DNA from: Candidatus Wolframiiraptor sinensis | GTDB taxonomy: Archaea > Thermoproteota > Nitrososphaeria_A > Caldarchaeales > Wolframiiraptoraceae | Assembly (NCBI GenBank): GCA_023261815.1 | Contig: JALNKA010000010.1 | Location: 1 to 34,152, forward strand | Direction of reading: 5' to 3' | DNA length: 34,152 nt | Shown here: in pieces, positions 1 through 34,152 of the stretch | Numbering within the stretch: the first letter of the stretch is position 1 | Layout: the number at the start of each line of letters is the position of its first letter | Notes under the pieces: generated by a model | Databases searched by the model: none | What the model saw: only the letters and a program-made list of their open reading frames with translations | What the model was told of the DNA's origin: nothing | Program-made: the position numbers and the translations under genes

Positions 1-2
1 CC

Positions 3-623
3 GATTTCGGTGATGCCTATATCTTGTCGAGGATTCGTGATGAGGTGCCGAAGGCCTTCAGAGAAGTCACGCCTTTGGATGCCGTGTTCAAGCCGTTGCT
101 GATAAAGGAGAGGGCGCTGGCCAGGCAGCTGATGAGGCTGCAGCAGATGCTGGAGCTAGGCATAGACTTCGAGGATGAGATCAGGGATTGTGAGGAGAAA
201 TTGATGATTATTCGCGGGGAGATAGTCGAGAATGCTGTGGAGAAGATCCTGAGATTCGCGGATATCGCCAGGGAGCTGGAACTGAACGATAATAATATCA
301 ATGCGCTGTCGGCGCTGGCCGGGCTACTAATTTACTTGAGGTGGCCTTATGAGGTGTCATCATTTCATAGGGCTAAGAGGCTCCTAGGACTGTATAAGCC
401 GACGCGAGAGGAGGTGAGAAGGTTCGAGGAGAGAAGCGGAGAGAAATATAGAAAGCGTTACAGCGGCTATGCTAGGAGATACCTAGTCTTGCTGACGATT
501 GCCATATTGAGCAAAGAGAGGATTTCTAAGCCGAGGGCAAGGAATCAGAAGGAGGTGTTGAGGAAGCTACTGGGAATTTTGAAGACCTATAATGAGGCTA
601 TTGCGGGTGGAGGGGCAGGATAA
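3..623 (+). CDS. IS110/Tas-like RuvC(DEDD)-coiled-coil-Nop/Tnp_20-type protein, 5'-truncated by the window edge
   Basis: The frame is open from position 3 and reads DFGDAYILSRIRDEVPKAFREVTPLD..., i.e. the DxxDA motif of the IS110 RuvC domain. It continues through a helical/coiled-coil stretch to SFHRAKRLLGLYKP...ERSG...RYSGYARRYL, which resembles the IS110 Tnp_20 'F..A..L....GL.P....SG....R..L' region. It is paralogous to the ORF at 33730-34152 and is followed directly by the repeated ncRNA-like module. Confidence 0.72.
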   Translation, partial: DFGDAYILSRIRDEVPKAFREVTPLDAVFKPLLIKERALARQLMRLQQMLELGIDFEDEIRDCEEKLMIIRGEIVENAVEKILRFADIARELELNDNNINALSALAGLLIYLRWPYEVSSFHRAKRLLGLYKPTREEVRRFEERSGEKYRKRYSGYARRYLVLLTIAILSKERISKPRARNQKEVLRKLLGILKTYNEAIAGGGAG

Positions 624-748
624 AAGCCCTGATGAGGCCTGTGGTAAATTATTTGATGCTCCAACAAGGAGTGGTGGCCCGTTTGATGCAGGTGAAAGGG
701 CTGTCCAAATGCCCCCTCCCCCGACACCACCCCTCTTTTCCCTCTCTA
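619..748 (+). ncRNA. Putative guide RNA / element right end, copy 1 (directly downstream of the IS110-like ORF)
   Basis: Outer stem AGCCCT(625-630)/AGGGCT(697-702) with K-turn-like GATGA/GA, inner stem CCTG/CAGG, two 30-nt-spaced units GTGGT-aaattatt-TGATGC (641-659) and GTGGT-ggcccgtt-TGATGC (671-689) separated by the hairpin GCTCC-aacaa-GGAGT, and a pyrimidine-rich tail. Homologous to 3555-3660 and 9109-9240. Confidence 0.65.
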
Positions 749-758
749 AATCCAATCT

Positions 759-1832
759 CTAATCCTTAAATAATAATTTGGGGAGAAAGTTCGTGTTCTC
801 TATGATCGCGTCGGCCAAGCATCTCGTGAAAAACGCATAGGAGTACTTGTTCGTCAGCACGGCTGCTAGGTGCGCTTCGACCCCCCTCTCCCTCGCTTTC
901 AGGACTAGGAAGTAGTCTTCGCCGCCATCGCCGACGTAGAGCACGCGCTTCGCCCCGAGCTTCCTGCAACATTCCAGCAGGCCCGCGGGATTAGGCTTAT
1001 CCATCTCCCTCCTATTATCCCCAGTGAAGAGTATTGCATCCGAGTTGAAGTGATGGAGAACTGGGCTAAGGATCTTCTCGGCTTCCCAGCGGCCCTTGCC
1101 CGAGAGTATGGCGAGCCCGTTTGGCGCGAAGCGCTTAAGCGCTTCCAAGACCTCGAGCTCGACCATCAGCCTCTCATTATACAGGATCCCCGGGCCATCA
1201 TAGTATCTTGGATCCACTCCATGCTTTCTCTTTATCCCCTCGTATCCGAGATAAAGCTCGCTGAAGAGCGTCGTCATCACTCCCGAGCCGTATGGGAATA
1301 TCGGCCCGATGAGCTTCCTAAACTCTCTCAGCTTCTGCGGGGAGCACGCCCTCCTCTCCAGCAACGCCTCGACATCTTCTGGTGTCACATATTCTCCGAG
1401 ATGCTTAGCCGTGCTGGAGATGAGCCATCTGAGAGCATTACCTAAGGGCTTCGAGCTACTCCAGCCGTGCGAGATCTGCCCCATGTAGTGATGAAGTTCG
1501 ATCGGCTCCAGATCTTCTCTCAGCGGGTCGGGGCATCCCAGCTCCACGAATACCGCTTGAAGTATCACTGAGACTATGTTTCTGACATTGTTGAATCCAC
1601 CGAGCATCTTCAGTAGCTGGAAGGCCTCATCATAATCGCTCCCGACCACGCAATCTATTCCAAAGAGCTGGTCGAGGTATATTGCTGTTATGAGTTTTCC
1701 AACCAGCGGGAAGGATAATGATACGTCCACGATCGTCCCATCGCAGTCGAAGATTATCGCGTCAACTTCCCTCAGGGAGTTTAGCTTCTCCTCTAGCGCG
1801 AGAACCCCGCCATCCACGATGATGTAGCGCAT
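759..1832 (-). CDS. HAD-superfamily hydrolase (TIGR01548-like, large cap)
   Basis: Motif I FDCDGTIVD, motif II LSGK, DKPNPAGL and YVGDGGED motifs III/IV; 357 aa. Confidence 0.8.
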   Translation of the reverse strand: MRYIIVDGGVLALEEKLNSLREVDAIIFDCDGTIVDVSLSFPLVGKLITAIYLDQLFGIDCVVGSDYDEAFQLLKMLGGFNNVRNIVSVILQAVFVELGCPDPLREDLEPIELHHYMGQISHGWSSSKPLGNALRWLISSTAKHLGEYVTPEDVEALLERRACSPQKLREFRKLIGPIFPYGSGVMTTLFSELYLGYEGIKRKHGVDPRYYDGPGILYNERLMVELEVLEALKRFAPNGLAILSGKGRWEAEKILSPVLHHFNSDAILFTGDNRREMDKPNPAGLLECCRKLGAKRVLYVGDGGEDYFLVLKARERGVEAHLAAVLTNKYSYAFFTRCLADAIIENTNFLPKLLFKD

Positions 1833-1838
1833 GGATAT

Positions 1839-3506
1839 TCACCTTCGAAGCTTCTCGGCCAGCAGGCTTAGATCGAGCTCCATGGCAGCCGTAGGCATGC
1901 TCAGCTTCCAGCTTGTCAAGACCTCCGGGTGGATCTCACCGAAGAATCCCAGCACGCCCCCCCTCCACGCTATCTGAGCCGCCCTGCCCTCTATGAATGG
2001 CATTGAATCCAGCGGCTCAAGATCCCAGCCATCCACGTCGAGATTCCTCAAAACCTCCTCGGCAACGGACTTCATCTCAGAGTATGATGCCTCGGAGTGG
2101 GATGAAGCGGCGGCGAGCCTTAGCCTTCGAGCAGCCCTCTCCGGCCTAGATGAATCCGGGCAAATGACATCGCCTACCTCGAAAATCCTCTGCGGATACT
2201 GCGCCTTGACGTTTAGCGCGAGCGTCTTCATTAAACTCGGGAGGATCCATGTTCTGAGGATCGAGTACTCCTGTGAGACAGGGTTCTTGAGCTTGATATG
2301 CGAATGAGGTTGGACGCGCATCCTGACATATTCATCCTCGATGTTTGTAAGGGTAAAGTTCATGACCTCCGTGAAGCCGAGCCCGATCATTATCTCCCTG
2401 GCGAGATCCTCTAAGATCGTGTCCGAGTGAAGGCTGCCATAAGCAAGCACTTGAGGCTGAGCCGGCTCGAGATTACCATATCCTATGCCCATCGCCACGT
2501 CCTCTATCAAGTCGACCACGTGCATTATATCGGGCCTATAGGGAGGCGGAGTAACCTCTATCACCTCGCCGCGAGCTCTAGCATCATGCCTCATTCTCTG
2601 AAGAGCCCTGACTATATCTATACTTCTTAGCTCGAGTCCTAGGACCTCGCTTGCCTCGCTCCTCCTGAGCCTCCACTTCCTCTGCTTGTAGATGGGCGTC
2701 GAGATGACCTTATCCTGATACTTAACTTTGACGCGCTCAACCACGCCGCCCATATCCGCCATTGTCGTCGTCAGGATATTTATCGTGTGGATCACTGCCT
2801 TGAAATCCGTCCCCGTCACGTCTATGAATATGTCCGTGGTCTTCTCGCTGAGCTCGGTCAGCCTCGAGTTTATTATCGGCGGGAATGAGAGGACCCTGTT
2901 TAGGGAGTCGAGTATCAGCGGGTAGAATGGCTTTCCCCTGAGAATATGGGCGTACCGCAGCCCTTTCTCGTGCTTCTCCAGTATCTCGTCCAGCGTCATG
3001 GGCGAGTAGCCGCCCAATGGTATGAACTTGTACTCGTCGCCCCTCGCCGCGGCGTACTTGAACGGGGGCTTGACTGCCGAGTAGTCGTGAAGGCCTATCG
3101 CGACCTTGGCCCTATCCCTTCCGAGGATCCAGTGCAGGTCCTCCTGCATCGCTATCAGCTCCTCGAGCTCTTCAAGCCCCAGCCTTAGGCCCCTGACTAT
3201 AGCGGCCGCCACATAGGGCCTTACATCCCTCAGCCTAGGATCGACCTCAATGTACGTTCTAGCGGGCCTGAGCACGTACCTCGGCGCGCCGACGGATATT
3301 CCGAGAAGGCCCCTCGCCGCCCTCGCTATCCCAACCGAGCTCGAGAAATCCGGCCTATTCGGATTATACTCAACGCGGAAATAGTCCTCGCCAATCTCCT
3401 CTACGTCGAGTCCAAGATCATGTAAAAGGTTGGAGAGATTCTCATCGCTCAGCTCTCTTCCGAGAAGACTCCAGAAGCGCTGCTTCTTCACCGTTAGAGT
3501 CGGCAT
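1839..3506 (-). CDS. pheT: Phenylalanyl-tRNA synthetase beta subunit (archaeal type)
   Basis: MPTL start with upstream GGGGTGG SD; motifs EYNPNRPDF, RPYVAAAIVR, QEDLHW.LGRDR.KVAIGLHD, SFPPIINS, PPYRPDIMH..DLIEDVA, NP.S.EYSILRT.ILPSL, FIEGRAA, GEIHPEVL. Confidence 0.96.
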   Translation of the reverse strand: MPTLTVKKQRFWSLLGRELSDENLSNLLHDLGLDVEEIGEDYFRVEYNPNRPDFSSSVGIARAARGLLGISVGAPRYVLRPARTYIEVDPRLRDVRPYVAAAIVRGLRLGLEELEELIAMQEDLHWILGRDRAKVAIGLHDYSAVKPPFKYAAARGDEYKFIPLGGYSPMTLDEILEKHEKGLRYAHILRGKPFYPLILDSLNRVLSFPPIINSRLTELSEKTTDIFIDVTGTDFKAVIHTINILTTTMADMGGVVERVKVKYQDKVISTPIYKQRKWRLRRSEASEVLGLELRSIDIVRALQRMRHDARARGEVIEVTPPPYRPDIMHVVDLIEDVAMGIGYGNLEPAQPQVLAYGSLHSDTILEDLAREIMIGLGFTEVMNFTLTNIEDEYVRMRVQPHSHIKLKNPVSQEYSILRTWILPSLMKTLALNVKAQYPQRIFEVGDVICPDSSRPERAARRLRLAAASSHSEASYSEMKSVAEEVLRNLDVDGWDLEPLDSMPFIEGRAAQIAWRGGVLGFFGEIHPEVLTSWKLSMPTAAMELDLSLLAEKLRR

Positions 3507-3554
3507 TTTCCACCCCACGCCATCGAGATCCATTAAATGAACTTTTCGACTTAG

Positions 3555-3660
3555 CCCACATTTAATGCTCCAGCAAAAGAGTGATCATCTAATAATGGCG
3601 AGTGAAGGGCTGTCTAGATGCCCCTTCCCTGACACTACCCATCTTTTTCCCTCGAGTTTA
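3555..3660 (+). mobile_element. 5'-truncated solo copy (copy 2) of the guide-RNA/right-end module
   Basis: Aligns to 646-748 (TTTAATGCTCCA..AGAGTGAT..TGAAGGGCTGTCTAGATGCCCCTTCCCTGACACTACCC..TTTTTCCC). Segment CATCTAATA (3586-3594) is the exact reverse complement of the right flank TATTAGATG (3659-3667). It lies between the divergent pheT and trxA genes. Confidence 0.75.
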
Positions 3661-3688
3661 TTAGATGGCTACGATGTTTAAGCTCTCG

Positions 3689-4090
3689 ATGCCTGAGGAC
3701 TGGGAGCTCGAGAAAATCAAGTATGAGAAGATGAGGAGGCTCATGGGCAGGACTGAAGAGCCCATGAAATACTCGAGACCCGTCCACATAAGTGAGGAGG
3801 AATTCGACGAGTTCATCGGATCTCATGAGCTCGTTTTAGTGGATTTCTGGGCTGAGTGGTGTGGTCCCTGCCGGATGATAGCCCCGATCCTAGATGAAAT
3901 AGCCAGGGATTACGCTGGAAAGATCGTCGTCGCGAAGGTGGATGTTGATAGGAACCGGGGCCTCGCCATGAGATTCGGGATAATGAGCATACCCACGCTC
4001 ATCCTGTTCAAGAATGGTAAGCCCGTGGACATGATGATCGGCGCCAGGCCGAGGCCCGCGATAGAGGACATGATCAGGCGGCATCTCTAG
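3689..4090 (+). CDS. trxA: Thioredoxin
   Basis: VDFWAEWCGPC active site, IMSIPTL cis-Pro motif, archaeal N-terminal helix DWELEKIK. Start uncertain (3665, 3674 or 3689). Confidence 0.93.
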   Translation: MPEDWELEKIKYEKMRRLMGRTEEPMKYSRPVHISEEEFDEFIGSHELVLVDFWAEWCGPCRMIAPILDEIARDYAGKIVVAKVDVDRNRGLAMRFGIMSIPTLILFKNGKPVDMMIGARPRPAIEDMIRRHL

Positions 4091-4146
4091 GTCTCCGGGA
4101 AATCCATTTTTAGAGGCCTCAAGCCTATGAGGATTCTGATGAGAGC

Positions 4147-5721
4147 TTGGCTATTCCAGAGGAGCTGATCACGATCCTGGCAGCTGTCGGGATGTCTTGG
4201 GCAAGAATGACCATAGCCTTAATCATATCCATAGTCTTCTCCCTATGCGTCGGGATACCCGCCGCAATCAACAAGGCGGCGGAGAAGATCATAATCCCGA
4301 TCCTCGATATACTTCAGTCGATCCCGATCCTCGGCTTCTTCCCGATAGCATTATACGTCTTCATAATGATCCACCCGATAATCGGGCCCGAGCTGGCCGC
4401 GATCTTCCTGATATTCACAAGCCAGGTATGGAACATAGCATTCGGCGTCTATAAGGGGGTGGGGCTGATACCCCCGGAGCTTCGAGAAGCCTCAAGCGCC
4501 CTTGGGCTAAGCGCGTGGAAAAGGCTCACGAGCCTCTATATCCCGGCCGCCTTCCCCGGCATAGCAAGCAATCTTCCACCATCATGGGCCAATGGGCTAT
4601 ACTTTCTAGTGGCCTGCGAGATAATCACTGTGGGAGAGGCGGAGTGGAGTCTCTTCGGTATAGGGACTCTCTCCACGAACTACATACTGGCGGGGAGAGT
4701 GGCCGAGTTCGTGATGAGCATGGCCGCCGTTGTTGCAGCCGTGATACTCATGAACCTGCTAGTCTTCATCCCGGTCATGAGGCTTAGTGAGAGGTACAAG
4801 TTCGAGGAGAGAGCAGCTGAGATGCCAAGAGTCTGGATCGAGAGAGTCTCAAGCTGGTTGTCGCGAGTGGTTAAAAGAGTATCATTCGGCTTAAGCCCCA
4901 TGATCGGCTCATTCGAGCTGAGAATTCCCTCCAGAATAGGGAAAGGCCTGCTAATCGCCTCGCTATCCGCCGCCATCACTGCACTTCTCTGGCAAAACAT
5001 CTTCGGGAGAATTCTCACGGGGGCCACGCTAACCTGGGCACAAGACATCCTAGAGGGCTTTCTAAGGCTCGGAGTTATTGATCCGCTCGTGATGATAGGC
5101 TTCTCGCTCGCCCGAGTGTCGGCCGCCGCCGCCTTCGGCCTTCTCTGGACCATGCCGGTCGCGATCCTTATCTACGAGAATAAGGTGCTCGAGAAGATCC
5201 TGATACCGCCATTCCAGATCATAGCATCCTTCCCGGCGACGCTCATCATGCCATTGATCGCGAAGGCAATCATCGACTCGGGTCTCCCGCTGGAGCTGGG
5301 CGCATTCCTGATGATACTGCTCGGAACACAGTGGTATCTCCTATTCTTCCTGCTGGATGGTCTGAGGGGCATACCCTATGATGAGGAGGAGGTTTGCAAG
5401 GCCCTCGGGATGACTAGAATCCAGAAGCTCAGGCACCTCTATCTCCCGAGAATGCTTCCCTCGCTCATAATGGGCTGCCTCGTATGCTTTGGAGGCGGAT
5501 GGAACACCCTGGTAATAGCCGAGCGCGCTTTTCTCGGCGAGTTCACCTGGGATCTCGGAAGCCCGGGGATAGGGAGGATGATGAGCATAGCTGTGGAGAG
5601 CGGCGACGTCGCCCTGCTAATTGCCGCGACGATCTGGATGGCCGGCTTCATAGTCCTCCTGAATAGGCTCTTATGGAGGAGACTATACGAGAGGGCTGTG
5701 AGAATGGTTGGTGTTGCATGA
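4147..5721 (+). CDS. NitT/TauT-family ABC transporter permease (two fused BPD_transp_1 domains)
   Basis: LDILQSIPILGFFP and IFTSQVWN motifs; two EAA-like loops (ELREASSALGLS, EEEVCKALGMT); hydrophobic; upstream of an ABC ATPase. Confidence 0.9.
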   Translation: MAIPEELITILAAVGMSWARMTIALIISIVFSLCVGIPAAINKAAEKIIIPILDILQSIPILGFFPIALYVFIMIHPIIGPELAAIFLIFTSQVWNIAFGVYKGVGLIPPELREASSALGLSAWKRLTSLYIPAAFPGIASNLPPSWANGLYFLVACEIITVGEAEWSLFGIGTLSTNYILAGRVAEFVMSMAAVVAAVILMNLLVFIPVMRLSERYKFEERAAEMPRVWIERVSSWLSRVVKRVSFGLSPMIGSFELRIPSRIGKGLLIASLSAAITALLWQNIFGRILTGATLTWAQDILEGFLRLGVIDPLVMIGFSLARVSAAAAFGLLWTMPVAILIYENKVLEKILIPPFQIIASFPATLIMPLIAKAIIDSGLPLELGAFLMILLGTQWYLLFFLLDGLRGIPYDEEEVCKALGMTRIQKLRHLYLPRMLPSLIMGCLVCFGGGWNTLVIAERAFLGEFTWDLGSPGIGRMMSIAVESGDVALLIAATIWMAGFIVLLNRLLWRRLYERAVRMVGVA

Positions 5722-6497
5722 TGAGCGAGCCCGGCATCAGGGAGCCGATACTGGAGCTCAGGGATATAGTCTTCGGATACAAGCTGAGAAGCGGCGAGAA
5801 CGTCAAGATTTTCGACGGCCTTTCGATGAGCGTGAAGTACGCGGAGTTCGTTGGGATAGCCGGGCCCAGCGGATGCGGCAAAAGCACGCTGATCAGGATA
5901 ATGGCGGGCCTCATCAAGCCCGAGAAGGGAGAAGTCTTCTTCAGGGGCAAGCCCCTCCAGAAGCCCACATCTAGGATCGCGATAATGTTCCAGAGCCCCG
6001 CCCTCTTTCCATGGTACACAGTTCTTGAGAATGTAATGCTCGCGCTGATCCACGAGAAGAATCTAAGCGGGAATGATAAGATTGAGAGGGCTAAGGCGTT
6101 CTTGGACATGGTGGGCTTGACGGCCTTCGAGTCAGCTTACCCGGCGGAGCTGAGCGGCGGAATGAAGGCGAGAGTCGCCCTAGCCCGCGCACTGGTCTCG
6201 CACCCAGATCTCCTCCTCATGGATGAGCCATTCAGCCATCTTGATCCGCTGACGGCGATATCGCTGAGAAGGGAGGTGGAGTCCCTCTGGCTGAACCAGA
6301 GCATGCCGCCGAGCACCGTCGTGATGGTGAGCCATGATATAGAGGAGCTCGTTGAGCTATGCGACAGGATAATAGTCCTGACGAAGAGGCCGGCCAAGAT
6401 CGCCGGCGTCGTCGAAGTTGATCTCGAGAGACCTAGGTCGAGAAGAAGCCCGGAGTTCTATAGCTATGTCGACGAGGTCTACACCCTCCTCAGCTGA
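5718..6497 (+). CDS. NitT/TauT-family ABC transporter ATP-binding protein
   Basis: Walker A GPSGCGKST, LFPWYTV, signature LSGGMK, Walker B LLLMDEPF, H-loop VSHD. ATG overlaps the permease stop (ATGA). Confidence 0.93.
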   Translation: MMSEPGIREPILELRDIVFGYKLRSGENVKIFDGLSMSVKYAEFVGIAGPSGCGKSTLIRIMAGLIKPEKGEVFFRGKPLQKPTSRIAIMFQSPALFPWYTVLENVMLALIHEKNLSGNDKIERAKAFLDMVGLTAFESAYPAELSGGMKARVALARALVSHPDLLLMDEPFSHLDPLTAISLRREVESLWLNQSMPPSTVVMVSHDIEELVELCDRIIVLTKRPAKIAGVVEVDLERPRSRRSPEFYSYVDEVYTLLS

Positions 6498-6984
6498 TCT
6501 TCTTGACCTTGAAGGTCTTTTCCTCCCCATCATACTCGACGAGCTCGGTGTAGAGGAGCCATTCCAATAGCATTCTATGGATCTCATCCGGGTTCCTGTA
6601 CTCCTCGCTTAACCCCTTCACCTCCGATATTTCCTCGAAGAGCTCCTCGGCCGTGAATTCCTCCCTCTCTTCCACTAGCTTGAATATCGTCGCGAATGGC
6701 TCAACGTTCCTCAGCGCATCTCTCAGAATTAGCTTCCTCTGATCCGATCTAGCCCTCACGAACTCCCTGCCGAGCTCCGTAAGAGCTATGTCACCGTCCT
6801 CCACCTTCACGAGACCCAGGGCTTCCGCGACATCTATCACAGGCAGAAGATCATCAACGTCGCTCTGCAAGTTTATCGCTATTCGCGCTATATCCGCTCT
6901 GCCTCCGTGATCGAAAATCACGTTGATTATTCCCGTGATCATCTCAGGCGTTACAGAGGAGGAAATTTTAGGCCTATTACTCAT
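6490..6984 (-). CDS. Stand-alone AAA-associated C-terminal (winged-helix-like) domain of NitT/TauT ATPases
   Basis: HGGRADI..IA..LQ.DVDDLLPVIDVAEALGLVKVEDGDIALTELGREF pattern typical of AAA_assoc_C; convergent with the cognate ATPase. Confidence 0.8.
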   Translation of the reverse strand: MSNRPKISSSVTPEMITGIINVIFDHGGRADIARIAINLQSDVDDLLPVIDVAEALGLVKVEDGDIALTELGREFVRARSDQRKLILRDALRNVEPFATIFKLVEEREEFTAEELFEEISEVKGLSEEYRNPDEIHRMLLEWLLYTELVEYDGEEKTFKVKKIS

Positions 6985-7045
6985 CTACCACCTTCCTTGT
7001 AGAGTATGTGAAGGCCCATGAGATAAAGGTTTTCCCCGCATCTTT

Positions 7046-8215
7046 TCAAACTGTGGATTCGATGCACCTCAAAACTCTTGAGCATATCTGCTCTATCGGA
7101 TTCAACGTCATGTGAAGTCTTCTGTACTCCTCCGCGCTCTCGCGGAAGGATTCCCCCGACAATATTCTTCTTATCGCCGATCTGAGCGCCTCGAGCGATA
7201 GCTGGTGCTGCTGCAATATTATGCCTGCTCCGGATTCTGCCACTGATAGCGCGTTGCCGAGTTGCTCTCCGTGCGCCGGTATTGGTATCATTATCACTGG
7301 CTTTCCCATCGCGAGAGCTTTTGCCAGAGTAGTCTGGCCAGCCCTGCAGATGACTAAGTCAGAGATCGCGAATATCTTCATCGGATCATCGATCCAGTGA
7401 TAAACTCTTGCGCGCCTGGTAATGTGCTCGGGCTTATCGCCGCCGAGGGTCGCTATCACCTGATACTCTTCCGCTATCTCGTCAAGGATCGGTAGTATGA
7501 GGTTCGTCAGAATCTTTCTCTCGTAAGCCGGCCCGCTCGCGTGATAGAAGATTATCGGGCCGCCATTCGGGTCCAAGCCGAATCTCCCGCAGACCTCATC
7601 TCTCCGCGGGTTCTCCTCCAGCCTCTCAATTACAGGCCCTATAAAGCTCGTCTTTTCTAGGAGATTATCCGGGATAACCAGGTTCCATTTCGAGATCGTG
7701 TATGGTGGGGGATAATCCGCTATCAGGATCTCGTCGCTGAGACCCCATATCTTTCCCGGCGCGTAGCAGGCGGCCTCGAGAAGCTCTATCAGCCTCCGAT
7801 ATCTCGGGTACTCGATCCTGATATTAAACTGGTTTAGTATAGTGAGCGTCGGCTTGCCGAGAAGTTTTCCGGCCAGGGTTGTGGAAGCCCTTGAATCAGA
7901 TAAGACTAGGCTCGCGCCCTCCGCATAGCCCAGCTCACACGAGACCTGCTCCATGAACCTGAGGGGCAGAAATATGTTCCGGAAGATCGTCATCTTTATG
8001 CTGACCTTGCCATCGGGGAGCACCCCGTAAGATATCGGCGGGGCTTGCAGCGCATCCGCTCCCACGGATCTCAGGTATCTTAGGCCATCACCATAAGATG
8101 AGACAGTCACGGCGAGACCGCGCCTCTCAAGCTCGCGTATTATGATCGCTGATCTCGCCGCGTGTCCGTAGCCTATGCCGCATACTCCGAAGTGTATTCT
8201 ATGAGAGGACGTCAT
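7046..8215 (-). CDS. GT-B glycosyltransferase (MurG/GT28-like, MJ1255 family)
   Basis: N-terminal CGIGYGHAARS; C-terminal SDLVICRAGQTTL..AL..GKPVI.IP...HGEQLGNA. Confidence 0.85.
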   Translation of the reverse strand: MTSSHRIHFGVCGIGYGHAARSAIIIRELERRGLAVTVSSYGDGLRYLRSVGADALQAPPISYGVLPDGKVSIKMTIFRNIFLPLRFMEQVSCELGYAEGASLVLSDSRASTTLAGKLLGKPTLTILNQFNIRIEYPRYRRLIELLEAACYAPGKIWGLSDEILIADYPPPYTISKWNLVIPDNLLEKTSFIGPVIERLEENPRRDEVCGRFGLDPNGGPIIFYHASGPAYERKILTNLILPILDEIAEEYQVIATLGGDKPEHITRRARVYHWIDDPMKIFAISDLVICRAGQTTLAKALAMGKPVIMIPIPAHGEQLGNALSVAESGAGIILQQHQLSLEALRSAIRRILSGESFRESAEEYRRLHMTLNPIEQICSRVLRCIESTV

Positions 8216-8239
8216 CCGCGTAGCTCCACCTGGGCACCC

Positions 8240-8854
8240 TTAATGCCTCTCGAGCTTTCTCTCGATTACCTTACCTCTAGGAGATTCTTCCTCGAACACT
8301 TGCGCGGAGAATCTGTATAGCTTCATCTTTCCGGTGAGCCAGTAGGTGGGCGCGAGACCGGCCTTGAGGCAGAGGTGCATGAGATATTCCTCCGGCGTCC
8401 AGCCATACTCGACGGGAACCTGCGGCAGGAGGAGGCCGCTGTAAACTCCCGCCTCGATTATCAGCCCATCCTCCCCGATCCTTATCGTGCTCGGAAGCTC
8501 CTTTGGATCCGTGAACTTTATCTCCTCGGGAGGGGTCAGCGCGCTGACCTCAACTATTATGCTCGACATCTCATCGAGGGAGACCGGCGGGAACCTTGGA
8601 TCCTCGGTCGCGGACGCTATCGCGGCTCTCATCGCCGCCTCTATCAACGGGTACTCGGGCAGCGGAATCCCTATACAGCCCCTCAACTCCTTCTCGGGAT
8701 GCGTGTAGAGCGTCACGAAGACTCCCTGCCTCCTCCTAAGCCTCTCCGGAGCATCCTCAGGCGGAACGGGCGTCTTCCCGGAAAGATAAACTTCTATGGT
8801 CTTTCTCGCAAGCTTGACGAGATAAGCGCCCTCACTCAAGCTAAGCCTCTCCAT
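8240..8854 (-). CDS. AMMECR1-domain protein (TIGR00296 family)
   Basis: GVFVTL, LRGCIG, EDPRFPPV, SGLLLPQVPVEYGW, LCLKAGL motifs. Confidence 0.93.
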   Translation of the reverse strand: MERLSLSEGAYLVKLARKTIEVYLSGKTPVPPEDAPERLRRRQGVFVTLYTHPEKELRGCIGIPLPEYPLIEAAMRAAIASATEDPRFPPVSLDEMSSIIVEVSALTPPEEIKFTDPKELPSTIRIGEDGLIIEAGVYSGLLLPQVPVEYGWTPEEYLMHLCLKAGLAPTYWLTGKMKLYRFSAQVFEEESPRGKVIERKLERH

Positions 8855-8911
8855 ATTCGCCGAGATAAACCTCCTCCTGCATATTTATGTATAGTCTGAT
8901 CACGAAAAAAG

Positions 8912-9108
8912 ACTATAGCTCCCCCACAGACCGCCAGATCGTTCTCGATCTTCCTTAGAATCTTCAAGCTCATGGAGACCCCCTCCGGCTCCTTGATCAA
9001 GTAATGCATCTTGGCGGCGGCCATTTCCCCCTCCTCAGTCACCTCCACGAGCCTCTTGATGAAGTGATATTCCCTCTGGCGCTTCTTCAATATCCCTTCA
9101 ACCACCCC
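8912..9108 (-). pseudogene. Fragment of an unidentified protein-coding gene carried inside the non-autonomous element
   Basis: The minus-strand frame reads GVVEGILKKRQREYHFIKRLVEVTEEGE...LKILRKIENDLAVCGG with gene-like charged composition. Its 5' end runs into the RNA module with no credible start; no family recognised. Confidence 0.35.
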
Positions 9109-9240
9109 GATAAAAGCCCTGATGGGGGCTGTGGTCACAATTTTAATGCTCCAATATAGGGAGTGGTTGCATATTTAGTGCAGGGCTGGGCTGTCCAAAT
9201 GTTCCCTCCCCTTCTTCACACCCTCTTTTCCCTTTTCTTA
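9109..9240 (+). ncRNA. Putative guide RNA / right end, copy 3
   Basis: GATAAAAGCCCTGATG start identical to 619-634; units GTGGT-cacaattt-TAATGC (9131-9149) and GTGGT-tgcatatt-TAGTGC (9163-9181) around the GCTCC/GGAGT hairpin; GGGCTGTCCAAATG and CCCTCTTTTCCC tail conserved. Confidence 0.7.
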
Positions 9241-9257
9241 AAATTGTGCGAGCGCCG

Positions 9258-9722
9258 CTATCTAGGTGAGCCTGTGAGCTTTCTCCTAGCCTCCTCGAGC
9301 GCCCGGCTAATGTTTCTCCAGTGCGAGCCCCTCCAGTATTTCTTGTCGCATCCCGGGCACATCCACTCCTCCCTACCAGATCTATGCTCAAGTCTGAGCG
9401 GGTGATTGCAAACCGGGCACCTAGTGGATCTCGGGTCGAAGCTCAGGCTTAAGCCGAGCTCGTTAGCCATCCTAGCAAGGATTCCGGGTATATTGTTCTC
9501 GTGGAATAGGAGGACTTTTAGCCCCCTTCTCGCGGCGGCGGCTGCAAGCCCCCTATCCATGGTGAGTATAATTCTATCTTCGGCCTCGGCTATGCCGATG
9601 ACCTCCCTATCGCCGCCGCTCCAGTAGATGGTGTCATATCCGAGAATTCTCAGCCATGAAACGAGATTCTTGAGCATGGCATCCGCGACGAATTTGCGAC
9701 GCCTCGGCTCCTCAGTGCTCAC
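9258..9722 (-). CDS. Mut7-C RNase (PIN-like, DUF82) domain protein with Zn ribbon
   Basis: FVADAML..L..WLRILGYDT, RIILTMDR, RCPVCN, CPGCDKKYWRGSHW. Confidence 0.92.
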   Translation of the reverse strand: MSTEEPRRRKFVADAMLKNLVSWLRILGYDTIYWSGGDREVIGIAEAEDRIILTMDRGLAAAAARRGLKVLLFHENNIPGILARMANELGLSLSFDPRSTRCPVCNHPLRLEHRSGREEWMCPGCDKKYWRGSHWRNISRALEEARRKLTGSPR

Positions 9723-9756
9723 ACCTAAGACCAGCAGGAAGATGAGCTGCTATCTT

Positions 9757-10470
9757 TTATGTTTCAGCGTGCCTCTGAAGCTCGTTCAGCGCATGCCGCA
9801 GGTCCGATAGCCTGGGTATTATTGCGAGACCCAGCTCCTTAATTACCAGAGGTTTCTCAGCATCTCTCTTTATTAGAATCGCCCTCATTCCCGACGAGAT
9901 TGCTCCCCCGATGTCCTCAATGAGCTCATCTCCGACGTGCGCTGCCGCCTCGTTTGAGATCCCCAGCATGCTGCAAAGCCTCAGGAATATCCTTCTATCG
10001 GGCTTGGATATTCCGAGCTCATCCGCGTATAGCTGAGCCTTGAAGAATCGCGAGAGCCCCGCCTCCTCGATGACACTCCTCGTCAAGCTTCCGGGCCAGT
10101 AGAATACATTGCTGACCACCGCTAGCTTAAACTCTCTCGAGAGATCCTCCAAGGTGCTCCATGCATCATGGTAAACGAGCTCTAGCGGATCCATGGTTCT
10201 GAAAGCATCTATAACAGCCTTTGAGACTACGTCTCTCGTGAGGTAAAGCTTTTCCGCGAGCGCGCGCTGAGCAACCTCGACTATCATCGAGTCCTCGATC
10301 AGCCCGGACGCCCATCTGGGCTTAAGCTCCCTATAAACGCCTATCATGATCTCGAGCACAGATTCGCGGCCTAAGCCTATCTGCTCGCCGAGCTTCTCAG
10401 CAATGGCTCTCATTATCATGTCCAGCCTGAGAATGGTATTCCACGCGTCAAACGAGATGAGCTTTATCAT
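9757..10470 (-). CDS. HAD-superfamily hydrolase (subfamily IA)
   Basis: ISFDAWNT, VVSN, SKPDRRIF, HVGDELIEDIGGA motifs. Confidence 0.9.
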   Translation of the reverse strand: MIKLISFDAWNTILRLDMIMRAIAEKLGEQIGLGRESVLEIMIGVYRELKPRWASGLIEDSMIVEVAQRALAEKLYLTRDVVSKAVIDAFRTMDPLELVYHDAWSTLEDLSREFKLAVVSNVFYWPGSLTRSVIEEAGLSRFFKAQLYADELGISKPDRRIFLRLCSMLGISNEAAAHVGDELIEDIGGAISSGMRAILIKRDAEKPLVIKELGLAIIPRLSDLRHALNELQRHAET

Positions 10471-10507
10471 TGGGGCTAGGGGGCTTCGAGCGGCTCAAAT
10501 ACCTTGA

Positions 10508-11086
10508 TTACTCCTCCCTCTCCCTTCTCAGGAGGTCGAGCCTGCAATCCTCGCAAAGGTATTGGCCCTCGACGTTTAACAGCATATCCGACCACTCCCC
10601 GCAGCTATCGCAGTATCCCTCAAGATATCCCTCGCCGCTTCTCCTGAGGAGGCGGAGGCCCATGATCTTCATGTTCTCCTTCACTATCTCGAGAATCTCG
10701 GGCGTTACCTGAAGTATATCCTTCAAGCTGACTATGCCGGCTAGCTTGTTCTTATAGACCACCGCTAGCCTGCTGACCCCGAGCTTGCTCATCCTCCTTA
10801 CCGCGTCCTCGATCCTCGCCTCGGGATCTATCGTGTGGAGCGGGGTGGACATTATGTCCCTCGCCTTAACCTCACTGGGCTTCGCATTTCTGGCTATGAC
10901 CTTCTCAACTAAGTCCGTCTTCGTTATTATCCCGAGCGGGGAGCCATCATCCGACGTCACTATCACCGCCCCAACCTTATACCTCATTATCTTCTCGGCT
11001 ATCTCCTGCGCGCTCTCATCTAGGCTACACTCTATCACGGGGCTCGACATAACCTCGCGGACGAGCACCTCATCAGTGATCCTCAA
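10508..11086 (-). CDS. CBS-pair protein with C-terminal Zn ribbon
   Basis: VREVMSSPVI, GIITKTDL, ARDIMSTPL, GIVSLKDIL; C-terminal CDSCG...LCEDC. TTG start. Confidence 0.9.
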   Translation of the reverse strand: MRITDEVLVREVMSSPVIECSLDESAQEIAEKIMRYKVGAVIVTSDDGSPLGIITKTDLVEKVIARNAKPSEVKARDIMSTPLHTIDPEARIEDAVRRMSKLGVSRLAVVYKNKLAGIVSLKDILQVTPEILEIVKENMKIMGLRLLRRSGEGYLEGYCDSCGEWSDMLLNVEGQYLCEDCRLDLLRREREE

Positions 11087-11127
11087 TCCCTACCACACTG
11101 CCAACATAGACGTAAAGCCAGATGCCT

Positions 11128-11245
11128 TTAAATCTTGTGCATCGTGTAGCCGCATTCCTCGCATATCAGCTTCAGCATCTGCTTCTGTTGAGTCGTCTTA
11201 GACTTCTTCCTCTTGTATCGGATACTTCTGGCCACCGTAGCCGTG
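11128..11245 (-). pseudogene. rpl44e: Frameshifted, 5'-truncated fragment of ribosomal protein L44e (eL42)
   Basis: The minus strand reads HGYGGQKYPIQ, then after a +1 shift RKKSKTTQQKQMLKLICEECGYTMHKI*. This contains the GYGGQ and KTT....LKL.C.ECG signatures of eL42; no N-terminal CxxC or start. Not in the ORF track. Confidence 0.8.
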
Positions 11246-11435
11246 TAGCTCCCGGGGCTCTGAGCCTTCTTCACATCACAGATGCGCCATTCAAGAAAAT
11301 GCTAAAATCGCCTTAGCAAAATTTCTGACGATAATGTGCAGAGCCGTTTCAGCGCGATACACGGCACGACCCTACTCTCATATCTTAGGGCCTAGCCGTT
11401 TCAGCCGTCGGTCATGTAATTTATAAGCGGCTTTA

Positions 11436-11483
11436 TACATTTTTATGTAAAATATTTGCTCAAATGTTCAGAATATTTTATAT
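11436..11483. promoter_or_regulatory. AT-rich promoter with inverted repeats upstream of the ECF operon
   Basis: TACAT-tttt-ATGTA (11436-11449) and ATGTAAAATATT (11445-11456) / AATATTTTATAT (11472-11483), 11 of 12 complementary. Confidence 0.45.
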
Positions 11484-11505
11484 TTTTGTGGAAAAAGGTG
11501 GTGGC

Positions 11506-12069
11506 ATGGGCGATGAAGTAGTAAAATATTCTAGGCCTGATGCTTTAACCGCTATAGCCTATACGGTTATGGCCGCTGCGGTAACCGGTGTGGGCTTTCT
11601 TCTAACAGCGCCCATACCACTAATTCCAGGCGCTATTCACTGGAGGGTCTTGGCATTTCTTCCATGCGTCTTCGGCGTCCTTTTCGGCCCGATAATAGGA
11701 TTCCTAGCAGGCGCGTTGGGCAATACCTTATGGGCTATTCTCGGAGGATACTTCAACCCAGCTACGCCCGTGTTTGACTTGATAGGCGTTGGCTTAACCG
11801 GACTCATACCAGGGCTTTTCTGCAAGCCGGAAGATGTCATGAGCTCCAGAGGTCTTCTCAAGATCACGGTAATCTCCTTCATCTCTGGCGTGATCATGGT
11901 GCCGATTGTCGCCGTCGGATTTGACTGGGTCGGCGTGGCGCCCTTTGGGCCGGCCGTGATATTCCTAGCATTAAGCGATCTGCCGCCCATCCTCATCGGG
12001 ACGCCGATAATCGTGAAGGCCCTAGTTCCGCCATTGCTTAGGAGGAAGCTTCTGAAATGGAGGCTATAG
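11506..12069 (+). CDS. ECF transporter S (substrate-binding) component
   Basis: ~187 aa, about 6 TM segments, GVLFGPIIGFLAGALGN signature, SD GGTGGT before the ATG; first gene of an S-AA'-T operon. Confidence 0.85.
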   Translation: MGDEVVKYSRPDALTAIAYTVMAAAVTGVGFLLTAPIPLIPGAIHWRVLAFLPCVFGVLFGPIIGFLAGALGNTLWAILGGYFNPATPVFDLIGVGLTGLIPGLFCKPEDVMSSRGLLKITVISFISGVIMVPIVAVGFDWVGVAPFGPAVIFLALSDLPPILIGTPIIVKALVPPLLRRKLLKWRL

Positions 12070-13538
12070 GCGGGGAAGAGCTCAGAGTCGAGAATCTCGG
12101 ATGTAGGTATGAGAGGAGGAAGGATTGGATCTTCCGGGATCTGAACTTCAGCGTAAAGCCTGGTGATGCCGTGGCCGTGGTTGGGCCAAGCGGCTCAGGA
12201 AAAACCACGCTTGCATACTGCCTAACCGGCATAATACCCAACAGGATAAAAGCAGAAGTTGAGGGAAGGGTCCTAGTCGACGGCAAGAATGTTCTTACAT
12301 CGAGGCTCAGGGATAATGTAAAGCTGGTAAACATTGTGCTGCAAAACTACGAGATGCAGATATTCGGGCTTACCGTGGAGGAGGACCTGGCCTTCAGCCT
12401 AGAGAATCTCGGCCTAGAGGAGCACGAGATAGAAGCAAGGGTCAAGTGGGCGCTGGAAAAATTCCGCCTATCAAGTTATAGGTCTTATTATGTTCACGAG
12501 CTTTCAGGAGGCCTTAAGCAGAGGCTCGCGATAGCATCCTCGATAATTATGGCCCCGAAATACCTCGTGATGGATGAGCCGACGGCAAACCTAGACTGGA
12601 ATGGGATCGTGGAGCTCAGCAAAACGATCAACGCGCTGAAGATGGATGGCAGAGGCATAATAATAATGACTAGGAGGCTTAAAGGACTGGAAAACGTGAT
12701 AGACAGAGTAATATCATTAAATGGGAGAAAGGTTTCCGCGAGAACCGCAGCGAAGCTACCCGAGCCTGAAAATATCGTTGATCCCGGCAGAAGCGAGCCC
12801 GTGATAACATTTGAGGATGTCTGGTTTAGATACTCGGGAGAGAGGAATTACGTCTTGCGGGGGATTAACCTGAAGATCCTCAAAGGACAATGTGTAGCTT
12901 TGATGGGGCCGAACGGCTCCGGTAAAACAACCCTGATCAAGCACGTTAATGGCTTGCTCAAGCCCGTTAAAGGAAAAGTCACCATTTTGGGCAAGGATAC
13001 CAAGGAGTATAGCGCGGCGCAGCTATCAAGATACGTGGGAATGGTGTTTCAGGATCCGGATAAGCACATAACATGCGAGACAGTCTGGGAAGAGGCCACC
13101 TTTGGGGCAAGGAACATCGGGGTGAGCGAAAATTATGCGGAGGAAGCGCTCAAGGCTCTCGGCCTCATTGGCCGCAAGGATGACCCACCCTATCTTCTCA
13201 GTATGGGCGAGAAGATAAGGCTCTCGATGGCGGGAGCTATCGGGATGAACCCCGAGATCCTGATACTCGACGAGCCGACGACCGGGCAAGATGAGGAGAC
13301 GTTAATGACAATCTCCTCCATGATAAACTACTTGAGGTCTGTGGGTAAAACGATAATCATTGTAACTCATGATAGCGACTTTGCTCTAAGCGTAAGTGAT
13401 AGGCTAGTAGTGATGAAGGATGGTGCTATAGCTGCTGATGGGGCGCCCAAGGAAATACTCCTAAACTGGCCTATTGTCGAGGAGCTGGGGTTGGAGCCTC
13501 CAATAGATATCCTACAAGTCGTTGAGGTGGAATTATGA
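12057..13538 (+). CDS. ECF transporter fused double ATPase (A-A')
   Basis: Two Walker A motifs (GPSGSGKTT, GPNGSGKTT), LSGGLKQ / LSMGEK, two DEPT Walker B motifs, TVEEDLAF. Confidence 0.92.
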   Translation: MEAIGGEELRVENLGCRYERRKDWIFRDLNFSVKPGDAVAVVGPSGSGKTTLAYCLTGIIPNRIKAEVEGRVLVDGKNVLTSRLRDNVKLVNIVLQNYEMQIFGLTVEEDLAFSLENLGLEEHEIEARVKWALEKFRLSSYRSYYVHELSGGLKQRLAIASSIIMAPKYLVMDEPTANLDWNGIVELSKTINALKMDGRGIIIMTRRLKGLENVIDRVISLNGRKVSARTAAKLPEPENIVDPGRSEPVITFEDVWFRYSGERNYVLRGINLKILKGQCVALMGPNGSGKTTLIKHVNGLLKPVKGKVTILGKDTKEYSAAQLSRYVGMVFQDPDKHITCETVWEEATFGARNIGVSENYAEEALKALGLIGRKDDPPYLLSMGEKIRLSMAGAIGMNPEILILDEPTTGQDEETLMTISSMINYLRSVGKTIIIVTHDSDFALSVSDRLVVMKDGAIAADGAPKEILLNWPIVEELGLEPPIDILQVVEVEL

Positions 13539-14257
13539 TAATCAAGCTTAACGTGGATCCCAGGACGAAGATCATCGTCTTCTCCTCGGTGATAGCGCTA
13601 GCATTCATGATCAGGGATCTTCTCGTGATCGCCACCCTAGCCGTGGTAACGCTGCTTACGCTGATTCTGAGCAGCAGGCGAGGCTTCATCATTAGAGGCT
13701 TGAGGGGCATGATCCCGCTGTTGGTAGTCGCGTTCCTGCTATGGTCGTTCATGCATGAGTGGTCTTTATTCCAGCGATATGGGAGCGGCATCAACCTGCA
13801 ACTCGGGGCATTTATGAGCTTGAGGCTATTCCTTATACTATTATCCTCGCTGGGATTCGTCGCGACGATGGGCATGAGGGATCTCATTAACGCACTGAAC
13901 TCCTTCAAGTTTCCATATAAGGCGGTCTTCGTATTGGGTCTCACGATGAGGCACCTGCACACCATAGCTGAGGATTATAGGGCTATTAAGGAGGCGCAAT
14001 CATCAAGGGGGCTCGAGCTGGATAAGGGCTTGCTATTCAGGAGAATTAGGAACTACGTGCCGATACTGATACCCTTATTCATCAGGAGCATCGAGAACGC
14101 TGAGAAGCTTTCTCTCGCGATGGAGCTTAGAGCATTCTCGCTCAACAGAAGAAGATATCTGAGGCGAAAGCTTAGAGCATTCGACATCGCAGTGATTAGT
14201 GGCTGCGCGGTAGCAGTGGTGCTGGCGGCCCTCCATTACTGGATTGGGGTGATCTAG
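13535..14257 (+). CDS. ecfT: ECF transporter T component (CbiQ/EcfT)
   Basis: DPRTKI, AQSSRG, AMELRAF coupling motifs. Confidence 0.9.
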   Translation: MIIKLNVDPRTKIIVFSSVIALAFMIRDLLVIATLAVVTLLTLILSSRRGFIIRGLRGMIPLLVVAFLLWSFMHEWSLFQRYGSGINLQLGAFMSLRLFLILLSSLGFVATMGMRDLINALNSFKFPYKAVFVLGLTMRHLHTIAEDYRAIKEAQSSRGLELDKGLLFRRIRNYVPILIPLFIRSIENAEKLSLAMELRAFSLNRRRYLRRKLRAFDIAVISGCAVAVVLAALHYWIGVI

Positions 14258-14258
14258 A

Positions 14259-14879
14259 GTGCTTGAGCGCGTTGAGCTATATAGGGGCCAGAGGTATCAT
14301 AGAGTGTGCGTGGCGGGCGTCATAAGGAATCTCCCCCTTGTTCAAGTAGACGAGGGATTATGGATAGCCTCTAACGCTGGAATCATCTTCGGCGATATAG
14401 AATTCATTTCTGCCGCGGCGAAGGCCATGGCGGAGAAGCTTAGACCATTGAGGCCCGACATCATAATTACTCCGGAGGCCAAGGCCATAGCTTTCGCGTA
14501 CGAGGTCGCGAAGCTGCTTGATCATAGGAGGCTTATCGTCGCGAGGAAAAGCATCAAGGCGTATATGAGGAGTTATCTCGTGGAGGAGGCCAGGTCTATA
14601 ACCACTAAAGAGAGGCAGATAATGATATTGGCTAGAGAAGATGCTGAGGAGATCGCCGGCAAGCGGGTCTGCATACTCGATGACGTCGTCTCGACGGGCG
14701 GGACGATGAATGCTCTTGAAAGGCTTGTTGAAAGAGCTGGGGAGAAGCCGATCTGCAAGGCCGCGATATGGATCGAAGGGCCATGGTATCGGGGAGACCT
14801 AATTTACTTGGGAGAGCTACCCGTATTCGCTACGGAGGATAGATTGAGGGCTCTTGAGAGAGCAATAACTCATTCTTGA
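14259..14879 (+). CDS. Type I phosphoribosyltransferase (adenine/xanthine PRTase-like)
   Basis: PRPP loop VCILDDVVSTGGT, PEAKAI, VARKS.K.YM, SITT...Q. Confidence 0.88.
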   Translation: MLERVELYRGQRYHRVCVAGVIRNLPLVQVDEGLWIASNAGIIFGDIEFISAAAKAMAEKLRPLRPDIIITPEAKAIAFAYEVAKLLDHRRLIVARKSIKAYMRSYLVEEARSITTKERQIMILAREDAEEIAGKRVCILDDVVSTGGTMNALERLVERAGEKPICKAAIWIEGPWYRGDLIYLGELPVFATEDRLRALERAITHS

Positions 14880-14927
14880 ACCGCGAAATGCCCCTCCTCA
14901 CAGCTGTAGTCGCCGGGCCCTGATTCT

Positions 14928-16847
14928 TCATGCATTCCCGACAAGCTCTCCTCTGCCGTAGGGTATTATCTCCTTTATCTGCTCTTTTAAGTCTCTTACC
15001 GTTTTCGCATCCAGCTCTGCGCCCGCGAGGATCCGCTCTAGAATCGCGTCCGCGAGCTCATCCGCCTGCCTATTCCCCGGCTCAAGCCTCACAAATGATC
15101 TGGCTCTAGCGGCCACGGCAGTGGACGGACCATATACCAGCTCGAGATCGCCGGTGACCCCTATCGCCAGCTCGAGCTTCGCTTGAATGTAATGCCTTTC
15201 GCCCTTTACTATGAATCCTCCTCTCGGAAGATAATGGCCCGGCGGCGGCTCGAACGAGATCTGGCTCGGCTCGATGTAGTAGACGGTTATAGTCCTTAAG
15301 CCTTCTTTCCACGCCCTGCTATAGGTCGCCGCGAACTGCGCGGCTTCAGCTCTCGATCTCTCGCCAGCTCCCATCCCGCCTTTAAGTATCACAGCTGCGG
15401 CTCCCCTAACCTCTGCGTGGAACACGAGGTCCCCTGGTTCCAAGTGCTTTTTCAGAAGCGCGATGTTGCTCGATGCATCCTTGCCGGCTACCACGAGATG
15501 CCCCTCCGAGGTGATGAACCACCTGTATCTCTCATACCATCTGGCCTTGCTTGGCTTAATCCTGGCGGATACCCTGAGAAGAGCATCTTCGATGGATCTT
15601 CGCATGGATTCTCTGAGATTCTCGGCGCGCTTCTCGAGCTCATGAGCATCCGCTCTCAGCTTCTCCGCCGCCCCCATCACCTTTTTCGCCTCATCGAAGA
15701 GCCTCGAAGCCTGCCTCGTGATCGGCTCATCCATGCTCAGCTCTACCTCAACCCCTTGATCGGAGATTACGAGCTTTCTACTCTTCTCATCGACCCTTAC
15801 CCTCATCCCCATGATCTCGTGCTCTCCCGGCATTTCTTTCACTGATTCCACATGGGCCGAGGCTTGGAAGATCCTCTCAGCGATCCTCCTAAGCCCCATC
15901 GCCTGAGCCGAGAGCTGCTCAGCCTTAGCCAGCTCGATCTTCATTCTACTCTCAAGATCCCTCAACTTCTCCTCTAAATCCCTCTTTTTCTCCCGCTCGA
16001 GTAGGCCGGCTAAATAGCGCTCATAAGCGATCCTAAAGGCCTCATTCAAGCTCTCCACCTTCTCAAACCTCCATCCTCTCGACTCGTATGTCTTCATGGG
16101 ATATGGTAGCGGCTGGACGCCTCCATCGCCGGAGAGAGCGATAACGGGCTGACCATTCTCGATCAGCTCGAAGACTGTTCGCGCTGCTTCCAGCACCTTG
16201 GCAACCTCATCAGAGCTCAGCTCGTCGATCCTCTTCGATTTATCAACGCCGGCGAGGTCGAGAATTTCCTCCGCGTATCTTCCTCCAAGCCCCGCCTCCG
16301 AGGCGAGGGCGGACACGACCTTCTTCCCCGGCGCGCGCCGCTTTTCCAAAACCTCCCCCAGGGTCTCAATCGAGGGCGCTGGCCTCCGCGGCGGAAGCAC
16401 ATACTGCTCTCCCGGGGCTATGCGCCTATCCCTCATCTCCAGCTTATGGAGGCATGCGAGTATTCTGCCAGCCTCATCCGAGATCACGATCGTTCCCTTC
16501 GGGAGGAACTCGCAGATCAGCTTGAGCTTCTGCTTGCTCTCCAGCTCCAGTATCAGAATCCTCTCCCCCTCGACTAGGCTTGCCCCCCTTATCCTCGCGC
16601 CCTCGATCACGCTTCTCATCGCCCTGCCGGCCTGCGAGAGCTCCACGGGCTTCTCATAGCTTCCTCGAACAAGATAGAAGAATAGGCCCGGTATGATCCT
16701 GAGCTCTCCGGAAAAATCCTCCGACCTAATCTTGAGAATAATTGACCCATCGTCCATGTGATAGAGCTTGAGAACTCTGGCTCCAATTATCAGGCCCAGA
16801 ACCTCTCTGAGAGCTTTCCTAAGCTCCAGATATGATGCCGGCTCCAA
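14928..16847 (-). CDS. rqcH: Ribosome quality-control factor RqcH/Rqc2 (NEMF, NFACT domains)
   Basis: NFACT-N region, HhH GLGGRYAEEIL, coiled coil, WYERYRWF.TSEG.LVVAGKDA..N, FHAEVRGA, G.YLPRGGF.VKGER. Confidence 0.92.
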   Translation of the reverse strand: MEPASYLELRKALREVLGLIIGARVLKLYHMDDGSIILKIRSEDFSGELRIIPGLFFYLVRGSYEKPVELSQAGRAMRSVIEGARIRGASLVEGERILILELESKQKLKLICEFLPKGTIVISDEAGRILACLHKLEMRDRRIAPGEQYVLPPRRPAPSIETLGEVLEKRRAPGKKVVSALASEAGLGGRYAEEILDLAGVDKSKRIDELSSDEVAKVLEAARTVFELIENGQPVIALSGDGGVQPLPYPMKTYESRGWRFEKVESLNEAFRIAYERYLAGLLEREKKRDLEEKLRDLESRMKIELAKAEQLSAQAMGLRRIAERIFQASAHVESVKEMPGEHEIMGMRVRVDEKSRKLVISDQGVEVELSMDEPITRQASRLFDEAKKVMGAAEKLRADAHELEKRAENLRESMRRSIEDALLRVSARIKPSKARWYERYRWFITSEGHLVVAGKDASSNIALLKKHLEPGDLVFHAEVRGAAAVILKGGMGAGERSRAEAAQFAATYSRAWKEGLRTITVYYIEPSQISFEPPPGHYLPRGGFIVKGERHYIQAKLELAIGVTGDLELVYGPSTAVAARARSFVRLEPGNRQADELADAILERILAGAELDAKTVRDLKEQIKEIIPYGRGELVGNA

Positions 16848-16883
16848 TCCACTTCACCGGCTTTCTCCAGCCCCATGATTGAG

Positions 16884-16921
16884 AATCCTTATTACTAAAT
16901 CCTTATTACTAACAAGGATTT
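16884..16921. repeat. 14-bp tandem duplication overlapping an 8-bp-arm palindrome in a divergent promoter
   Basis: AATCCTTATTACTA twice (16884-16897, 16898-16911); AAATCCTT-N9-AAGGATTT (16897-16921). Confidence 0.7.
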
Positions 16922-16964
16922 CTCCGCAAATAATAAGAGATCTCAAGATCTGGGTGATGCAGCG

Positions 16965-17234
16965 TTGAGGCTTGAGGACAAGCTTTACTGGGCGAGATTT
17001 CTCGGAGGCGTGGTAATGGGCTCCTTAACCGCGATCCTGAAGCTATATGAGCCGACAATCCTTCTCGGAGTGGCCTTTGCGGTTGCAGCCTACATAATCT
17101 CGGCGATAATCCTCAGGTCGATTCTCCCCTCAGAGGAGAGGTCGAGACTTGGAAGAAGACTTTACCTGAGCGGCGCGACTGCCTACGCGGCCATGTGGAT
17201 CATAAGCCTGATAATAGTCTTCAACATTCTTTGA
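16965..17234 (+). CDS. Small 3-TM membrane protein, EMC6/RAB5IF(OPTI)-like
   Basis: 89 aa with SD GGTGA. The pattern DKLYWARF..G...G and L...G...Y..MWII..I.FN resembles my recollection of Rab5ip-family proteins. Confidence 0.55.
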   Translation: MRLEDKLYWARFLGGVVMGSLTAILKLYEPTILLGVAFAVAAYIISAIILRSILPSEERSRLGRRLYLSGATAYAAMWIISLIIVFNIL

Positions 17235-17299
17235 TCGGGAAAGTCCGTTGATAAACTGTGCAAATAATTTAATAGGATGCGCCTTCCCTCAACCAAAAG

Positions 17300-19300
17300 A
17301 TGGGAGAAAAAATGTACGACGAAATCATTATAAATGCTATCAGGTTTCTTAGCCTCGATCAGGTTGAGCGCGCGAAATCTGGTCATCCGGGAATGCCTCT
17401 TGGGGCAGCGCACATCGCATACCTCATCTTTGACAGGTTTCTGAAGTTTAATCCGAAAAACCCGAGGTGGATTGACAGGGATAGGTTTGTTCTCTCCGCC
17501 GGCCATGCTAGCGCGATGCTTTACGCCACGCTCTTTGTAAACGGATATGATATCACGCTCGATGATCTGAAGAGCTTTAGGCAGCTTAATAGCAGGACTC
17601 CTGGGCATCCGGAGAGCTGGCTAACGCCGGGGGTCGAGGCGACGACCGGGCCCCTGGGGCAGGGCTTCGGCAACGCCGTCGGCATGGCAATCGCCGAGAA
17701 ATACCTCTCGAGCTACTTCAATAGGAAGGGATTCAACATAATCGACCACTACACCTATGTCCTGTGCAGCGACGGGGATCTCATGGAGGGGGTATCGAGC
17801 GAGGCTGGCGCGCTCGCCGGCCACCTGAAGCTCCATAAACTGATAGTTGTCTGGGATAATAACAGGGTCTCGATAGATGGGCCAACATCGCTCGCGTGGT
17901 CCGAGAACGTGCTCGAGAGGTTCGAGGCATTCGGATGGCATGTCCAGAGCGTTGAAGAAGGCTACGATCTCGATGCTCTGGAGAAGGCCATCAGGAGGGC
18001 AAAAGAGGAGACATCAAGGCCATCATTCATAGCTGTGAGAACTCATCTAGCTTACAGGACCTCCATGCAGGATGATTGCAAGGCGCACGGCGCACCACTT
18101 GGAAAGGAGGCAGCATTGGATGCTAAGAAGAGAGCTGGATGGCCCCTAGAAGAATTCTATGTCCCGGAGGAAGTTTGGGAATATAGGAGGAGAAAGATTG
18201 AGGAGGGCGAGAAAAGGGAGGCTGAGTGGAACAGGTTATTCGAAAAGTATAGGGAGAACTACCCGGGGCTAGCCGACCTCCTGGTCAGAGCGTTCAATAG
18301 GGATTGGGGCGCGGAATACAAGAGGCACCTACCCATCTTCAGCGCGGGCGAGGAGCTAGCTACCAGGCAGGCGAGTAATAAGGTGATTAATGCGATCGCC
18401 GAGCATCTGCCCCTCATGATCGGAGGCTCCGCCGATCTCGCCGAGTCCACGGGCACCTACCTCCACAACTACAGCAGCTTTCAAGCTGATAATCCGCTTG
18501 GGAGATTCATACACTATGGCGTTAGGGAGCATGCAATGGGGACTATAATGAATGGTATGGCGTATCATGGTGGAATCTTGCCATATGGCGGGACGTTCCT
18601 TGTCTTCTCGGATTACATGAGACCTGCCATCCGGGTTGCCGCGATGGCGGGGCTGCAGGTGATTTACGTGTTCACTCATGACTCGGTCTGGCTGGGCGAG
18701 GATGGGCCCACTCATCAGCCGGTGGAGCAGCTATCATCCCTCAGGCTTATACCGAATATGTGGGTCATAAGGCCATGCGATCCAAACGAGGTCGCGGTCG
18801 CGTGGGATATGGCGATAAGCCGGAAGGATGGCCCAACGGCCATAATCCTTACGAGGCAGAAGGTTCCAACGCTTGATAGAAGCATCTATCCGCCAGCCGA
18901 GAGCATAAGGAGGGGAGCGTACGTTCTAGCGGACGCGGACGATGAGCCGGACATCCTGATAGTCGCCTCGGGCTCCGAGGTGCATTTAGCCCTTGACGCG
19001 AGGAAGATCCTCGAGAATCGCGGGCTCAAGGTCAGGGTCGTGAACATGGCCTCATTCGAGGTTTTCGAGCTCCAAGATGAGGAGTATAGGAGAAGTGTTA
19101 TCCCGAAGTCCATTAAACGGAGGGTCGCGATAGAGGCTGGCGTCGGGCTCTGCTGGCACAAATACGTGGGAGACGATGGCCTCATAATAAGCATAGAGAG
19201 ATTTGGGAAATCAGCGCCCTACAAGGATTTGATGAGGGACTTCGGGTTCACGCCCGAGGCCATCGCCGACAAGATCATAAAGCACTTTGGACTGGAGTAG
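17300..19300 (+). CDS. tkt: Transketolase, full-length bacterial type
   Basis: SGHPGMPLG, RDRFVLSAGHASAMLY, TPGHPE, TTGPLGQG, SDGDLMEGVS, GVREHAM, THDS..LGEDGPTHQP; single 666-aa chain. Confidence 0.97.
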   Translation: MGEKMYDEIIINAIRFLSLDQVERAKSGHPGMPLGAAHIAYLIFDRFLKFNPKNPRWIDRDRFVLSAGHASAMLYATLFVNGYDITLDDLKSFRQLNSRTPGHPESWLTPGVEATTGPLGQGFGNAVGMAIAEKYLSSYFNRKGFNIIDHYTYVLCSDGDLMEGVSSEAGALAGHLKLHKLIVVWDNNRVSIDGPTSLAWSENVLERFEAFGWHVQSVEEGYDLDALEKAIRRAKEETSRPSFIAVRTHLAYRTSMQDDCKAHGAPLGKEAALDAKKRAGWPLEEFYVPEEVWEYRRRKIEEGEKREAEWNRLFEKYRENYPGLADLLVRAFNRDWGAEYKRHLPIFSAGEELATRQASNKVINAIAEHLPLMIGGSADLAESTGTYLHNYSSFQADNPLGRFIHYGVREHAMGTIMNGMAYHGGILPYGGTFLVFSDYMRPAIRVAAMAGLQVIYVFTHDSVWLGEDGPTHQPVEQLSSLRLIPNMWVIRPCDPNEVAVAWDMAISRKDGPTAIILTRQKVPTLDRSIYPPAESIRRGAYVLADADDEPDILIVASGSEVHLALDARKILENRGLKVRVVNMASFEVFELQDEEYRRSVIPKSIKRRVAIEAGVGLCWHKYVGDDGLIISIERFGKSAPYKDLMRDFGFTPEAIADKIIKHFGLE

Positions 19301-19302
19301 AG

Positions 19303-19710
19303 CTAAGCTTCCTGCTCGCCCTCAGCTTCAGACTCCTCCTCGCTTCCTGTAGCCGCTTGCTCCTTCGCCAATTTATGCGGCACTGGAAGAGAGTCAATCA
19401 TATCTATTAGATCTATCCACGCCTGTATGAAGTCCTTGGGCGGATCATAGGCTTTCTCAAGAAGATCCGTAAACATCTCCTTAAGCCTCGCCTTATCCTC
19501 GCCGTTCAGGTATCTTTTCCAGAGCTGGAATATGAATGAGTCACGGTCATCTGTGACATAGGCGTAGTATATTCCGTGAAGGGCCTTGTAGTATCCGTTG
19601 CCTCCGAGCTTTTTCTCGAGCCTGCTCAAGGATTCCTCGGCCTTGCTCATCCTGCCCGAGAAGAGCAGCGTGAAGAAGTTTTTCACAGCTTTGTTCGTTG
19701 GCTGGCTCAT
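19303..19710 (-). CDS. Hypothetical protein translationally coupled to radA
   Basis: 135-aa ORF whose ATG overlaps the radA stop; gene-like composition. Confidence 0.7.
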
Positions 19711-20726
19711 TCAGCGTTCTCCCCCTCCAAGTCCTCTATACCATTCTCCGTTATTCTGAATAATGCCTCGCCTTCCGGGAGATATGGGCTCGCGACGAGT
19801 CTCGCTATTCTGACGTTTTTTCCAGCCGCTTTTCTCAAGTATATTCTCGTGTGGCTAGTGTGACCGACGATGTGTCCTCCAACCGGGAGAACCGCCATCG
19901 CGCTGAAGAACTCGTCGGGCCTGGCCATAACCTGATTCGTGACGACCGCGGCGGCATTGAAAGCCCTAGCCAGCCTGAGGAGCTTGTGCATGTGCTTGTT
20001 GAGCTTCTGCTGCCTCTCCGGCAAGCTCTGCCTCCCGACGTACTCGCTCCTGAAATGCGCGGTGAGCGAGTCTATTATTATCAGCCTGACATTGTTCTCC
20101 TTAATCACCTTATCCGCTTTCTCGAGTAATAAGATCTGGTGATCGCTATTATATGCCTCTGCGTAGATTATCCGCTCGCAAGCCTCATCCGGATCGAGGC
20201 CGACATGCTTCGCCATCTGCGCTATCCGCTCAATTCTGAAAGTGTTCTCCGTGTCTATGTATAGGGCTGCGCCGCTCAAGCCGCCCCTCTCAGTCGGAAG
20301 CTGCACGTTTACGGCCAGCTGATGGCATAGCTGGGACTTGCCGCTCCCGAACTCGCCGAAGAACTCTGTTATAGACTGGGTCTCGACCCCGCCGCCAATC
20401 AGGTTATCGAGAGCCTTACTCCCCGTCGTTATCCTCCCAACGCCCTTCTTCAGCTCGGCCAGCTGCTTCGCCGTAACCCAGCTTATCTCTATCGCCTCTC
20501 TAGCAGCCGCGATTATCTCCGCAGCTCTCTTCTCGCCTATTCCCGCCGCCGCCAGCTCGGCGATCGTGGCCGTCGCCAGAGACTCTATCGTCGAGAAACC
20601 TATCTCCCTGAGCTTCTGCGCCGTGGCCGCTCCGACCGATGGGAGATCCTCGATCCGGAGATAGACCTTCTTCTCGGCTGGCATCCCCGAGTCACTCTCA
20701 GCCTCTCGACCGCCTCGGCGCGGCAC
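19707..20726 (-). CDS. radA: DNA repair and recombination protein RadA
   Basis: N-terminal Hh[60 protein letters not shown]. Start at GTG 20726 or ATG 20684. Confidence 0.97.
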
Positions 20727-20811
20727 GTTACCTCAGAATAGGATGTAGCGGGCTATCTATTGAGTCTTCTCACCCCACTCTCCCGTTCTTATTGAGGCTT
20801 AGCTTCTAGGA

Positions 20812-21474
20812 TTATTCGGCGTTCTGTCGCCCATTGCTTTCCGACTGCCTCCTCCGCCTGGGCTTCTCGAGGAGTTTCTCAAGATACTCGTTAAAGAAGA
20901 ACCAGATTGAGAATACTGCGAGGGATGCTCCTATTCCGACGGCTAGGCCAGTGTATAGGGCCTGCTTGACTGGCTCGCTGAGGGCTGTTATATCTATCAG
21001 CATCGTGGTTATGAGGAGCATCACCACGAAGAGTAGGTATCCCTTCAGCCTGCTCTCGACCCTGATCTTCTCAATTATCGCAGAGAACGCGGTGAAGAGT
21101 ATGAGAGCTAGAACTATGACGCTTATCACCCTGGCCCCATAGAGCAACGCCGCGTTGGCTAATTCGAGGTACTCCGGTCCCAGGAATATATGGATCAGCC
21201 CGTAAAGCAGTGCCAGAAGAACTCCGACGTAGAATATCCAAAGAATAATGGAGTTGAGGGAGATTGGAAGCCTCATGCCTAAGTGCTTCTCCATCAGCCC
21301 ATCAAGGTTCGCGAGGGAAAGCAGCTTCTTGATGGCGCCTCCAGCGAGCTTGAGGACTAGAAAGGCAATTATTACCACTATTATTCCGAGGATGAGCTTG
21401 GGGATGAAAGCTGTGAAATCCGACATGAGCTGGAATGCGAACTCCCTGAGAACCTCCTCGCCTGAGCCAGGCAT
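20812..21474 (-). CDS. Membrane protein with MscS-associated conserved TM-helix repeats
   Basis: FIPKLILGIIVVIIAFLVLKL...IKKLL....LD pattern; about 5 TM segments; no MscS soluble domain. Confidence 0.6.
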   Translation of the reverse strand: MPGSGEEVLREFAFQLMSDFTAFIPKLILGIIVVIIAFLVLKLAGGAIKKLLSLANLDGLMEKHLGMRLPISLNSIILWIFYVGVLLALLYGLIHIFLGPEYLELANAALLYGARVISVIVLALILFTAFSAIIEKIRVESRLKGYLLFVVMLLITTMLIDITALSEPVKQALYTGLAVGIGASLAVFSIWFFFNEYLEKLLEKPRRRRQSESNGRQNAE

Positions 21475-21513
21475 CCCGGTGGCCTGTGATTCGGCAGCAT
21501 TTTAGCTTACCTT

Positions 21514-22866
21514 TTAGAGCCCGGCGAGGAGAAAAACGAGCCTGTAGATAACGTAAAGGAGAGTGAGCACAGCGGCCAGGGCGAGAAGCCTGATCGTTAG
21601 GGCCACAATCTCCCTACTCGTCTCTTGGATGAGCGCATACCCCATGAGGCTATTTGTGTAGATGAGCTGGGAGTATGTTCTCGCGACGTCCTCCGGCACG
21701 GCCGCGACCTCCGGCACCGCGAGGAATGCAAGAATCACCGAGAGGAGCCTGATCGAGATCACGGAGGCGAAGAGAAGCATGTAGTTCTGGCTGAGGAGGA
21801 TGCCGAAGGGTGTTGCCAGAAGCTGGGAGAAGTTAGTCAGCGCCGAGAGTATTATGCTTGACCTGACCGCGCCGAACTCCCTCAGGTACCTGGCGAATAG
21901 GAAGTTTCCGAGAAAGCTCGCTCCAGTGAACATGAATGTGCCGAAGGCGGATATCCCGAGATGAGCCGCGGGCGCAGGGGTGATGAAGGCCGCGATCGGA
22001 ACTAGGGTAACGCCTCCAAGGGCGATCCTGAAGCTCCTGAGCGACCTCCTCGCCCAGAAGAGCGAGCCCAGTATCCCGAAGATCGTCGAAACGAAGTTCA
22101 TCGTAGCCGCGAGGTAGTCGGGAGCTCCCAAGACGACCATCAAGTAAGGGGTCCACACTATTCCAAGCAGGTTGCTGGATGTCAGCATCGCGAGCAAAAA
22201 TGATGAGACCGTGAACATCTGCTCAGGCCTCTTCACCTTTCCCGGAACCTCGAATCCCTCGAGATGCCTCATGTCAGCGGTTGATAGCGCGAATGTTGAG
22301 AGAAGGCCCAATAGCGAGCCGACTACGAAGATTACAGGGAATTTCACGTCTTTCGGCAGGGTCGCGAGCATCGTTATGGCCGCCGCGGATCCAATCGTGG
22401 TCATCAGGTTGCCGGCAATAGTCCTCTTGGCCGTAACATCCCTCACGCCCGCCTCGTCGAAAGAGGAGTAGATCAGCAGGTTCATGAATGCGCTTATCAT
22501 CGTGGTCGATGTGCCTATCACCGCGTAGAAGATCGCTATGCTCAGCAGGTCTCTCGTGAGCACCATCGGAATCCAGAATATCCGCTCGAGAGCGTGGAAT
22601 AGTAAGAACTTCGCCTTAACCCCGCGCGTAAGGAAATTCGGGAACTTCCACAGCATCACTGAGGACAGAGATGATATGGCGGTCGCGATCACAGTTACGA
22701 TCGAGATCTCGCCGACGCCGAATCCCATCGAGGTCAAGTAAATCACTAGGAGATTCCTAGTTAGAGCTAGATATGCTCCCGCGAATACCATTTCCAGAAC
22801 CAGAATGAGCCTGAGACTCGGGGTCGCGTAGTGCGGAGGCAACTCGATTCGCCGGCAAGCCGACAA
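21514..22866 (-). CDS. MFS-like multi-pass membrane protein
   Basis: At least 12 hydrophobic segments with an MFS-like two-fold arrangement. Start uncertain. Confidence 0.65.
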   Translation of the reverse strand: MSACRRIELPPHYATPSLRLILVLEMVFAGAYLALTRNLLVIYLTSMGFGVGEISIVTVIATAISSLSSVMLWKFPNFLTRGVKAKFLLFHALERIFWIPMVLTRDLLSIAIFYAVIGTSTTMISAFMNLLIYSSFDEAGVRDVTAKRTIAGNLMTTIGSAAAITMLATLPKDVKFPVIFVVGSLLGLLSTFALSTADMRHLEGFEVPGKVKRPEQMFTVSSFLLAMLTSSNLLGIVWTPYLMVVLGAPDYLAATMNFVSTIFGILGSLFWARRSLRSFRIALGGVTLVPIAAFITPAPAAHLGISAFGTFMFTGASFLGNFLFARYLREFGAVRSSIILSALTNFSQLLATPFGILLSQNYMLLFASVISIRLLSVILAFLAVPEVAAVPEDVARTYSQLIYTNSLMGYALIQETSREIVALTIRLLALAAVLTLLYVIYRLVFLLAGL

Positions 22867-22930
22867 TCTAAAATACGTTTCCAGATCTGCTCTAATGATG
22901 AAATTTGAGAAAATCGCATATGATTTAGCA

Positions 22931-22944
22931 TCTTGATATCAAGA
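22931..22944. promoter_or_regulatory. Perfect 14-bp palindrome in a divergent intergenic region (candidate operator)
   Basis: TCTTGATATCAAGA, between the MFS-like gene and iscS. Confidence 0.4.
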
Positions 22945-23014
22945 GCTTGGTAGACGGGAATGATGGTGGAAGAACATATATTGTGAGGGTGCGGAAGCCG
23001 ATCTCGGGCTGGAA

Positions 23015-24184
23015 ATGCCTGCGGCGCGCCGCGTCTACATGGATTATGCCTCCACGACGCCAATGGACCCAAGAGTAATCGAGGCTATGATGCCGTATTT
23101 CAGGGATAGGTTCGGGAACACGATGAGCCCCCATTATTGGGGCATGGAGGCCAGGGAGGCGCTTGAGAAGGCTAGGGAGACTATTGCCGCGTTTATCGGC
23201 GCTAATCCGATGGAGCTCATCTTCACGAGCAGCGCCACTGAGAGCAATAATCTCGCCATTAAGGGCGTTGCCCTGGCCAACCGGGGGAGAGGCAGGCACA
23301 TCATCACGTCCAAGATAGAGCATCCCAGCGTCCTAGAGCCGTGCAGGTGGCTCGAGAAGTACGGCTTCGAGGTAACCTATCTCCCAGTTGATGAGCATGG
23401 GCTGGTCAATCCGGCCGATGTGGAGGCCGCGATTAGGCGCGACACGACACTCGTCTCAATAATGCACGCTAATAACGAGATCGGGACGATAGAGCCGGTG
23501 AGGGAAATCGGCAAAATCTGCGGAGAACGTGGAGTATATTTTCACGTTGATGCGGCTCAGAGCCTGGGAAAGCTCCCCGTGAACGTCGAGGAAATGAGCG
23601 TGGATCTGCTGACGATTAGCGCTCACAAGATTTATGGGCCGAAGGGGATTGGCGGTCTCTACATCAGAGATGGCGTCAAGCTCGAGCCCCTACTCCACGG
23701 CGGCGGCCACGAGCATGGTCTCAGATCTAGCACCGTGAACGTCCCCGGAGCGGTTGGATTCGCGGAGGCGTGCAGGATAGCTGGAGAAGTCATGAGCGAG
23801 GAGGCTGAGAGGCTGAGGGGGCTCTGCGGAAAGCTAATCAAGAGAATTCTCGAGCTGGATGGCGTCCACTTGACGGGCCACCCGGAGAGGAGGCTGCCGA
23901 CCATCGCGAGCTTCTGGCTCGAGTTCATCGACGGCGAGAGGCTGATAATGGAGCTGAATGAGCGCGGCATAGCCGCGTCCACGGGATCGGCGTGCTCGAG
24001 CGGAAAGATCGAGCCGAGCCACGTACTCCTAGCAATAGGATTAAATGAGAGGCAGGCTAGGAGAGGCCTGAGGCTCAGCATAGGAAGATGGACAACTGGA
24101 GATGAAATCGACTACGCGGTCGAGTGCATTAGGGAGATAGCCGAGAAGTATGGAGCATGCTCGGAGAGAAAGTCTTATTATTGA
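23015..24184 (+). CDS. iscS: Cysteine desulfurase, class I (IscS/NifS)
   Basis: YMDYASTTP, FTSSATESNN, IEHPSV, ANNEIGTI, HVDAAQ, SAHKIYGPKG (PLP Lys), STGSACSS (catalytic Cys). Confidence 0.95.
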   Translation: MPAARRVYMDYASTTPMDPRVIEAMMPYFRDRFGNTMSPHYWGMEAREALEKARETIAAFIGANPMELIFTSSATESNNLAIKGVALANRGRGRHIITSKIEHPSVLEPCRWLEKYGFEVTYLPVDEHGLVNPADVEAAIRRDTTLVSIMHANNEIGTIEPVREIGKICGERGVYFHVDAAQSLGKLPVNVEEMSVDLLTISAHKIYGPKGIGGLYIRDGVKLEPLLHGGGHEHGLRSSTVNVPGAVGFAEACRIAGEVMSEEAERLRGLCGKLIKRILELDGVHLTGHPERRLPTIASFWLEFIDGERLIMELNERGIAASTGSACSSGKIEPSHVLLAIGLNERQARRGLRLSIGRWTTGDEIDYAVECIREIAEKYGACSERKSYY

Positions 24185-24202
24185 GGTGCGGCCAAAATAC
24201 TC

Positions 24203-25039
24203 ATGAGCCGAGCTAAGATCGCTAGATATCTTGCTTTGATTGCCTTCATCGCTATCACCGATATGCTGTACGGCGTGATTGCTGGAAAAGTCTTGGATGC
24301 ATCATTCATTCTCCTAAGCTTCATGACCGGCGTTATGCTGGGCTCCCTTCTTACATGGCTGCTCACGAGAATCGAAGTTAAGCCGCTGCATGCTCTTATC
24401 CTAACCTGGATCAACCTCTACGTCGTGACGTTTCTCAGCAATATTGTTGAGGCGTACTTTTCACCACGATCTTCAGCCGGGTAGAAGTATTGGCAGCCGC
24501 GATCACCATGCCGATTCCCATAACTCTCGCGGAGGCGACAATGGCGGTGATTATTCTGCCGACCGGAGATAGAAGCCTACTCAACCTAATTAGGAGCCAT
24601 TTATCTTCGCGTAATGCCGGCTCATGGGCGTGGCAAATAGCTGTCAGCGCCGTAGCATATCTTTTGCTCTATTCCTTCTTCGGGATGCTCATCTACCCTT
24701 CGTAGCCGAGTATTATAGTGATTCGACGCTTGGCCTTAGGTCCCGGGATTCGAGTTGATCGTGCCGCTGGAGATCCTCAGAGGGCTCCTTTACGTGGCCG
24801 CCCTATTCCCTATCATCGCCTCACTAAGTGGCGACCATAAATCGAGCTTCATCGCCGTGTTCCTCGTGCTCTTCCTAGTCGGGGGATTCATACCATTAAT
24901 CTCGAGGCCGTCCATTCCTCCGGTGATCCTGCCCTTCCACACCCTAGAGATACTCGCGGACTCGCTGGTCTATGGCTTCATCCTATCCAAGATACTGGCT
25001 GCAGGAGGCTTATCGAGGAACGCTGGAAAGCATGTTTAA
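24203..25039 (+). pseudogene. Fragmented multi-pass membrane protein gene
   Basis: Three consecutive hydrophobic ORFs (24203-24484, 24490-24705, 24755-25039) with frame changes between them. The second and third have TTG starts only, consistent with one frameshifted ~280-aa gene. Confidence 0.6.
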
Positions 25040-25072
25040 AGCAAGCTGCCGAGACGATGTCTTAGCGGGAGC

Positions 25073-25729
25073 TTGAGGGCGATCTCGCTGATCTCAGGCG
25101 GAATAGATTCCCCGGTCTCCGCGTACCTCATGCTGAGGAGGGGGGTGGAGCTTGTCTATCTTCATTTTCACAGCTTTCCCCTCATCTCGAGGTCCAGCAT
25201 CTATAAGGTGATGCAACTGGTTAGAATTCTTTCGAGATATGGGCCAACGCGCACACTATACCTCGCGCCGCTCGCCGAGATACAATCCTACCTGAGAACC
25301 CGGGTTGATCCCAAGTATCTCGTGATCCTGTATAGGAGATTCATGCTCAGGATAGCTGAGGTGATTGCTGAGCGCGAGAGGGCAATGTTCTTGGTCACGG
25401 GCGAGAGCTTGGGCCAGGTCTCATCCCAGACGCTCCAGAACCTCAGGGTCATAGATGCGGCTGCGAGAACCCCGGTTTTAAGACCGCTCATAGGATTGGA
25501 TAAGGAGGAGATCACCGCGCTGGCGAAGGAGATAGGAACATATGATATCTCGATAAAACCTCAGGAGGATTGCTGCACGCTCTTCGTGCCCCGAAGGCAG
25601 GCGACGGCGGCCAAGCTGGAGGAAATCGAGAAGATCGAGAAAGCCCTACCCGTCGAGGAGCTAATCGCGAATGCATTAGAGAAAGTTGAGAGGATGGAGG
25701 TTTCCACGGGCGCCTACTTGAGCCAGTAG
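25073..25729 (+). CDS. ThiI-family PP-loop adenylyl/sulfurtransferase domain lacking THUMP and rhodanese domains
   Basis: LISGGIDSPVS, LYRRFMLRIA, VTGESLGQVSSQTLQNL, LRPLIGLDKEEI, EDCC; only 218 aa. Confidence 0.88.
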   Translation: MRAISLISGGIDSPVSAYLMLRRGVELVYLHFHSFPLISRSSIYKVMQLVRILSRYGPTRTLYLAPLAEIQSYLRTRVDPKYLVILYRRFMLRIAEVIAERERAMFLVTGESLGQVSSQTLQNLRVIDAAARTPVLRPLIGLDKEEITALAKEIGTYDISIKPQEDCCTLFVPRRQATAAKLEEIEKIEKALPVEELIANALEKVERMEVSTGAYLSQ

Positions 25730-25893
25730 AGCTCCGTGTATCCGCAGGCCACGCAGACCCTCACCTCCACCGACTCATATCTCTGGAGCTCCGGCGGCAG
25801 GAAGCTCTTAACCGAGAATGGGCCGATCCTCGCCGAGAGGCTCTTGACTATGCTCATCATCTCGCCGCCACACTTAGGGCACGCGCAAGCCAT
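25714..25893 (-). CDS. Small Zn-ribbon protein (59 aa), below the ORF-track cutoff
   Basis: MACACPKCGGEM...VRVCVACGYTELYWLK*: two CxxC pairs and a CGYTELY ending. Confidence 0.75.
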   Translation of the reverse strand: MACACPKCGGEMMSIVKSLSARIGPFSVKSFLPPELQRYESVEVRVCVACGYTELYWLK

Positions 25894-25997
25894 GCATCGC
25901 CCGCAATGAGCTCCTTGATATCCTTAATCCTTAATGCTACAACCCCCCGTAAGAAAAATTGATGTTTAAAATATGCTTAAGGCTAGGTTTTGGCGCC

Positions 25998-27239
25998 ATG
26001 AAGGTGATTCTCGTAGTCTGCGATGGTCTGGGCGATAGGCCCGTGAGAGCTCTCGGCGGCCTAACTCCCTTGCAGGCCGCTAGAGCTGACGCTCTCGATA
26101 GAATAGCCTCTGAGGGCGAGTGCGGGATAATGGATGTGATAGCGCCTGGACAGCCTCCTGGAAGCGATACAGCTCATCTCGCAATCTTCGGCTACGACCC
26201 CTTCGCATGCTATCCCGGTAGGGGGGCTTTCGAGGCCCTCGGAGTCGGCGTCGAGCTCCAGCCGGGCGATGTGGCCTTCAGATGCAACTTCGGAACAGTG
26301 AACGAGGATGGCGTTGTAATTGATAGGAGGGCTGGGAGGATAAGTAGCGAGGAGGCTAGACAGCTTGCCGAGGCCTTGAAGGAGGTCAGGATCGAAAGCG
26401 TCAGCGGGGTCCAGGCAATCTTCCATCATTCATCCGAGCATCGGGGAGTCCTAGTTCTGAGGGGTGAGAGACTTTCCAGGCACGTCTCTGATGTCGATAC
26501 GCATAAGGCTGGCGTGAGACCCGCGGCTCCCAGGGCCCTTGATAATAGCCCGGAGGCGGAGAGAACCGCTAAGGCTCTTCAGGAATTCCTCGAGAAGGCG
26601 GGCAGGATTCTGGCAGAGCACCCGCTGAATCGGGATCGGATTAGGAGGGGCCTGATGCCCGCGAACACTCTACTGCCCCGCGGAGCTGGAACTCTTCCAA
26701 GGATTGAGCCCATCACGAAGATCTGGGGCGTGAGGGCTGCGGCAATCGCCGGCGGCGGATTGTATAAGGGGGTCGCGAAGGCCGTAGGCTTCGAGCTCAT
26801 CCATGTTCCCGGAGCAAATGGCACGGTGAACACGAATTTGAGGGGGAAGGTCGAGGCGGCCATAAGAGCCCTGGACGATTACGATCTCGTCTTCCTGCAC
26901 GTTAAGGCGACGGATAACGTGAGCCATGACAAAAATCCGGCGAAGAAGGTCAAGGTGATCGAGTGGATCTCGAGGGAGCTGATGCCGCTGGTCGAGAAGG
27001 TGTCATCCGAGGGATACTATCTCGCGATCACGGGAGATCACACGACGCCCAGCGAGGTTGGAGAGCATAGAGGCGACCCCGTACCGCTCGCGATCATGGG
27101 CCCAGACGTCCGCAGAGACGATGTCAGGAAGTTCGACGAGATCTCCTGCGCCCGTGGAGCTCTCTGCAGGATCAGGGGAACAGATCTCATGAGGATTCTG
27201 ATGAATTATCTCGGGAGGGTTCCATTATTCGGCGAGTGA
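25998..27239 (+). CDS. apgM: 2,3-bisphosphoglycerate-independent phosphoglycerate mutase (archaeal type)
   Basis: CDGLGDRP, TPL, PGSDTAHLAIFGYDP, GRG.FEALG, DRRAGRI, FLHVKATD..SHD, TGDHTTP, HRGDPVP. Confidence 0.96.
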   Translation: MKVILVVCDGLGDRPVRALGGLTPLQAARADALDRIASEGECGIMDVIAPGQPPGSDTAHLAIFGYDPFACYPGRGAFEALGVGVELQPGDVAFRCNFGTVNEDGVVIDRRAGRISSEEARQLAEALKEVRIESVSGVQAIFHHSSEHRGVLVLRGERLSRHVSDVDTHKAGVRPAAPRALDNSPEAERTAKALQEFLEKAGRILAEHPLNRDRIRRGLMPANTLLPRGAGTLPRIEPITKIWGVRAAAIAGGGLYKGVAKAVGFELIHVPGANGTVNTNLRGKVEAAIRALDDYDLVFLHVKATDNVSHDKNPAKKVKVIEWISRELMPLVEKVSSEGYYLAITGDHTTPSEVGEHRGDPVPLAIMGPDVRRDDVRKFDEISCARGALCRIRGTDLMRILMNYLGRVPLFGE

Positions 27240-27437
27240 GCGGCGGCCGGAGAACATTCTCCTGAGATTCTCCAAAACTCTCCTACCTTTTTCCAGCTCG
27301 AGCTCGCATCTCAGCCTTATGTATGCCTCGCGATCGAGTTCCCCGCGCCTATAGCGCTCCACAACATCCCTTATCCGCTCATCAATATCCCTCAGCCCAG
27401 CTCTTAGCGCGCTTTTGACCCGATCGCGCGCGCTCAT
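27225..27437 (-). CDS. Small basic hypothetical protein
   Basis: ~70-aa charged helical ORF filling the gap, with TATA-like TTAAATA upstream. Confidence 0.55.
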   Translation of the reverse strand: MSARDRVKSALRAGLRDIDERIRDVVERYRRGELDREAYIRLRCELELEKGRRVLENLRRMFSGRRSLAE

Positions 27438-27502
27438 CGCAGGAAGCATTCAGCATCCTGCCAAAAAAAAGTATTTAACAGTCGGGGCATAATTTACTTT
27501 CC

Positions 27503-27904
27503 GTGAAGGCCGTATCCGTCTGGATATCAGGGTTCAGGAGCGTGGTGGATAATGGTAGAGCTCATAGCGTGGTCGTGGATCTTCCTGTGAATCAGGGCGG
27601 CGAGGACCTAGGCCCAACAGCCCTCGAGCTCGCGTTAATGAGCCTGGCAGGGTGCATCGGGACGATCTTCGCCATCGTCGCCGGGAAGAGGAAGCTTAGC
27701 TACGAGAGCCTCAGAGTTGAGCTCGAGGCGGAGAAGGGCGAGAAGACAATAGAAAAGGTGAGAGGCGTCCTCAGGATAAAGACGGCGGCGAGCAGAGAGG
27801 AGGTCGAGACGGCGCTGAAGCTGACCATGGAGATATGTCCCGTTGGATTAATCTTCGAGAGAGCTGGAGCGAAGCCGGAGATCCGAGTAGAGCTTGAGAC
27901 TTAA
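27503..27904 (+). CDS. OsmC/Ohr-family protein
   Basis: GGEDLGPTALEL.L.SLAGC and EICPVG two-cysteine motifs. Confidence 0.9.
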   Translation: MKAVSVWISGFRSVVDNGRAHSVVVDLPVNQGGEDLGPTALELALMSLAGCIGTIFAIVAGKRKLSYESLRVELEAEKGEKTIEKVRGVLRIKTAASREEVETALKLTMEICPVGLIFERAGAKPEIRVELET

Positions 27905-27945
27905 CCTCCTCATCTTTATTTTCCACTAGAAGCCATTGTGCCGGC

Positions 27946-28500
27946 ATGAGTAAGAGGATCCTGATCGCCATAGGCGCTTCAAGCGATCCAGATCCGCCGC
28001 TAATCGCGGCTGATAAGGCGCGCAGGTTCGCTCAAGCACTCCTCAGATACAAGGATGACGTCATTTTGATGAGCGGCGGCGACGGCGGGCTGATGAGGAT
28101 CGCATGTAGGGAGTTCGTCGAGGGCGGCGGGCTGACCATCGGAATCATACCGGTCGAGGATGAGCTCATCTGCGAGAGCCACCCGAGATACAGCCCCTAT
28201 AATGTGATCTCAATTCTAAGCGGGATGACGTATCAGATGAGGAGCATAACGCTCGCTAGGAGCTGCAGCTCGATGGTGATCCTAGGCGGCGGCGCCGGAA
28301 CAATCATAGAGGCATTCTTAGCATATCTCTATGCGAAGCCCTTGATAATATTGATCGGGACCGGCTATCCATCGGATAAGCTCCGGGAATTTTGTGAAGA
28401 CGGGTACTTGGATCACCGTAGGATTGTCAAGGCGCATTTCACCGAGGATCCGGAGGAGGCTGCTGAGCTGGCGTATAGCCTCGCCGCGGCTAGGTCTTGA
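27946..28500 (+). CDS. LOG/SLOG-family (TIGR00725-like) protein
   Basis: SGGDGGLM, GGLTIGIIP, LGGGAGTIIE motifs. Confidence 0.88.
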   Translation: MSKRILIAIGASSDPDPPLIAADKARRFAQALLRYKDDVILMSGGDGGLMRIACREFVEGGGLTIGIIPVEDELICESHPRYSPYNVISILSGMTYQMRSITLARSCSSMVILGGGAGTIIEAFLAYLYAKPLIILIGTGYPSDKLREFCEDGYLDHRRIVKAHFTEDPEEAAELAYSLAAARS

Positions 28501-28999
28501 GCTGGACTATAGACCCCAGGATCGTTATAACGGCTATTATGGCGAGCTGCAGGGCTCCCGGCAGCGGTATTTCAGCCTGCGTCAACCCGACCACGAAGAT
28601 CAAGGAGCCGACGAACGCCGTGATCACCGAGAGGATCTTATCGAAGAGCGTTATCACTATTATCAAGACTACTAGGGCGAGGACGACCGCCAAGAGCACT
28701 CCAATAACATCTCTTAAGAGCAGGAATGTCGCGAAGCCCGCGAGTATTCCAGCGCCGAATCGCATGAGCAGGAGGAATATCAGGCCCAGTATCACGAAGC
28801 CCGCCACCGCGGCGAAATACGTGTAGGGCGGCTGGATGAATGCAGATGATACCAGTAGCGCGAGGAATGCTCCGATCAGCCCTCCTATCAGGAAGAATAG
28901 AATCTTCGCGAGCTTCCTCCCGAAGAAGGCGACTACAAGCCCCAGTATGATGAGTATCAAGCCCGATAGAAACTCAACTTGACCGCCTATCTCGAGCAT
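28490..28999 (-). CDS. Multi-pass membrane protein (DUF4203/TMEM198-like)
   Basis: GL..AFFGRKL.K..FFLIGG..G, ITAFVGS, G.IVQ end; highly hydrophobic. Confidence 0.65.
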   Translation of the reverse strand: MLEIGGQVEFLSGLILIILGLVVAFFGRKLAKILFFLIGGLIGAFLALLVSSAFIQPPYTYFAAVAGFVILGLIFLLLMRFGAGILAGFATFLLLRDVIGVLLAVVLALVVLIIVITLFDKILSVITAFVGSLIFVVGLTQAEIPLPGALQLAIIAVITILGSIVQLKT

Positions 29000-29054
29000 A
29001 TTTCTCTATTGCTCAAACATGGCATTAAGCCTTTTCCCGCCGCTCTTCTGCGCG

Positions 29055-29831
29055 CTAGGGAACCGCGAGGGTGATAGAGAGTCGCACATAAACCGATAAT
29101 GCGAGGCAGATGGCTGTGATCGTGAGAGCCGCGTAATCAGCTGGTCTCATCTTCAGCTCTCTCAAGAACGTCCTCTTCTTCGATGCTCCGAAGCACTTGA
29201 CCTCCATGGCCTCGGCTAGCTCATAGCTCCTCCTGAGCACGTTGACTATCAGGGGCACTAGGATGGGAACATATCTCCTGACTCTGGTTATCGGGCCTCC
29301 CTTATCGAGCTCCAGGCCGCGGGCTCTCTGAGCATCCATTATCGCTTGAAGCTCCTCCGCCAGCACCGGGGTGAACCTTATCGCGGAGATCAGTGCGAAG
29401 GAGTAGATGTATGGTATCCTGAGCTTCGTGAAGGTCATCCCGAGCTCCTCAGGCGTGGTCGTTAGGAAGAAAATGGAGAACGAGGCGATGAAAGCTATTA
29501 GCCTATATGAGGCCGTGAAGCTCCTGTAGATTATCTCGGGATCGTCGAAGGCTCCCGCCTGAAGCGATAGGAATAGGTAATTCATCGCGAAGACCAGGAT
29601 TATTAGAGGAATGGCGCCGTAGACGGTCTTAGCCCATCTCCTGAGAGTCCTGCTGGCCGCCGAGAGTAATGCCTCCGCCGCGATCACTATGCTCACGACC
29701 GTTATCTCGGAGTATAGGAGGGCCGTTATAAGGAGCGTTGAGGAGATCAAGAGCTTGACCCTTGGATCGAGCCTGTGAATGAAGCTTGATCCGGGCTGGA
29801 AGCGCAGGCCCTCCAGTATCGCCGCCATCAC
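29055..29831 (-). CDS. ecfT: ECF transporter T component (CbiQ/EcfT)
   Basis: SFIHRLDPRVK, RFTP.L.EE...IMDAQRARG, LAEAMEVKCF. Confidence 0.92.
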   Translation of the reverse strand: MMAAILEGLRFQPGSSFIHRLDPRVKLLISSTLLITALLYSEITVVSIVIAAEALLSAASRTLRRWAKTVYGAIPLIILVFAMNYLFLSLQAGAFDDPEIIYRSFTASYRLIAFIASFSIFFLTTTPEELGMTFTKLRIPYIYSFALISAIRFTPVLAEELQAIMDAQRARGLELDKGGPITRVRRYVPILVPLIVNVLRRSYELAEAMEVKCFGASKKRTFLRELKMRPADYAALTITAICLALSVYVRLSITLAVP

Positions 29832-30616
29832 CCATCACCAGGATCTCCATCCCTAAGCCTCACTTCAACCACGATACTCCTGGCGTTCTCGAGAATGTTC
29901 TCGCCGAGCTTGAGCGACGAGATGAATGCCTTCAAGAGATTCTGGAGGAGCTGCTGGGGCCATGGCCCGAGGGGGATCTCCTCGCCATCCACGCTCACCC
30001 TAGCCCTAAGCGCTCTTCTCGCCATGCAGTCCCTGATCGTGGCCTCACCACGCCGAATCGCCCTCGACATCCCCCGGCAAGACCCATACCTGCACCTGCC
30101 GCAATCCAGGCCTGGAACGAGCTCGACCCAATACTCGATCACGCTTCTCTTAACGAGCTCTAGGACATCATTCTCGCTCATAACTTGAATTCCGGCGATT
30201 CCCTTCGCAGATCCAAGTGACTTGAGGACTATCGCTCTCACGTTCGATAATGTCTTCAGCATCTCCTCCGCCTCTCGCTCATCCTCGGCGCAGAGGATCT
30301 TGGGATGAGGTGAGACTTTGAACCCCTCGGCAAGAATGAGGTCGGCCTCGACGTGAAGCGAGCTTACCGCATCCTCCAAGGATGCTCGGGATCGCCTAAT
30401 TGTTATGAGCTCTGACGGCGAGACTATGGAAGTCTCGATGGCGCCGGCCTCGAGATGCCTGCGGGAATCCTTGTCCGCGAGATCAACGCTCTCCATTGAG
30501 TGCTTTATGGTCGCAACCCTTACACCCGCCCTCGATAACTCCGCCACCAGCTTCTCGATAAGCCTGGTTTTACCCCTGCCCCTACCGAGGCTGACGACGC
30601 AGAATATCGGCGGCAT
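29828..30616 (-). CDS. mobB: MobB (molybdopterin-guanine dinucleotide biosynthesis B) fused to a 4Fe-4S domain
   Basis: GRGKT.LIEKL, VATIKH, KDS.RH..AGA, AEGFK; PGLDCGRCRYGSC...C FeS motif. Confidence 0.9.
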   Translation of the reverse strand: MPPIFCVVSLGRGRGKTRLIEKLVAELSRAGVRVATIKHSMESVDLADKDSRRHLEAGAIETSIVSPSELITIRRSRASLEDAVSSLHVEADLILAEGFKVSPHPKILCAEDEREAEEMLKTLSNVRAIVLKSLGSAKGIAGIQVMSENDVLELVKRSVIEYWVELVPGLDCGRCRYGSCRGMSRAIRRGEATIRDCMARRALRARVSVDGEEIPLGPWPQQLLQNLLKAFISSLKLGENILENARSIVVEVRLRDGDPGDG

Positions 30617-30661
30617 GGGCCAAGATCAACAACCTATAGACTAGCTCTTTATTTTATCCGT

Positions 30662-31027
30662 CTATTCTCCCTTATACCTCTTGATCCACTCGCTAACGAC
30701 ATCGTAGCCATAAAGTTTCCTCAATGCCTCCCTTCCCTCGGGAGTAACTCTTTCGGGGCTCCACATCGGCTCCCAGACGAGTTTGACCTTCACGCTCTTG
30801 GCCTCCGGCACCCTGCTCCTAACCTCCTCCTCGATCCTGTAGATTATCAGGCCCGCCATTGGACAGCCCACAGCCGTAAGAGTCATCTTAATCTCAACAT
30901 TACCCTCATCATCAACATCAATTCCATATACGAGCCCGAGATCATAGACGTTCACCGGTATCTCGGGATCATATGCCTCCCTAAGAGCCGCGATGACCTT
31001 GCTTCTGAGCTGATCCTTATTGATCAT
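30662..31027 (-). CDS. DUF59/SufT-family Fe-S cluster assembly protein
   Basis: YDPEIPVNVYDLGLVY, MTLTAVGCP, VWEPMW. Confidence 0.93.
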   Translation of the reverse strand: MINKDQLRSKVIAALREAYDPEIPVNVYDLGLVYGIDVDDEGNVEIKMTLTAVGCPMAGLIIYRIEEEVRSRVPEAKSVKVKLVWEPMWSPERVTPEGREALRKLYGYDVVSEWIKRYKGE

Positions 31028-31114
31028 TACTACGTTATGATTTAGGGCGCTATATAAGGTTGCGCCGCCGCGGGAAATTTTAAAATCGCGGGGCGCTAGC
31101 TTGATGCGTGGAGC

Positions 31115-31741
31115 ATGGCCTCTAGAAGGCGTAAGCTGGAGGAGGAGGTTTTCGGGAGGCTCTCCGAAGGTTTCATCGAGAAGTTGTCAAGGCTCGGGGT
31201 CAAGCCGATGATCATAACCGCACTAGCCTTCATCACGGCCCTGATCTCCGCGGCATCCTACTACCTGGGAGCGAGTATGCCGATGATTTACTTCCTCGCC
31301 GCTCTATTCTTGGCGCTCTCCGGATTCCTCGATGCCGTTGACGGGGCTGTGGCCAGGAAGCTTAAGATGACGAGCGATCTCGGCGCATTCTTGGACTCTG
31401 TCTTTGACAAGTTAGGAGAGGCAGCGATATATGTGGCGATCATCACCTCGGGGGCTGTCAGCGTGCTCTGGGGGACACTCGCCCTCACATCATCGCTAAT
31501 GGTGAGCTATGTGAGGCATAGGGCCGAGCCGCTTGGAGTAGATCTGAAGGGCGTGGGATTCATGGAGAGAGCTGAGCGCACTATGCTGCTGATCATCGCG
31601 TCCATAATAACGCCGTTCATCCGGCAGGCATTAGAGGTCTCCATGATCCTGATCGCCCTGCTCGCCATGATGACCGTCACGTGGAGAATGCTCTACGCCA
31701 TCCAAGCACTGAGAATGAGGGCTAGTCATAGGCGCTCTTGA
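31115..31741 (+). CDS. pgsA: CDP-alcohol phosphatidyltransferase (probable archaetidylinositol-phosphate synthase)
   Basis: DAVDGAVAR...GAFLDSVFD, SYVRHRAE, G.MERAER. Confidence 0.88.
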   Translation: MASRRRKLEEEVFGRLSEGFIEKLSRLGVKPMIITALAFITALISAASYYLGASMPMIYFLAALFLALSGFLDAVDGAVARKLKMTSDLGAFLDSVFDKLGEAAIYVAIITSGAVSVLWGTLALTSSLMVSYVRHRAEPLGVDLKGVGFMERAERTMLLIIASIITPFIRQALEVSMILIALLAMMTVTWRMLYAIQALRMRASHRRS

Positions 31742-32057
31742 ACCTTATCGCGCCCTTCTCAAAAACCAGCTCATAGACCTCGTTCACGTCGAGCTTTACT
31801 CCCAGCATCTCGTACTCCTCCTCAGTTAAGAGTAAAATCATCTTCGTTTTAACGGGGGGCGCGAGCATCAACCCCATTGACTGGAAGTAGCTCATGAGAT
31901 CCTGTAGCATAGATTGTATCATCAGGGTTTCAGGCGGCCCTGAAACTCTCGGAGCGGCCTGAACCCTCTTCTCCTCGATAAGCTCTATCATCTTGCCGTA
32001 TCTGCCTGTCTCGGGATCCCTCACGCTTGAAACCCTATGAACTCTGACGAGCACCAT
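31722..32057 (-). CDS. Arcadin-1-like protein
   Basis: VRV......DPETG.....IELIEE and LLLTEEEYE.LG..LDV.E.YEL.F..G.I.F match my recollection of crenarchaeal arcadin-1. Confidence 0.65.
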   Translation of the reverse strand: MVLVRVHRVSSVRDPETGRYGKMIELIEEKRVQAAPRVSGPPETLMIQSMLQDLMSYFQSMGLMLAPPVKTKMILLLTEEEYEMLGVKLDVNEVYELVFEKGAIRFKSAYD

Positions 32058-32072
32058 ATCCCCGCAAGCCTT

Positions 32073-32480
32073 CTAGACGGACTCCTCTAGATCCTCGATG
32101 TATTTAGAGTATTCGTCAGCCTCCATTAGATCCTCAGTCCTCAGCTCTTCAGCCAGCTCTATCTTCACTATCCACCCGCTACCGTATGGATCCTCATTTA
32201 TCAGCTCCGGATGATCCATGAGCTTGGAGTTCACCTTAACGATCCTCCCCGCGACCGGCGAATGTATCTCGACCGAAGCCTTGATTGACTCAACCACGGC
32301 AAGGGTCTCGCCCTCCTCGATAGATTGACCTATGCTCGGCAGCTCGATGTGGATTATGTCTCTGAGCTTTTTCTGACCATAATCGGTTATCCCTATCGTG
32401 ACGACATTATTATCAACCTTAATCCAGATATGATCTCTCACGTAATAGTATCCTTCGGGAATTTGATATTCCCCCGACAA
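32073..32480 (-). CDS. gcvH: Glycine cleavage system H protein (lipoyl carrier)
   Basis: HIW, IGITDYGQ, VESIKA (lipoyl Lys), SPVAG, P.LINEDPYGSGWI. Confidence 0.95.
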   Translation of the reverse strand: MSGEYQIPEGYYYVRDHIWIKVDNNVVTIGITDYGQKKLRDIIHIELPSIGQSIEEGETLAVVESIKASVEIHSPVAGRIVKVNSKLMDHPELINEDPYGSGWIVKIELAEELRTEDLMEADEYSKYIEDLEESV

Positions 32481-32531
32481 TTTTACCTCGCAAAGGCAAA
32501 ATCCCCGCTGATCTATAAGGTTTCCCTTATT

Positions 32532-32924
32532 TCAGGACCTCAATAGCTCCTCGATAGACTTGTACTCGCCCTTTTTGTAGTAGAGAATTCGAGATCTCAG
32601 TTTTACGGGCATTCCGAGATAATCGAAGAGGCTCATCAACGCGCTCCCCCTTATTTTCTGGCCTATCTCGCCCTTAATGATCTTCTCCGCCAAGATCATT
32701 ACTATCTTCTTGGCTTGCTCTGGATACTGCTCCAGCGCCGCATCCAGCACCTCATCCCCGCGCTCCACAAGATTCTCTCTAACTATCTTGAGGGCCTCCT
32801 CGAAGCTCAGCGGCTTCGCATTCTTCTCCGAGCCCGCGGCTTTCGCCCGCGATCTGAGTGCTGCGAGTTCCATGAACTTCCTGAGCTTGAGAGCTCTAAG
32901 CTCCAAGTCCTCCTCCATACTCAT
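32532..32924 (-). CDS. PDCD5-related dsDNA-binding-domain protein
   Basis: DLEL..LK.RK..EL N-terminus, L.ERG.EVL.AA..QYP, I.G..L..LF..LG. SD GAGGTGA. Confidence 0.6.
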   Translation of the reverse strand: MSMEEDLELRALKLRKFMELAALRSRAKAAGSEKNAKPLSFEEALKIVRENLVERGDEVLDAALEQYPEQAKKIVMILAEKIIKGEIGQKIRGSALMSLFDYLGMPVKLRSRILYYKKGEYKSIEELLRS

Positions 32925-33478
32925 CACCTCAGCTGAGCATCTATCAAAGACCTCGCTATAAAAGGGTTACAGCCTCCGAGAAATGCTCACCCCATACCTG
33001 CTTGTAGTAGACTATGTTCCTCGGAGGGAGGATGCATCATCCCCTTTTGTGGCGAATGAAGGCGGGCTCCACGCTTAGGCCGACTAGGCTCAAGCTCTCG
33101 AGGCATCCACGTCCTTTAAGGCTTCCACCTCCGCTCTAATTCTCTCCGGCATTCGGGGGCAATACTTTCAACCATGTTTATACACGTATCTTCTCAGAGT
33201 GCTTAAATATAAACTCAAAACGATCTATTGTAAATGCTCGACGTTTATTCGACCACCACTTCGCCGCCACCAGCTTCTATTAACAAAAATATCAGATCGT
33301 TTAGACTCATCCTCCTCCACTATTCTCTCATCTTTGACGTTACATGGATGCTTTTATCCTAGGCTCCTCCTCAGCTCGATCATTATCCCATGTGAGGCTA
33401 TCCGCGTAAGCCATTCATCTCCAGTCCATGAAACCTTATAATCGCGGTTATGGTTGATGGGTTTTTTAGGGTGGTGTT

Positions 33479-33724
33479 ATGGGCGAGGTCGTGGAGGGCG
33501 TGAGGCTCATAAATCTGACTCCCCACGAGATAACCATTTACATGGATCGAGGCGCGGTATCCATACCCCCCAGCGGCCTGGTCGCCGGGGTCTCGGTTAC
33601 CAGCATTGATATACCCATCAACCCCTCAACCGCGTGGGGTATGGTGGGGTCGAGGAGGAGGGCTTTGAGGATGCTGGCGAGGATGGCCGGCGGGATGGGA
33701 GCCGAGCTTATGAGCGGAAAGTGA
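33479..33724 (+). pseudogene. Truncated virus/plasmid-type hypothetical protein (LINLTPH...IPPSG motif)
   Basis: VRLINLTPHEITIY....VSIPPSGLVA motif, recalled from phage hypothetical proteins; similarity is lost after about 45 aa; immediately upstream of the IS110-like gene. Confidence 0.45.
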
Positions 33725-33729
33725 TCGAT

Positions 33730-34152
33730 ATGGTCAGGAGGGTTTATGTGGATACGGCATGGAAATCGAAGCTCCATACATGCTATGACCCGGCTGAGGA
33801 CGGGTTTTTTGAGGTCGAGGATCTCGCTGAGCTCGCCGGAAGATATGATGAGGTTTACATTGATTGCGCGCTTTTCCCGAATATGTGGCCTCAGCTGAAG
33901 GCGTTGATAAACGATGGCGCGAGGGTCTTCTACTTCGCGTGGCCTTGGAAGTGGAAGAGGCTACGCGAGAGATATGCCGACGATTTGAAGAGGAAGTTTT
34001 GGGAAGTGGAAGACGGATTACGGCGACGCATACGTTTTGTCGAGGATTCATGGTATGCCAAAGGCCTTTGCGGAAGTCACGCCCCTCGACGTGGAGTTCA
34101 AGCCATTGCTGATGAGGGAGAGGAGGGTGGTTAAGATCCTGAACGAGTTATA
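33730..34152 (+). pseudogene. Second IS110/Tas-like RuvC(DEDD) gene, N-terminal part, +1 frameshift near 33997-34000, cut by the window end
   Basis: MVRRVYVDTAWKSKLHTCY...EVYIDCA..., then after the TTTT slip GKWKTDYGDAYVLSRIHGMPKAFAEVTPLDVEFKPLLMRER, which aligns with DFGDAYILSRIRDEVPKAFREVTPLDAVFKPLLIKER at 3-113. Confidence 0.75.

Follow-up and report, generated by a model that had tools for sequence, protein, structure and literature searches.

In this study, the open reading frame at the beginning of a 34,152-nucleotide stretch of archaeal DNA (the window, which is contig C14 of genome G000, an assembly of 1.18 Mb in 33 contigs) was shown to belong to a compact selfish element, made up of a gene for a protein of about 300 amino acids and an RNA of about 120 nt that lies over and after the stop codon of the gene. 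The RNA was shown to carry two guide strands, the 3' strand agreeing in sense with the left half-site of the target and the 5' strand being complementary to the right half, both across a TTAA-like core; since the guides match both halves of their own site, the RNA specifies the location of its own element. We are therefore dealing with an RNA-guided, site-specific selfish element. The family is a relative of the IS110 and TIGR-Tas kind, and no description of it was found in full-text searches of the literature, supplementary tables of mined Tas and IS110 loci aside, which might list members.

Two copies of the gene are found in the window, and both are damaged (Table 1). The first, an open frame of 206 amino acids, runs off the end of the window and contig on its 5' side and terminates in TAA; its continuation was located on contig C2, where the match starts only from residue ~33 onward and falls into two different frames (10872-10979 and 10964-11161). 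The second copy begins with MVRRVYVDTA and also contains VYIDCA, and the contig on which it continues carries the RNA of that copy as well. It has TTTT where the paralog on C12 and a metagenome copy without other differences have TTT, and because of this one extra T its KTDYGDA motif stands in a different frame from the N-terminus. The intact full-length paralog (G000:C12:669-1583) encodes 304 amino acids. An earlier note on this DNA had combined the two partial paralogs into a protein of about 300 amino acids; both parts are real, being damaged copies of a gene of that length, and the C12 paralog bears out the estimated size. The motifs DFGDA, LGLYKP, ERSG and RYSG named there were all recovered from the translation of 3..623, while the long charged insert described behind LGLYKP was seen in 16 of 31 homologs, the remaining 15 having a shorter version or none. 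With the 206-amino-acid product as query, 14 matching places were detected in G000, most of them at contig ends, and the full protein gave 19 places, far above chance. An intact version of the first window copy, with identical guides, occurs in the metagenome locus L088.

The left part of the element is assembled from modules that are shared with other cassettes. One of them, here called repeat-L, is about 140-240 nt long, has a sharp common left boundary and precedes many element copies; on C23 the repeat is present as a partial tandem duplicate. Another is a promoter module, consisting of a TATA-like box and a small ORF, which was noticed upstream of this gene family and of two genes with LAGLIDADG-like motifs, and which looks like an expression cassette common to selfish genes. 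In the window, its small ORF (33479-33724) encodes 81 amino acids without a Pfam match. A divergent paralog of 285 amino acids and 38% identity (C17:29556-28700, minus strand) stands behind the same module, and complete genomes of the order contain several copies of paralogs with 25-35% identity; the superfamily extends beyond what the RNA model detects. Again, upstream of the intact gene on C12, about 670 nt (C12:1-669, locus L002) are unusually G+C-rich in a genome of ~54% G+C and contain long hairpins, and the end of C3 is also concerned. An Rfam search of the stretch before the C12 gene gave no match; it may represent a chimeric join or foreign DNA.

Table 1. Features of the element copies in the window, with related module copies elsewhere in G000 (prefixed by contig)
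Feature	Position	Strand	Remark
Damaged gene copy, C-terminal 206 codons, RuvC/coiled-coil/Nop-like	3..623	+	N-terminal part on C2, truncated and frame-shifted
TATA-like box, within the end of the coding region	586..594	+	~15-20 nt upstream of the RNA
Structured guide RNA	607..728	+	covariance model R1, 128.8 bits; fold z-score -4.5; pair counts
5' guide strand of the loop	645..658	+	positions 1-10 (645-654) complementary to right half-site
3' guide strand of the loop	672..687	+	positions 5-13 (676-684) in the same sense as left half-site
T-run (736-739) and right end of the inserted DNA, not conserved	729..767	+	absent from empty allele
Right half of target site, in 3' end of HAD-like gene (759..1832, minus strand)	768..780	+	3-nt repeat
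Third RNA copy, remnant of 3' half, just 3' of pheT-like gene	3545..3660 (approximate)	+	motif scan, alignment
Second RNA copy, gene-less	9097..9214	+	R1, 57.2 bits
Left part of second element copy	33283..33729	+	repeat-L, then promoter module with small ORF
Repeat-L	33283-33423; C33:50800-50471, C28:41412-41174, C5:19926-19756, C16:201-48, C4:195-48, C9:60870-60726, C23:17486-17377
Promoter module	33424-33724; C12:29357-29625, C28:40998-40823, C4:37110-36958, C29:66-1
Second gene copy, N-terminal part	33730..34152	+	+1 T frameshift at ~33997-34000; continues on C18

The repeated unit recognized by blastn comprises the gene and about 125 nt on its 3' side, and several copies are reduced to this 3' end. 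In the first window copy, the RNA spans the stop codon at 621-623. Its architecture consists of nested stems P1-P3 around an internal loop with hairpin P4 as the cap, and the alignment displays a conserved scaffold with two hypervariable stretches; a single internal loop is variable, the other internal loops being invariant within the subfamily. A search of G000 with R1 disclosed 18 RNA copies, scattered singly across 12 contigs, and gene-less copies still score 100-129 bits. Among the 13 of the 18 copies that were aligned (one with an insertion, two degenerate ones and two found later were omitted), base pairing was maintained in 96.3% of the cells, as against 43-52% for slid partners. With the same model, the RNA was placed directly behind the gene in nine of 19 loci of other genomes and in 57 of 80 metagenome loci, where gene and RNA share a strand; 24 of 25 pairs in the metagenome alignment A4, which was fitted to the model, carry changes on both sides, indicating covariation. 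Rfam searches of the window, of the RNA region and of two loci revealed no such family. The TATA-like box is retained in gene-less RNA copies too, and we infer that it would serve as the promoter of the RNA. In a single RNA library, represented by contigs only, the depth over the scaffold bin was 5.5, which is not a demonstration of transcription. In public hot-spring runs, the summed contig depth over the RNA scaffold exceeds that over the flanking gene 17-40-fold, and the contigs break at the guide starts, with many different guides beyond. Every one of the 14 guide pairs read out in G000 is different, and each is found once per genome. One gene-less guide RNA (C9:60483-60604) lies ~1.3 kb from the host nop5 (C9:58521-59195) and is followed by a repeat-L copy of opposite orientation; its nearness to nop5 is probably a coincidence.

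For the flank tests, the guides of each copy were compared with its own flanks, and guides paired with the flanks of other copies served as control, the thresholds having been chosen after the first matches were known. An exact antisense match of at least 8 nt was observed downstream in nine of 14 copies in G000, compared with eight of 182 pairs of guide and foreign flank, and 5000 permutations of this test reached a maximum of 4 against the 9 observed. When the guides were set by alignment columns, half of the copies (9 of 18) matched with at most one mismatch, compared with 13 of 306 controls, and the remaining nine had two or more mismatches. As for the metagenome loci, flank matches of at least 9 nt were recorded in 16 of 56, against 9 of 658 controls; the two-flank test, which asks for an antisense match of one strand downstream of the element and a sense match of the other upstream, succeeded in 9 of 38 loci (controls, 10 of 1406) and failed in 29. 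At L088, which has the same guides and right flank as the window copy, the left half matches 9/9 directly beside the left end of the element, and the same guides were encountered at the same locus in other samples (L088, L085). In the gene-less RNA at 9097..9214, positions 1-10 of the 5' guide (9135-9144) are complementary to 9240-9249 at 9/10. The intact C12 copy showed no match to its own flanks, the best alignment having 3 mismatches of 9. The element is located exactly between both half-sites, in either orientation, and the 3' strand, having the sense of the left half, would therefore pair with the bottom strand. The C23 copy has downstream a palindromic match, by which both guides would pair with one strand; it was rejected because the sister-species allele shows a coincidence with the stop-codon region, and a left half-site at 33131-33141 for the second window copy was likewise discarded, the intact metagenome copy L085 having its left junction in a different sequence.

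Orthologous loci without the element, in genomes of the same genus, display both half-sites contiguously, and R1 had no matches in 19 empty loci of sister species. The sister-species empty allele at the end of a radical-SAM gene agrees with the guides at 9/9 in the left half and 9/10 in the right half, and that at the end of a TruD-like gene at 9/10 and at ~8/10 with an indel, respectively; the empty allele at the end of the HAD-like gene, where the window copy sits, gave 6/9 and 9/10, and that at the start of a Zn-ribbon gene, where the C4b copy sits, 3/9 and 9/10. In all four loci, the element starts in G000 exactly at the half-site boundary, at a T-T/A-A step. Presence and absence are polymorphic exactly at the guide-defined junction: one contig of run X20 passes from the left flank directly into window position 772 without the element, and contigs of runs X3 and X5 include both the occupied junction and a form leaving the window at 772. 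Intact elements are bordered at both ends by 3-6-nt direct repeats around TTAA with precise junctions, as far as short junction contexts reveal. The element ends are not conserved beyond this core, the left part varies from ~270 to 1200 nt, and many copies are 5'-truncated yet retain the RNA.

Several observations concern the target sites themselves. The 3-nt repeat within the right half-site at 768-780 belongs to the occupied allele (G000, L088), while the X20 empty allele and four sister genomes are without it; it reduces the guide match and could have arisen either as an escape change or as a footprint of the insertion. As for the HAD-like protein, the insertion takes the place of its last codons: two codons and the stop codon (759-767) come from the right end of the element, the frame being otherwise open. 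The possibility that a stretch such as 729-767, from the T-run to the half-site, is host DNA, with insertion taking place at a distance like that of CRISPR-associated transposons, was rejected, as the empty alleles show it to be inserted DNA. In the interval between a PDCD5-like gene and the Zn-ribbon gene, locus L073 (genome G007) harbors a different insertion of ~430 nt at the exact position of C4b, directly after the Zn-ribbon ATG; it has no R1 match, one of its ends resembles the C-rich 3' end of the RNA with the T-run, and it is perhaps what remains of an old insertion at a common site. Moreover, a conserved hairpin of ~80 nt was noticed downstream of the HAD-like gene (sister-genome loci L046-L049; L088:20-100), as the left neighbour of the target site of the window copy. 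Its 10-bp closing stem, internal pocket and ACA directly 3' of the stem resemble those of an archaeal H/ACA guide RNA; Rfam returned no match for L046.

An AlphaFold model of the protein, based on 31 homologs, attained a pLDDT of 90.9, and its best Foldseek matches were all chains of TasR, ISCro4 and IS621. Structural re-alignment to TasR (9mty_A) gave Z 16.3 over 257 residues, covering the whole protein, as did IS621 (Z 14.5-14.8) and ISCro4 (Z 14.7), so the gap between TasR and IS621 is only ~1.5; TasH was aligned to residues 119-298 (Z 12.2), RuvC to residues 2-118 (Z 8.6) and Nop5 (3pla_A) to residues 120-298 (Z 6.7). The predicted structure shows a RuvC domain, which is active-looking, followed by a coiled coil and a Nop-like RNA-binding domain. 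The earlier note had proposed such a RuvC-Nop fold, to be given up if neither profile nor structure searches detected it; the profile searches (HMM libraries, hhalign) found nothing, and because the structure search finds the fold, with TasR, IS621, ISCro4 and TasH as best matches and Nop5 as a weaker one, the proposal stands. The acidic tetrad it had picked out (the Asp of VYVDTA, that of VYIDCA and the two of DxxD) is also confirmed: D9, D46, K95, D97, D100 and A101 are invariant in the 31 aligned homologs, and in a wider alignment, which reaches down to 27% identity, this still holds for D46, K95, D97 and D100. The serine of RYSG, one of the two SG dipeptides pointed out there, is not a conserved nucleophile: its position holds S in 23, N in seven and Q in one of the 31 homologs, and the wider alignment contains no invariant Ser. 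The modelled C-terminal domain contains no beta strand, leaving the serine hairpin of IS110 without a counterpart, and by inspection the serine stretch of one IS110 protein lies opposite a deletion or the charged helical insert of this family.

At the sequence level, hardly any of this is visible. A Pfam scan of the protein gave no match even at E up to 10, PF01548 and PF02371 included; among the NCBIfam models, transpos_IS110 appeared at E 0.3 with 10 bits against a cut-off of 140; phmmer and profile searches of PDB sequences produced coiled-coil noise only, and a six-frame search of the whole G000 genome with PF02371 had 0 matches. Comparison by hhalign with one canonical IS110 protein of a related genome was limited to 11 columns around a GL motif (probability ~1%), and that with the host Nop5 profile reached a probability of 2.6%. 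This last result bears on the reading in which a box C/D-like RNA guides RNA modification, with a Nop5 paralog as its protein. What it has in its favour is the Nop-like fold of the C-terminal domain, together with UGAUGA and GUGA, which face each other across a stem in the G000 subfamily; the coiled coil, the archaeal host and an RNA with two guides in a pseudo-two-fold arrangement are likewise shared with Nop5 and its box C/D sRNAs. These boxes are replaced in the distant subfamily, and because they are not conserved, a K-turn and L7Ae are a lead only. Against this reading, moreover, the guides match DNA flanks on opposite strands, the protein has no match to the Pfam Nop domain (PF01798), and its RuvC residues are intact, whereas those of Nop5 are lost (Vaysset 2024). 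We therefore consider a role in RNA modification very improbable.

With reference to the elements of IS110/IS1111 (IS621, ISCro4), the likeness comprises the three-part fold, an acidic tetrad in the same order, a structured RNA encoded inside the element, and site-specific insertion with the core at both junctions. According to the part of Durrant 2024 used here, in the IS110 target-binding loop the left guide pairs with the bottom strand and the right guide with the top strand, the core being included in both; the loop strands of our RNA would similarly address opposite strands of the left and right halves and overlap at the core. The family differs from IS110/IS1111 in having Asp where IS110 has Glu, one programmable loop in place of the separate target and donor loops of the bridge RNA, a TTAA-like core that is longer than a dinucleotide, and one site per guide pair per genome, as well as in the lack of conserved element ends, of the serine and its hairpin, and of matches to the two IS110 Pfam domains.

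These comparisons raise the possibility of an RNA-guided recombinase or transposase that works without the serine and with one loop, and whose RuvC-like tetrad itself would exchange or transfer strands at the TTAA-like core picked out by the two guides; the element would then excise and integrate as a unit, with its ends set by the flanking half-sites and not by a donor-binding loop. Such an enzyme would suit the tetrad in DEDD positions, the RNA being part of the element as in IS110/IS1111, and the polymorphism exactly at the guide-defined junction. The precise junctions and the 3-6-nt repeats holding TTAA at intact copies are also explained more simply by a recombinase or transposase than by break repair, and guides to opposite strands that overlap a core have the geometry of the IS110 target-binding loop, which speaks against homing. 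It is nevertheless at odds with the absence of a conserved Ser and of the beta hairpin, with the single variable loop beside invariant ones, and with element ends that have no conserved sequence beyond the core, so that a free donor could not be recognised; the occurrence of each guide pair once per genome, the frequent 5'-truncated copies, the orientation that is not fixed and the missing matches to PF01548 and PF02371 point in the same direction. We regard this recombinase as possible, at clearly less than even chances.

We favour over it, at about even chances, a TasR-like nuclease that cuts the empty allele, that is, homing. The protein would act as a guide-directed hydrolytic RuvC nuclease on the intact empty allele, in which the halves are contiguous, and the occupied allele would be immune because its half-sites are split. 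Once cut, the empty allele would be repaired from the occupied chromosome, by which the element is copied in, and rare capture at look-alike sites would give rise to new lineages, 5'-truncated copies and variable ends. Homing fits better than transposition with the unique guide pairs, the same guides at the same locus elsewhere, the variable ends, the 5' truncation and the insertion in both orientations, and the missing serine, the single loop and the left part composed of shared modules also speak for a TasR-like homing nuclease. Results that count against it are the C12 gene without a match to its flanks, the copies in G000 and the metagenome loci that match poorly or fail the two-flank test, the 3/9 left half at the C4b site and the small Z-score gap between TasR and IS621. 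As to whether a guide directs insertion or cuts the empty allele, a question raised beforehand, a guide RNA was indeed found and it matches the empty allele, and the choice between nuclease and insertion leans toward the nuclease.

By fold, TasR of the stem-loop type is the closest match, and it has in common with the model of our protein a size of ~300 amino acids, the RuvC domain, the coiled coil and a helical Nop domain without the serine hairpin. In the part of the TIGR-Tas literature drawn on here, the stem-closed RNA likewise holds two guides of ~9-10 nt, one for each strand of neighbouring half-sites. In this arrangement our RNA agrees with the two spacers of 8-12 nt of TIGR-Tas, except for the overlap at the core: the spacers of TIGR-Tas are tandem and, in the portion of Faure 2025 (PMC12045711) consulted, described as non-overlapping. 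The TIGR-TasR systems differ in their tandem array, compared with single dispersed RNAs, each fused to the 3' end of a gene, and in residing in a virus or CPR bacterium, compared with an archaeal chromosome. Furthermore, the guides of this family match the insertion site of their own element, and the unit itself is therefore mobile. TnpB and IscB (OMEGA) and free-standing homing endonucleases resemble the element in being selfish, with a nuclease that targets its own locus in the element-free state, as we propose here, and the RNA of TnpB/IscB overlaps the 3' end of the nuclease gene in the same manner. The nuclease architecture is unrelated, and in our case the guide has two parts and lies inside the RNA, instead of being read through from the flank. 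A separate transposase gene adjoining the element was not seen.

Homologs of the protein form 69 clusters, all unnamed or 'hypothetical', from metagenome-assembled genomes of Nitrososphaerota/Bathyarchaeia. A collection of 1.84 billion proteins contributed 63 representatives. Species-representative genomes yielded 19 homolog loci, with titles such as Candidatus Geocrenenecus and Caldarchaeales, and metagenome contigs 191 relatives of the protein; an ESM Atlas cluster with 956 members is without Pfam families. The distribution of the element is patchy: none of 13 same-genus genomes has a close homolog (three have matches of ~30% identity), and in the four of them in which element sites were checked, these were empty. 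This patchiness counts against a domesticated system working in trans, in which one or two intact proteins would use the dispersed RNAs for DNA binding, repression or defence, like TIGR-Tas, the match to the own flank being a relic of the arrival of the RNA gene. That G000 contains 18 RNAs and one clearly intact gene of the subfamily (on C12), and that gene-less scaffolds keep high scores, would agree with such a system, and parts of a preprint (bioRxiv 10.64898/2026.09.09.750476) describe catalytically dead TasR and TasA as acting as repressors. The acidic residues of our protein are invariant, though, a PADLOC scan of it gave no match, and a search of G000 with all 11-mers of the 14 guide pairs detected only matches at about chance level besides the own flanks. 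A domesticated role is in our estimate unlikely.

Coming back to the mobile element, a more far-reaching form of the recombinase proposal would make it a minimal serine-free DNA integrase, formed by a RuvC-Nop protein of ~300 amino acids and a single-loop RNA of 120 nt, and at the same time the surviving archaeal lineage linking IS110/TIGR-Tas with Nop5 and the box C/D RNPs; a clade of this sort in the archaea has been proposed to be possibly extinct (Vaysset 2024). This combination is rather doubtful, at perhaps one chance among several. If true, a TTAA-centred site would be chosen by two guides of ~10 nt, and the ends would be set only by the flanking half-sites.

Nop-fold RNA-guided systems, namely the IS110 bridge recombinases, TIGR-Tas and the box C/D RNPs, became connected with one another only in 2024-2025. 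The family reported here adds to them a branch in archaeal chromosomes that does not show itself in sequence comparison; having neither a Pfam domain nor a tandem array, it could not be found by Pfam-based or array-based mining. It combines a TasR-like protein with pairing like that of the IS110 target loop, one loop sufficing. Many of the breaks between contigs of this assembly are accounted for by the element, and the same probably holds for related assemblies from hot springs. For each copy, the guide, the occupied site and, in sister genomes or other samples, the empty site are at hand, and the targeting rules can therefore be read from sequence, while the choice between nuclease and recombinase is directly testable with a protein of ~300 amino acids and an RNA of 120 nt from a thermophile.

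Follow-up and report, generated by a model that had tools for sequence, protein, structure and literature searches.

Element copies and their target sites in the window

The window, i.e., the whole stretch of 34,152 nt from Candidatus Wolframiiraptor sinensis that was analyzed, carries copies of an element with a nuclease gene and a guide RNA, each copy being inserted exactly between two 9-nt target halves matched by its own guides. At the thioredoxin site, copy 2 is reduced to a 96-nt remnant (3564..3659, plus strand) comprising the loop hairpin, guide 2 (3585–3593) and the 3′ arm. The left target half CCCACATTT (3555..3563, plus strand) has the same sequence as guide 1 and is fused with it, the copy being truncated there, so that it serves both as flank and as guide 1. 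The right target half ATTAGATGG (3660..3668, plus strand), an 8/9 match to guide 2, is the TATA box of the thioredoxin gene (PF00085; 3689..4090, plus strand). The core lies 29 nt from the ATG at 3689, which the initial annotation had taken as the likely start and which is conserved in all 12 aligned congener loci, as is the box (TTTATTA[AG]A, 12/12). An empty allele was found in three of the four runs, where 3560 is joined to 3657 and the 96 nt are skipped. The neighboring pheT has its own conserved start (3506) and a separate conserved TATA-like box ~29 nt upstream of it (3533..3541, TATA at 3533–3538, minus strand), which is not the target; the box at the insertion site therefore serves thioredoxin.

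At the second site, copy 3 (8887..9239, plus strand) is internally deleted to 353 nt and consists of the left arm and an RNA remnant from ~9107, with guide 1 at 9136–9144 and guide 2 at 9168–9176. The left target half TGCATATTT (8878..8886, plus strand) equals guide 2; read on the minus strand, it supplies the AMMECR1 gene (PF01871; 8240..8854, minus strand) with the 3′ half of its TATA box. The start of this gene, at 8854, lies 32 nt away from the core. The right half AAAATTGTG (9240..9248, plus strand) is the reverse complement of guide 1. TATTTA is conserved in nine of ten aligned AMMECR1 loci, the tenth carrying CCTTAAAAA. The empty allele, in which the 353 nt are skipped, appeared as a joint 8884->9238 in two of four runs and as a loose end in a third, and the insert was without cover in the contigs of RNA run X18.

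Copy 1 retains the 3′ part of the nuclease gene (3..623, plus strand) and a guide RNA (604..750, plus strand) forming a long single hairpin with a K-turn-like loop and a T-rich tail (z −2.30; guide 1 at 646–654, guide 2 at 676–684); the 5′ nuclease part and left arm are on contig C16 or in an assembly gap. Its right target half (768..779, plus strand) matches at 7/9 in register, with three additional nucleotides that preserve the frame of the HAD gene, whose final codons the target overlaps. The left flank GGCCCGTTT was recovered in locus L038 and on C16, and a C2–C14 join was rejected because L038 connects copy 1 to C16. The target, previously only predicted from the guides, could thus be placed: the minus strand of 768..779 belongs to a TATA box serving a hairpin-ACA (H/ACA-like) RNA located on C16. 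This box is conserved in congeners 25 nt upstream of the RNA, which is present in 9 of the 14 genus genomes searched, and the only site in a convergent spacer has in this way turned out to be an RNA promoter.

The three targets in the window are genuine TATA boxes, as the initial annotation had proposed, and it was also right about the TT at the end of five of the six guides. Near the far end, a left target half (33159..33167, plus strand) has a sequence match to guide 2 of a copy at C4:36655. It is followed by the left arm of a further copy (33168..34152, plus strand; captured DNA with a small ORF at 33479–33724, then a frameshifted 5′ nuclease part), which goes on in contig C18. The arms of these two copies are swapped, either by recombination or by assembly.

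The element, its guide RNA and its protein

The 92%-complete genome holds 19 copies, each with different guides. A match to at least one flank was found for 16 of the 19; the other three (C12, C33:23901, and C9:196307) were left out of site counts, as were L034, whose flanks are missing from G000, and L036, L037, L038, and L105, which are the same elements as genome copies. The core common to both halves is 2–4 nt long and mostly TTA/TA; it is variable, L033 having a C|T core that its own guides match. As in IS110, the element sits at a short core flanked by halves that the guides match, and empty alleles are present: empty and filled alleles occur together within the same runs, the congener loci are empty, and one empty G000 site matches the L033 guides at 18/18 positions, the L033 RNA being missing from G000. 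Element ends are unrelated from copy to copy. Visual inspection of 18 left arms revealed no mobilizing enzyme, TnpA included. Element tails and arms are variable and AT-rich, resembling captured flanks.

Each element has one RNA with two 9-nt guides, a single guide loop and no donor loop, the guides corresponding to the dual spacers of 8–12 nt, one for each target strand, of TIGR-Tas systems. There is no tandem array of guide units, as the 19 copies in the genome and 13 loci of type A have one unit per element. The TIGRFinder box motif is absent from all 38 guides on either strand and all 19 RNAs; a looser URR-U..U-R pattern does occur. The type A RNA has a K-turn-like loop, which on inspection was not found in types B and C. 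A CUGAUGA stretch was rejected on inspection as a hammerhead, being an internal loop in the consensus fold. Rfam returned no match at E 0.5 for nine loci, guide RNAs and the hairpin-ACA RNA included.

The protein (~300 aa) has a RuvC/coiled-coil/Nop layout, i.e., it is a Nop-domain protein with an N-terminal RuvC as in TIGR-Tas, and its DEDD/RuvC domain bears the acidic tetrad known from IS110 (D8, D45, D96, D99), unchanged throughout 54 sequences. Pfam and PDB sequence searches with the nuclease gave nothing significant, its placement coming from fold searches only; the Pfam IS110 families matched 3 of the 54 sequences (best E 0.024), none above the cut-off. With a structural aligner, the best match of an intact paralogue was TasR (9mty; Z 16.4, 257 aligned, rmsd 4.1), ahead of ISCro4 (9t56; Z 14.0), whereas Foldseek placed IS621, ISCro4, and TasR on a par (E 2e-6 to 5e-6). 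The 54 sequences have no conserved serine after GLYK in the C-terminal loop, and in many homologues this loop is ~5 residues long and serine-free; in IS110 the catalytic serine lies in the C-terminal loop after GLxP. A scan of viral contigs found no relative.

The element resembles TIGR-TasR (9mty; PMC12045711) in its RuvC/coiled-coil/Nop fold, its stem-loop RNA and its two ~9-nt spacers, one per strand of a contiguous target with no PAM-like flank seen. It differs in having a single unit instead of an array, guides that match its own insertion site, many polymorphic copies in cellular chromosomes with no viral-contig relative, and no TIGRFinder box motif. With IS110/IS1111 (IS621 8wt9, ISCro4 9t56) it shares the fold, an RNA 3′ of the gene, non-autonomous derivatives and insertion at a short core with a guide-matched half on either side, but it lacks a donor loop, conserved ends and a catalytic serine in the loop named above; its guides stand in either order relative to the element and differ in every copy. 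TnpB/omega-RNA of IS200/IS605 is likewise an RNA-guided RuvC system targeting the element's own empty site; its fold and RNA are different, the guides of our element are internal rather than read from the flank, and TnpA was not seen in the arms inspected. Shared with the box C/D sRNP (Nop5, L7Ae) are a Nop fold, for which 1nt2 scores a background-level Z of 7.2, a dual-guide hairpin and the K-turn-like loop of the type A RNA; the element differs in its putative DNA target, intact RuvC and mobility. Nothing describing TATA-targeting elements or single-loop self-targeting Tas/IS110 was found in the literature searched, which included few subscription papers and neither the TIGR supplementary tables nor TIGRSafari, where these proteins might be recorded.

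The reading that we favor, and to which we give an even chance, is that of a homing-type selfish RNA-guided element of Caldarchaeales-type archaea, retained at TATA boxes, which are conserved yet splittable. The protein–RNA complex would cut the empty allele as TasR does, and repair from the filled allele would copy or restore the element; a TnpB study (PMC10690162) is said to provide a precedent, and homing would proceed as in TnpB. TATA boxes would accumulate as intergenic sites whose central guide positions are hard for the host to change, and could be split without loss, the element end supplying the missing half. Several observations count against this reading: insertion at the exact center of the target with a 2–4 nt common core resembles a recombinase crossover (the TasR overhang is given as 8 nt in PMC12045711), empty alleles stand beside filled ones in the same runs, an empty G000 site is fully matched by the L033 guides, the left arms inspected showed no mobilizing enzyme, and, as described below, the enrichment is weaker in types B and C and the prediction for C33b failed.

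The exact central insertion would instead suit a serine-less IS110-like recombinase, whose RuvC domains would by themselves carry out both cleavage and joining at the TA core; the RNA would mark the current site for excision, insertion would go directly into TATA DNA bent or opened by TBP/TFB, and the promoter bias would arise at insertion. The equal Foldseek ranking, the flank-like tails and arms and the numerous different sites per genome are consistent with this, and half-match and target-loop-only routes have been reported for IS110 (10.64898/2026.08.31.748434; 10.1101/2025.10.25.684509). The catalytic serine, donor loop and conserved donor ends are nevertheless all missing (left arms inspected by eye) and the structural aligner puts TasR above ISCro4, and we regard such a recombinase as doubtful.

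Distance of insertion cores from gene starts

Of the 18 two-sided sites, 14 have a protein start 25–45 nt from the core, and so do 18 of the 24 sites that could be assessed, the starts being those predicted by an in-house simple gene caller rather than mapped TSSs. For TA-type sites in spacers of 20–300 nt the corresponding null is 27–43% (p 2e-6 to 2e-3 for 18/24). When AT-rich TA cores within the same spacers were used, 10.3 sites were expected against the 14/18 seen (p 0.02), and a narrow window of 26–36 nt held 9/18 (p 0.001–0.056). The weaker within-spacer result indicates that AT content and intergenic survival account for part of the enrichment. The preference for promoters put forward in the initial annotation, for which it had suggested this comparison of distances, is accordingly borne out as an enrichment at 25–45 nt, less firmly in the narrow window, and is in part an effect of composition.

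Like archaeal TATA boxes, the targets are AT-rich, ~25–35 nt upstream of starts and conserved in relatives; in congeners the boxes are 29–32 nt upstream of the thioredoxin and AMMECR1 starts, the TATA being conserved and the outer guide-matching bases variable. Element ends mostly restore a TATA-like sequence. The early observation that the element end (GTTT in copy 2) rebuilds TTTATTA at thioredoxin is in line with the mean promoter-motif score of junctions, 6.4 filled and 6.9 empty (n=16, Wilcoxon p 0.50). Out-of-sample predictions of starts on unseen flanks held at two of three sites: the start was at 26–30 nt in 7/7 relatives for C25 and at 28–36 nt in 3/3 informative relatives for C13, and was 54–62 nt distant for C33b, where the prediction failed. 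Promoter capture by the element was rejected, as the gene is faced in both orientations (6 junctions by the 5′ end, 10 by the 3′ end).

Among loci with a guide match and an ORF hit, 4 of 14 half-sites of a distant subfamily are 28–35 nt upstream of a protein start (null 7–13%), and one half-site is 29 nt upstream of tRNA-Thr. The guides of another subfamily match tRNA anticodon loops, likewise conserved sites. Types B and C gave weaker results (4/24 and 2/7 half-sites; null 4–6%; p about 0.04 and 0.03), with several targets inside called coding sequence; these counts omit half-sites with <200 nt of flank, duplicate elements, 17 loci whose RNA was unparsed by the search patterns and one mis-parsed locus.

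The enrichment might also arise with no promoter preference at all, if an AT-rich TA core were needed and genic insertions purged, the surviving intergenic cores often being TATA boxes in a genome that is 87% coding with 54% G+C. Promoter distance is anyway reached by 41–43% of the WWTAWW/TTAA cores found in short spacers, and against these classes the narrow-window p is only about 0.05; the within-spacer expectation of 10.3/18 agrees with this, as does the weakness of the signal in types B and C. We consider it improbable, given that 18/24 still exceeds 43% (p 0.0016), that survival alone would be expected to deplete rather than enrich promoter matches, that the one convergent-spacer site is an RNA promoter, and that the core is not fixed, as the guide-matched C|T core shows. 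The earlier suggestion that solo RNAs and protein act as guided promoter binders regulating host genes, for which nuclease-dead TasR and TasA, which repress transcription according to 10.64898/2026.09.09.750476, and the many solo RNAs per genome could be cited, is very improbable: none of 19 guide pairs has an intact target at ≤2 mismatches in the 92%-complete genome, the acidic tetrad is invariant, the 5′ arm is gone from both solo RNAs of the window, neither of which folds (z −0.09 and +0.93), and the sites are polymorphic and empty in congeners.

Origin of the guides and meaning for the family

Sister copies have genes 90–94% identical and identical loop hairpins, and their guides are unrelated, each fitting its own site. 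Guides thus seem to be set at or after insertion, and probably follow the site rather than choosing it. Within the homing reading, an AT-rich open core would give entry to new sites that the guides match poorly or not at all, after which the guides would be rewritten, or rapidly selected, to fit the new flanks; this is its weakest step. Stepwise guide drift in type A was unsupported: scaffold identity was not correlated with it (rho −0.05, p 0.26), and the 5 pairs sharing ≥6/7 were no excess over the 3.7 expected. L063 and L086 agree at 10 of 14 guide positions but not in their right flanks, a pattern better suited to near-match hopping than to rewriting. A self-programming element, entering TATA boxes through a cue from host transcription or DNA opening, having both guides rewritten from the flanks and holding the site by its TasR-like nuclease, is a tentative proposal that we think may well be wrong. 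If true, it would give the TIGR/IS110 superfamily a natural route of guide acquisition, and the element would be one specialized on core promoters. How the guides of such systems gain new sequences, for which the literature searched gave no answer, becomes testable.

The protein, compact and thermophilic, is a candidate nuclease. In these hot-spring archaea the guides mark core promoters of uncultured organisms: they brought to light the promoter of the H/ACA-like RNA, which had no annotation, and correctly anticipated where genes begin on the unseen flank at two sites out of three. That copies repeatedly lie within promoters and carry guides matching the promoter in question points to a so far undescribed use of promoters by selfish DNA for landing. 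Within the Nop-domain RNA-guided family, the element would add a further life-style, the third after TIGR arrays and IS110 bridge recombinases: that of a single self-targeting guide unit carried by a mobile element.

The element, its protein and its guide RNA

The window (contig C14) belongs to a 1.18-Mb, 92%-complete genome carrying 19 copies of the element, the window's three hairpins among them. The intact copy on contig C12 encodes a protein of 303 amino acids that gave no match in Pfam and PDB sequence searches. A profile search with an E-value cut-off of 0.001 collected 138 representatives. Homologues of the protein are labelled Nitrososphaerota, Ca. Wolframiiraptor and Ca. Geocrenenecus, which makes the host one of the Caldarchaeales type. 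The predicted structure of the C12 protein (pLDDT 91.7) aligned with TIGR TasR (Z 16.4, 257 aligned, rmsd 4.1) and with the IS110 recombinase ISCro4 (Z 14.0), and Foldseek ranked IS621, ISCro4 and TasR alike. Four aspartates are invariant across 54 sequences. The loop that we take to correspond to the IS110 catalytic-serine loop has no conserved serine among the homologues, many of which have only some five residues there. The system resembles TasR with a self-target but has neither the array nor the box motif of TIGR; its junctions are IS110-like, yet the serine and the donor loop that mark IS110 are missing. No description of such an element was found in the literature searched, although supplementary lists of tas loci may contain these proteins (related work: PMC12045711, 10.64898/2026.09.09.750476, 10.1101/2025.10.25.684509, 10.64898/2026.08.31.748434, PMC10690162, PMC11213020).

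The guide RNA lies 3' of the nuclease gene and folds into a single long hairpin, with a consensus (18 sequences) of 31 pairs, 6 of which show two-sided change. One internal loop bears the two 9-nt guides, and a search for a second loop found none. Archaeal TATA spacing, K-turns and H/ACA RNAs are used here in their customary definitions. RNAs of type A, the family in this genome, contain what looks like a canonical K-turn (window 626-634 and 695-700) with a 3-nt RAU bulge and tandem GA/GA, or AAU-GA in some copies. This feature suggests that L7Ae binds the RNA and that it is linked to box C/D RNAs; no such loop was seen in types B and C, from other lineages.

A number of structural irregularities were also observed. 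The C12 copy (L001:1-660), the only intact one in the genome, has G+C-rich repetitive DNA upstream in place of the usual arm, and its guides match no nearby flank; elements L033/L035 (L033:1-1100) are likewise preceded by such DNA. In the C13 copy (G000:C13:5330-5370) the loop is expanded and has internal duplications between the guides, with guide 2 still a perfect match to the flank. Several copies carry a small ORF with an NLTPH motif in their left arms (window 33479-33724; no Pfam match). In many copies the element ends are mosaics, with repeated TTA-led segments in AT-rich right tails (e.g., G000:C4:24780-24825) and host gene fragments plus a tRNA fragment in left arms (e.g., L084:1780-3000), and may record earlier sites. 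The left arms of two copies (window 33159-34152 and G000:C4:36496-37200) appear swapped relative to L036, apparently by chromosomal rearrangement between copies or assembly chimera.

Insertion sites and promoters

All three targets that the initial annotation had reconstructed, at AMMECR1, trx and copy 1, were correct. At AMMECR1 a 353-nt insert (8887-9239) is flanked by perfect matches to both guides, with the start 32 nt from the insertion core; at trx a 96-nt remnant (3564-3659) lies 29 nt upstream of the ATG at 3689. Empty alleles of trx and AMMECR1 were recovered from other runs (joints in 3/4 and 2/4 runs, sharing cores of 4 and 3 nt, respectively), and the congener loci found for both were empty. 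TTTATTA[AG]A precedes the conserved trx ATG in 12/12 aligned congener loci and TATTTA precedes AMMECR1 in 9/10; the outer guide-matching bases differ among congeners and the central box is kept. The gene presumed to be pheT (start 3506; names such as pheT, TruD and rpoH are presumptive where no Pfam call backs them) has a separate box of its own.

Copy 1 has its left flank on contig C16, and its target spans the final HAD codons, 25 nt upstream of a hairpin RNA ending ACA/AUA. The insertion (window 759-779) replaced these codons, the element tail supplying a new stop and one extra codon preserving the frame. The hairpin RNA is unannotated (L162:292-370; G000:C16, about 441-520), lies 3' of the HAD gene, contains a K-turn-like loop, ends in ACA/AUA and was found in 9/14 genus genomes; it has no Rfam match and is presumably an H/ACA-like (pseudouridylation) guide RNA.

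Core-to-start distances over the genomic copies, the check proposed in the initial annotation, were measured against 1,286 genes called with a hexamer model. Upstream of the called starts, A+T and TATA-like words are both at their maximum some 27-42 nt away, and a site was scored as a match if an outward start lay 25-45 nt from the core. Both flanks were available for 10 copies, one for six and none for three; with eight metagenome-contig elements mapping to empty sites in this genome, this gave 18 two-sided sites, of which 14 matched (the trx start being set by conservation). The misses were copy 1 (RNA promoter), L032 (70 nt), L033 (none; C|T core) and L040 (48 nt). Two of the six one-sided copies have a start at 32 nt. 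Read in relatives, the unseen side has a start at 26-30 nt for C25 (7/7) and at 28-36 nt for C13 (3/3 informative loci), whereas for C33b the box is conserved but the start is 54-62 nt away; C9 was entered as a miss. In total, 18/24 assessable sites lie at promoter distance (19/24 with the RNA promoter of copy 1). Among cores in spacers of 20-300 nt, the corresponding shares are 27% (TA), 36% (5 or more A/T), 41% (WWTAWW) and 43% (TTAA), giving p 2e-6 to 1.6e-3. In the strictest test, 14/18 exceeded the 7.4/18 expected from same-spacer TA cores (p 3e-4) and the 10.3/18 from same-spacer AT-rich cores (p 0.02). A narrow 26-36 nt distance range held 9/18 sites (p 0.001-0.056). From these tests, the promoter enrichment is real, a good part of its size being due to AT content and intergenic location.

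Guides, promoter strength and possible mechanisms

At 16 gene-facing junctions the mean promoter-motif score was 6.4 filled and 6.9 empty (p 0.50; median for AT-rich intergenic cores 4.8), and either end of the element may face the gene. At trx the element end does rebuild TTTATTA, as had been predicted; the score nonetheless falls from 4.5 to 2.7, the bases upstream having changed. At AMMECR1 it falls from 5.6 to 3.4.

Guide positions 1-6 are nearly free, with T in 52/60 at position 8 and 59/60 at position 9; in L033 position 9 is altered in step with the target. Guide similarity is not predicted by scaffold identity. Copies whose genes agree at 94% and 90% of positions, in some cases with loop hairpins that do not differ at all, have 3-6/14 guide positions in common, and sharing between elements is no more than chance. 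Since guides are shared no more than that and a random pair, allowing 2 mismatches, would find about 0.03 sites in this genome, pre-existing guides are unlikely to have picked the current sites, and the simplest reading of the sequences is that guides would be set at or after insertion. Truncations exactly at guide 1 (window 3555 and C4:24686) are as expected from recombination between a flank and its identical guide. Against site-set guides stand a type B pair with 10/14 positions common but different right flanks and a type A pair with a whole guide in common at different sites; gene conversion between copies could also inflate scaffold identity.

The explanation to which we give about an even chance is a homing-type selfish element, whose putative TasR-like nuclease would cut the empty allele. 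TATA boxes would be over-represented because their central positions are conserved and the box can be split without loss; TasR is reported to be sensitive to mismatches near the cut (PMC12045711). Serine-less recombination at the core, with a direct preference for open TATA DNA, would fit the exactly central junction and is a tentative second choice. Composition plus survival alone, with no promoter preference as such, is improbable. Guided promoter binding by solo RNAs and protein, suggested in the initial annotation, is very improbable, as 0/19 guide pairs have an intact target within 2 mismatches in the 92%-complete genome.

Relatives in other lineages

The promoter signal is weaker in type B (4/24 half-sites) and type C (2/7) by hand count against a null of 4-6%, and several type B targets lie inside called genes. 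In a distant subfamily, 4/14 half-sites are 28-35 nt before a protein start (null 7-13%) and one further half-site is 29 nt before a tRNA-Thr. Three loci of another distant subfamily (L207, L208 and L209, from genome G034) have RNA segments of 10-11 nt that match tRNA-like anticodon arms 270-380 nt downstream. Judged by such matches, relatives of the element may target tRNA genes.

What the first reader, a model, noticed from the sequence alone, without database searches (positions are those of the whole stretch)
8878..9248. Non-autonomous element whose internal RNA-like loop spells out its own insertion site (two 10-nt guide matches around a TA core)
Seen in sequence: inside the repeated module, the variable segment CACAATTT-TA (9136-9145) is the exact reverse complement of the right flank TA-AAATTGTG (9239-9248). 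The second variable segment TGCATATT-TA (9168-9177) is identical to 8878-8887, about 290 bp upstream. Joining the two flanks gives an empty site TGCATATT-TA-AAATTGTG, with one segment able to pair with each DNA strand and TA present at both element ends. Established: IS110/IS1111 bridge and seek RNAs, and TIGR-Tas tigRNAs, use two short segments that pair with opposite target strands, and IS110 recombines at a short core. Inference: this ~355-bp unit is a transposase-less element placed by RNA-guided recombination, using the IS110-like protein in trans.
Basis: partly seen in the sequence, partly recalled or inferred. Interest (0 to 1): 0.95.

Follow-up and report, generated by a model that had tools for sequence, protein, structure and literature searches.

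The report
Guide-only archaeal RNA-guided mobile element
A 353-base insertion in a hot-spring archaeon has no protein gene, but it encodes an RNA whose two nine-letter loops spell out the exact spot where it sits, which points to an undescribed mobile relative of the bridge-RNA (IS110) and TIGR-Tas RNA-guided systems.

Summary
Window 8887-9239 (353 nt) is a true insertion. Four congeners have AMMECR1 and Mut7-C adjacent with the predicted joined site. One DNA run holds both the empty and the occupied allele. The element's ~130-nt RNA module has one internal loop with two 9-nt guides. One guide equals the 9 nt left of the insertion. The other is the reverse complement of the 9 nt to its right.

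The genome holds 19 such modules, most without a gene. A guide matches its own right flank 9/9 in 11 of 19 copies, against 3 of 342 non-self pairings. Both sides were confirmed against empty sites for five copies, including a 1.5-kb autonomous one.

The partner protein (~300 aa, annotated only as "hypothetical", no Pfam hit) belongs to the IS110/TasR superfamily. Its closest solved relative is TasR (profile E 2e-6 to 3e-7), then IS621 (E 0.014). It lacks IS110's catalytic-serine segment. The RNA has one guide loop, not two. Either loop strand can serve as the left guide.

My reading: a new, site-locked, RNA-guided mobile element with guide-only copies served in trans. How the DNA is joined is unresolved.

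The parts
8887..9239 (+). The inserted guide-only element M3, 353 nt. The boundary is ambiguous by 3 nt because TTA occurs at both ends (8885-8887 and 9238-9240).
   Evidence: It is absent from G007, G005, G002 and G009, where the flanking genes abut. One search shows a joint 8884->9238 in a DNA contig of run X3 and in a contig of RNA-library run X20. The occupied allele is present in the same run X3.
8878..8886 (+). Left half-site (9 nt), identical to guide 2
9240..9248 (+). Right half-site (9 nt), reverse complement of guide 1
9105..9237 (+). RNA module of M3: outer stems, internal loop, inner hairpin and pyrimidine-rich tail
   Evidence: Covariance model R1 hit, 101 bits; alignment and fold
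9136..9144 (+). Guide 1, on the 5' strand of the internal loop
9168..9176 (+). Guide 2, on the 3' strand of the internal loop
9148..9164 (+). Inner hairpin between the two guides
   Evidence: helix 4, 95.5% of cells paired
8887..9104 (+). Left part of M3. It is unique sequence, with a short hairpin near the left end. It is not similar to the left parts of other copies.
3..623 (+). 3' part (206 codons) of the TasR/IS110-like gene of autonomous copy M1. The contig begins inside the gene.
   Evidence: The full-length intact version of the same locus is in L117.
615..747 (+). RNA module of M1, with guides at 646-654 and 676-684. The right half-site is at 771-779 (8/9).
   Evidence: The empty site is present in congeners.
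3565..3655 (+). Remnant M2, a 91-nt insert. It keeps the inner hairpin, guide 2 (3586-3594) and the tail. The left flank runs directly into the position of guide 1. The right half-site is at 3659-3667 (9/9).
32980..34152 (+). Left part and 5' part of the gene of another copy, cut off by the contig end. The gene matches in two frames.
8240..8854 (-). AMMECR1 gene (left flank)
9258..9722 (-). Mut7-C RNase-domain gene (right flank)

Best explanation
Window 8887-9239 is a guide-only (non-autonomous) copy of a family of archaeal mobile elements.

The RNA. Each element encodes an RNA of about 130 nt. The RNA has an outer stem, a K-turn-like asymmetric loop, a second stem, one internal loop and an inner hairpin. 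Each strand of the internal loop carries a 9-nt guide. One guide has the sequence of the 9 nt left of the insertion. The other is the reverse complement of the 9 nt to its right. Together they specify an 18-bp site (mostly N7-TT|AA-N7), one guide for each DNA strand.

The protein. The partner is a ~300-aa protein with a RuvC-like (D..D..KxDxxDA) domain, a coiled coil and a Nop-like domain. It belongs to the IS110/TasR superfamily and is encoded only by full-length copies, so it is supplied in trans.

Shown: the insertion, the guide/flank rule, the family, and the protein's superfamily placement.

Inferred: the RNP binds the unoccupied site, by analogy with TasR as a symmetric dimer on one dual-guide RNA. 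The element is installed at the centre of that site. Each lineage is therefore locked to its own site.

My committed mechanism: the RNP breaks the empty allele at its centre. The element is then copied in from an occupied allele, as in homing or retention. New sites would be colonised only rarely, by repair-mediated capture.

I put about 0.85 on the general statement of RNA-guided, site-specific placement in trans. I put about 0.45 on the homing-type step.
For: Insertion and polymorphism. Empty sites were found in 4 of the 5 closest congeners inspected. Empty and occupied alleles occur in the same DNA run.

Guide rule. Self 9/9 in 11 of 19 copies against non-self 3 of 342, with a maximum of 3 in 10,000 shuffled pairings. 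Both flanks were verified against empty sites for M3 (23), C23 (33-36), C33_50434, C32 and autonomous M1 via L117 (110-112). An element of another subfamily in G007 also obeys the rule. Elements of other genera gave single guide/flank matches of 10 nt (91).

Only one guide loop. Of the paired cells 93.3% form standard pairs, against 35-50% when the partners are slid, and 3 pairs show compensatory change.

Protein. Profile hits to TasR 9MTY at E 2.9e-7 and 2e-6, to TasH at 2e-4 and to IS621 at 0.014. The KxDxxD motif aligns, and the serine segment of IS621 falls in a gap. D8, D45 and D99 are invariant and D96 nearly so. An intact gene is present in the genome and in L117.

For a homing-type step. 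The element ends are not conserved, and I found no second guide pair. The left guide is guide 2 in M3, M1, C32 and the G007 element, but guide 1 in C23 and C33_50434. This fits a symmetric nuclease dimer. Junction overlaps vary in length and register: TTA, AA, TTT and 8 nt. Copies within the genome differ by about 20-30%, so there was no recent burst. M3 carries a unique left part.
Against: No biochemistry is available, and no RNA expression was shown. The only RNA-library run laid holds the empty allele only.

The RuvC and Nop folds therefore rest on profile hits and motifs. Residues 1-83 have no database match.

Four of 19 copies match their right flank at only 6-7 of 9, including the intact C12 copy. 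In M3 itself the K-turn-like motif is degenerate. A strain variant in run X3 has an extra base inside guide 1.

The junction lies at the centre of the site with 0-3 nt of overlap. This resembles the IS110 core more than the 8-nt staggered cut reported for TasR.

Two unrelated subfamilies occupy the same site in G000 and G007, with the guide order swapped. Simple site-locked descent does not explain this.

Homing cannot explain how new sites are first colonised.
Confidence: 0.5

Rival explanations
1. Direct RNA-guided recombination or transposition. The RNP itself joins element DNA (for example an excised circle) to the target at a short core in the centre of the site, as IS110 bridge recombinases do. 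It would use the RuvC-type active site alone, because the serine is missing.
For: The insertion lies exactly at the boundary of the two half-sites with 2-3 nt shared at both ends. In 10 of 16 copies the right end finishes in TT directly before the right half-site, and the left half-site also mostly ends in TT. There are 19 RNA modules but few intact genes, as with MITEs. There is profile similarity to IS621.
Against: There is no conserved serine or other obvious nucleophile. I found no donor-binding loop and no conserved element ends. The overlap at the junctions differs in length and register between copies. Guide roles are interchangeable. There are no near-identical copies within the genome.
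Confidence: 0.3
2. A canonical IS110/IS1111 element with a bridge or seek RNA whose donor loop and catalytic residue I failed to recognise.
For: The RNA lies 3' of the gene, as in the IS1111 group (paper passages). Guides pair with opposite strands. NCBIfam IS110 gives a weak hit (E 0.27). Pfam DEDD_Tnp_IS110 gives E 0.043 for 1 of 11 members.
Against: No family member reaches any Pfam threshold. TasR scores far better than IS621. The RNA has a single loop. The guide order is not fixed.
Confidence: 0.1
3. Dispersed TIGR-like or C/D-sRNA-like guide genes whose main role is regulation, defence or RNA modification. The flank match would be a by-product of how such genes spread.
For: There is a box C-like GAUGA / GA motif and a weak Rfam C/D sRNA hit (E 0.41). 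MITE-like C/D sRNA elements are known in Pyrobaculum. Catalytically dead TasR proteins act as repressors.
Against: The insertion splits the guides' only known match, so the RNA has no intact target in its own genome. The acidic residues of the protein are conserved. I did not test the guides against rRNA or tRNA.
Confidence: 0.07
4. Chance similarity, or an assembly artefact.
For: Short AT-rich 9-10-mers recur in intergenic DNA. The contigs break at these elements.
Against: shuffled pairings; empty sites; independent runs.
Confidence: 0.01

Closest known systems
TIGR-Tas, specifically TasR (PDB 9MTY; Faure et al. 2025, PMC12045711, passages read)
   Same: A ~300-aa protein with a RuvC-type N-terminal part, a coiled coil and a Nop domain. 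This is the best profile hit. The guide RNA has two ~9-nt spacers that pair with opposite DNA strands of an 18-bp site. No flanking motif outside the site is evident. Stem-loop guide units flanked by short conserved motifs are known.
   Different: Here there is a single guide unit directly 3' of the gene, plus solo units scattered in the genome, and no array. The guides match the element's own insertion site. The unit is itself an insertion that is polymorphic in nature. The junction lies at the site centre and does not show the reported 8-nt stagger. Sequence similarity is remote.
IS110/IS1111 bridge (seek) RNA recombinases such as IS621 (PDB 8WT6)
   Same: A mobile element whose own non-coding RNA carries guides for the left and right target halves on opposite strands. 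The insertion sits at the boundary of the halves with a few shared bases. The protein belongs to the same superfamily.
   Different: No catalytic-serine segment. No Pfam PF01548/PF02371 match. One loop instead of target and donor loops. Guide roles are interchangeable. Element ends are not conserved. Every copy has its own target, rather than all copies of one IS sharing a target.
MITEPpu9 of ISPpu9 (PMC12288879, passages read)
   Same: A small protein-less derivative of an IS110-family element that carries an sRNA gene and is thought to move with the transposase supplied in trans.
   Different: Its sRNA (Ssr9) is not the guide RNA. It keeps the conserved IS ends and the REP target shared by all copies.
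OMEGA systems (TnpB/IscB with omega RNA) and homing endonuclease genes
   Same: They work alike if my committed mechanism is right: an element-encoded nuclease targets the allele that lacks the element, so that the element is kept or copied in. This comparison is recalled knowledge plus the title and abstract listing.
   Different: The protein fold is unrelated. The omega RNA guide is read out of the flank, whereas here both guides are internal and must match before insertion.
Archaeal box C/D sRNPs and MITE-like C/D sRNA elements of Pyrobaculum (PMC6009581; Vaysset et al., PMC11213020)
   Same: A Nop-domain partner, two short guides in one RNA, a K-turn-like motif, and dispersed small RNA genes that behave as mobile units.
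   Different: The guides match DNA flanks. The protein keeps its acidic RuvC residues. The genome has a separate canonical Nop5. No methylation target is known.

Membership tests
IS110/IS1111 bridge recombinase elements | N-terminal DEDD RuvC-like domain (Pfam PF01548) | tested here: inconclusive
   No hit at threshold. The best is E 0.043 for 1 of 11 members. NCBIfam IS110 gives E 0.27. One G007 member gives 20 bits, below the cut-off. However, D8, D45 and D99 are invariant, D96 is nearly so, and the KxDxxDA motif aligns to IS621 and TasR.
IS110/IS1111 bridge recombinase elements | C-terminal Tnp domain with catalytic serine (PF02371) | tested here: not met
   No conserved Ser in alignments of 11, 20 and 51 members. 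The IS621 segment bearing the serine is an insertion relative to the family profile.
IS110/IS1111 bridge recombinase elements | Bridge RNA with two guide loops (target-binding and donor-binding) | tested here: not met
   The consensus fold of 15 copies has one internal loop. I noticed no segment matching the element ends, but I ran no formal search for one.
IS110/IS1111 bridge recombinase elements | Guides match the left and right target flanks on opposite strands | tested here: met
IS110/IS1111 bridge recombinase elements | Fixed core dinucleotide shared by donor and target; circular intermediate | tested here: inconclusive
   The shared bases at the junctions are TTA, AA, TTT and 8 nt, in different registers.
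TIGR-Tas (TasR type) | Nop-domain protein with an N-terminal RuvC nuclease, about 300 aa | tested here: met
   Met at profile level only: 9MTY at E 2.9e-7 and 2e-6 over residues 84-251, and TasH at E 2e-4. The identity of 9MTY as TasR was confirmed in the paper. No structure model was made.
TIGR-Tas (TasR type) | Dual-spacer guide, each spacer pairing with a different DNA strand | tested here: met
   Inferred from the flank matches: 9 + 9 nt, contiguous 18-bp site.
TIGR-Tas (TasR type) | Tandem array of guide units beside the tas gene | tested here: not met
   One module per locus in all 19 model hits. No array appears among the repeats of the window.
Box C/D sRNP | K-turn formed by box C/D motifs; Nop5 (PF01798) partner; guides to rRNA or tRNA | tested here: inconclusive
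   The asymmetric loop GAUGA opposite GA, next to a 6-bp stem, fits a K-turn by sequence in 12 of the 15 aligned copies. It is absent in M3 and in other subfamilies. The protein has no PF01798 hit. hhalign against the genome's own Nop5 gave nothing. rRNA and tRNA targets were not tested.
MITE (non-autonomous transposon) | Short, protein-less, multicopy, terminal inverted repeats, target-site duplication | tested here: inconclusive
   It is protein-less and multicopy. No inverted repeat joining the two ends appears among the 25 longest of 65 listed. The ends are not conserved between copies. The direct repeat at the ends is only 2-3 nt.

The most novel reading that the evidence does not exclude
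This is a living intermediate between IS110 bridge recombinases, TIGR-Tas nucleases and box C/D snoRNPs. It is an archaeal selfish element built from a serine-less RuvC-Nop protein and a single K-turn-bearing dual-guide RNA. Its guide-only copies behave as RNA-programmed gene drives, each locked to one 18-bp site. It could be re-aimed simply by rewriting 2 x 9 nt. It would be the first natural case of a Tas-type RNP used for DNA insertion. It would also be an extant archaeal lineage of the kind Vaysset et al. considered possibly extinct as the source of Nop5.
Probability: 0.35. Interest if true: 0.95.

Novelty: new variant of a known kind. Interest (0 to 1): 0.86.

Why it matters
It would add a third way of life to the Nop-domain dual-guide RNPs. 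Alongside recombination (IS110) and cleavage or repression (TIGR-Tas), there would be a mobile, site-locked form with guide-only parasites.

The protein family is invisible to Pfam-based mining. Every member I saw is named "hypothetical protein" and carries no Pfam domain. It is nevertheless present in 32 of 76 genomes of its archaeal order, often in many copies.

It offers a compact candidate for programmable DNA insertion: ~300 aa plus an RNA of ~130 nt, from thermophiles. It also gives a concrete system for testing how dual-guide RNAs acquire new targets, which the TIGR literature calls unknown. Finally, it bears on the proposed descent of box C/D snoRNPs from transposon RNPs.

Tried and rejected
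Rfam gave no family at gathering score for the window or for L013. At E<=10 there were only two miRNA models and a C/D sRNA model at E 0.41. I treat these as no identification.

Hammerhead reading of the CUGAUGA...GAA motif: rejected, because the strands before and after it pair with each other and Rfam gave no hit.

Pfam and NCBIfam on the protein gave nothing usable. A single-sequence PDB search gave nothing. hhalign of profile A2 against the genome's own Nop5 gave probability 0.2.

The single-protein query found 48 pattern matches, but none encoded a relative.

Similarity of M3's left 220 nt to other copies or to anything else in the genome: none above shuffled scores. Its minus-strand ORF and the 81-aa upstream ORF of the window-end copy have no Pfam hit.

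Model R1 in 13 congeners gave 0 hits in 12 and one weak hit. Only 150 of 178-384 candidates per genome were scored, and G007 does hold a diverged element. This is therefore not evidence of absence.

Metagenome scan with a 17-nt motif: only 5 of the 80 loci returned are true modules. Four of these are strain variants of loci already known in G000.

RNA-library run X20 shows only the empty allele, so it says nothing about expression of the module. The depth differences in run X2 (flank contigs 203-229, element contig 118) are per-contig figures and I do not use them.

The left half-site of the C4_36642 copy could not be found in G005.

I saw no second (donor) guide pair, but I made no formal covariation test of element ends against the RNA.

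Supplementary tables of the TIGR-Tas papers were not seen. They may list this protein family among the 'Tas' clades.

My literature statement 'not described' rests on searches, and on passages of seven papers. PMC11213020 was read in parts 1-2 of 5. For PMC12045711, PMC12288879, PMC6009581 and three bioRxiv preprints I read only the passages found by 'find'.

Full report
Observation. Window 9136-9145 is the reverse complement of 9239-9248. Window 9168-9177 is identical to 8878-8887. The surrounding ~130-nt module recurs at 615-747, and in truncated form near 3540-3655.

The unit is a real insertion and is polymorphic. A search of 40 related genomes found AMMECR1 and Mut7-C adjacent in several congeners. 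In G007, G005, G002 and G009 the short spacer contains the predicted joined site with one to four substitutions. Public hot-spring runs hold the locus. Contigs of four runs were laid on it. A 92-nt DNA contig of run X3 joins 8884 to 9238, skipping 353 nt with 3 ambiguous letters. A 447-nt contig of the same run carries the element. A 162-nt contig of an RNA-library run (X20) shows the same joint. The element is therefore 353 nt with TTA at both ends, and both alleles coexist in nature.

Family. The window is the whole of contig C14 of a 1.18-Mb, 33-contig genome. BLAST and a covariance model built from 15 copies find 19 modules in it. Only a few follow a long ORF. There is one intact 303-codon gene on C12, and there are partial genes at contig ends. 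Most of the remaining copies keep only the last codons of the gene. Copies differ from each other by roughly 20-30%. M3's left 220 nt resemble no other copy and nothing else in the genome.

Guide rule. I took the guide as the 9 nt before the conserved 3' GAU of each loop strand. The reverse complement of one guide then occurs in the copy's own right flank at 9/9 in 11 of 19 copies, at 8/9 in 4, at 7/9 in 3 and at 6/9 in 1. Non-self pairings give 9/9 in 3 of 342. In 10,000 shuffled pairings no shuffle had more than 3 copies at 9/9 or more than 7 at >=8/9 (longest-match version).

- Empty sites in congeners confirm both boundaries and both guides for five copies: M3, C23, C33_50434, C32 and the autonomous copy M1.
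- M1's full 1,525-nt form was recovered as locus L117 from a metagenome scan. It carries an intact gene.
- Empty sites also fit, on one side or in rearranged form, for C5_34168 and C4_24650, for M2 and for C9_60495.
- The target is thus 18 bp: guide X in sense, followed by the reverse complement of guide Y. Guide position 8 is T in 34 of 38 guides. Position 9 is T in 27 and A in 10. The centre is therefore mostly TT|AA.
- The left guide is guide 2 in M3, M1, C32 and an element in G007. It is guide 1 in C23 and C33_50434. The two loop strands are interchangeable.
- The bases shared at the two junctions vary: TTA in M3, AA in C23, TTT in C33_50434 and 8 nt in the G007 element. The element ends are not conserved. 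In 10 of 16 copies the right end finishes in TT.
- In M2 and C4_24650 the left flank runs straight into the position of guide 1. This is what a deletion between the flank and the identical guide would leave.
- Elements of other subfamilies and genera show related matches: G007 on both sides, and G025 and G071 with one 10-nt match each.

RNA. The consensus fold has a 4-bp and a 6-bp outer stem. Next comes an asymmetric loop (GAUGA opposite GA) that fits a K-turn by sequence. Then follow a 6-7-bp stem, the internal loop with the two guides, and a 6-bp inner hairpin. A pyrimidine-rich tail follows. On the 15-copy alignment 93.3% of cells pair, against 35-50% when the partners are slid. Three pairs show compensatory change, and no shuffle of 500 reaches the covariation score. 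The K-turn-like motif is degenerate in M3 and absent in the related modules of another genus. I therefore treat it as a lead. Rfam has no matching family.

Protein. Pfam, NCBIfam and single-sequence PDB searches give nothing significant.

- A scan of 1.84 billion representative proteins finds only 63 relatives at E<=1e-3.
- A word-indexed search finds 114, all without a Pfam domain. Those that carry a name are 'hypothetical protein' from Nitrososphaerota, Thaumarchaeota, Bathyarchaeia or Candidatus Wolframiiraptor MAGs.
- Alignments of 11, 20 and 51 members keep H16, D20, D45, K94 and D99 invariant, with D8 and D96 nearly so. There is no conserved serine.
- Profiles hit solved structures as follows: TasH at E 2e-4; chain 9mty_A at E 2.9e-7 and 2e-6 over residues 84-251; and IS621 at E 0.014, where the serine-bearing segment of IS621 falls in a gap. 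The TIGR-Tas paper states that 9MTY is the TasR complex.
- The ESM Atlas places the protein next to unnamed archaeal clusters. After those come viral clusters in which 19-44% of members carry the IS110 Pfam domains.
- The family occurs in 32 of 76 genomes of the order, often in many copies. Canonical IS110 passes its Pfam cut-off in only 4 of 76, and not in this genome.
- The genome has a separate canonical Nop5.

Literature. IS110 recombinases, Nop5 and TasR are known to share the RuvC, coiled-coil and Nop architecture and dual-guide RNAs (PMC11213020 parts 1-2; PMC12045711 passages). TasR is a symmetric dimer on one RNA with two 9-nt spacers, and it cuts to leave 8-nt 3' overhangs. Stem-loop guide units and dead-RuvC repressors are described, and spacer acquisition is called unknown. 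An IS110-linked MITE with an unrelated sRNA is known, as are MITE-like C/D sRNA elements. Bridge-RNA mining pipelines select on the IS110 Pfam architecture, and this family lacks that architecture. In searches I found no description of a Tas-like or serine-less IS110-like mobile element whose guides match its own insertion site. I could not see the supplementary tables.

Interpretation. Four things are shown: a guide-only insertion, a genome-wide guide/flank rule, an 18-bp bipartite site, and a partner protein of the IS110/TasR superfamily supplied by other copies. The rest is inferred: the RNP reads the unoccupied site with one guide per strand and causes the element to be placed at its centre.

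- Against a canonical bridge mechanism stand the missing serine, the single loop, the interchangeable guides and the unconserved ends.
- For a nuclease-plus-copying (homing or retention) mechanism stand the same points, together with the variable junction overlaps, the divergence of the copies and the unique cargo of M3.
- Against homing stand the central junction, which is unlike TasR's stagger, the need for some other way to reach new sites, and two unrelated subfamilies at one site in G000 and G007 with swapped guide order.

I commit to the homing-type reading at about 0.45 and to direct recombination at about 0.3.

Limits. No expression data were obtained. No search for circle junctions was made. 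The negative model search in congeners is weak.

Noticed in passing
window 1-747 and 32980-34152: The contig starts inside one copy of the element and ends inside another, both on the + strand, so the assembly broke at these repeats. The gene of the end copy matches the intact protein in two different frames around 33990-34000, which suggests a frameshift or an assembly error.
   Followed up: partly
window 8836-9138 (- strand): A 100-codon frame stays open through the whole left part of M3. It crosses the element's left boundary and ends overlapping the AMMECR1 start codon. It has no Pfam hit and no relative in the genome. It may be chance, or it may preserve translation through the Mut7-C/AMMECR1 operon into which the element inserted.
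   Followed up: partly
L117:373-891 (-); also the left parts of copies C23, C33_50434 and C9_60495: An antisense ORF lies upstream of the protein gene. The ~25-residue C-terminal peptide of this ORF is conserved in the left parts of several copies, including gene-less ones. Its function is unknown.
   Followed up: no
G000 C9:60300-61130 (L027 1023-1825): At this site the insert is about 803 nt. The left target half and its neighbouring intergenic DNA lie inverted downstream of the module. This suggests an inversion involving the element.
   Followed up: partly
G000 C4:35500-38000 (L019) and window 32980-34152: The two flanks of the C4_36642 copy map to different contigs in all four close congeners. 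In G005 the flank of the window-end copy lies 93 nt from the right flank of the C4 copy. This indicates either an element-mediated rearrangement or a chimeric assembly.
   Followed up: partly
G007:C4:7260-8488 (L088): A full-length element of a different subfamily sits at the same intergenic site and in the same orientation as G000's gene-less C33_50434 copy. Here guide 2, rather than guide 1, matches the left flank over 12 nt. An 8-nt copy of the left half-site lies at the element's right end.
   Followed up: partly
G000 C17:28720-29556 and C15:2163-2993: Two further intact paralogues of the protein, about 30% identical to the C12 copy, are followed by different structured 3' regions and lie next to tRNA-like sequences.
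   Followed up: no
L013:1-670 (G000 C12): A very G+C-rich 670-nt stretch lies upstream of the only intact gene of this subfamily. It has no Rfam match.
   Followed up: no
G000 C9:58521-59195: The genome's canonical Nop5 gene lies about 1.3 kb from the C9_60495 element copy. This is probably coincidence.
   Followed up: no
window 9140 (run X3 variant): The occupied allele in run X3 differs from the window by 10 substitutions and 2 single-base insertions over 447 nt. One of the insertions lies inside guide 1. This hints that the copy is decaying in that strain.
   Followed up: no
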